Under the pieces are notes generated by a model. It did not search any database. It had not been told where the DNA came from and saw nothing but the letters and a program-made list of their open reading frames with translations. A DNA stretch of 64,000 nt from Asterias rubens (Eukaryota): assembly GCF_902459465.1 (NCBI RefSeq), contig NC_047081.1, positions 9,796,001 to 9,860,000 on the forward strand. Direction: 5' to 3'. Every line of letters starts with the position of its first letter. Position 1 is the stretch's first letter. Both the position numbers and the translations under genes were made by a program. Shown here piece after piece: positions 1 to 64,000 of the stretch.

Positions 1-931
1 TGCCATGAGCATCACAAACTGTTGTGAAGTGCAATAATTCTTTATCGTCACACCGTTCGCACAAACTTAGATATGTTACGAGTTATATTGAACAAATTTA
101 ATAATACAATCTAATACAAATTTGAGAATTTCTTTGAGTGGGTATGTGTAGACTCGCGCAAGTCGTGCGCGTAATCAAACATTTTTGATTGACCACTTTG
201 GTAAACAAACTCGCGCACATTTACGGGTCCCAATGTTTCAATTATTGTGAGACTTCTACAGTCTAATATGAACGATATTTATCTTTAGAAGAGTAATCTA
301 TGGTTCATATACTTTAAAATATACCTGAACTCTGCACAATCAATGACATCACTTTTGCTCAAAATACCTTTATGTCTAACAAATATTTCACCACAAAGCT
401 CTCACACGATCACCGAATCTGCTTGCCAAAATGCATGAGTACAGTTTGTACATGCGAGTAAACTTATGTATGCGCGTACCTTAGATCATCTGAGATCTGG
501 GGACGGAGCTTTTATTTTTACCGCGAAGTGCGGAGTGATTTTTTTTTTTTTTTTTTTTTTAATACTTTGAAAACCTAAGTTTCTATAAAGGCATGAAAGG
601 AGATACAAATCTACCTCCATCTTAAAGTATTTTCTGCTAAAAAGCTTTATGAAATTTGGCCCAGGTCAGTTGTTTGCAACAACACAAACTGATTGCATTA
701 TAACTTTTATCTCTTCTATAAGTTTAAATCTTATACCATGTAAATTATGTTTTTTTTTCTAATTAATTTGATTGTATAAGTGTAAGTTTCTGTTTTGTTC
801 AAAGAAAATGTGTTTTCATAGAACTGATATCCTAGGCACATTGCAGACATCATGTGGAAAATCAAGCCATGTATAGGCACCAGACTGTATAGTACACATT
901 CCCTTATATGGGTCTCCTTTTATTTCATCGC

Positions 932-1133
932 CAGGCCCAATTTCATAGAGCTGCTTAAGCATAACAAGTAGCTAAGCATAACAAGTATTCGTGCCTACTA
1001 GAATAAGCTTACCAGCTAATAAACTACCATGTCACATGTACAATTTTGTGACTGGTATCCTGCTCTTTTCTGCTTAGCTGACATTGTTGAGCAACATTTT
1101 CTGCTCTTAAGCAGCTCTATGAAATAAGTCCCA
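932..1133. mobile_element. PIF/Harbinger-type MITE (GGCCCAATTTCATAGAGCTGCT TIR, CWG flanks)
   Basis: Inverted ends GGCCCAATTTCATAGAGCTGCTTAAG / CTTAAGCAGCTCTATGAAAT. Relatives near 23648-23891, 32755-32975, 37985-38240, 40678-40927 and 46580-46821. Confidence 0.65.
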
Positions 1134-1654
1134 GATCTCAAAAATTAGAATGTCGGCCATTTTGATGCCCTGCATTGTGTACCAATATTTCAAAGTAGCT
1201 CAGGGAGTCATTGTTACAGCTGGGACCTTAGCTGTCGGTTAAGCATTTGTGGACCTCGTCTCACTCAACAGCAGTTATGAATCACATTGATTTAACTGGA
1301 TATTTTGTTGTTATTTAAAGAAAGAGTTTCTCTTGTTGTCTCTCCGCTTCACCTTTGACCTTGACCGTATTTTTTAACTACAAGTTTCTTGCATTGCAAT
1401 TACAGTGTTGTCTCATTTGACTGCCTGTATATTGTTTTCTTGTATCAATGGCCAAATAAATACCACAATAATAATATTAACGACAATTATAAAGAGATTA
1501 ATTGATTTTGCATCATGTAAATTTGATTCGCCCTCATGTGGTCAAAGATACTAAGATTTTTTATATATTTATCTGCTCTAAAAAATGTTGCATTGGGAAA
1601 GGATGACGGCATATTATTCAAAGGAATGTTACGAGTACATGTGCCAACCTTTAA

Positions 1655-2024
1655 AGGCAGTGGACACTATTGGTAATTACTCAAAATAATTACTAGCATA
1701 AAACCTTTCTTGGTGACAAGTAATGGGGAGAGGTTGGTGGTATAAAACATTGTGAGAAACAGCTTAAGTGCCATAGTTTTGGAGAAAGAAGTAATTTTCC
1801 ACGAATTTTATTTCGAGACCTCAAGTTTAGAACTTGAGGTCTCGAAATCAACCATCTAAACGCACATAACTTCATGTGACAAGGGTGTTTTCTTCTTTCA
1901 TTAACTCGCAACTTTGATGACCGATTGAGCTCAAATTTTCACAGGTTTGTTATTTTATGCATATGTTGAGATACACCAACTGTGAAGGCTAGTCTTTGAC
2001 AATTACCAATAGTGTCCACTGCCT
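1655..2024 (+). mobile_element. Kolobok/T2-type MITE (TTAA TSD, AGG termini), full length
   Basis: TIR AGGCAGTGGACACTATTGGTAATT at both ends; TTAA at 1651-1654 and 2025-2028. Confidence 0.85.
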
Positions 2025-2865
2025 TTAAACAATTTTTGCCAATATAGCTGTGGGTTTTGTTATTCTAAGCGGGTCGCTTTTATTTACTTTTTGGCGTACA
2101 AAAGAGACGATTTTGAGAAGTCTATTTCGATAATTTGTATAATTTGTATAAAATTGTTGTGCTAAGCAGCTCTATGAAATTGGGCCCTGATGTTCAAACA
2201 CCTTGTGCAAAATAAACACTGCTTCAGAAATGTATAATTCTGAAGGCCGGTTCATACTTCCTTGGTTTCCACTGCTTACACAGCGCGAGAAGTCTAAGCC
2301 GGAGCTGGGGAGACGGAGCTCTTGGGATCATGCTTCGGTACAGGGGAAAAAACAGTTGTGATAAAAATGACACAGTTTTTGAAAATGCTTCAGATTTGGT
2401 TAAGGTGAAGGTTAAGGTGACGGTGGTAAACATTTTATTGTATTCATTTATAATTACTGAACAAATTGAAATAATGACGATCAAATTTAATTCAGATTTT
2501 AGTAATAACATTTCAAACTGTTTATTTCCATTCACGAAACCCGAGAGTTTGTACTAGAAGTTGATTGTTTTCAAATAATAAAACGGACCAAAGCACAAAA
2601 TGAAATTCAGCGTCTTTGTGATATTTTGTATGCAAATTAAGTTGTTGCTTCTTTGACGTGTCTGTCAACAGAGAAATGAAATTTACATGTTCAGTGCATT
2701 TAAAATAGAAACTAATTTGACAGCCATTTGCGGTCACTATCGGCAGGTTCGTACAAGTTGCTCTCAGAGGTTGAGTTTTTAACAGAGTCGCGTGGCTAGG
2801 AGGACTAGTGCACCAGACTCAATTTTTTGGTGTATTTATACTGAGCAAGACACTCATCTATTATT

Positions 2866-3107
2866 GGGTGCGTTCGTTTAGCTTCCCTGGGTCTACCCCG
2901 GTTTGCCCCAATACATTTGAATAGCTCTGACAGGGCTCACCCCGGTCAGCCCCCAGTGCCCTGCTTGTGGAGTGGTCACTTGGGGGTGACCTAAGGTGCA
3001 TGTCGTCACCACGAGAGGGCGAGTGTGATTGTTCGATTAGCTCTTGTCAGGGGCTCACCCGAGTGAGCACCGCGGGGTAGACCCAGGGAAGCTAAACGAA
3101 CGCACCC
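2866..3107. mobile_element. MITE with 35-bp perfect TIRs, nested in a SINE
   Basis: GGGTGCGTTCGTTTAGCTTCCCTGGGTCTACCCCG and its exact reverse complement at the other end. Confidence 0.85.
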
Positions 3108-3455
3108 ATAGTTTCATCCTTCAGATGTGATGTGGAGCTGTTGGTCCTTCGTGTTGTGTAGTGCCAGCATAAGAACCCAGTACTTTTATCGTTCCTAGTA
3201 TTCTTTATCTCCAATGCAAATTTAACATCTATTATGATTATGAATCATAATTGATTTGTGCAATTCACAATCATCGACGTTAACCCAATGCTTTTATGAG
3301 AGATATTGGTGTTCATTTCCCCTATGGGAGGTTGGAAATTATGGGAACCTTATCCAAACAAACTCGAACAAGATGCTTTTTGATGCCCATAGATGACACC
3401 CAAAAATAAAGCGCTATACAAGAACCCAGCAATATCATCAACATGTTTCAATTGA

Positions 3456-6400
3456 TCAACTGGCATCTGACTCTGTTTTACCATATCTAGCCACTAGTTC
3501 ATCAGTTAGAGAGGGACGGCACCAGTCTAAGGCACTTATAAAGTGTTTTTGTTGTACGAAGCAGGAGTCCACATTGTCCAAGCCGTGCTCCTCAAGCGCC
3601 AAGAGGCCAGCCTTTAAGACAAAAAATAGAAAATGAAAAAAAAAGGTCTTAAAAGTATGTAGAAGATATGGAGGTATTGTGGGATATGTTTTGGAAGTAT
3701 GATTTGATTATTTACATGTATAAACATATAACATGGATTCAGGGTGGACACCTCGGATAAAGAAAAAATGTCATAGTTTTTGTTTTGACCTCTTTTTTCT
3801 CTTAAGTTCTGCATCATTGAATTTTGGGAAAGCAATATATTCACGTGTGCCATCATCTTTTGATGCAAGCGAGAGTTCCATTGCTTGCTTCATAAAGCCC
3901 ATGCATAGTAGACCATTATACGTGCACATTGATATTTGGCCTACACTGTTGCCCATGGCATGGCGCATTATAAATATACACTATTAGTGTGTAATGCACT
4001 ATGTACAAACAAAGTCTATTTCTTATAATAGTTACCTCTCTACAAAGCCCTTCTAAATCTGCTCCCGTGTACATATGAGTAACGTCAGCTAGATCCTCAA
4101 GACACACGCCTTCATCTAGTGGCATACGCTGTGTGTACACAGACAATATCTCCAGTCTTCCCTATAGGTAAAAACAATTTCAGAATCATTTCATTTATTC
4201 ATTTCATTTCACTTTATTCTGGTTGTAAAGCCAAGGACTCGCACAAAAACGAACTTCAATGATGAGAGGAGACATGGAAGGAAGTTTCAGTTTTAGATGT
4301 TGGAGGAAAACCCACACGATCAATTAGGGACTGATTTGGAATTACAAAGAGTTAACATCATGTGACAACCTTGTTCATATTAAATTTTGTGGGGGCTTGA
4401 AAATAACTCCATTGTGTCCCGTAATGAACGTCAAATAACATCAACACGAGTAGTCACAAATTCGATTTAAAACAAAAGCAGGATTTGAAAAGTAGGATTT
4501 GAGTAAAACTAAGATCATACTGATGGAAACGTTGAGTCGTTAACCACTGATCTTTTCAGAACAAACAGTACTCAAAAGAGATTTACACCAAGTGCTACCG
4601 CAAACCTCACTTTACAACAAAAGTGTTTTATAACTTACTTGTTTATCGGGTGGTGGTACGTAGATCAAGCAGTCGAAGCGCCCAGGCCTAAGCAATGCTC
4701 CATCAATCAAATCGATCCTGTTACTAGCACCAACAACTAGCACCCTTGGTGTATTCATCTCCGCTTTACCATCACCAGCCCCGCCCTCAGTGGGTGTGTC
4801 CTCACCGGGCGGGACACCTATGCCATCCATCTCTACTAGGAGGCAGGAAAGGAGGCGCTCTGATTGGCCGCGCCCTTTTTCGGTGCCACGCCCACCTATC
4901 AAGGAGTCTAACTCATCCAGGAAGACAATGGCGGGCGTCGTCAACCTCGCCTTCCGGAAGACCTGAGTTGGGTGAAAGTCAATTTGTATCGTCATTATAT
5001 CTTGAGATAATTTTTAGAATTAGTGACAAGGGTGAGCCTTGACTTTAGTTTTTCTACCGACATACCTCACTAATGATTTTCTCCGAGTTACCAACGAATG
5101 GAGAGTAGAGCTCGGCACAGCTGAGTGAGAGGAACGTTGCCTTGCACGCTGTGGCAGCAGCCTGGGCCAGCGTTGTCTTACAGCAACCAGGCGGTCCGTA
5201 GAGCAACACCCCCGATGGGCCTCGGACCCCAAGCCGAGCAAAGCTCTGCCAGTGTGTCATCGGCCACTCCACCGCCTGAAACAACAGATTGATGTTTAGG
5301 GAACATGTAAAGCTCTTGTTAATCACAGATTTTGTTGTTGATGACAAAAAGTACTATTAAGGCCAGAAATTAGAAGATAAGGGATGAATTTCACAAAGAG
5401 TTAAGATTAGTCTTATCTCGTGTTAAGACGAGTTACTCGTCCTAACTTTGGACTAGCCTTAAGTTTTTACTATCTCCTAGGACTAGACCTAAGTTTGGAC
5501 GAGTCCTAACTATTTGTAAAATCGCCCCAAGATCATCCAAAAATGCACTTCTGCGAACATCACTTCTGTTTTTGTTTTTTGTTTTTTTTATGCTTCGAAC
5601 ATAAAAATTGAAACAGAACTATACCTGTTTGAGTTGTGACTTGACGTCTGTCAGTCCACCAATAGCATCCCACCCCACCGGCTGAAGCTCCTTCAAGATA
5701 GACCCTGCTGCTCGATGAAGGGAGGGTGTCACATGACTCAGAGAACCAATAAAATCCTCCAAAGTCACAGTAGGGCATTCCTGTATTCCATCAAATAAAA
5801 CAACGTTATTTATAAATCTCATTTGTTTGTGGTATTCACTGGTTTTAGCAAAACCTTGTGAATTATGTATCCTTTTTTTTTATACAGCTACCCAACTAGA
5901 GTTCTTACAAAAGTAAGCCATTTGTATCGTTTAGAAGTGTATGCAAAAATAATAGTTTTAATTATGCCCGCATTTTCATCAGGACTCAAGTTTTCCAGAA
6001 ATCATCTCTACTCCTTAAAGGCATTGAACACTATTGGTTATTACTAAAAATAATTGTTGGCATAAAAACTTACTTGGAACGAGAAAGTTTTGGGGAAAGA
6101 GGTTATTTTTCACTCAAACAATAAAAAACTTCAGCCCTGAAGCCTTTTATCAAGCATCTGAAAGCACAGGGTATTTTTTCTGTCATTATTCTTGTGCAAC
6201 TTCGATGACCACTCGAGTCCAAATTGTCACAGGTTTGTTATTTTATGCATATGTTGGTATACACCAAGTGAGATTTCCGGAATTTGACAATTACCAAAGG
6301 TGTCCAGTGCCTTTAACACAGATTAGACTTACCAGTGAGTTGGACAGACCTCCGTCTGCCTGATCTTGACTGATTCGGCCTAGAGCTCTGAATATAGCCT

Positions 6401-8784
6401 GCTGGCACAGCGAGGCAAGATCTGCCCCGTTGTAGCCATTGCACTGCTTCGCCAACTCACTCAGATCCACATTATCTGCAAGATGCATGCCCTGACAATG
6501 GCACTCTAATATGGATGCTCTCTGTGATGTGGTAGGCATGCCTACCAAAACCTAGGAAATGAACAACACGAGTGGCTTTTGATTTCTTTTCTCTTACAGA
6601 AATAATTTGACATAAATTTCATCAAAATGATTTCATATGATGATGATTATGAAGACCGAGAACAAAACAGAAAAGGGAACACAAAAGGACTCCGTGGAGG
6701 AATTCTAAAGGCTGATGAGGTGCTCCACAAAGTTTATGGGAGTTTCTTGAATACAGGGTCGCATGCTTATTTCTTATCCGGCAATATTTTAAGGGAAGCT
6801 TTCTATCATCATTATCTTTAAACCGTGTAAGTTTGAAATAAATCTGTGGAAGTTTTTGTTTTGTGTCGTACAAAAAGTACCCAAACCCTTTAAGAAAAAC
6901 TTTCTCTCATGAACTCACAAATCCTAGACTTTACCTCTTGGTCAAACCTTCCAGGTCGTCTCAGCGCTGGATCCAACGCATTAGGTCTGCTGGTTGCCCC
7001 GACAACCAGCACTTTACTCTGACCCCTGACCTCATCCATTAGCATCAGGAGCTCGGCAACGACCCGGCCCTCGTGTGTTCCTCCGTCGCCGTCCCTCTTG
7101 GGGCAGAGTACGTCCAGCTCGTCGATGAAGAGGATGCAGCGGTGGGTCTCGGCGATCGTCTTGGCCTTAACGAACACCTGGCGTAGGTTGGTCTCACTCT
7201 CTCCAGGACTTGATCCGAATATTTCTGCTCCATTGATTTGTAAGAGACACACCTGAAAAATACATTTAAAAACATCAATCATCCAAGGAAGCTAACCAAA
7301 TAAATTTGATTTCAGGCCTTGAACTTCACTCTTGAGGGGGCACTCTATGACGAAAATTATTTTGGGGGTTATTTTGTGGCCTGTTCTTTGCATAATTTCA
7401 CAAAGCTTTTTGGAATAATTTTGCAACATTTTTTTTTTTCACAATGTGAACCAAGCAGACATCTGCTCTAGCAATGCCAATGTCTTGGTTTGAATCCCAT
7501 CCATGTGATTTGCCTGTGTTTTTTGTACAGAAGATGAAAAATCGAGATAACTTTTAAAAAATGGGTTTTAAGAACCTTGCATTGTGAAGCAACAGACTGC
7601 ATCAACGACGTCTTGCCGCATCCTGGAGGTCCTCTCAACAGAATCCCGTGAGACTGCATCAGTCCGAGTCTCCCCAGTGACTCTGGATATTCAGCGGGGT
7701 ACTCGATGAGTTTCTTGAGTAACGACATCGCCTCCTCAAGACCTCCGACCTTAACTCCGCGACGATTTGAATAATGCTGCGTTGATTCGGTGCTAGAGAT
7801 GTTCTGAATGTGGATTTTTGTCTTCTCGGTGATCAACTGCACAAATGAACTGCCACCTGAAGGATAGGATGATGAACTATCAACATGGGGTAGCTCTGTA
7901 CTATCATGTGATACCCTCGAACTCGAGACTTCATCGACTGATGTCGCTTTGGACGACAATGATGAGAGTGAAGCAGAGTGTTCCTTGGCATGAATAGTTT
8001 TCGACTTAGAGAAGTCAGAGGATGCATCTTGAATCGGCGATGAAGACGGATCTAAGGCAGGTGATGTACTCTGTTTATCAGAAGATGCTTCACTCGTAGA
8101 GTTGTTTTCAGCCCTGTTTAAGTTATCGGACAGAAGGGGTAAAGGTACGTCACCATCACCACCTACAAATGAGTTACCAGATTCTTCTTCCGCAGATTGG
8201 GTACAAGAAACACCCTTTTCTCTTTGATTTGAAGCTCGTCCCAAGCCTGTTTGATTATTCTTCTCCACTAAACACTCATCAACAGCAATGTGTAGAATCT
8301 TCGGACCTGCAAACCCGGAACTCGACTGGATCGATATCATACAACCTTTCCTAACGGCGTATCCCACCAGGAGATGCCGGAGCTGTCTAATCACGGCCTC
8401 TCTCGATGCTTGCTGAAGATGTCTTAGATTCTTAAAATCGGTGATGAGGGAAACTTTGATTCCTTGAGACGGAGGCGGCTTTGGGATCAGCTTTATGGAT
8501 TCAACGGTAACGCAGTTCGTCTTTGATGTCTGGGATCTGGACTCCTCCGAGTGCACAGTTACGGTTTCTTGAACCTCTATCCAACCATCTTGAAGATCGT
8601 TCCTTAGCCACAACGAGCAGATGCTTTCATAACCGTCATGTTGGACAATACACCAGCTTCCCAGAGGTACTCCGAGCTTGTCAAGCTCGGTTGGACCAAC
8701 AAAACAGCGCTGAGTGCTACTCCCCAACATTGATGTTAAATTTATTATTGACATGTCGATGCACCGATGTTGAGTCTTGACCAT
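3456..8784 (-). CDS. SPATA5L1: AAA+ ATPase SPATA5L1/AFG2B (ribosome biogenesis), 8 coding exons, ~905 aa
   Basis: Exons (minus): 8784-7576, 7252-6935, 6551-6333, 5780-5625, 5275-5066, 4962-4639, 4161-4036, 3611-3456 (TGA). All introns are GT-AG and phase 0, and the frame stays open. D1 has GPPGCGKT, FIDELD and RRPGRFD; D2 has GPPGCCKT, FLDELD and LRPGRFD. GSSPGESETNLRQVF and SPFVGNSEK match SPATA5L1 rather than SPATA5/VCP. An acceptor AG lies directly before the ATG, implying a non-coding first exon (candidate donor at 9296). Confidence 0.92.
5381..5529. mobile_element. Palindromic MITE (GGGATGAATTTCACAAAGAGTTA / TAACTATTTGTAAAATCGCCCC ends)
   Basis: Imperfect inverted termini and internal GGACTAG/CTAGTCC-type palindromes; SPATA5L1 intron 4. 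Confidence 0.55.
6019..6312 (+). mobile_element. Kolobok/T2-type MITE, diverged subfamily
   Basis: TTAA-AGGCATTGAACAC ... GTGTCCAGTGCCT-TTAA, in SPATA5L1 intron 3. Confidence 0.75.
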
Positions 8785-9643
8785 CTGAGAAAAAAATTAA
8801 TAATCAGAGTTATATTACCTAAATCAGGCTAATAAAAATGACCACTGGGCGCTGTTGATTTTTGTTGCAAATTTATTCCTTTTCAACGAAGGAATGATTT
8901 AAATGAAGTTATTAACCCCCTGCTTAAGTTAATGCAATCAGAATCATTATGTGATGTTCTCAAAATTTTCTTGTGTTTCGATTGAAACATCATTGTAATA
9001 ATAAAAAACAATTCAGTTAGTATGAAGAAGTCGTAATAGTATAATTTATTTATAAAACCAAAACCGATAAAAGTAACTATAATAAAACTAGCATATATTG
9101 TTGTCAATCTGATTTTTATTAATATCTGAAAAAGCTAAACTTATGTTGTTTATTTTTATTGATGAATATTGGTGAAAGTCACAAGTGGCAATTTCATTCA
9201 CAACTCAATCAATTTAAAATTTTAGTATACAAACAGATCAGGATATTGAATATTCATAATAAAAAAAAACTTAAATATGGGGGTTTTTTTTTTTACCGCA
9301 CTTCACCAGAGTTTGTTGTCTTCGAAGTAGCCCTTATTCTTAATTTGACCTGTCCTTCCTCCTGTAGACTATGAACTGATTGAAGCTATGCAAAGGCGCT
9401 TGGTCGTTATGGTTACAGATCCTCTAAATCTACATCATTGGCGGCACCTTACCTAGAGTTTGAGTTGATGAGATTACAACACTCAGTGGTCAGTCAGTGT
9501 TGTTTTGAATAATCAGTAAACACGTGTGCGGTAATATGTTAAAATCGATCTAGACTCCATGATTGCATTTTACAAGTCAAACGAAATAGGCACCAGTCTA
9601 GAGGTAAATGAGTTTCTCAAACTAAAGAGGGCGCTATTCCAAG
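8785..9643. promoter_or_regulatory. Bidirectional promoter region SPATA5L1/MRPL54
   Basis: Divergent start codons 860 bp apart. YY1-type AAGATGGCG at 9641-9649 overlaps the MRPL54 ATG; a CCAAT-like motif lies at ~9437-9443. Confidence 0.6.
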
Positions 9644-11302
9644 ATGGCGACTTCCATGAACAAGTTTTGTACTTTCATCATGCGACAACAAATTATCAGT
9701 AAAACAACCCTTTTCCCAAGTATTTCTCAGCGAACATGTCTGCCATATCAACATCCAGCTGGTCAAGGTGTCGTTTTCAAAATTCAGGCAGCTACATTCG
9801 CAAAGAAAGCAGGTAAAAACGTAGATTTTAAATTTAAAACATTACTACTTTTATTTAATTTTAAAGTTCAATGCGCCGTATTTTTGACCGCGTGATGGCG
9901 CTCTTAAACATATTTGTATCACTTTCTGGGGGGTATTCACCATTATTCATTCATACCCAAAACGGTTATTCATAAATACCCCAGACAGTTTCTCTACTCC
10001 TATTGGTGGAGAGCGCGTCATGTGGGGGTGTTTAAACGGTTGATAATGACCAGTGACCCCAGTGTTTATAACCGGCTAGCTTCCGCGTGTCAGGCGCGCA
10101 AGATTATCATGCGGAACGCTATTCATAGCTATTAGTAACAGCGCGTAATCTACTTCTAAGCGTGCGCATAATCTATTTCTAAGCGTGTGCGTGCACACAA
10201 CCCATGTGCAACAGACTCTTCATTCACAAAGTTTTTGACAAAAATATTTCAAACCTCAAATTTTCAACTGTCAAAGTGTCTGTAATTGTATTTTTTTAAC
10301 GTTTTTTAACAAAAGGGCAGTTATGAATGCGAATAAAAGAGTAATGACTCATTTTTAAATGTCAGTTTAAAACCTTGCAGGGTCGTTGCCGTGCGCATAT
10401 AGCCCGAGCCTTCGGCTCGGGCCTTGATTACACGGCAATTCGACCCTGCCGGCTTTAAACGGCCGTGTAAACTGTAAGCACTCATCGCTACCCATTTATT
10501 CCCTTATTTGATTAAAGACTGGAACACATTACCCCTGGAAGTGATGAAAATAATATTCAGAGCGCTCTCGCAGTCAAAAATACGGTACATTCAAACCAAA
10601 AGTCAAAGGCAAAGCAACTATTTATCATTATTTTAATTTTTTATTCATTAATTAAAATAAGACTGAATGCAGACAATTGCAATTAATTACCCGAGTTGCA
10701 ATTAAAACATGGTGTTTTTATTGTGGTTTATTTTGCATTTAATTATTTAATACTTCCAATAATTAATTCAGATATATGTCAACATTGGAACGTCCAGTTA
10801 TTGTTTATTGGCAATAAATAAGGATCTGGAATTGCTTTGCTTTGTATACATAGTACTTATAATATATATAAGAACAGAAGAAGTGTTTATATTGCATTCC
10901 TCGTGTGTCTGTCAGTTCAATGCCAACATTGAACAGTCAGTTATTGGCAACAGCTTTATTTTGTGTCAAAATAAGGTCATATCAACAAGAATTAGCCTCA
11001 CTTCTTCTTTCCTTCTGTCATACACAGGAAGAGGCAGGTCAGTTGAGCCCAAAGAGTTAATGCAAGTCAACACAGACGCAGAATACCTCGTGTCACACTG
11101 CTCCGGCTCCAACTACTTCAAGGAGGGGCAAGACATAAAGCTCGGACCCGATGAGGACTACCCAGACTGGCTGTGGGATCTTCACATAGGACCTCCGTTG
11201 AAGTTGGAGGAGATGTCTCAAGACTCACCTCAGTACTGGAGGAAACTACGAGAGATGCACATGAAGAGGAACAATCGACTCGCTAAGGTGAAAAAGTTTT
11301 AG
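9644..11302 (+). CDS. MRPL54: Mitochondrial ribosomal protein mL54, 2 exons, 147 aa
   Basis: Exons 9644-9812 (donor GTAAAA) and 11028-11302 (acceptor ACACAG), phase 1. The N-terminus is basic and transit-peptide-like. The C-terminal NYFKEGQDIKLGPDEDYPDWLWDL...YWRKLR...NN is typical of mL54. Confidence 0.92.
9896..10080. repeat. Dispersed repeat family (copies at 25799-25903 inverted and 43415-43650)
   Basis: GGGGGTGTTTAAACGGTTGATAATGACCAG is shared in inverse with 25820-25850; ATTCATTCATACCC...GTTAT is shared in inverse with 43615-43630. Confidence 0.65.
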
Positions 11303-11303
11303 G

Positions 11304-11485
11304 CAGGACTGATACTTCACACGGAGGCATCAAGGGCGACTGCCTCCATGCCCCCTAGTCTTTGCCTTGGTGCCCTCCTTGAAATGCTATAATAGAAATT
11401 TACAATTTCCTCATAGAGTGCACTTTACCAAGGAGAAAATGGCTTGCTGCCCTTGCCCTTTCAAAGACCGAAGCGTGCAGGCCTG
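11304..11485 (+). mobile_element. CAGGCCT-ended Harbinger-like MITE in MRPL54 3' region
   Basis: CAGG(A/C)CTGATACTTCAC...GCCCTTGCCCTTTCAAA...CAGGCCTG; a related inverted copy lies at 30603-30690. Confidence 0.55.
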
Positions 11486-13430
11486 TTTAGGGAATTGTTT
11501 GCCATGGATATTCAAACTTTGAAGAGATCGGTTTTGAAACATGGAGGCTCATCAGGGTGTTCTGTTGGGAAACAAAATCTGTTAACTGTTTGTGGTGTGC
11601 GGCATCAGCATCCAGGGACACCACATAATGTTGGTCTCTGTGGAGCGACTGTTTCATGGAAAAATTTGGGAGTTAGTTTTGGCGGAACTTGTAGTCATTT
11701 TACTTCTCGACTAGTCGCGCCTCAAATAGTCATGCTTCGATTCAATGTGTCTAGTCGATAGTTAAAATTGTCTCAATGTTAAAAAAAAAATTGTTTTCAA
11801 GCCACTTTAATTTTTTCCTTCATTTTTCTCTACTTTATTGATTAATCTCACCACAATAATATTGTCATATTGAACAAAACCTACCGTTACCTGAATATTA
11901 GTACCATGCACACCATTGTTTATCTGTATTATAATTCAGCCTGTCGGGCTGCTATATAGGCAGATTTTAATAAACAAATTAAAAAAATATAAACAAAGTG
12001 TCATATTACCACAATTTTTTGCCTATAGTGCAAAATCGTTCCGCCAAATGTCTGCTTGGTGAATTATATGTTATTTTATTTTTTACTAACATCACAAGGC
12101 TGGACTTCAAGCTAGTTAGCTTGGGCCGGGTGAACTAGACCACACGGCAGTGACACTCCACAAATGTTTACTAAAATACAAAAAACTTCATGCTAATGTT
12201 GAAAAGTTGACAAAATGCACATTAAAACTACAAGTTGTTCTCACACTCTTCACCATAAAAACAAAAAACAACAAAATTAACAGTCTTAAAATCAAATGAA
12301 CAAAATAATAGGTTGTGGTCTATACGATACATTGTATTCTGGTTAAATATTTGTTTAAATTACTTTCATTTTAGTTACAAAAAAATAACAATATTTGCTC
12401 CATGCAATATTCATGCCCCCCAAAAATATTAAATCTATATTTTAAAGAGTGTTAAAATTAAATTACCAAATAAAATATATACATGTACTCTGGTCTAAAT
12501 ATAATTATGATACATTGTATACTGTTTATAAATATAAATTGTTTAAATAAATTCAATCTTTGCTCCATATATTACGCATGCTCCAAGAAAAATTGTTTAT
12601 TATAAAAGTTTATATAACAATGTTAAAAAAACAAAATTACTCCAGATGGTGTAAATATAATATACATTCTATACTGATTTTTTACATATTCCAAATTACA
12701 AACCATTATCTTTGCTCTATTTAATGCACACATAAAAACGTTTTTAAGAGTAACCCTCTGAAAAGAGGGGTTGCACAGCACATTTTATGATCCAAAAGAA
12801 AAGTATGACCTACACATAGTTCTTTTGATGGAAATTTTGTACAAGTGGTTCCTTTCATCATGTTTTCACCTTAATTTCTTCTTTTTAAAGAAAATTTTCA
12901 CTAAAAAAATCTCTAAATTTTGCAGACAAATTATAATAAAAAGTTCAACTTAATGTTTGCACTTTATGTTCAGGGTTGACCGATAAATGGGTTTGTAAAG
13001 TTTCTAATGACCTGTGATCTGGTATTTGTACTGATTTGGGGGAAACTGGTCTAAACCTTTTTTCAAAGTACCAAGGATTTTTTACAATTAATTCAAAGGG
13101 GCACAGTGCATTCAAGTCTCTGTGTAGAACTAATCCTTATCCCCTTTTTTGCATGCACTAAAACCTTACAGTGTTTTGAAATTAGCGAGTAGTGGTTAAA
13201 AAACAAAAATTGTCCTCTGGAAATACAACCAGCGGAACTAACAGCCTGCCATTTTGAGGAGTAAATATTTTGGTTCCTAAAAATAGCCGACCGTGTTCTG
13301 TCTTGAAACTACACCAAAAACAAACAATTTCAAGAGATACTTTTTGTGAATCTTTTCTACTCTTGCAATATTTCAGAACAAAATGTTTTCATTGTTCAAA
13401 GTAGCTTGAAAGGCAACGTGTCCCTTTAAA

Positions 13431-13809
13431 GGCAATGGACACTATTGGTAAGTACTCAAAATAATTATTAGCACAAAACCTTACTTGGTAACGAGTAATG
13501 GGGAAAGGTTGATGGTATAAAACATTGTGAGAAACGGCTCCCTCTGAAGTGCCATAGTTTCCGAGAAAGAAATAATTTTCCACGAATTTGATTTCGAGAC
13601 CTCAGATTTAGAACTTGAGGTCTCGAAATCAACCATCTAAACGCACACAACTTCGTGTGACAAGGGTGTTTTTTTTCTTTCATTATTATCTCACAAGTTC
13701 GATGACCATTCGAGCTCAAATTTTCACAGGTTTGGTATTTTAAGCATATGTTGAGATACACCAACTGTGAAGGCTTGTCTTTGACAATTACCAATAGTGT
13801 CCACTGCCT
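13431..13809 (+). mobile_element. Kolobok/T2-type MITE
   Basis: Same TIRs and body as 1655-2024; ends about 10 bp from the MtnK-like stop codon. Confidence 0.85.
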
Positions 13810-13819
13810 TTATGTCTTT

Positions 13820-16800
13820 TTAAGATTTACTCTCTGTTTCTAAGATGATGTGAAGCAGGTCCTTGGTTGTTGTGATGTTGCAATATCTTTTGGTTAACAG
13901 AACTCCAATATTAAGACACATCTTCTCAGCTTTTGGTTTACCCTGGAGATCCTTCGACTGGGCAATTCCAATCATCCTGAAAGCAAGCCAAGAAACAATT
14001 ATTAAATAAGCATTGACTGTGCAAGTCTCGCGCGTTTGTAAATTTCCAGGACCAAGTTCTGACCATGAGTTTAACGGATATGGACAACACTTTTCTTCAA
14101 ATACTTTGTGGTTCATTGCTATAAACTTGCTGACTTTCCATAAAGTTCACATAGTTGCAACTGGTACCCAACTCATTTTTCATCTAGCAAAAAAATTGGC
14201 TAAGCAGTATTTTCTGCTAAACGAGTGTATGAAGTTTGGCCCTGATGTGAACAGTGATATTTTCTGCTAACAGCACAGAGTGGACCTTTGCACAGTTTCT
14301 ATTTCATAAACACTGTTAACCATGCTGTCAATCTACTCGGTCATTTATGAAATATATTTTTGCTAACGCACATTTTTTCTGCTATGACAAGCTTACCCGT
14401 AAACGGCTATATTAAATATTGCTTCGATCTCTGCAAACTTCCGCTTCCTGAGTGGTACCCAACCCCCCAAAATGTTTTATATAAACTCTTACCATTTAAT
14501 GATATGACATCCAGTGAAGCCTGCAGTCTGGGACACCAGCCTAGACAGGGCTTCCGTACTGAGATAGTCCCTTGCTTCAAGGAAATAAACTTCCACTGAA
14601 AGAAAATGAAGATACAAAACACTTCTTACTTAAAGGCACTGGACACTATTGGTTAATACTCAAAATAATTGTTAGCATAAAAACTGACTTGGTAATTTGC
14701 AATGGAGAGCTGTTGATAGAATCACACATTGTGAGAAACGGCTCCTTCTGAAGTAACGTAGATTATGAGAAAGGGGTCATTTCTCGCTCAAATACATGTA
14801 TGGCCTGAAGCCTATTTTTAGGCATCTTAAAGTCAAACATCTTAAAGTCAAACATGTGTGCAACATGAGTATTTTTTCTTTCATTATTCTCCTGCAACTT
14901 TGATGACCAATTAAGTCCAAATGTTCACATTGTTATTTTATGCATATGTTGGGACACCAAGTAAAAATACTGGTCTTTGACAATTACCAAAGGTGTCAAG
15001 TGCCTTTAATCATCAATTCAAAAGAGGGAATTGATAATGCCATTTGATGGGCTGTGATAATACATTACAGTTGACTTTGGATTGTTTTGGTCTGCAAAAC
15101 CTTCTTTCTTTTCTATATGAAGAGTTGAAGTTTCATCTCATAGTCTTTCAGGCATATCAGATACAACCTTTATGAAAACCTTGTGCTTTAAATGAATGCT
15201 CACCTGTGGTTATAATGGCCTCTCTAATTTGGTGGCAGAAGGTGGGATAGTTCTTCTCAGGATACAACAGATTAGCAGCGTAGTAAAAGAGGTAGTTAGC
15301 AAGTACGATTCCAATGTCAGCTCCTGCTGGTCCCACAGAAGCAAACTCTGCATCAATCACCTTTGACAGGAATAAACCAAGATCAAATAATTGACTCTTC
15401 TTGTAAATGAGCAATTGTATGACTTATTAGATGGCCTCAGCATTCACGATTAGACACCAACCCTCAGAAAGCTGAGAAACGATTCATGCATAATAAACAC
15501 CAAGCTGGCAACGGCCAATCTCTCATCTATGATTATTGCACACATTAAGAAGCTGTGATTCAGTAACTAGACGACAGTTCTTATTATAGTCATAGTGAAA
15601 TCAGCTTGTAACCTACGAACCTACAACCTTGTGATTGCAAGTCCTGCGGTATAACCACTTGACCACGGTTTTGAGTGGGCCGCATTACCTTAGGTGTGCA
15701 TCCATCCACCATTACAGACCCAAGATGAAGATCTCCATGGGTAAGGCATTCTTTCTGCTCTGTGAAAATATCATTAAGTGTCCGAACCGACTCAAGAACC
15801 TCTTGGTCATCACGGACACTCCGAGCAAGGTCAGTCAACTCTGCCGAGCAGTGATTGGTCGGCTCGTTGGGGTCAATCACACCGGTAAAGGTCAAGTCGG
15901 AGTTCAGAGTCACCATTTCAGTGTTTCTGTTAAAATAAACAAATGCAAAGAACCATTAAGATTTAAAATTTAATAACTGTTTGTTGGGGGCGTTTGTTTG
16001 TTTGTTGTTTGCTAACAGTTGGGGTGTTTGTCGGGGTGTTGTTTTTTTTAATTGTTTTTTAAAATCACCTGGTTATTTTTTTCACAAGGAATTACTTTGT
16101 GATTTTAGATATTTTTGTAGCTCTTTATTTCTGTGTTGTTTTTATGGACAGATGCTGAGGAGCTTGGGTAAGGGTGTAAGTGCTTGTAACCCCTCCCCTT
16201 TTTGAATCCATTTTCTTTATTGGTGTCTCTTCTTTTATGGTGTCTTTTATGGGCATTTTTACCTGTTTTTTAATATATTTTGTTGTGGTTTTTTATTTGT
16301 TGTAGGCCTACTTTTAATGCTTACTTTTTGGTAAAGCGCTTTGAGGCTCTGTGTAAGGTACTTAATAAGTATCTATTTATTGCTTTATTATTATTACTCC
16401 ATTACAAGTCACACTACCTGAATGTTGATACCATTTCTTGAAAGTCCTCTGTTGATAATGTCTTGATGTGAGTGGCACGATGTAGTCTGGCGATGAGTAG
16501 CGCGAGCTCCTTGCCGAGGGCCATGTGTAGATGACCACGACTCAATTGTGTACTCATCATTTCATAACTTCTTAGATCCTCCATGACAACTTAAAAGAAT
16601 ATTTAAAATGGACAAGGTTTCTGTCGGGTTCTCCTACCTAGGATTTTTTCAAAACTTTGGGGTATTTCGAACCCTGAATTGAATCAAGGTCTTTGGGAAT
16701 ATTTTCTACTTTGTTGTTATCTTGGTTTTAAAAGTCCTACTGTATAACATAGGGCATTTTAAACAGTTTTTATTTTGATGACTTTTGAGAATTGGATCTA

Positions 16801-19335
16801 AGGAGGAAATGGCATTAGACAGCTTTGGTAATGGACCCTTCCCATGAAATATGCTAATTACATTCACCCATGCGTACAGACCCTGTTCGGTTGGCAAACG
16901 CCATAGAGTTGTGCACTAAACAGACGCGCAATCGCGTCTGCGTCACGCACCCATTAGCCGTGTACAAAACAGCGCAATGTTCTCTCATTTGCCAACCAAA
17001 ACGTTAGTGCGCACGCGCTATGTGCAATTTACATATTTCATGGGAAGGGTCTATTAGCTTTGTGGTGAAATTCAACACAATCTTGTACAAGTATTATGTA
17101 AAGCATTTGAGGTTCATCTTTTAAGGGTCTATTGTCAAAAACCAGTATTCCCACTGGGTATATCCCAACATATGCATAAAATAACAAACCTGTGAAAATT
17201 TTGACTCGATTGGTCAGCGAAGTTGCAAGAGAATAGTGAAAGAAAGCCAAACACCCTTGTTGCACAAATTTGTGTACTTCAGATGCCCAATAAAAGGCTT
17301 CAGGCCTGAAGTCTTTTAATGTTAGAGTGAGAAATTACCTCTTTCTCAAAAACAATGTTACTTCAGATGGAGCCGTTTCTCACAATGTTTTATACTATCA
17401 ACAGCTCTCCATTGCTCAGTACCAAGTGCGCTTTTATGCTAACAATTATTTTGAGTAATTACCAATAGTGTCTACTGCCTTACCGCATTTTGTGTCCTCG
17501 TCGTAGAAGTACATTTCAGGAACTGATCCAGGGACTACCTGGTGGTATTTCCTCATGGCTAGGAATTCCACGTTGACCCTCTCGGCTCCAAGACGTTGCT
17601 CTCGACCAAGAAACTGCAAAACGTAAAACATAAATCTCCTTAAAAGTTTTTTATCTTTTGTTTTTGGCCATGCATGACCTGAATTCCTACTCACTGTGAA
17701 TGAAGATGTATGTAAATAATTTACATGTAGAAGTTTCAGCTTCATTAGTTGACAACAAAAAAGTGAAAATTACAGAGCGATTTTTTCAGGAGAGTCCCGT
17801 AAATACCAGTACTGGTTATTTATAAGTATGTTGTACATGCTAAAATAATGTTCATGACATAACTTATTTCTCAAAACCTACAGCACCTCGGCAAGTAATA
17901 TTTTAAGGGAAGCTTTCTACTATCATTATCTTCAAATCATGTAAGTTTAATATAAATCTATGGACATTGAAATTTTTGTATTAATGTATCTTTGATGTAT
18001 TTTCATATAATGTGATGGCCCCCAAATGATCAGCTGTGCTGGATGGGTTACCTCGTTAAATATCGTTATTAATAAACTAATAAATTAGATTACACACTTT
18101 GACGAATGGAGGTGCATGCTTGATAATCACAGAGTTATCCGGCTGGTCCTGCCTTAAGAGTCGGTACACTTTGTTGAGAAAGCCACCACTTATACTTTGT
18201 ACTTTACAGTCAGAGCTGAACAACTGGCAACAGAAGACAAATTAAAAACTTTTTAAATGACAGTTTAACACAAAAAAAAATTGTTTCTATAGTCTTCATT
18301 ACTGAGAAGGCATACTGTTTATTTTTTGTTAATAAGAAGGGACTATAGATTTTCAAAACTGAAATTTTTGAAGTTCATTTGTTTAATTTTTCTCTACAAG
18401 AACTGAACCAGGGAGATTACAATAAATTGTATCAGGTTTCATTAGTTTTATAACATTTCTCAAATGTTTTTAGATATAACTCTGAAACAAAAATCAACAA
18501 AGCTTTTTAAAGGCAGTGGACACTATTGGTAATTACTCAAAATAATTATTAGCATAAAACCTTTCTTGGTGACGAGTAATGGGGAGAGGTTGATGGTATA
18601 AAACATTGTGAGAAACGGCTCCCTCTGAAGTGCCATAGTTTTGGGGAAAGAAGTAATTTTCCACGAATTTGATTTCTAGACCTCAGATTTAGAACTTGAG
18701 GTCTCGAAATCAACCATCTAAACGCACACAAATTTGTGTGACAAGGGTGTTTTTTTCTTTCCTTTTTCTTATTATCTCGCAAGTTCGATTACCGATTGAG
18801 CTCAAACTTTCACAGGTTTGTTATTTTATGCATGAGTTTAGATACACCAACTGTGAAGGCTAGTCTTTGACAATGTACTGTACTGAGTAGCCAGTGCTAC
18901 CACACATTTGTGTATTAGGTGAAAACCCAAATTAATATACCTCATTAAATAGTTGGGATTGTTCTCGTTTAACTTTTAAAACTTGATGGCACCCAGTCTA
19001 CTCGTAAATTTAAATTATTGTGGCAGTTAATGTACTTTATACAACATATTATGCGAAATACACACCTTTTTAATCATCTAAATAAATTAATTATTAGAGT
19101 TAAATTAAACCAGCAAATGAGATTTACCTTTTTGTAAAAATGAGTAAAAAATGAGTGAAATTTTTCTGGGACAGCAACAAACACTCATGATCAGGTTTGG
19201 AAATAGAAAATCTACATAAAACAAAAGGTCAATAGACCAAAATACCTGTTTCTTGCCATTATCGAAAGACATTTCCCATTTCTTTCCGAAGGTTCCATTG
19301 AGGAACTTTTGAATCGCCTCTTTGCTCATATCCAT
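13820..19335 (-). CDS. Methylthioribose kinase (MtnK)-like protein, APH/choline-kinase fold, 8 exons, 390 aa
   Basis: Exons (minus): 19335-19246, 18223-18098, 17613-17484, 16589-16418, 15926-15689, 15360-15204, 14595-14493, 13976-13820. Phases are compatible and the total is 1173 nt. Motifs: SGGFLNKVY, SVIIKHAPPFV, VMEDL, CLTHGDLHLGSVMV, IDAEFASVGPAGADIG, AGFTG...IGIAQSKDL, as in MtnK/MTK1. Confidence 0.85.
14634..15005 (+). mobile_element. Kolobok/T2-type MITE
   Basis: TTAA-AGGCACTGGACAC ... GTGCCT-TTAA. Confidence 0.8.
17125..17480 (-). mobile_element. Kolobok/T2-type MITE abutting MtnK-like exon 3 donor
   Basis: Reverse-oriented family body; terminal AGGCAGTAGACAC starts at intron position +4. 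Confidence 0.75.
18511..18874 (+). mobile_element. Kolobok/T2-type MITE lacking right TIR
   Basis: TTAA-AGGCAGTGGACAC left end; homology stops after TCTTTGACAAT. Confidence 0.8.
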
Positions 19336-19593
19336 TTTAGTCAGATTCCCGAATGGTGCAAACAAACGGAGCTTTATTCACCATAAAAATCCTTGAACAA
19401 TGTACATCGCAAGGAAACAGGAGGTCCACTCAAAAAATCAGCATGTATTACAACAATGACATGGGAAGTTAAGACTCGTAGGAATTATAGCAGTGTTGAA
19501 CTTGAAGTGATTTGTTGCTGTGAAAAGACTTCAAACAAATTCATCCGACAAAATGCTCGTAGCTAGCTGACTACAATAGAAAATATGTTCCAA

Positions 19594-19937
19594 GTTTGTT
19601 TCTGACTACACACACTAAATTATCTCAGTTCTTGTAGACCATAAACGACTAACAAACTTAAGTCAAATTCCTTCAATGCATTCTAGCGTAATATTCCCAC
19701 TCACTATCCAAACTGTATCCATACATTGTACATAAGTGATGATGGTGACTAATGAAGCAAAGATTTGTTTGTTTCTGACTACACACACCAAATTATCTCA
19801 GTTCTTGTAGACCATAAACGACTAACAAACTTAAGTCAAATTCCTTCAATGCATTCTAGCGTAATATTCCCACTCACTATCCAAACTGTATCCATACATT
19901 GTACATAAGTGATGATGGTGACTAATGAAGCAAAGAT
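19594..19937. repeat. 173-bp direct tandem duplication
   Basis: 19594-19764 vs 19767-19937; one substitution seen (ACTAAAT/ACCAAAT). Confidence 0.9.
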
Positions 19938-20746
19938 ATTTCACAGAAGAAAATTTCTCATCGATAAAATTCCCCTCTGTTTGACGACTTAAAATTATGT
20001 TAATACCATTGTGTCTGCCTACTGGTAGATTGGTGGAAGGAAACAGGAAACACACTGCTCTGTGGTGCTGTGTGCTGTGTTGGCTAGACGATAATTGTTA
20101 TATTTTCGACTTCATTTCTTTGTTTGGTAGACCAATTGTAAATGTTAGGTTTGCTAACCGATATCAAAGTCCAAGTTTGCCCCATAAAATTAGGGCCTAT
20201 CCACTGTGAGTGTGAATGAAGCTTCATGTCAAATGTTTAATTTTAGACTGTAGTACATTGTAAAAATAAACATTCTGTACTCGAAAGGTGTACTACCTAG
20301 TAACTCCATGCTATATATCCAGATACGGTCTCGAAGATCGAAAACAAAAGTTAAAAGAATTGTCCTCAGGTGCGAGCTCCCAAAAAGAGTTTGGAAAGGA
20401 AATACGCCTACCTTGCTTGGTTATTTTAATAGTATACTGCTTCAGTTTTCAATTGATAAACTCAAAAGACCTTGTTAGACCTAATGCCTGGCTGAACTTC
20501 TACAACTGATCACTACTTTTTTTGTTGTAAACAACGTCCGGCCGTCCATGGAGGTAGGTATAGAAATGTAGGCCTACGTGTAGGTTTTGTATGAAACTTG
20601 TTTACACGACCAAGCACGTTGTATAGACCATGCCACCTGACCGGTGTTCTGGATCACGTGGCAAAACAAATTTAAAATGTATAAAAAAATAGCTCTTGCA
20701 TATTTTCTTTCTTGAGAGGGCGCTGTTTGTCAGTAGTTGGTTCAGT

Positions 20747-20779
20747 AAAATGGCGGCTTCAATATGAGATTGAGAGGAG
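20747..20779 (+). promoter_or_regulatory. Putative non-coding first exon of ATG5 with YY1 motif
   Basis: AAAATGGCGGC at 20747-20757, then donor GAG|GTGAGT at 20780. Acceptor ACAACAG near 21990, upstream of the ATG. Confidence 0.5.
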
Positions 20780-21442
20780 GTGAGTTGAAGTTTCAGATCG
20801 GAGGTAGAATACCACATTTTTTCAGCATTATTTTTTATGTCACGATAGATGATGATCTTGTTCTGTAGAATTGGTGTAAATTCTCTCTCTGTGGCGACTT
20901 GAGCAGCGGAATAAAACCATGGAGCTATCATCATGATAAAACTTACTTATTTTTGTATAAATAAGTGTAAAATTTATTAAATTAAAATGCTTAAAAAAAT
21001 TAATGTCATAAAAATTGAACTAAGATGAAATTAAAAAATGATATTTTTTAATAAATCAAATTAATTATTAAATTTAAATATTATTAAATATATAAATCAT
21101 CAATTGAAATTAGTGTTGTATCAAAATTGAACTTGTTAATAACGATCATTATAATAAATCGTATAATAAATAGATAGTCCGCGTCCGTAGTCCTACAACT
21201 TTTGATGAGGTTCGTTCTGCTATCGTCGCGATAGCACAACTAGTGTGAGGGGATCCACTATATGAGGTTTGTTTGCTATCGTCTCCCTTCACGGGAGACG
21301 ATAGCGGAACAAATAGCAGAAGGAACCTCATAGTTCTAGGAGTACTGGGGGACCTGGGACTGTGGAAGTAGAAGTAGCTGGCAGTGTTCTCCACATATGG
21401 CGGCGTTAAGACCACCCTGCAGTGCATAATCCCAGCCCCGGC

Positions 21443-21529
21443 TAGCCCACCTTGTTGAGCTGTTAATGGCTCCGCTTTTAACATCGGTCTCATCACTGTC
21501 ACCATATGATAGCTCAACAAGGTGGGCTA
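21443..21529. mobile_element. 87-bp foldback element, 19-bp perfect TIR (TAG...CTA), 9-bp TSD AGCCCCGGC
   Basis: TAGCCCACCTTGTTGAGCT / AGCTCAACAAGGTGGGCTA; direct repeats at 21434-21442 and 21530-21538. Confidence 0.75.
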
Positions 21530-21636
21530 AGCCCCGGCATGGTGGGCGTGTATCACGATCCTGGCCAGCTCCCAACATTCAGGCTGATTGTATTTGTTAC
21601 AACCCCGCACAATCCCAGTCCTGGCATACAGGTCAT

Positions 21637-21698
21637 TAGTTGCGATAACGTAACCCTCCTCCCGATGGCGTAGCCGGAGGGTTACGTTATCGCAACTA
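21637..21698. mobile_element. 62-bp foldback element, 23-bp perfect TIR (TAG...CTA), 9-bp TSD ACAGGTCAT
   Basis: TAGTTGCGATAACGTAACCCTCC / GGAGGGTTACGTTATCGCAACTA with a 16-nt loop; direct repeats at 21628-21636 and 21699-21707. Confidence 0.75.
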
Positions 21699-22022
21699 AC
21701 AGGTCATTAGTGGTAAAACATTTTCCAACTCTGCATTTGGGCAATTTTTGGAATCGGATTATAGAAAATCATAGCAAGTCACTGAATCTGTGGGATACAC
21801 AAACATTTGTCTCGGACATTAGTATAGCCTAACTATTGCTCGTTTACTTAAATTTTGCAGTATTGAATCAAGAGCCTGCTGTAAAAAGAATTCATTAAAA
21901 AAGAAATGTTGTACTAATTGCCAGAATAGGTTTGGTTGCTTTTTGTTTTATTTTTTCATTTTAAATTTGCTAATTTTTATTGTTACAACAGAATGACGAC
22001 TGAAAAATAATAGCCAAACAAT

Positions 22023-26069
<4,047 letters not shown>

Positions 26070-29000
26070 ACTTCTAACGTATGGTGAGACGGGATACCAG
26101 ATTACAAATTTTGATTTTTTTTAAAACTAAGTTTTTTTTATTTTATAGACTTTATTCATTTTTTATTCTCTGTGCATTTTCCTGCAGTTCGACCCTTGGT
26201 AGTCATGGGAAATGTGTTTTTAAAGAATAAACCATTAATGGGAAATATATTTTCAAAGAGTAAATCATTAATAAATGAATGAATAAATACCCTAGTTTAG
26301 GCATTCCTATTGGTTAAAAGGGGTCACCTGAACATTCTTAAGCATCCATTAAAACCTTGCTCGGTCCTGGCCCCCGGATAACGGACATCGCCTTTGGCTC
26401 TGTCCTTTACAACACAGCCATGGCCCTGCCAATTTTAAACGCTCAGTTAAGACCTTCTCGCTTACTCTTTCATTCCCTTCTTAAACTTTTGAATCCGTCG
26501 GAATATTCAACTGCCTCTCAATACCTTTTTTAACACGCAAGCCCCTGCTCTCATTGCTTTTAGGGAGTATGTTGGTTCGATTCCTGGTTATGACACTTGT
26601 GTTCTTTTGCAGAGAGCTCAACATGAATTGCTTCTCTTCATCCAGGAGTCAATGGGCTAGCAAAGGCTCCATACTGCACCGGGAGCCGAGGAAATTCTGA
26701 GAATGAACTGACCCGATGACATGGGTAGTATCTTGTACAGGTACACTATGTGGTATTTATACTAATTATAAATGCATTGTTAACTGTAATACTTGTGCTT
26801 TCAGATTTATTTTTTTTTTAAAGAAGGGACATCTTTGGTTACAATCTTGGCCTAGGAAGTTGTGCTTACTGGATTGTGTTCTAAGCAATAATTAGCCGGG
26901 GACCATATCCGATTAGGTCAGTAATATCCTGCTAAGCAACTTATTTTGTGCTTAACCAGTTGTGTGCTTTTAGTGAAATTTGGTACCTGGTTCAAATATA
27001 ACCACTCTTTAACTCTTTTTCGTTTATGAGTTCCAAGTAATCACTAATTATCGTCAAATTTTCCAGTTTTCGCATCTTGGAAGTTTAGACTGCAATGTTC
27101 CTAAAATCAATGATGTTCCTTCTTCGTGAATTGCAATTTATTTATCACTTTTATGAACCAAAATTGTTTTTTGTAAACTTGTTATTCCTGAGAGAAGTGG
27201 AGTTTGTGTATGAAACTCTAGCGTTAGTTTGTAAATAATTCTTACACTGGTCTCTGTAGACCCATGTGGATTGTGCAGCTTACTTGACTGGAATCCCTTT
27301 GTAAATTGTAACCTTAAAGCTTTTAAAAGCAGCATCGAGTAGTGCTTAGCAGATTTCTTTGCTAAGCAAAAATTAGTGGGGCACCAGTTGCAGCAACAAT
27401 GTCAACACTGTGGAATTTTGGCTGGTAACCAGTTTCTGTGCTTACCATTCAGGCAAGTGATTCCTCAGGTTTTTCCTTGACTCAGAATATTTCTCAACCT
27501 CCCTTTGAGTATTTAAATTTTCTTGAAAGAATTAAAGCAGTTATCAACAGGAGTAGGAGATAGTTCTCATAATGTCCAAACCGGCAGTTTAGGAATTCTG
27601 GTGATTTCTGGTAATTTGCAGAGTCTATAAACCTTTTTGCAAGACACAAACCTTGTTGAATGATCAATCTCGTTGGAACTAAACCCCTTGACATCAACAC
27701 TCCACTCCAGTAATAGTGTTAAGGGGGTTTTGCTTGCTTTCAAACAGCTGTACGAAATGGGGGTGACCTTTCTCAGACTAGTTAAAGAGTAAAAAACTTT
27801 ACCCCCCCCCCCACCCCCAATAAAAAAATATATTACATTCTATGAAATGTTAGGCTTTGCTTAAAATGTATTTTAAAATGCGATAATATTTACTTTAAAC
27901 CTAGCTTACAACATATTTTAAAATGATATCTATATATATCGTAGGGGTTGTAAAAAAACCTATTTTATGTTGTGTGAGGCAAGTGCTTGAAAATCATAAC
28001 AAATTGCTTCCAAGATTTAAATTTATTGATTTGCTATCGTGCTATATAATATAAAGATGTAGGTAATCATACCTATGCACTAGATACAAACTGTTACTTA
28101 ACTTTACTGTCTCAGACAGATTCATTTTGCTTATTTACATTTAAATACAAATATATATATATATATTTATTTGATCAAAAACTCACAAGGACTGCACAGA
28201 AATTCTTGACAATGCTAATTAGCCTTTCAAATGAAAAAATGCTAATGACATTCACTCATGCGAACAGACTTGGAGCAAGTTTGAGCAAGGGACAATAGTC
28301 AACGATTTGGGGATGTTGCCTGGTACCCAGGATGTATTGCATGCATAGGTAACCATGGAACATTGCATTGTGGTATTTTGATGTACCTAGCGTCTGCTAG
28401 GAGCTATAGGGTCATTAACTGCAACTTCATATTCCTAGTCATTGAAAGGTCATTAAATAAAAAATTGCATATAAATGTGAAAAAATGAACCACAATCAAC
28501 AAATGAACTGTCTTATTTAGAAATTGAAAGGTTGTTTTTGCCAAACAAACACTTTGAAGACCATTCTTGATCAATAAACCTTATTTACCGGGTGCTTCAA
28601 AATATGCAAAATATTTTATAGAGCTGCTCAAGCAGAAAATGTAGCCATGCATAACAAACATAGCCTTACCAGATATAAGGGTACCCAGCCAAACTACCAT
28701 GTCACAAGTACAATTTATGATTTAGCAGACAACTGTTAAAGGATTTTAATTATGCATCAGGGATTTTGGTTTTACCCATATACACCAGAGATTATAATGC
28801 TTAATGGAACACGTTGCCTTGGATTGGACGAGTTGGTCTATAAAAAGCGTTTGTAACCGTTTGTTATAAAATGCATATGATTAGAAAGATATTTTAAAAG
28901 TATAATATAATGACCAACACAAGTATCACTCGAAATTGCGTGGTTTTCCTTTTACCTCGTCGACAAACACGGTCTGCCGTTTATGGGAGTCAAATTTTTG

Positions 29001-29591
29001 ACAGCAATTGCCACGGTACCATGTGCTTTTGCTGCGGTGCCCTTTACAAAGTTCCAACAATGTATATTATATGGCTCTTTGGTTCCAATACAAATTAACA
29101 TTTTCCTCATACTAGAAATGCCCCTTACCGGAGGAAAAAATGCTGAGCCCCTTCAAAAAAAAAATTCAAAGGCCTGAGCTTTAACTACTTATTGTTACTC
29201 AAACAATGCACCACTTGTCATGATTATAAACTACATATCAATTATAATGTATGTAACAATAAGCCAGCCAGTTTGAATAACTGTATTAAATTAACAATAA
29301 TGTATAAAGTTTACTCGGATGGTGAATGTTTTCCTTTTTAAACAATTTCCTTACAGCCTTGGGCTGCCTTGGCGCTCCAAAGGCTTTTTCATGCGCAATA
29401 TAAACCTCTACCCTCCCAGGTACCCATTTATACCCCTGAAGGAACTAAATTAGTTGAGACTGGGAACTAGACCAGCCACATAAGACGACAGTGAATGTGA
29501 ACATTAAACTGTAGTGCACCAAGGCCACTGATAAAGGCTTCTATAAATTGTTAATTTGTTTTTAATATAATATATAAATAAATTATACTAA

Positions 29592-29970
29592 AGGCAGTGG
29601 ACACTATTGGTAATTGCTCAAAATATTTATTAGCATAAAACCTTACTTGGTAATGAGTAATGGGGAGAGGTTGGTAGTATACAACATAGTGAGAAACGGC
29701 TCCCTCTGAAGTGCCATAGTTTTCGAGAAAGAAGTAATTTTCCATGAATTTGATTTTGAGACCTCAAGTTTAGAATTTGAGGTCTCGAAATCAACCATCT
29801 AAACGCACACAACTTCGTGTGACAAGGGTGTTTTTTTCTTTCATTATTATCTCCCAAGTTCGATGACCGATTGAGCTCAAATTTTCACAGGTTTGTTATT
29901 TTATGCATATGTTGAGATACACCAACTGTGAAGGCTAGTCTTTGACAATTACCAATAGTGTCCACTGCCT
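29592..29970 (+). mobile_element. Kolobok/T2-type MITE
   Basis: Both TIRs present; CTAA/TTAA flanks. Confidence 0.85.
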
Positions 29971-30084
29971 TTAAATATAATATCCAAATAAATTATGTTA
30001 AAGGAATAAGTTAATAGTTGGATTGGCAGGTCTTTGGAAAATGTAGAGATGATTTATGAAAAGAATTTTTTTTTTGATAATTGC

Positions 30085-30250
30085 ACTGGGTTCTTTTACA
30101 TGCGTTACACAACACACAGGACCAATCATGGCTTTACATCCCATCCGAAAGGACGAAGCGTCATGGTTATGTGTCTTGCTTTAAGGACACATTTATGTCA
30201 CGACTGGGACTTGAACCACATCCAGCTGATCATAACCGCTAGGCCATGAC
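30085..30250 (-). mobile_element. tRNA-derived SINE
   Basis: Minus-strand B-box GGTTCAAGTCC followed by GCAAGACAC...GCTTCGTCCTTTCGGATGGGATGTAAAGCC body, homologous to the interrupted copy at ~2790-3190. Confidence 0.6.
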
Positions 30251-30850
30251 ACGTCATTACGCGGTTTTGCCGTAGTGTTTTCTGTTCTGACAACACATTT
30301 TGCTAAGCAATTAAGATTGATACACATTTAAGATCTTCAATCTTGAAGCTCTTTGTGAATTCAGCCCCAGGATGTGATAATAAAGTCCTTAAAACGTTAA
30401 CTGCACCGAGTTTCAATATAAAACAAATTAATTAAAAAGTATTTGAATATTTAATGCTGAGACCATAGTAAACAAAATTGAACTTCACATTATTTAGTCT
30501 TCCACCACCATGAAAAAACTACACATAAATACACCATTCATGTTAGGGAGCGTCTCAAAAGTTGCAACGGTAGGAACGTAAATTTTGGATCAGTAGAGTA
30601 TTCCAGTGCGGGGCTGTATGCTTCGTTTTTGAAAGGGCAAGGGCACCAAGGCATTTTTTTCTCAGTACCTCCGTGAAGTATCAGGCCTGCCAGTGGGCAT
30701 CTATGGAGTGGTCCATTGGACCTTCTTCGCACCTAGAACATGTCTGACCTAAGAAGCTCCCTTACAATAAATTTTTGATGAGTTTACATCCAATTATTAT
30801 TTAAAATATTCTTATTTAATATAAATGCTTCAACTAAAAAGAGAGCAATG

Positions 30851-32497
30851 TTATGGTTGTATCTTGAGCGTCGACTCCCACACCGTCGACAGTCCAACAA
30901 GCGAGCTAATAAGGCCACAAAGTCCCTGGACTCCAACTGGAATTGGGAGATATCCAAGACTTGAAAGCGGAAGGAATATATCAGCCGTGTTCTTCACTAA
31001 ATCCAGAACGACTGGCATGTTTTGCTGAAGGCAAAGGATCACAAAGTCCAACTGACTACTGTTATTATTGGTGGATAAATGCTGCGAGTCTCGGCCATCT
31101 ACCCCGTTGGAAGTGTAGTGATTCCCGATCCCGCCGCCGCCGACGCGCTTTGCGTAGAGGGCCATCGCGTCGTTCAGCACGTTTGAGAGTTCGTAGAGAT
31201 CCCTTGACAGGTTCAGGATGAGAGTGGCCAGCCAGAATCGGGTGGAGAGGTTTGAGAGCCGCTTGCTGTCGACCTCGACGAGACCGATGCGATGCGCCCA
31301 CAGGGTGTGGTCTATCAGGAGGTAGACTGACTGGTTGAGTTTGGCGAGAGTGATGGTGAAGCTGAGGAAGACGTCCGGTAAATGGATTGTCTTCATTGCT
31401 GCGGTGATTGCGTCAAAACTCTTTCCGAAGCGAAACACTGAAAATTATATTAACAAAATAAATTTGGTTAAGACTTATTTTATCACATGAACACCTTGGT
31501 ATCGCTGGGCAATCTGATTGGTGTAAAAAACTGTAAGTGCCTCATCTTCCACCTTTGGGACCATGGTTCGAATCCAATCGGGGGCACTATGAAGATGGAG
31601 TTTTCAGACCCTACTTGAGTGCGTGGGTTTTCCCTGGAGTAATTCTTGGGGTTTTCCTCCCACATCTTAAACTGAAAGTTTCTACGTTGTCTGCTCTCTT
31701 CTCCTTTGGCTCTTGTAAGAGTGTTGAGAATATATCCAGATCTAGATTGCCAACAATATCCCGCTATCCAGTTTTCCTTTTCCTTTTTTTATTATTATAC
31801 AAAATACAATAATAATAATGCAGAAGAGCTTATGAAGGTTATATTTCTGGCTACAAATGTTACTGGCCAACACATACGGTTATCAGAAAATGTATTTTAT
31901 TATATTAAACTTTAAAATGGAGCACTCCCCAACCCTGCCCCTTTGAGTGATTTCATTTTGAGGCACAACGTCCCAAACCTACATTTCCTACTAGTGCCGA
32001 TTGTTTTCTCCAGCGTCTTGACTTTCCTGATAAGGTCTGGATCCCCGCTGCCCTGTTCAAGACACCACCATAGGAGCTTACTACCATACTGACAGGTTCT
32101 GTTAAAAAGAGAAATGAGAATGTGTCAGGACTATGAAGCCCTTCCACGGCGTGACTGTAGACCTTTCCTTTGTGGCATGCAGCTAGAATTTTTGATAGCA
32201 CATATGGGAGACCTTATGGAGACCAAGGAGCCTTTGTTGCCCCTGCTCTTGGCCTTAGTGCCCCTTCAGAAGTTCCCCGCAAAACAATTTGCTAAGTACA
32301 GACAAATTTTGCTTACCTGAAACTGGTTACCAGCCAAATTTCCACAAAATTCAAATTGTTGCACCTTGTACCTTTTCTAAGCAGTATTTTCTGCTAAACA
32401 GCTTTATGATAAGGCACTTGTACCTGTAAAATTTGTCCCTTCCAGCTGTCTGTCCACTAAACGTGATGATCTTCTTAGTTAAGTCCTTCGACATCAT
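30851..32497 (-). CDS. PEX11: Peroxisomal membrane protein PEX11 (alpha/beta pro-ortholog), 3 coding exons, 258 aa
   Basis: Exons (minus): 32497-32424, 32098-31983 (116 nt, as in human PEX11), 31437-30851. Motifs: QTAGRDKFYRTCQY, TSRKLFRFG, DLVKNTADIFLPL, GLCGLISSLVG. An acceptor near 32560 implies an upstream non-coding exon. Confidence 0.92.
31500..31665 (+). mobile_element. tRNA-derived SINE-like fragment in PEX11 intron 2
   Basis: Perfect B-box GGTTCGAATCC at 31565-31575; no complete cloverleaf. Confidence 0.5.
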
Positions 32498-32756
32498 GGT
32501 CTTTCGATGATTTCAAATTTCCTCCGAGCCTAGATGAAGAACTACCTTAACCTAAGAACTGAAAGAGAACACAGAATAAGCCTTCATTCCATTTGGATTG
32601 TCATGCACAAATTTCATATTAGTTTTATTAGACTGTACTCTGGCTAAATAAAAAATATCAATACAAATCAATTACATAAAGATACAAAGAAGCAAAATAG
32701 CTTTTAAAAAATACCAAGCCAGTGAGTGAGTTGCGAGGAGCAACAGAGGTGACCAG

Positions 32757-32973
32757 GGCCCAATTTCATAGCTTAGCATGACATTTCTCCCTGGATAAAA
32801 ACAGGAATGTCAATCAAATTCCCACATGGTTTTTAGGACAAGCAAACAGCAGCTGAATACCAATATCAAGAAATATCCCACAAACGGAATTGGCTGGTAA
32901 CCCTGTTTTTATCAAGGAAGAAATTTAATGCTAAGCAAATTTGTGTGCTTAGCAGCGCTATGAAATTGGGCCC
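32757..32973. mobile_element. PIF/Harbinger-type MITE with direct CAG target duplication
   Basis: cag-GGCCCAATTTCAT ... ATGAAATTGGGCC-cag. Confidence 0.7.
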
Positions 32974-33849
32974 AGCACCTCTACAAAGCCGTCCTGCCAC
33001 AACTTACAAGCTACAAGAAGTTCAATATCAATGCATAAAATACTGGTCCAGTAATTCATCATTGACTACAATACAACAGAGATTTGTTATCAAGAATTTT
33101 TGCATCTTTTTTAAAGAGCAAATAAAAATGTAATCCAAGATAGTGAATGAGCCTAGATAAGGTCGCATTATATTTGTAACTCCATTTGATTTAAAGGGTT
33201 TACGTACAATTTGTAGGACAAGGACATAAAACACAATACAATGTCCACAGATTTACTCTTTGAAGATATGCTGGTATACCACTCCTAGAACTATGAGGTT
33301 CTTTCCGCTACGGAACGAATCTATTAGCCTAAGAGAACTGGTATACCAGCAGCACTAATATACATTGTACATGCTAAAATAAAAGTTGTCTCCTACCCTA
33401 AAACGCAACCTAATTACGTGCATTGTGTTACTCATTTCTCAAAATGAACAGCACCTCATCAGCAAGTATTTCTTTGAGGAAAGATTTCTGCCAAAGTTGT
33501 AAATCTGCGGACTCTGACATGTCCTACAAATACAAAAACAAGACTCAAACCCTCATTTAATGTCTTAATACGTTTGTAAACGGGGTTCAATGACAATGTT
33601 CTTTACTCTGACGTGGAGCAATAAACAAGATTTTTGCTCAATGCTTTAAGAAATTAGAAAGTAGACACTATCACCATGCATTTAAAAACCATGATGGAAT
33701 TTTTGTTTTTTGGGAAACAAATACACATTACTGTTTAGTGTTTACTTTTACAACTTTGTCTAGACCTTCATCGTCCGTCATTGTCGTCTGCTATTTTTAC
33801 TTTGAACACAGAAAATTTTAACTTCACAATCACATTCACAAGAGTTTGC

Positions 33850-34719
33850 ACTGGAAATTTCAGTAGGACTGTTATTATTACGTAATGACTGACGGTCCCC
33901 ACCTACCCCTACTTCTAGAACTATGCGGTTACTAAATACTACAGTTAGTAGTTGCGATAATGTAACCCTCCTCCCGACGGCCGCATCGCAACGAACTATG
34001 CGGTTACGGGAGACGATAGCGAAACAACGAAACCGCATAGTTCTTGGAGTAGCGTCCCCACCTAGGTAGTAGTTACTAGTACTGTCCAAGTTTCAAACCA
34101 AGAAAGAAAGAAAGACTAAGTCAAAGAGGGAATACCGTTATTACGTAATACAAACCATTGACGGTCGCGCCTCCGTGTCAACAAACACAGTTCTTATATT
34201 CATCGGGTCCTCAGAACAGAGTCAGAGAGTAAATATCAACACCACCGTACACCACCGAAGTCTCAGCCAGCAAGTATATTCTTGCTTCTAACCCCTAGCC
34301 TATAGTCATATATTTTTAGTGTTTAATACGTCTGCAGACTACATGTACCTGCAAACAAAATTAATGTGTCGCCCCCATTTCAATCCCCATTTCCCCCCGA
34401 TTTTTCCACGAGACCGCCAATGTGTCACAGCGCCACCACGCGACGCGGAAATAAAACAATAAAAAGAGAAATTTAGACTGGCGCCCTGTCGTCTGCCACT
34501 TTTTAGGAAGTGACCTTTTCAAGCATGGCCAGCATGCGTGCAAAGCGCGCGTGGCGTGGTTACCGTTTAACTCGATTACACACAAATCGGCGGCATTATT
34601 TTTGTGTGGGTCCAAATTTAGTCGCGATTCACGCAAAATCACCAGACACAGTTCAACTTGTTACGTAATACACGTACACACACCGTGTTTACCTTTTAGT
34701 GATAACATCTTCTGGTGAT
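33850..34719. promoter_or_regulatory. CpG-enriched bidirectional promoter region PEX11/ADK
   Basis: Divergent genes. Locally CpG-rich (34340-34700). Three TTACGTAA palindromes at 33878, 34141 and 34661. Confidence 0.55.
33906..34053. mobile_element. Foldback element with ~22-bp TIR and 11-bp flanking direct repeat
   Basis: CTACT(T/C)C(T/A)AGAACTATGCGGTT inverted ends; GTCCCCACCTA at 33895-33905 and 34054-34064. Shares modules with 21187-21345 and 21637-21698. Confidence 0.65.
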
Positions 34720-44165
<9,446 letters not shown>

Positions 44166-45077
44166 TTCAAATCCACTCAACATTCATCGTAAAAATTGTT
44201 TATTAAAAAAATTAGGAAAGCCCCTCTCCTATTTGTCAAGGTTGTAATGAGAAGAGTCAAATACATTTCAAGATTGACCGGTGCACTGCCAAAACAATCA
44301 ATAGGGGACTTTTGAGATGTCGGTGGCAGCAGACATATCGGTACTTTTTTGCGACTCTGAGCGTGCGCGCGCAGGCTCAGTATTGCGTGCATAAGTCAGA
44401 GCGCGCGAACTACCGTGATAAAGAACCGTCTAAAAGTCTCCCGTTCTTTAGATTATGTTGAAAATTGTTTTAAAATTTACGTGGTGGTGGGCTTCGATAT
44501 AAATTCATGTTTGGTTCAGTTGTCGAACTTTGTGGGTAGATAACAGTGTTCTGGCTTATAGAGGCAGTTGAGGAAATAAAATAACCATACCCTATTTGCA
44601 TACAGGGGTACATCTCAACAGTGCATTACCATATTACATTGCCCCTTGCAAAATCAGTTTCTATTTTACAGCATTGATTGGCATGAGTTTTGGGAAGCCA
44701 TTTGATTTATAAAAGTCTTGCCTTTTATTGTGTATCGAATAATCCCTTTGTTGCTTTGAAGTTCGCCAACTTGTAGGGCAGACAGTATGTGCGTTAAAAT
44801 GCGTACATCAAAGAAGTACGCAGCGTTCCCGGTTTGATTTCTACGACACCTGCATGCACACCTACACGCACACACTCACACAGGCATGTGTATGGTGCAG
44901 ACCAAGGACTTCTCTTCGTTCTCCCATTGTTTGGACATAGTTTGGTTTTCAGACGTCCCCATTGGTTTTGTACACAAAATCTACTGAGGACTGTCCCCGG
45001 TGTGACTTTTTCCCCGGATCCCTTTTGTTAAAGTCCTCGATTATCAATAGTAGACATGCCCACAAACACCTGTTGTC

Positions 45078-45329
45078 CTTTCTGTTGTTCCCGTATTGAA
45101 GCAATCCCTATTGGTTTTGTACACAAATGACTAGTGAGGACCCATGAAAACAAAGAACCGACTAGTGAGGACCTATTGCATACACACAGTCGTGTTTGAC
45201 CATTACGTTAGAGGACGCCTAATGTACTTTCTGTTGTTCCCGTATTGAAGCAATCCCGTTTGGTTTTGTACACAAATGACTATAGTGAGGACCCATGAAA
45301 ACAAAGAACCGACTAGTGAGGACCTATTG
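45078..45329. repeat. ~101-bp direct duplication with internal GACTAGTGAGGACC repeats
   Basis: 45078-45178 vs 45227-45329. Confidence 0.8.
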
Positions 45330-46579
45330 TCCCTGTTGAAACAAGTCCTCGGAGAGTAGGCCACACAAACCCCATGTTGTAGGGCAGATTTTTGAATGGT
45401 GATGTCATATTCAATACGGTCTATACTGGCTTATAATGTTGAGCTAGCTTTCTCTTCTACTCTAAACTTGGGTTCCTTTTGTTGTTCATTTTGTTGTTCA
45501 CTTGCAGACACCACCTGTATGGATACTTATATTTTATTTTGTCAGAATGCTATTTTACACAATTTGAATGTTCAATCAATTATCAAACAACTTAAAGTTG
45601 TTGAGTAGATTATAATCTTTGAATGTATTCTTCTGGAAATAAATTACCTAAATGGTTTGATGTCGAACAAAGGAAACATTTACTTGGGCGGGATTTGAAC
45701 CAATGACCTCTGGTTTAATGTGACGGATGTTGTTGCTTCAGATACCGCTTTTGTCAATTTTTCTTTGTCCAACCCCAAACCATTTCTTAAAAATAACTCA
45801 GTTAGTTTCCCTTGTGATTTTTAATTTTATAATTGAATTAAATGGTAATGAAACTCTGTGTTTTCCCTTAGCAACTTGTTAATGCAGGGTTGTCTATTTG
45901 TCTACACTTTTTGGGGGGAAAAAAATAAATTTGTAAACCAGTATTGTCTCAACATTTGACAAAAAAATAGGTTAGTGGGATCCAATCATACCAAATGCAT
46001 TGTTGTTTTAAAACTATCGTAGTCTAGGCCCTCAAAATCTTTTTATTAGTGACATTTTAGGATGCAATTTGTCACAACCTAGGGGCTCTGTGCTTAAACT
46101 TTTGAGTGGATTTGATCAATTTAAGCTCTAAAGACGGTCCTGTTTGACTTAGGAATGGAAGGAATGCCTAGTGGCAGCAAGTCGGTCTGGGGAAAAACAT
46201 TTGGTTTTTTTTTTTCCTGGGGGTATATTGCACAAAATTCCAAACGGCTTACCTGCCAAAATTAAAAGAAACCTAAAGGTTGCCTTAAAATATATTGGTC
46301 TTCAAGAGGCTGACAGAATAAATTTGTTCGGTTTTTAAGAAGCTTTTTGAAATTTTTAATATTTCGAATTGATTGCCAAATGCTACAAAAAAAAGATGGT
46401 GCACTCTCAATACGGCGAAAATGTACAATAGCGCCCTCTTTTGAATCAATTTCTCATTCAGCCCAGACACATGTGATGATACCCCAGTTTAAAAAACTAA
46501 AGCGACAAGACCACCAAAGTATAGTTTTCAACAAATAATTGAGGTTGATTGGTTGTCAGCTTATCGCTCTTGTGAAAAC

Positions 46580-46821
46580 TGGGCCCAATTTCGTAGAGCT
46601 GCTAAGCAAAACAAAATAATTGCTTAGCATGAAATGTCTTCCTTGAGAATAGGATTACCAACCAAAATTTCAAATTGTTGCATATTGTTTGTTGCTGGTA
46701 TTTTGCTTATCCTGAAAATCATCCGAAAATTTGGTTGGTAACCCTGTTTTTATCAAGGCAAAATATTATTGTCATACTATAGGCAATGTTTGTGCTTAGC
46801 AGCTCTATGAAATTGGGCCCA
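46580..46821. mobile_element. PIF/Harbinger-type MITE
   Basis: GGCCCAATTTCGTAGAGCTGCT ... AGCAGCTCTATGAAATTGGGCC. Confidence 0.7.
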
Positions 46822-48920
46822 GATCAGAACCATTGACACTTCGACAGAGGCAAGTGGCGGGTTGCAAGTTGTTTTTTACGATAATAGGAGGGATATTTTT
46901 GAGTGAGTTTTCATTGCAAGCACCGTACTGATAATAAGTTAATGGGTCTAGCCATACAGAGTAAGTCTCTGCCCTTAGGCCTACTCTATCTCCATGGTCT
47001 ACCTCCAACGCATGAACTACCAAAATATTGAATGCTGGTTATAAACACTTTCGGGAATAATAATATTTAAAAAAAACAATCAAAACATATTTTGTTTACA
47101 ACACCTTTTTTTTTTGAAGTTTTTTTTTTCTTTTCTTTTTTCTGGGGGGGGGGGGGATATAATGCATTATTTGGACAAACTTTTCACAAGGTTGCGCGGT
47201 TATAGGAAAAGATATCAAATTGTTATAATTTGCAGTAGGCCTATCTCTGAGATTACTCGGTGTATTCCAGTTGCAGATTCTTCTTCTTGAATGGACACTT
47301 CGATCCCCTTCCTCCATGGTGGACCTAATCCCCACTCCAGATTTCGGCATATAAATCTCAAAAACGATAACAACCATATTTTTTTAATATGTCCCATATG
47401 TTACATAGCATAATTATTATGGATTGAAACAAACGGTAGTGAGTTCCAATTTACCAAACGTAATTATTCCTTATAGGCCAATTTATATTTCTTGGAGGAA
47501 AAAGATGCATTCATGACTTTTAGTATCATCATGACTATTAAGTTTAGACCAAAGTGATATATAAAATCAAAAGTAACTCGATAGTCAATCAACATTACAG
47601 TTGTGACACAATTTCTAGAAATGGTTGCACCAGTCCCAATACAAATTTAGCTGAAGATAATTATGGAGCAGTAAAAAAAAGAGAGAAAAAAAAAAGTTTA
47701 CAGTCGAACTTCCAATTCCGGCGGGCAACACTCTTGCTTTATCGGCAACGAAAATTAGTGCCAAATATCCGTTATTCTGGGCAAATAAACATGTTAATTT
47801 GGACAATAAACTTAATAACACTTCATTATTTATTATATGCCAGCTTTATAGGCTAATCAAAATCACCTGGAATGTAAAATTAGATTTCAGAGAGAACTCA
47901 TCCGTTTTCAATGCTCTATGCGGGAACAAATCCAATTAGCAAGTAATTAATGCATTAATTACTTATGGCTTGATAGCGTAGGCCTACCACGAGGGAAAAA
48001 TTAACAACTTCCTTATTCAAGTTCAAACAAAATCAAACTATTCACACCGCAGCTTGAGCGCAAAACAGTCACTGTTATTATTCTGTTTAAACAGCGCCCC
48101 TCACTGTCTTGCCAAGAATTGCCGATCATTTTCCAGCGGGTCCGGATTGTAGAAACATAAATAATATGTTGGTTTAAGAATGGCACTGGGATACACTTTC
48201 AGGAATTTTGTGTTTATTTGTCCCATATTATAGATGTGCGTTCACCCGTGATAAAATTATCCACACGATGAGCCAAGAATCGAAGACAGCTAGCTTTATA
48301 CCCGATTAAAAAATTTTTAATTTCAACGAATATCTTTCCAAAATAATATTATTTTTCTTTGGTTCAAAAGAAGCTTCAAGGGATAATACCATGATATCAA
48401 ACGTGAACGCAGATTTCACAAGAATATGTAATAAGCCAATCAAATCATCTTTTGATCCATGCTTGTCCAATCATCTTGCGTAATACAAAAGATGTAGGCG
48501 TACGTTGGTTCATCTAGGACGGAATATAGTAAGAAGAACTTATACTGAAATTAATAGTATTTTATTGAATTGCATAGTTTGGGAATGATACATACTTTTG
48601 TTTATACAATTTGAACAATATTGTTTTAGAAAAGAGGATTTTAATAACCTCAATTGTTAGAAATGTACCTGTATTGTGTGGTAAGTCTATTTTTGTTTCA
48701 TCTTGTTTAAATTCTCCTTACCATACTTGCTTTTCGTGTTGTAAGTTTAGCAAGCAGTGGCGTATAGCCAAATTACCCATATCGACAAAAGTTACAAGGG
48801 GCGATTGATCAATTTTCTGTCGTTTTCATGCTTGAGTGCAGATTTATTACTTCTCAGAATTATAATTCAAAAAATCCCTTTATTTGGAACCAACCATGTA
48901 AATATGACTCGGTTTGATGT

Positions 48921-48985
48921 AAGATGGCGACGGTTATTATGCTTGGATTTGGAACCTTCTGTCAGCGATTTTATCGTCGTCTGCC
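48921..48985 (+). promoter_or_regulatory. Putative non-coding first exon of KAT6 with YY1 motif
   Basis: AAGATGGCG at 48921-48929, strong donor GCC|GTAAGT at 48986, and CCAAT motifs upstream (~48436, ~48467). Confidence 0.45.
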
Positions 48986-51900
48986 GTAAGTTGTCACACA
49001 TTCAGTAGTGTATGTATGTACATGTACGTCATGTAAAACGTACATCCATATACTGTACATCGTCATTCCCCAATACGTGTGTGCACGTCGCAACACTGAG
49101 TACCATTTATTATTTTATCGAACCGTCCAAAACATTGCTTTGTTTTTCGCTAAGTGGGGTGATCCCAAACATACCTTTGTTGCCTGGGGCGGTCGTTAAA
49201 TTCAATAGAATTATCAGGGACAACAAGGCTGATTTATTCAGTCCTTCAAAAAAGGTGAATATTTCCCTGACATTGATATGCAATTTTTGTAAATTATTTG
49301 TTGAGTGTTGGAGTCCATATTTTGACTGATCGGTTGCATTGGCATGGCATGGAGTGAGTGATATTATGAACAACAGTCACGACTGCAAATGTAACGTGTA
49401 TGTTTGATTTCTGCATGAATTCGGTGAGATTTGTATCTATACTGTATGAGGGTAGCATTATGATCTTGGCATGGATGATGTTGAACATGTTTTATGAATG
49501 TGTGATTTATCAAACAGAGGAGAACACAAAATCACCAATAATTGACATCATTTTATTATTTATTGACATTATTATTGGATTGGTCATACCTTGTGTTTAT
49601 GAAACAGTTTTCACTGTGATCGTCCTGGCAATAATTGATTTTCTGTTGTCGGTACGATAGGCTTGAGCTTAGCGTTAAAACACATCGTTAACCAAACCCA
49701 AACAAGCATACAATTTACACAGAAGGAAAGTTTTACTGCATAGTTTTTACGTGGTTATGAATATATATGAGTTAGACCATGGAGGTAGAAATTAGACAGT
49801 GAAGATTTGTAACTTGCAATTTTTGTTTTAGTTTGTAGGGACTAGCCATTGGCATTGCGTATTCATAGTTACGATACGGTACTTTTATTATGCAGTTTTT
49901 GATCTCTTTGGAGTTGACGTAACTTGATAATGATAGCTAGCCACATATTTGTACACAGTTGATGATTTTAAAACCCATACTAGCTCCATGTGTTCAGTAT
50001 CGGCCTAGATAATGAACCTGTGATGGAGCATGGTTTGCTTATAATATTTATCATGATGTGTACCTCATGTGTATTGCAAATTACTTTTATCTTTTGTAAA
50101 CATTTATGTATTTTCTGATACAATTTTTGATACAACGCATTGTACAAAGATCTTCAAAGTTGCACGCCATACAATGTTTACAAATTCAAATCTTATTGGG
50201 CAAAAAACCTATCAATCCTTTGCAAAGTTGGGGTTAAATTTTGAAATATCCTCCAGACTCACTGCATGTCTTATTATTGTAGCCTAGCTTTTATTTAATA
50301 ATGTGTACCGGGTAATATTTCATTCCTTTTCAGATAGGTTGCTCGCCTGTTATTGTTTGGTTTGGAATTGGAAATTTTGGTTAGTAAATCTTTAAAAAAA
50401 AACTTTCGACTACGTCCAACCAATCGTAAAATAATTGAACTTTGTTAGATGGTCCGGTGGGTACATGCATCATTCAATCGTACCAAGTTAGGTTTTCTGT
50501 GATTGGAACTGGTCAAACTGAACTAAACGGAATGTTTACACTTAAAATTAAATTCATGTTTTCAGTCATCAAACTAAATAAAGAAGTTTCTTTCGTTACC
50601 ATCTAGTCTTTCCTCTTAAGAACTGCAAAATTATCCACAAGGAACGAGAAGTCTAAAAAGAACAATTTTGAAATAAAAGTGATGTGTTTACAAAGATTTC
50701 ATCTCACTTTTCCATTTTTTTAATCTGAAGACAAGAGAGGCATATTGATAGCGTAACCTATATACATGTACATGCTCAACAAATGTACAAAGTGTACATC
50801 TTTTTCCGAATAGATTATTTGGGTGGTTAATGGGATAAAGTGGCAGCTCAAATTGTCTGAAGAATTTCTATTTTAGATAAAAACATAAACTATCATCATC
50901 AATCACAGGTCATCTGTCATATCATTTCCATGCCAAGTTACCACCATGAACCAGTATAGTGACCTCTTTCTTGTAGGAACGTATTACCAGAGTGTCTTTG
51001 ACAAGATAATGCAGGTTTCAAATTTCTCAAGAATTTCAGCCATGTTAAGTACCCATCATATTGACCTTGAACTTCGGGGGGGGGGGGGGAAGCACACAGA
51101 GTTCTTGGAAAAATGAACTAAACTTTTTGCGTCAAGACAGTATGATTGACCACTTTGACCGACCGTGGACACTGGCATGACTTAGGCATAAGGGCATTGC
51201 TCGGTGTAAACATGTGTACACATCTGACATATTAAATTCCACGTCATAAACCTCCTGCAAGAAATGTTGTATTTTTATGCCTTGGCTTGACGAAAGTCAT
51301 CTGTTGCCGTGCACATTTGTTCAACACTGTGACAGGTAAATCTACATGTAGCTCTTACAACTCTGGAGGGCGACATTTGCTTAATAGTTAACCATGCTGG
51401 CACATGTCACTGACTGTTCTTTGCATATAGGCCTACACATGCATGTACCATTGATCTTGCATGCTTAAGTGATAAAACATCATGGTGTACATATGTACAC
51501 TACAGATCATGTTTACATTTTACCGTGTGCAATGTAAATGAGTTTACATGAACAATTTACATTATATTTATACTGTCTTCCACATGGCAGATTACATTCA
51601 GCATGCCATATTAAGCAACACATGATTTGTCTCATCTTTCTTCCGTCATCTTCTATAGTGGCAATTATTCATTGAAGATGATTCATTGTGTTGCAATAGC
51701 CTGAAATACTGCACAAACAAGTGGTTGTTGAATTGGAGCCTTGCCATATTATTATTATTAATAAGTATGACAAATCAGCACGATACAAGGTTTATGAGTA
51801 TGAGTAGTATATCACTCGGAGTCCTATTTTTTGTCATGTAAAGTTTGTCCATTTATTTATCAGCGGGCATTTTCACTAAAACAAACTGTTAAGGGAAAAA

Positions 51901-52242
51901 GGTAAACAGTTTTATCCTTTCATTCGTTGATTTCTTTTACTCTTGAGAAAGAAAGATTGAAGATCAACTACATTACAGCTGATAGTGTTAATATCTTTTG
52001 CGTGTTTTTAATAAGTAATATTTTCTTTTCTTTTTTTGTATGGACAGGACTTTGTTGAAGATAAATAGAAAAGCTACACTTACCATCTACTGAGGTTAAT
52101 TCATATTGAGCTCAATTCTTTGTATAGGTGAGTGTCACGCCCGATTCATACTTCCTGCCAATGCGAAGCGAGTTTTGACATCACAGGGCTATTTTCGCAG
52201 CGAATGTTTCACAAGAGTTGAGCACAAGCCGACTACATGTAA

Positions 52243-52302
52243 TGCGAATTATTCGTTGCAAATTATTCATTGCGAATTATTTGTTGCGAATTATGCGTTG
52301 CG
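52243..52302. repeat. 14-bp minisatellite, 4+ units (TGCGAATTATTCGT)
   Basis: Units start at 52243, 52257, 52271 and 52285. Confidence 0.8.
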
Positions 52303-52483
52303 CTGCATTCGCATTCACAGGAAGTATGAACCGGCTTTAGTGTTTGAAGTTCTTACATGTAGCTCTGAGCATCTCAAAGCCTAGAGACACTATACATGTA
52401 AGTTTTACGTGTGTTGTACTCAATCACAACCTTATTAAGAGACTTTTGAGACACAAGAAGTTGATAGAAGACTTATCATGTTT

Positions 52484-52653
52484 CAGGCCTTGAACTTCGC
52501 TCGAGAAGGGGCACAACATTTTTCCTCTGGTAAGGGTCACTTCTATGTGGGGAAAATGTAAGTTGTTATTGGAACCTTGCAGAGGGCACCACAGCAAAAG
52601 CACAGGGCACCACAGCAATTGCTGTGGGTGCCGTGGGTTATTTTTGAGGCCAG
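52484..52653 (+). mobile_element. CAGGCCTTGAAC-family MITE (near-identical sister at 54021-54187)
   Basis: Shared body GGCACCACAGCAATTGCTGT...GTTTATTTTTGAGGCC; the two copies flank the KAT6 coding exon. Confidence 0.65.
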
Positions 52654-53389
52654 TTGCTTTGTATTGTAACATCAACACATAAACAAATGGTGTAAACAGT
52701 AAGAAATCTCGCAAGCTTCCACGGACATCTCTAATTGATGTCGCTTCATCGTGTTATTTTCCTGTACACAGGCGAAAACCATTTTATGTTCTGGTAAGAA
52801 TTCAGATTTGTTCAATTTCTGACACTGTTTCATCATGTTTCAATGGTTCTTCTAGTTGAGAAAGTCAGGTATTTGTTTATTTTTAACAGTTTGAGGGCAA
52901 GCAAGTGAAGGCTGCTGGCAGCATTGAATGGCCTGAATTACATTGGGATGTCCCTATTTTCATTGTGGTTTTGTTATCGGTCTTTCCATCAGCAAAGTAT
53001 TTACACTGTTAATATCAAATATCACTTTTTATCTTTCCCGAGGCAGATCAGTTCATGCAACAAGCCAAGCCAAGGTCATCAGCTACTTACATGTCAACAA
53101 AGACAGGATTTTTAACCGCAGTGTATGATTAGCCACAGTACATTTGCCACCAGTGGAATATCCTAACTTGTATTGGACTGGTGTTATTGTTGACCAATTC
53201 AAAAGGTCAAACCAAAGGTCACCCAACCAGGAAGTATTCAGCTCCTTGTGTATTAAACACTTCCTGACAATGTAAAAAAAAAAATTGACTACAGACTTGT
53301 CAAACAATGTGATTTTATAAAGCTAAGTAGCAAAGTGATCCAAAGTATGCACCCCAGCAGAAACTGCTTGTGACAGCTGGCTGGGCATA

Positions 53390-53953
53390 ATGGTGAAGGA
53401 TAGCGACTCTTGTCTCGCCAATCCGAAGTACACGCAGTGGATTCTGGAAGCCATCTCCAAAATCAAGAAGCAGAAGCAGAGGCCCTCACAGGATCGCATC
53501 TGCCATGTCGTCCACTCCAACCGGGGATTGAGTGAGACTCTGGTGTTGGAGCAGTTGGACCTCAGCGTCAAAGATGGCAATATTTCCAAGGTGATCAACA
53601 AGGGCGTGGCCTCCTTTAGGGACGCGGATGTAGGGAGGACAATGAAGAAGCGCGGCCCGTTGGCCGCGAGCTTACCAAACAGAAACTCAAACATGCTCAA
53701 GTTAATGCAGAACGCCATCGTCAATCTGGGCGATAGCGGATCGACGTTGAAGAGCATTGAGCGATACATCCGCCAATCGCATGCGGACATTGATCATGGT
53801 GAGCTGACGTCACAAATACGGCTGGCCGCTAAAAAAGGGGCCAGTAATGGCAAACTTTTGAAAGATGGTCGCATTTACAAGATGCCAAAGTCGCTGAGTG
53901 GAAACACTCGTTCTAAGGAAACTGCGAGTAGTAGCACCTCGGTGAATTCAAAG
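53390..53953 (+). CDS. KAT6: First coding exon of KAT6 (MOZ/MORF/enok) MYST histone acetyltransferase: winged-helix WH1 plus H15-like WH2; gene continues beyond window
   Basis: MVK...LANPKYTQWILEAISKIKKQKQRPSQDRIC...LEQLDLSVKDG...GSTLKSIERY closely matches the KAT6A/B N-terminus. Donor AAG|GTAAGA at 53954, phase 0. Acceptor near 53042-53046. No PHD or MYST exon was recognised in 53954-64000. Confidence 0.9.
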
Positions 53954-55313
53954 GTAAGAAGAAGCATAAAGTATTGCAATAAACTAAGATTCTTTATTTC
54001 AGATTTTTCAACTCATTTTCCAGGCCTTGAACTGCACTCTTCAAGGGGCACAGCAATTTACCTCTGGTAAGAGGCACTTCTATAAGGAAAATGTCAATTT
54101 GTACTGGAACTTTGCAGAGGGCACCTCGGCAAAAGCACAGGGCACCACGGCAATTGCTGTTGGTGTCATGGTTTATTTTGAGGCCTGATTTTTGAGTCAT
54201 TTATCCTTTTATAGAATAACTTTTGCCAAATGACATGGTAAACCTTTCGCTGTCATCACTTAATTTTAAAGCACTTCCTAATATGACGCTGACTGGGGTT
54301 ATGCTTATATTTTGACCCCAAGAAAGCAAAATTATTTTGTTCAGACATTGGTCACTGATATAAAAAAACAACAAAATAAAAAGTTTAAAAAAATGTCTTC
54401 CATGCAAGATCTTTCTATCTTTCAAAAGGTTACAAGGTAGTTGTGCTTACAAGAAATAATTAAATAAATTGAACAATCTTAAAATACTAATTTTCCTGAG
54501 ACTCGTCAGCCCCACTTTTGATTGATGTCACCAATCATGCTCAGTTAAATGTCATTAAAAAGTTAAAAACACATGAGAACTAAGTAAAAAGAAAAGAAAA
54601 AAAAAGATTTGTGTATTCCCTTTAAAGGTAGGAGGTCTTTGATTGAAATGAGTAGACAAGGCCCTAATTGAATGTGTCATATTTTGGTTGACTCAACACG
54701 TGATTGAACAAAGCACTTATTTGACACTTCATATTACGGCATACGACTCGGCAATATGTGTGCTCTTAGCAATTTCAGAATGCGGAGTATCGGCACCAAT
54801 CTGACACGTCCTAGCCGCAATTCCACTTCAAGTCAAGTATCCCATTTCTCCCTCAAAAGATACCGTTTATACTGTCCCGCTTGGCATCCCATTTTAAATA
54901 ATGAATATCTCTCACTTAAAATATGAATGCTACACGGCTATTGCTGCAGTTCTGTGTGTACGTACGTATATCTAATTTCTGTTGACCTTTTGTTGTTTGT
55001 CATTGAAATCAGCGTGGCTAAAGGGTTTCCAGAGGGTTGTGATTAACATTTTGTGTCCTGCATTGCTTCTCATTTGAAATAATGAAATCCTCATTTGATG
55101 CTATAATAACAAGATTTTTATAGTCATGTGTACAGCACTAAAATGTAGCCCCCCCATTGGGGTTTTATTGTTCATCATTGAAATAATCTTGGCCAAAGGG
55201 TTTCATAATGTAAGATTGTTCTTAACTTTGCATTCCATTCAAGGGTGTACATATAAAGTAGCATTCCATTCATCCAAGGGTGAATGTAGTGTACATGTAC
55301 AGTAGGCCTACAT

Positions 55314-55609
55314 CATAGAGTTATATATATAAGAACTAGAGGGCGCACGGGTGATGCTTCGTGCACAAAAGCGACGGGACCGCAAGGAGACACGCGCGCG
55401 CCATTCTGTACGCGTGTTGAATATGAAACACACGTTGGAGTTTGTGTTTATTAAACGCTACGCGATGCTGTTTTGTTCAACTTACAAAATGGTCGCACAA
55501 ACACACGCTGTGGGATGCCAGTTTTGTCAACTTACAAAATGGCCGCCTGCGTGCATGCCGGGGCGCTCATATAGGCCAGTGCGTCCTCTAATTCTTATAT
55601 AACTCTATG
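55314..55609. mobile_element. P-element-like (or hAT) MITE with 8-bp TSD GCCTACAT
   Basis: TIR CATAGAGTTATATA..AAGAA(C/T)TAGAGG(G/A)CGCAC; exact GCCTACAT at 55306-55313 and 55610-55617. Confidence 0.8.
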
Positions 55610-56946
55610 GCCTACATGTACAGTGTAATGTAGTTGTAGTTGAAATCATATTTGGCCTGATTTTGATGGACAGTGACACCGTGGGATTTCCATCACTCAT
55701 CATTTCATGTAAACGTAATACAACTTTGGCACTCATTTCATGTAAAGCTTGCATCTATAGGAGCTTGAAAGAGAAATGCAGTTTCTAAGGTCAAGACTGG
55801 GTTAACAATTTTAATAAATACAAACTGCTTCTGAAAAGGTTCAATTGCCTTGATCACCTGAAAACTGCCCTCTCTGCTGGGAAGTGTGAACATTTAAGGG
55901 CTGTCCCAGATAAACCAGATTGTTTGAACGATTTATCACCATCAACCTTCATGTAACTACTATAGGAAAGGTGTCCACTATTATCTGGATGGTATTTGAT
56001 TTGTGGTTGTAGAGTCAACCATGTCAGCCCCGAAGCCACTGGAGTTTTGTCTGGGGCACAAACAACAGCCACCACAAGTACACTACAATGGGTATTCCTC
56101 TTTGGAAGTCTAATATTAGATTGTTGTTGTCACTACATGTGGTCCATGGGTATTTAGAAACACAACATGGAATTCTGCTCAAAGTGCAGTGCTTGTTAGT
56201 TGAGACGCTTGTATTGTATAATAACATCCCGTCAACTCAAAGGCAGCTTTGGCCAAACAAGTTATTGGTGTTTTTTTACGGCATCAATCTTTTGTTCCCT
56301 GAAAACTTTCATGTTATGAAAAAAACAATCCAATTTCCTTATGGAAATGTTGACCATCAGTTCATCTTGCAAACGTCGCAGAATAAGAGATCCAGGTGGG
56401 AGCGCACGGTAGAGTTACACCAAAGCCAGTCACGGTAACTTTCCAGGTAGTAGTGGAAGAAAAAGTCCAACGGAAACACGACTATTAAAACTTACATGTA
56501 GTTGATACACTTTCTTCACAGTCCTTGGCTGGGGAAGTGTGACACATTCCATCTTTCTTTGTGTACAGTGGATGGTTAACCATCTTCAGGTAAAACTAAG
56601 CCTATCACTGACAGTTTGGATCTGATAGCAGCTCATGTTGAGATAGCATCCTCTTTTTATTAGCAGAAGGATTGATTTCAGATGGGCTTCATGATTCAAG
56701 ATGTTGTGCGTGTTTAGTACAATTAAATTAGTAAGCTTTGTATACATTCAAATCAAAATCGACCTTAATTTATTTATGAAGGAGGCTTTATTTATTCTCA
56801 TGCATACTTTGAATATATTTAAAAGGTTGAAATAACAATGATTAGGTTCAACAAACAATCAAACAATCAGACAGAAATCAAACAGAATTTGAGATGACCA
56901 GCAGAGCATCTAATTCAAGGTACGTGAATGTGCAAATTACATTTAA

Positions 56947-57052
56947 AGGCAGTGGACACTATTGGTAATTACCCAAAATAATTATTGGCATAAAACCTTT
57001 CTTGGTAACGAGTAATGGGGAGAGGTTGATAGTATAAAACATTGTGAGAAAC
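56947..57052 (+). mobile_element. Kolobok/T2-type MITE left-end fragment
   Basis: TTAA-AGGCAGTGGACAC plus ~100 bp of family body. Confidence 0.75.
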
Positions 57053-57734
57053 ATTGTGTCCCCTGACTCACACACAAGGATAACGCTTAGATGTTTTCAC
57101 AGGTTTGTAGTTTCATGTTTTTATGGTTGATCACACAAAACATAAACATCATCTGCAACTACAATAATGTGTACATTATGTTGTCAGGGCTCTAACAGTA
57201 CAATCCTGTTAAAAGGTTTTTTTTAATTATTTTTGTTTTACTTTTTTTTTTTTAACGGCACAAAACCCCATGTCCACAGAGTTACACTAAACTTGCACGG
57301 TTTGAAGATAATGATGGTGGAAAGCTTCCCTTTAAAAAGAATATTACTTGTTGAGGTGCTGTACTTTTTGAGAAATGAGTAACACAATGTACAACAATTT
57401 TACACGACTCCTGAAAACATTGGCTCTGTGATTTTCACTTTTTTTTGTGTGGAAAAACTTTACGACTAAATGAAGCTCAAACTTCTACAGGTAAATTCTA
57501 TAACATACATCTTCATCCACAGTGAGTAGGGATTCATGTCATGGCCAAAACAAAAACTTGATCTACAAAAGGTATCAAAACCCTGTCAGCCCTGTAATAC
57601 CTTTAGGGATTTCCCATACTTTTTATGTACATGTTCTGATTGGCGATGTCCATGTGTTGACCACCTGCTTAATGATACTTCCTGTCTAGGAGTTGAACTG
57701 ACCAGGTCAGGTGCCCTTGTCTGAAGGCCACACC

Positions 57735-58348
57735 TCCTGAGGGGGGTTAACCTCCCCCTGCATACCCCCATGTGTATCGTTGAAAGTATGTGTAGAGGAT
57801 CCACACAGGGACACTCATGGTAAACAAGATTCTTAATTATCATGCTCGTGTACTCAATTTTATAGAGCTGCTTTATAGAAGCACTGGAAGTGGCTAAGCA
57901 CAACAAAATTATGCTTAATCGAAATATGCTTACCTGTGAGGGTAATCTCCTTGAATACCCCACGAGTATTGTGTAAAGTCTGTGTAGAGGATCCACACAC
58001 AGGGACACTCTTGGTAAACAAGATTCTTAATTATCATGCTCGTGTACTCTGGGCCCAATTTCATAGAGCTGCTTAATAGAAGCACATAAAGTGGCTAAGC
58101 ACAACAAAATTATGCTTAATCGAAATATGCTTACCTGTGAGGGTAACCTCCTTGAATACCCCATGAGTATTGTTATTTATGTATGTATTAAGTCTGTGTA
58201 GAGGATCCACTCAGGGACACTCTTGGTAGACAAGATTCTTAATTAATATCATGTTCTTACAAGTACATGTACGTACTCTGGGCCCAATTCAACAGAGCTG
58301 CTTAATAGAAGCACACAAAGTGGCTAAGCACAACAAAGTTATGCTTAC
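57735..58348. repeat. ~3-copy tandem array, 192-214 bp unit containing a Harbinger-MITE left end
   Basis: TGTGTAGAGGATCCAC at 57789, 57981 and 58195; GGGCCCAATT at 58051 and 58280 (deleted in copy 1). Confidence 0.85.
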
Positions 58349-60400
58349 ATGCAATGTACCTGCCAAGCTACCATGGCCCAGTTTCATGAAGCTGTCTAAT
58401 TAGCAGGAAAATACTGCTTGGCAAATTTCTATACTAAGCAAAAAATTGATTCGCTGTTGCAGTAAAAAATACGGTCAATTGATAAATACAAATGCTGGAG
58501 TCCGGAATTGGTTCATTGGGAAACGCTTGGTTTATTTACTCGCCCTCAATGCATCAATAGCAAAAAGAATAGTGGATACGTACACGCAGTTATGTTAACA
58601 ATTTATAATCCATTTTCTTTATTAATGCCAAATGTAAGAGATTATAGGCTTTTAAGGCCGTTAAAGTCGAGGTCGGTCGGGTTACCGTAAACACAGCATT
58701 AATTTTATTTTGCTAAATCAACAGATCACCTCATCCACGTAAAAACAGCCTAATACCCATGGTTTTAGGTGGATGTACAAATGTACATGTAGGCCTACAC
58801 TGTACATGTACATCTACTGCACACTGTACGTGACAAATACATGTAAGCTGTAGCTGGCTAAATACCTTTGGCCTTAGAATGAATTATTAAATACATAAAT
58901 GTTCTGTTAATATCTAGTGTAGAAACATAAGTGAGTTGTTCAAGTAAGCTCGAGTTCATAAAAATGATTTCAAAATAAGAAATCTTGACTCTTTCAAACA
59001 TCCTATATTTACGCGTTGTAAATACCTTTGGTTTCTGCCACATTTCAACTTTAAAAATTCTGTACAGAACCCAACATACATCTAGATGTGTTTTTAAAAT
59101 AATCTTTTAGGTAAAATGGACACAAACTTGTGCGTGGTGTAATTCATTTTAGTGGTATGGAAAATTAGAACAAGTTATTATAAATCTTTTCAGAATATGT
59201 TTTTTTTTTTTTTTTTATCAAGACGAGCACACTCTTTATATTCTGTATTGAGAACATTGGAAGATATTCATTATGCACAGGACAAGAGCATTGTTATTAT
59301 TGGAAGATATTCATTATGGTTCAGGATATAAGGTTTGGTGGAGAATAATTGGACAATATCAGTACTGCAGGATGTACACAGTTTGCACATTATGAAAGGT
59401 GTCAACAGTTCAACAAAGATAACACAAAAAGAATAACGAGTTGATTTGAACAATTTCCTCGTAAAAAAAGCATTGTGCAGTTTGGTTACTTATCAAAGAA
59501 TGTAAAACAATTAATCTGTATTTAAGAGCCTACTTACCAATCACTTACAAACATGTACCCTTTTCTGTCAGACAGATAATAAATGTCCTGTCTTGAAATC
59601 TAATCAAAATTGCATTACATTAAAAGTAACTGTTTGTTTTAAAGTAATTTTGCTTTGAAAAGTTTAGCGTATTTTTGATGCGAAGTTTTGGCGTGTTTGT
59701 TGGTACTCATTTGGTAAGTGACTCCACTGCTTTCAACAACAAAAAAATACATTTTATTGCTGCCTTTTCTGCTTCTGGTTCCAAAATCTGTCAACCCCAT
59801 TGCTTTTAGCTCTGCTTAATACTATTTCCCTTTTTTTCATTCAGAGCTTCTGTTTGGTTTCATGATTGGTACTAAAGCCATGATCTTGTGCACACTACAC
59901 AGTTTTAACATTTGTATTACAATGTACTCAAATTAAATACTACACATGTTATACTTTTTAAATACAGTGTATTATCCAATGTTTACATTTGAGTGAACTT
60001 TCCATGATGATTATTATAATTGTAAATTCTTTGTACAATGCAAAAGCATAAGAATACTGTAAACATTGAAATGGCTATACTAAAAAAAAAAAAGCTCTTG
60101 CGACACAAAAGAGAAAAACAACTGCAAAGTACTGCCAGCCCCTTTGAGAATTTGAGCTATTTTCCCAAGCGAATTATTTGTGCATCCAATTAATCACAAC
60201 CAGATGCAATTATTTTAACAGATGATGACGCGACATGGCTGCTTCTCAGAAAACGTGGCTTTCCACTATGTATGTGTAATACACTCAAGGGCATTAGACT
60301 ATATTGTGTAATTACTCCTAGGACAATTTGTACGTAGCACACACCGGTCAGAAGTGAATCTTACCGCAGCGTTATATAAACAAAACAATTCAATATTTAA

Positions 60401-60908
60401 AGGCAGTGGACACTATTGGTAATTACTCAAAATAATTATTAGCATAAAGCGTTACTTGCTAACGAGTAATGGGGAGCTGTTGATAGTATAAAATATTGCG
60501 AGAAACCGCTCCCTCTGAAGTAGCGTAGTTTTCGAGAAAGAAGTAATTTTACACGAATTTGATTTCGAGACCTCGGATTTAGAATTTGAGGTCTCGAAAT
60601 CTCGCAAATTCGACGACCGATTGAGCTCAAATTTATACAGGTTTGTTATTTTATGCATACATTTAGATACAGCAAGTGAGAAGACTGGTCTCTGACAATT
60701 ACCAATAGTGTCCAGTGTCTTTAAAGGAAAATAACTTGGTTCCCCCCGCCAAATATTTATTTGTCGTTTTATCTCGCAACTTTGACAGCCGATTGAGCTC
60801 AAATTTTTACAGGTTTGTTATTATATGCATACATGTACATGTGTATGTTGAGACACACCAAGTGAGAAAACTGATCTTTGACAATTACCAAAATAGTGTC
60901 CACTGTCT
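60401..60908 (+). mobile_element. Two tandem Kolobok/T2-type MITE derivatives sharing a central TTAA
   Basis: Copy 1 is 60401-60720 (internally deleted), TTAA at 60721-60724, copy 2 is 60725-60908 (right half), TTAA at 60909-60912. Confidence 0.75.
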
Positions 60909-61369
60909 TTAAACCATTGCATCTTGATTTTTTTGAAAGATCAGTTTAAACTCATACTGTATTTTGTATGAAGAATATGAACACTTGTCACTCTAGTTAA
61001 ATGTTTAAAACCCCCAAATAATTTATGATGTTTAGGTGTGATTGCGGCCCACACACGACGATGCTTAATTTATGCCTGATGTACTTATTACAAGCTGTTA
61101 ATCTTTGTTATAAATTTGCAACGTCAGAATCAATACATTTGATCACCGCCAGCCAGAGTAATGAATTGGCACTCTTTTCAAAAGGGTATTTTCAGTTGTC
61201 TGCAGAGGGGGCTTAATCCAGTTCTAGTTTCGGTGTCGGATTTCTTCCCAGTTCAGGCCTCTTGTTGTCTGGAAATAAGAATATTGGTTGATGGAATACC
61301 AGTGAAGAAAAGACAGAGTGAGAAAAAAAACCCGGTACTCTTGTGTTGGAGTGGTAACCTGATACAGTG

Positions 61370-61550
61370 GTCTGCTATGTACATGCAAATGGTATACCAC
61401 ATTATGTAGTATTTGTACATGGACTTGGTGCCATATGAACAGGTACATGTATGTACGTATAGATGTAGGTATATGGAATAGTACATGTACGTACATGGTA
61501 CATGTAAGTACATGGTACATGTAATGTATGTACCATGTATGGTACATGTT
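61370..61550. repeat. Low-complexity (GTACAT)n-rich tract
   Basis: Dense TACATG/GTACAT words; similar tracts near 49005-49060 and 58770-58850. Confidence 0.7.
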
Positions 61551-64000
61551 GTCTGTGGTGACTCTGTGGAGAATGGGGAATCGGGATCCTCTTACAATGT
61601 GTTGCCGCAAATAATTGATATTATTTGTGGGGTTATTGGACTGTGTAGTCATTCGTGGAATTACAGTGTGTTTATAATACTAGAACGTACTTGTGCCGAC
61701 ACATCTAGTTCTCAACTTTAGTGTTTTTGTTTTTCAATAAACCTACAGCAGAGTTTTTACATTGCCTGTCTATGACATGTACAGATTAATAATACATTTT
61801 AAAATTTACACACTGAAATTGATACAAATTTATTTCACTGTAAACTAATGTATGAAATAAATCATGCCAGCTTCAGAGCTGGTTTGAATTAAACTTAAAG
61901 GAACATTACAGAATTGGTTTTTGCTAACAAAACAGTTGCTGGCAGTGTAAGCACTTTATGTAATTCACCATACATAAACTCACAAACCTGTAGAAGTTTG
62001 AGATCGATCGGTCATCTGGGTCACAAGAGAATAGTGAAAAACCGATTACAAATTTTGCATTGCATTGATGCCAAAATAAAAATGAATAAAACGCTCACTG
62101 AGCGATAAACTCCAAACGCGAAGTTAGATTATTTATTTCTCATCAAACATGACATTTCAGACAGAAATATTTACAGGGGGGTCTAGCTCAGTTAACGTTG
62201 GAGTTTGTGTGCAATGGCCTGCTAAAGTGTGAAGGTGTTTTGTTAATTGTGATATTTCTCATGTCAGATGATCTGAGGCCTTCTAGGAATATTGTGTACA
62301 CAATTACCTACAGGCTATCAGTTTCAAGTTCACTGGTCTACGTGTATGTTCTTACAAGGGCCATGTATTATGTGTCCAACTACACATGTTGTGACAATCA
62401 TTTAATCATTAACCATGGGGACTATTTGTTTCATGCCCTCGCCACAAGTTCAAAGGTCGAGCGAGAAGCATGCATGGGGGGGGGGGGGGGAATTCAGGCT
62501 TTCCCGAACCTGAGGGTTGACCCTGTACATCCCTGTGGGAAAGCATTCAGCTCGCTGGCAAATTATAGGTTTGAGGAGGGTGAATGGCATCCTATAGGCC
62601 GTAACCTCGCCGACTTCACCTGTAGTGAAATGTAATACATCCTGTATAGTGTGAGCTGGTATATCAGCAGTCGTTGCAAATTGAGTTGCTAATCATGTCG
62701 TGCACCCACTTGGCAAATCACGGTCCTCCTGAGAATGGGGGGTTTGATCTGAGGCAATTCAATTCATTGGATGCCTGACTGATTGTTCAGGGGGTTAAAT
62801 CCGTCTATACTCCCAGGTGCAGTTATTACACCGTTTAGGCCTACCCATTGACTAGTAAAATGTCAACAGTCTGCTGAAGAAACCATCGCCGACAGAGTTT
62901 ACTTTAAACTAATAAAATGCTCACTCGTCGGGCCAACGAGATTTAGTCAAACACGGCTGCTTCACTTTACCTTAGGACAATTTGTAGTCCTTATCAGTGT
63001 ATGAAGTCCTAGTGCATTTGTCTTTTCCATTGCAGTGTTCACATACATGTATGAATGACCCTGACTTTAATTACATCCACTTTAAGGTGATGTTGTCTGT
63101 GCCACAAGCAAGCGCACACACACAGGAAAAAAAAAATTGATTGATTGAAATCATGAACACAGTATCTCTCCAAAGCCGAAATAAATTAGTGTGCGCAGGA
63201 TGACCTGTGATACATTGTACATTGTACATCAAAACACTGCACATTTTATTTTACAGCAGTGTGACTTTTTTTGGTCGTCCTCCAGAGATTTTGTCTAGCT
63301 GTCTCCAGAAAGATTGAGAGAGTCAAATTGATCATGATTAAAATGGGCCATCTAAATTCAGAAAGGAACAGGAAATCAAGCCTTGTAGCCTGGGGTTGCA
63401 CAGGGGGTTAATAAGAAATTTCCTGGACAATTTAGATGGATTTCTGAACATTTCTGCGGTTTTTTCTTTTTTTTCTTTTCTTCTCTTGAGTCATAATTCT
63501 TCGACGTTATTATTCCACGATGCAAACTAAACCCCCACAAAAAATCAATGATGATTAAGTACATGTTGACCCACATGTATTTAATCCATTGGTTCTATAT
63601 ATCCCATACTACTTGAACTCTTTAAGCCAATGCAAATTGTAACGGGACAGTACGTTTATAATTACATGTGCCGACATGTACAAACACTAACAAGGGCATA
63701 ATTAATGTGCAGCAGTGCACTTTGAATTTGTCTGCAATGATATTATTTAATGAAGCAGGCGTAAGAAGTGGCACTGCATTAGTATGCAGCTATTTCAACA
63801 GTTCAGTCAAGGTTACACAGGGGTTGTGTCAAGTGCATCTGACCTGCAATGATGGTCTCACATGCACCCACAGGTGTTGGCGACAACTAGTCCTTGCAAC
63901 CATTTTCTGTCCGTGCATGACAAATACATGTAGTACAGCACTTTACAAACGTGTTCCTGATGTATTCAAAGTGAATTAAAATCATCTTTTATTATAAATG

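Follow-up and report, generated by a model that had tools for sequence, protein, structure and literature searches.

Positions 13820-19335 of the window (the entire 64,000-nucleotide stretch of Asterias rubens DNA that we analyzed) hold an eight-exon kinase gene on the minus strand, with a coding sequence of 1173 nt that specifies 390 amino acids. The start codon, ATG, lies at 19333-19335 and the stop codon, TAA, at 13820-13822, and all seven introns are bounded by GT-AG. The exons are matched in collinear order by TIGR01767, the profile of MtnK, or methylthioribose (MTR) kinase. Exon 1 (19246-19335) begins with the ATG, encodes residues 1-30, and lies within a spliced RNA contig. Exon 2 (18098-18223; residues 31-72) corresponds to profile positions 28-66 and carries the G-loop, SGGFLN (18173-18190), together with VIIKHA, whose Lys binds ATP; exon 3 (17484-17613; residues 73-115 and onward; profile positions 69-107) contains FLGREQRL, the equivalent of the W-loop. 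Both the gene model and the RNA contig include exon 4 (16418-16589). The catalytic loop HGDLH (15725-15739), part of a clade-specific HGDLHLGS, is found in exon 5 (15689-15926; profile positions 168-241, E 2.5e-12), and the Mg-binding DxE motif, here D-A-E at 15346-15354, in exon 6 (15204-15360; profile positions 247-276). Exon 7 (14493-14595) has at its 3' end the codons for K338 and W339 (14493-14497, completed by 13976), which stand in place of the RR motif, and exon 8 (13820-13976), also in the RNA contig, ends with the stop codon.

A single RNA contig of 1,495 nt spans all eight exons with exactly the predicted borders, and partial spliced contigs occur in three further RNA runs, each from a different study. 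Downstream, the contig extends to 13789, giving the start of the 3' UTR (13789-13819); upstream, it covers the 5' UTR at 19336-19480 and goes on for another 143 nt, so that at least 288 nt of transcript precede the ATG, provided that the contig stays contiguous. The gene is under purifying selection, with a dN/dS of ~0.16 relative to a sister species, and its reading frame is intact in three sea-star genera (Asterias, Acanthaster, and Patiria). The first-pass annotation had described an animal gene of the MtnK kind, intact and rich in introns, with eight exons, 390 residues, and HGDLH and DxE motifs; that description holds, its coordinates are exact, and the gene is expressed. A nearby paralogue, parB, has a frameshift and an HGD-to-HAD change; another paralogue, parA, goes back to the same duplication as the window gene.

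In Asterias and Acanthaster alike, the kinase gene is flanked by MRPL54 and ATG5. In the window, the first coding exon of ATG5 lies outside the kinase gene on the plus strand (22023-22130) and matches ATG5_UblA, with later exons matching HBR and UblB. The two genes are arranged head-to-head with their start codons 2,687 bp apart; in Acanthaster, the gene ranges of the same two neighbors are 7.8 kb apart. An earlier proposal that the kinase and ATG5 share a divergent promoter is weakened: these data show a conserved head-to-head neighborhood. ATG5 was not seen within 10 kb of an MtnK homolog in S. purpuratus, Holothuria, or Amphiura; given this absence in urchin, sea cucumber, and brittle star, the window gene and the canonical echinoderm MtnK may be either orthologues or paralogues that separated long ago.

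Family placement and ancestry

The kinase clearly belongs to the MtnK family, with other APH-like families far behind. Whole-protein HMM scores were taken from database homologs, and the large searches used exon 5 and P0075, the Asterias amurensis protein (94.6% identical to the window protein), as stand-ins. P0075 scores 212 bits on TIGR01767, with the next family at 56 bits. The sea-star proteins nevertheless fall short of the 275-bit MtnK equivalog cut-off (Acanthaster 210, Patiria 222), and canonical animal homologs range from 246 to 297 bits. The Acanthaster protein P0003 belongs to the APH superfamily by Pfam APH (PF01636), at 42.9 bits against a gathering score of 23.2; exon 5 of the window on its own reaches 19.1 bits, below that threshold. 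The closest solved sequences are 2OLC (2e-31) and 2PYW (1.5e-24). For the AF2 model (pLDDT 92.9), the best folds are 2PYW and 2PUN (TM 0.81-0.86), and the top 15 PDB fold matches are without exception MTR kinases (2PYW, 2PUN, and 2OLC among them; TM 0.78-0.86). Comparison with other APH-like families had been put forward as a check on the initial assignment, and profiles, solved sequences, and folds agree on MtnK.

The likeness to the bacterial and plant enzymes (MtnK/MTK, EC 2.7.1.100; 2OLC and 2PUN from B. subtilis, 2PYW from A. thaliana) extends over the full length of ~390 residues, in collinear order; both the beta3 Lys and the final Asn of the G-loop are shared, as are the HGD loop and the DxE-F Mg site. 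The sea-star gene differs from them in its seven introns, its location on an animal chromosome, and a genome that lacks the MtnN partner. The next-best match is PsiK, the Psilocybe 4-hydroxytryptamine kinase (8ZIC, 9ETO; E 1.5e-6, TM 0.65-0.68), which has the same fold with a non-sugar aromatic acceptor; this match is much weaker than that to MtnK, is confined in sequence to the N-lobe, and implies no membership.

Homologs named “methylthioribose kinase-like” are found in urchins, a sea cucumber, a brittle star, amphioxus, many molluscs, a brachiopod, an annelid, and a sponge, and dozens of invertebrate RefSeq proteins already carry this name. Identity to the window protein is 35-42% for the canonical proteins (from Strongylocentrotus, Lytechinus, Holothuria, Branchiostoma, Crassostrea, Haliotis, Lingula, and Owenia), which share its eight-exon architecture, its intron phases, and its place in the bilaterian clade. 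All seven introns occupy the same positions, in the same phases, in sea star, Acanthaster, amphioxus, oyster, and Lingula, which indicates that the gene was already present in the bilaterian ancestor. Exon lengths are likewise stable: exon 2 has 126 nt in amphioxus, oyster, and urchin as well, the 130 nt of exon 3 are conserved across Bilateria, and the 172 nt of exon 4 are also conserved. In Patella and Sycon, by comparison, the gene copies lack introns.

In our tree, which was built without plants (A. thaliana MTK was compared through PDB matches only), bilaterian sequences form one clade, and every sampled bacterium falls in a clade that excludes them. The best tree unites the echinoderms in one clade, with weak placement of the sea stars among them (60/50). 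Outside animals, the closest relatives are bacterial MtnKs with ~30% identity, for example from Poribacteria. Judged from gene structure and phylogeny, the kinase gene is an inheritance from early animals; it was not transferred recently, and it does not stand alone. Of the two origins offered in the first-pass annotation, ancient retention or old horizontal transfer, the former fits the data because the seven intron positions are common across Bilateria, and a recent transfer is rejected. Its term “unrecognised” does not hold for the databases: the gene is widely named in RefSeq, and its orthology is broad across animals. Our literature search on animal MtnK found no paper and, for the canonical invertebrate proteins, no published assay.

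The acceptor pocket of the sea-star proteins

The catalytic core is kept in the window protein (K65, E88, H236-G237-D238, D255, E257, and F258). Six of these residues, H236, G237, and D238 and likewise D255, E257, and F258, are invariant in the family alignment, the last three within the I-D-A-E-F that gives the DXE motif and its following Phe. In the MTR kinases, the Phe after DXE stacks on the substrate. The HGD Asp polarises O1 of MTR; the RR motif is described as strictly conserved, with its first Arg binding O2/O3 of MTR, and roles are also described for the G-loop Asn and the W-loop (PMC2194712).

At these latter positions, the sea-star proteins depart from the family. The RR of B. subtilis MtnK corresponds in the alignment to K338-W339; RR is present in 263 of 275 relatives, and KW solely in the four sea-star proteins. 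The same four are the only family members (4/275) with HGDLHL in place of HGDLHT. The G-loop pattern GXGNXN, GDGNLN in 219 of the 275 relatives, gives way to SGGFLN in the window protein and to SGGFLN or EGGYLN among sea stars generally, with the last Asn kept and a Phe or Tyr where the plant enzyme has an Asn in contact with O4 of MTR. The Glu preceding RR is His or Tyr in the sea-star clade, and the aromatic residue of the W-loop, a Trp, is Gln. The canonical invertebrate proteins, in contrast, keep GDGNLN, HGDLHTGS, and RR. Of 80 positions conserved at >= 85% across the family, the sea-star proteins keep 61, and 15 are altered in all four of them, including positions in the G-loop, the helix around T181/P189, T241, and the RR helix. 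The derived motifs are identical or nearly so across Asterias, Acanthaster, and Patiria, in keeping with purifying selection; the sea-star clade, going by the alignment, is a derived branch of the MtnK family. A hydrogen bond to ribose O2/O3 could still be made by the Lys that replaces the first Arg, so MTR or 5-deoxyribose might stay substrates.

Because the residues that normally hold methylthioribose are replaced, the substrate of the sea-star protein is uncertain. The combination of a kept core and a rebuilt pocket suggests that phosphotransfer has likely been retained and that the acceptor has changed or broadened. A precedent within the MtnK family is DrdK of Bacillus thuringiensis, a kinase of 5-deoxyribose disposal whose physiological acceptor is not MTR; it is reportedly 59% similar in sequence to B. 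subtilis MtnK, and its gene sits in the bacterial drdK-drdI-drdA cluster (PMC6079011). DrdK thus illustrates a shifted or broadened specificity for the 5-substituent, but, compared by its published description, the sea-star protein has diverged much further and lacks a drd-like gene context.

Candidate activity and competing explanations

Our preferred reading, in which we place about even confidence, is that the gene encodes an active small-molecule kinase of the MtnK family with a remodelled acceptor pocket and a specificity changed or broadened relative to a standard MTR kinase. The gene descends vertically from an MtnK gene of the bilaterian ancestor that carried the same seven introns. 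The sea-star lineage has kept the nucleotide/Mg core (beta3 Lys, HGD Asp, DxE, and final G-loop Asn) and rebuilt the acceptor pocket, with RR becoming KW, HGDLHT becoming HGDLHL, and changes in the Glu before RR, the G-loop, and the W-loop aromatic. Most likely, the protein would still move the gamma-phosphate of ATP onto a hydroxyl of a small metabolite. We infer catalytic activity and the change of substrate, and derive the pocket geometry from alignment to published structures.

A less likely reading is that the protein is still a genuine MTR kinase, perhaps acting on 5-deoxyribose too, which would convert dietary or microbial MTR to MTR-1-phosphate for conversion to methionine via MtnA (MRI1) and the rest of the salvage pathway. 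MtnK is by far its top match in both sequence and fold, its catalytic core is intact, and Lys could partly replace the first Arg; relatives such as DrdK tolerate various 5-substituents (PMC6079011). The genomic setting can be read in the same direction. MTAP is present in the Asterias rubens genome, and so is MtnA, through which the product could be used. The upstream MTA nucleosidase (MtnN/MTN), which makes the MTR on which MtnK acts, is absent from this genome: when the whole assembly was searched with TIGR01704, nothing matched at E <= 0.01, and controls did match. The first-pass annotation had suggested looking for both MTAP and MtnN. Without MtnN, any MTR would have to come from outside, where bacteria without MtnK excrete it (PMC6302742). 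Yet MTAP already makes MTR-1-phosphate from MTA, and the earlier proposal that the sea-star gene serves to scavenge MTR is rendered doubtful by the replacement of RR and the G-loop motif and by the score below the equivalog cut-off; the W-loop aromatic and other pocket residues are altered as well.

The loss of several family-invariant pocket residues could also be taken as a sign of a catalytically dead derivative (a scaffold, sensor, or pseudoenzyme) or of a gene drifting toward loss, and the damage to parB indicates that the family is partly decaying. We consider this improbable for the window gene, whose catalytic residues are all present, whose dN/dS is ~0.16, whose frame is intact in three genera, and whose transcripts are correctly spliced in four RNA runs. 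Least credible, and rejected here, is a bacterial source, whether by recent horizontal transfer or through contamination of the assembly. The bacterial affinity of the closest non-animal relatives and the intronless copies in Patella and Sycon might recall such an event, but seven spliceosomal introns shared with amphioxus, oyster, and Lingula, a conserved locus between MRPL54 and ATG5, and an animal clade separate from the sampled bacteria all speak against it.

Meaning for animal methionine salvage

Reviews and structural papers assign MTR kinase to bacteria, plants, and protists, state that mammals have no homolog of it, and even regard it as a target for selective drugs or herbicides (PMC2194712). 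In our analysis, the MtnK family is ancestral in Bilateria, with its seven shared introns, and is kept in echinoderms, amphioxus, molluscs, a brachiopod, an annelid, and a sponge; the surprise is limited, as the gene was already visible in automatic annotations. Extending our preferred reading, and with somewhat less confidence than we give to the remodelled kinase itself, we suggest that the bilaterian ancestor may have had a kinase as a second entry to methionine salvage, for external MTR, which many marine invertebrates would have kept and which was apparently lost in lineages absent from our match lists, such as vertebrates. In sea stars, the ancestral MTR kinase would have become a lineage-specific kinase for another metabolite. 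That animals with MtnK also have MTAP raises the question of whether marine invertebrates recover sulfur from MTR supplied by the environment or by microbes, and the sea-star clade would offer a natural experiment in how the acceptor pocket of this kinase fold is respecified.

A spliced MtnK-family gene

The gene at 13820-19335 (minus strand) had been described in the first-pass annotation as intact, intron-rich and methylthioribose-kinase-like, and closer analysis agrees. Joining eight open pieces from the minus-strand translation of 13700-19450 yields a 1173-nt coding sequence for 390 aa, in which all seven introns are canonical (GT..AG). Exons 1 to 8, each supported by translation and by an RNA contig, lie on the minus strand at 19335-19246, 18223-18098, 17613-17484, 16589-16418, 15926-15689, 15360-15204, 14595-14493 and 13976-13820; translation places the HGDLH loop at 15725-15739 and the DxE motif, here D-A-E, at 15346-15354 (both minus strand), where they had been reported. 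Spliced RNA confirms this model: one 1,495-nt contig from sequencing run X1 matches all eight exons exactly and extends upstream of 19480, and partial contigs from X4, X5 and X2, runs from three other studies, have identical exon joints. Runs X2 and X4 represent transcripts of a second, closely related organism, with a 3-nt deletion at 13952 that removes one Lys, in agreement with the Asterias amurensis protein, which at 389 aa is one residue shorter. The changes relative to this organism in exons 2-8 (19 synonymous, 11 non-synonymous) give a dN/dS of ~0.16, an approximate figure based on an incomplete list of differences.

The encoded protein belongs to the family of MtnK, the 5-methylthioribose (MTR) kinase. 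Identity reaches 94.6% with P0075, the A. amurensis "methylthioribose kinase-like isoform X1" that was our stand-in for whole-protein searches, and 54% with the counterparts in Acanthaster and Patiria, which places the window in an Asterias sea star. Exons 2, 3, 5 and 6 match the MtnK profile TIGR01767 collinearly; P0075 scores 212 bits on it (positions 25-399 of 401), with LxmK next at 56 bits. Among solved sequences, B. subtilis MtnK (2OLC, 2e-31) ranks first and A. thaliana MTK (2PYW, 1.5e-24) second, ahead of PsiK (1.5e-6). TM values for an AF2 model of P0075 (pLDDT 92.9, pTM 0.92) are 0.78-0.86 against 2PYW and the structures from B. subtilis, 0.65-0.68 against PsiK and ~0.5 or less against choline kinases. 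Since profile, solved-sequence and fold matches all favor MtnK, we reject assignment to another APH-like family.

Origin and neighborhood of the gene

Gene structure is the strongest evidence on origin. The window gene has exon lengths of x, 126, 130, 172, 238, ~160, ~106, x and intron phases of 0, 0, 1, 2, 0, 1, 2, and both sets are identical in Acanthaster and Crassostrea virginica. In Branchiostoma floridae and Lingula all seven positions and phases recur and a few exons differ in length by 3-9 nt; the S. purpuratus gene is without one of the seven introns. A gene with these introns was therefore already present in the bilaterian ancestor, which supports the ancient retention proposed at first pass, and such bilaterian-wide conservation effectively excludes recent transfer. 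In contrast to the eight-exon form of oyster, Lingula, amphioxus and sea stars, Patella vulgata has two tandem intronless MtnK genes (L018:10001-11167 and 13894-15060) and Sycon ciliatum one (L020:10001-11143), all amid ordinary animal genes on chromosome-scale contigs. Retroposition, intron loss and separate acquisition are candidate explanations.

Proteins named "methylthioribose kinase(-like)" occur in sea stars, urchins (Strongylocentrotus, Lytechinus, Diadema), Holothuria, Amphiura, two Branchiostoma species, Lingula, Owenia, > 15 molluscs and the sponge Sycon, and the ichthyosporean Chromosphaera also has a homologue. The gene was thus "unrecognised" only in part: invertebrate homologues are already in automatic annotation, but our literature search found no study of animal MtnK. 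A careful maximum-likelihood tree (59 rows, plants absent) recovers single bilaterian (67/89) and echinoderm (60/50) clades. One starred clade (100/99) unites the four sea-star sequences, and another (99/97) holds all sampled bacteria and other eukaryotes, with animals outside; a grouping of Sycon with the bilaterians is not rejected (p-AU 0.45). P0064, from the stramenopile Hondaea fermentalgiana, carries its MtnK domain within a 1330-aa polypeptide and may be a fusion like Tetrahymena MtnAK, which is mentioned in PMC6302742.

ATG5 (UblA, HBR and UblB exons) is encoded on the plus strand from 22023 onward, and 2,687 bp separate this start from the kinase ATG. Other neighbors are an MRPL54-type ORF (10808-11302, plus), a PEX11 family exon (30851-31438, minus, 130 bits) and an AAA-ATPase-like gene, one exon of which codes for 438 aa (4600-8800, minus). 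Acanthaster keeps the order of Ribosomal_L37/MRPL54 gene, kinase and head-to-head ATG5, with a 7.8 kb kinase-ATG5 gap between annotated gene ranges; no ATG5 was found within 10 kb of canonical MtnK genes in urchin, sea cucumber or brittle star. Given these distances and absences, what is conserved is a sea-star neighborhood, and the divergent promoter once suggested for the pair is unproven. Between the two genes, inside the kinase 5' UTR or just upstream, lies a 173-bp tandem duplication (19594-19937; 2.0 copies, 99% identical). Four copies of a ~370-nt interspersed SINE-like repeat lie just 3' of the gene (13425-13788) and in three introns (14629-15000; 17131-17481, inverted; 18506-18874); its enormous summed depth in RNA-type contig sets indicates a very high-copy, transcribed element.

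Acceptor-site residues, paralogues and function

MTR kinases have a GXGNXN G-loop, a DXE Mg site, an HGD loop whose Asp polarises O1, and an RR motif, described as "strictly conserved", in which the first Arg binds MTR at O2/O3; a W-loop and two aliphatic residues cap the methylthio group (PMC2194712). Among 275 full-length relatives, RR (263/275) is replaced by KW and HGDLHTGS (253/275) by HGDLHLGS exclusively in the four sea-star sequences, and their G-loop reads SGGFLN or EGGYLN (GDGNLN in 219/275). The window protein keeps 61 of the 80 family positions conserved at ≥ 85%. K65, E88, H236-G237-D238, D255, E257 and F258 are all retained. Fifteen of the 80 are altered in all four sea-star proteins: four in the G-loop (E40, G42, D43, N45), six on the RR helix (A332, E335, R338, R339, H345, V346), and R128, T181, P189, T241 and F266. 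Read from sequence, the phosphotransfer core is intact and the acceptor site putatively remodelled, a pattern constant across three sea-star genera. Non-RR residues (SK, SR or FR) also occur in lophotrochozoan-affiliated MtnK-like proteins placed sister to Pomacea (P0021/P0201/P0202) and to Mytilus (P0059/P0222); the RR site may have been remodelled more than once in animals.

Only three loci in the 417.6 Mb assembly match TIGR01767: besides the gene in the window (C21:9796001-9860000) there are two paralogues at a distance of 2.2 Mb. parA (C21:12028252-12032534, plus; L012/L014) has intact exons 2-8 of the same lengths and keeps RR, with SGGESN, HGDLHASS and D-L-E-V motifs; run X1 contains 0.34 of sampled words from its 3' half, which hints at expression. 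parB (C21 ~12078000-12083000, minus; L013/L015), ~50 kb away on the opposite strand and 78-97% identical to parA in nucleotides, carries HAD for HGD and has lost 1 nt in exon 6, and is likely a pseudogene. This sea star has no canonical MtnK left. The genome check proposed at first pass found MTAP on C13 (collinear exon matches) and MtnA/MRI1 on C15, and no MtnN match at E ≤ 0.01, a search in which control genomes matched; endogenous MTA thus goes via MTAP, and any MTR would have to be external.

Under the main rival reading, the product of the window gene would still phosphorylate MTR or 5-deoxyribose and serve in the salvage of exogenous MTR. The Lys of KW may take over part of the first Arg's role, and DrdK is an example of a relative with flexibility at the 5-position (PMC6079011); set beside the replaced RR motif and G-loop, we regard this as possible but doubtful. 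A pseudoenzyme or decaying gene seems improbable alongside the retained catalytic residues and the intact, spliced frame, and horizontal transfer or contamination, considered with the shared introns, is barely conceivable. Our best reading, to which we give an even chance, is an active small-molecule kinase, derived from the ancestral animal MtnK, whose acceptor specificity would have been altered or broadened. What is new for the family is the conservation of its introns across Bilateria and the replacement of MTR-binding motifs specific to sea stars.
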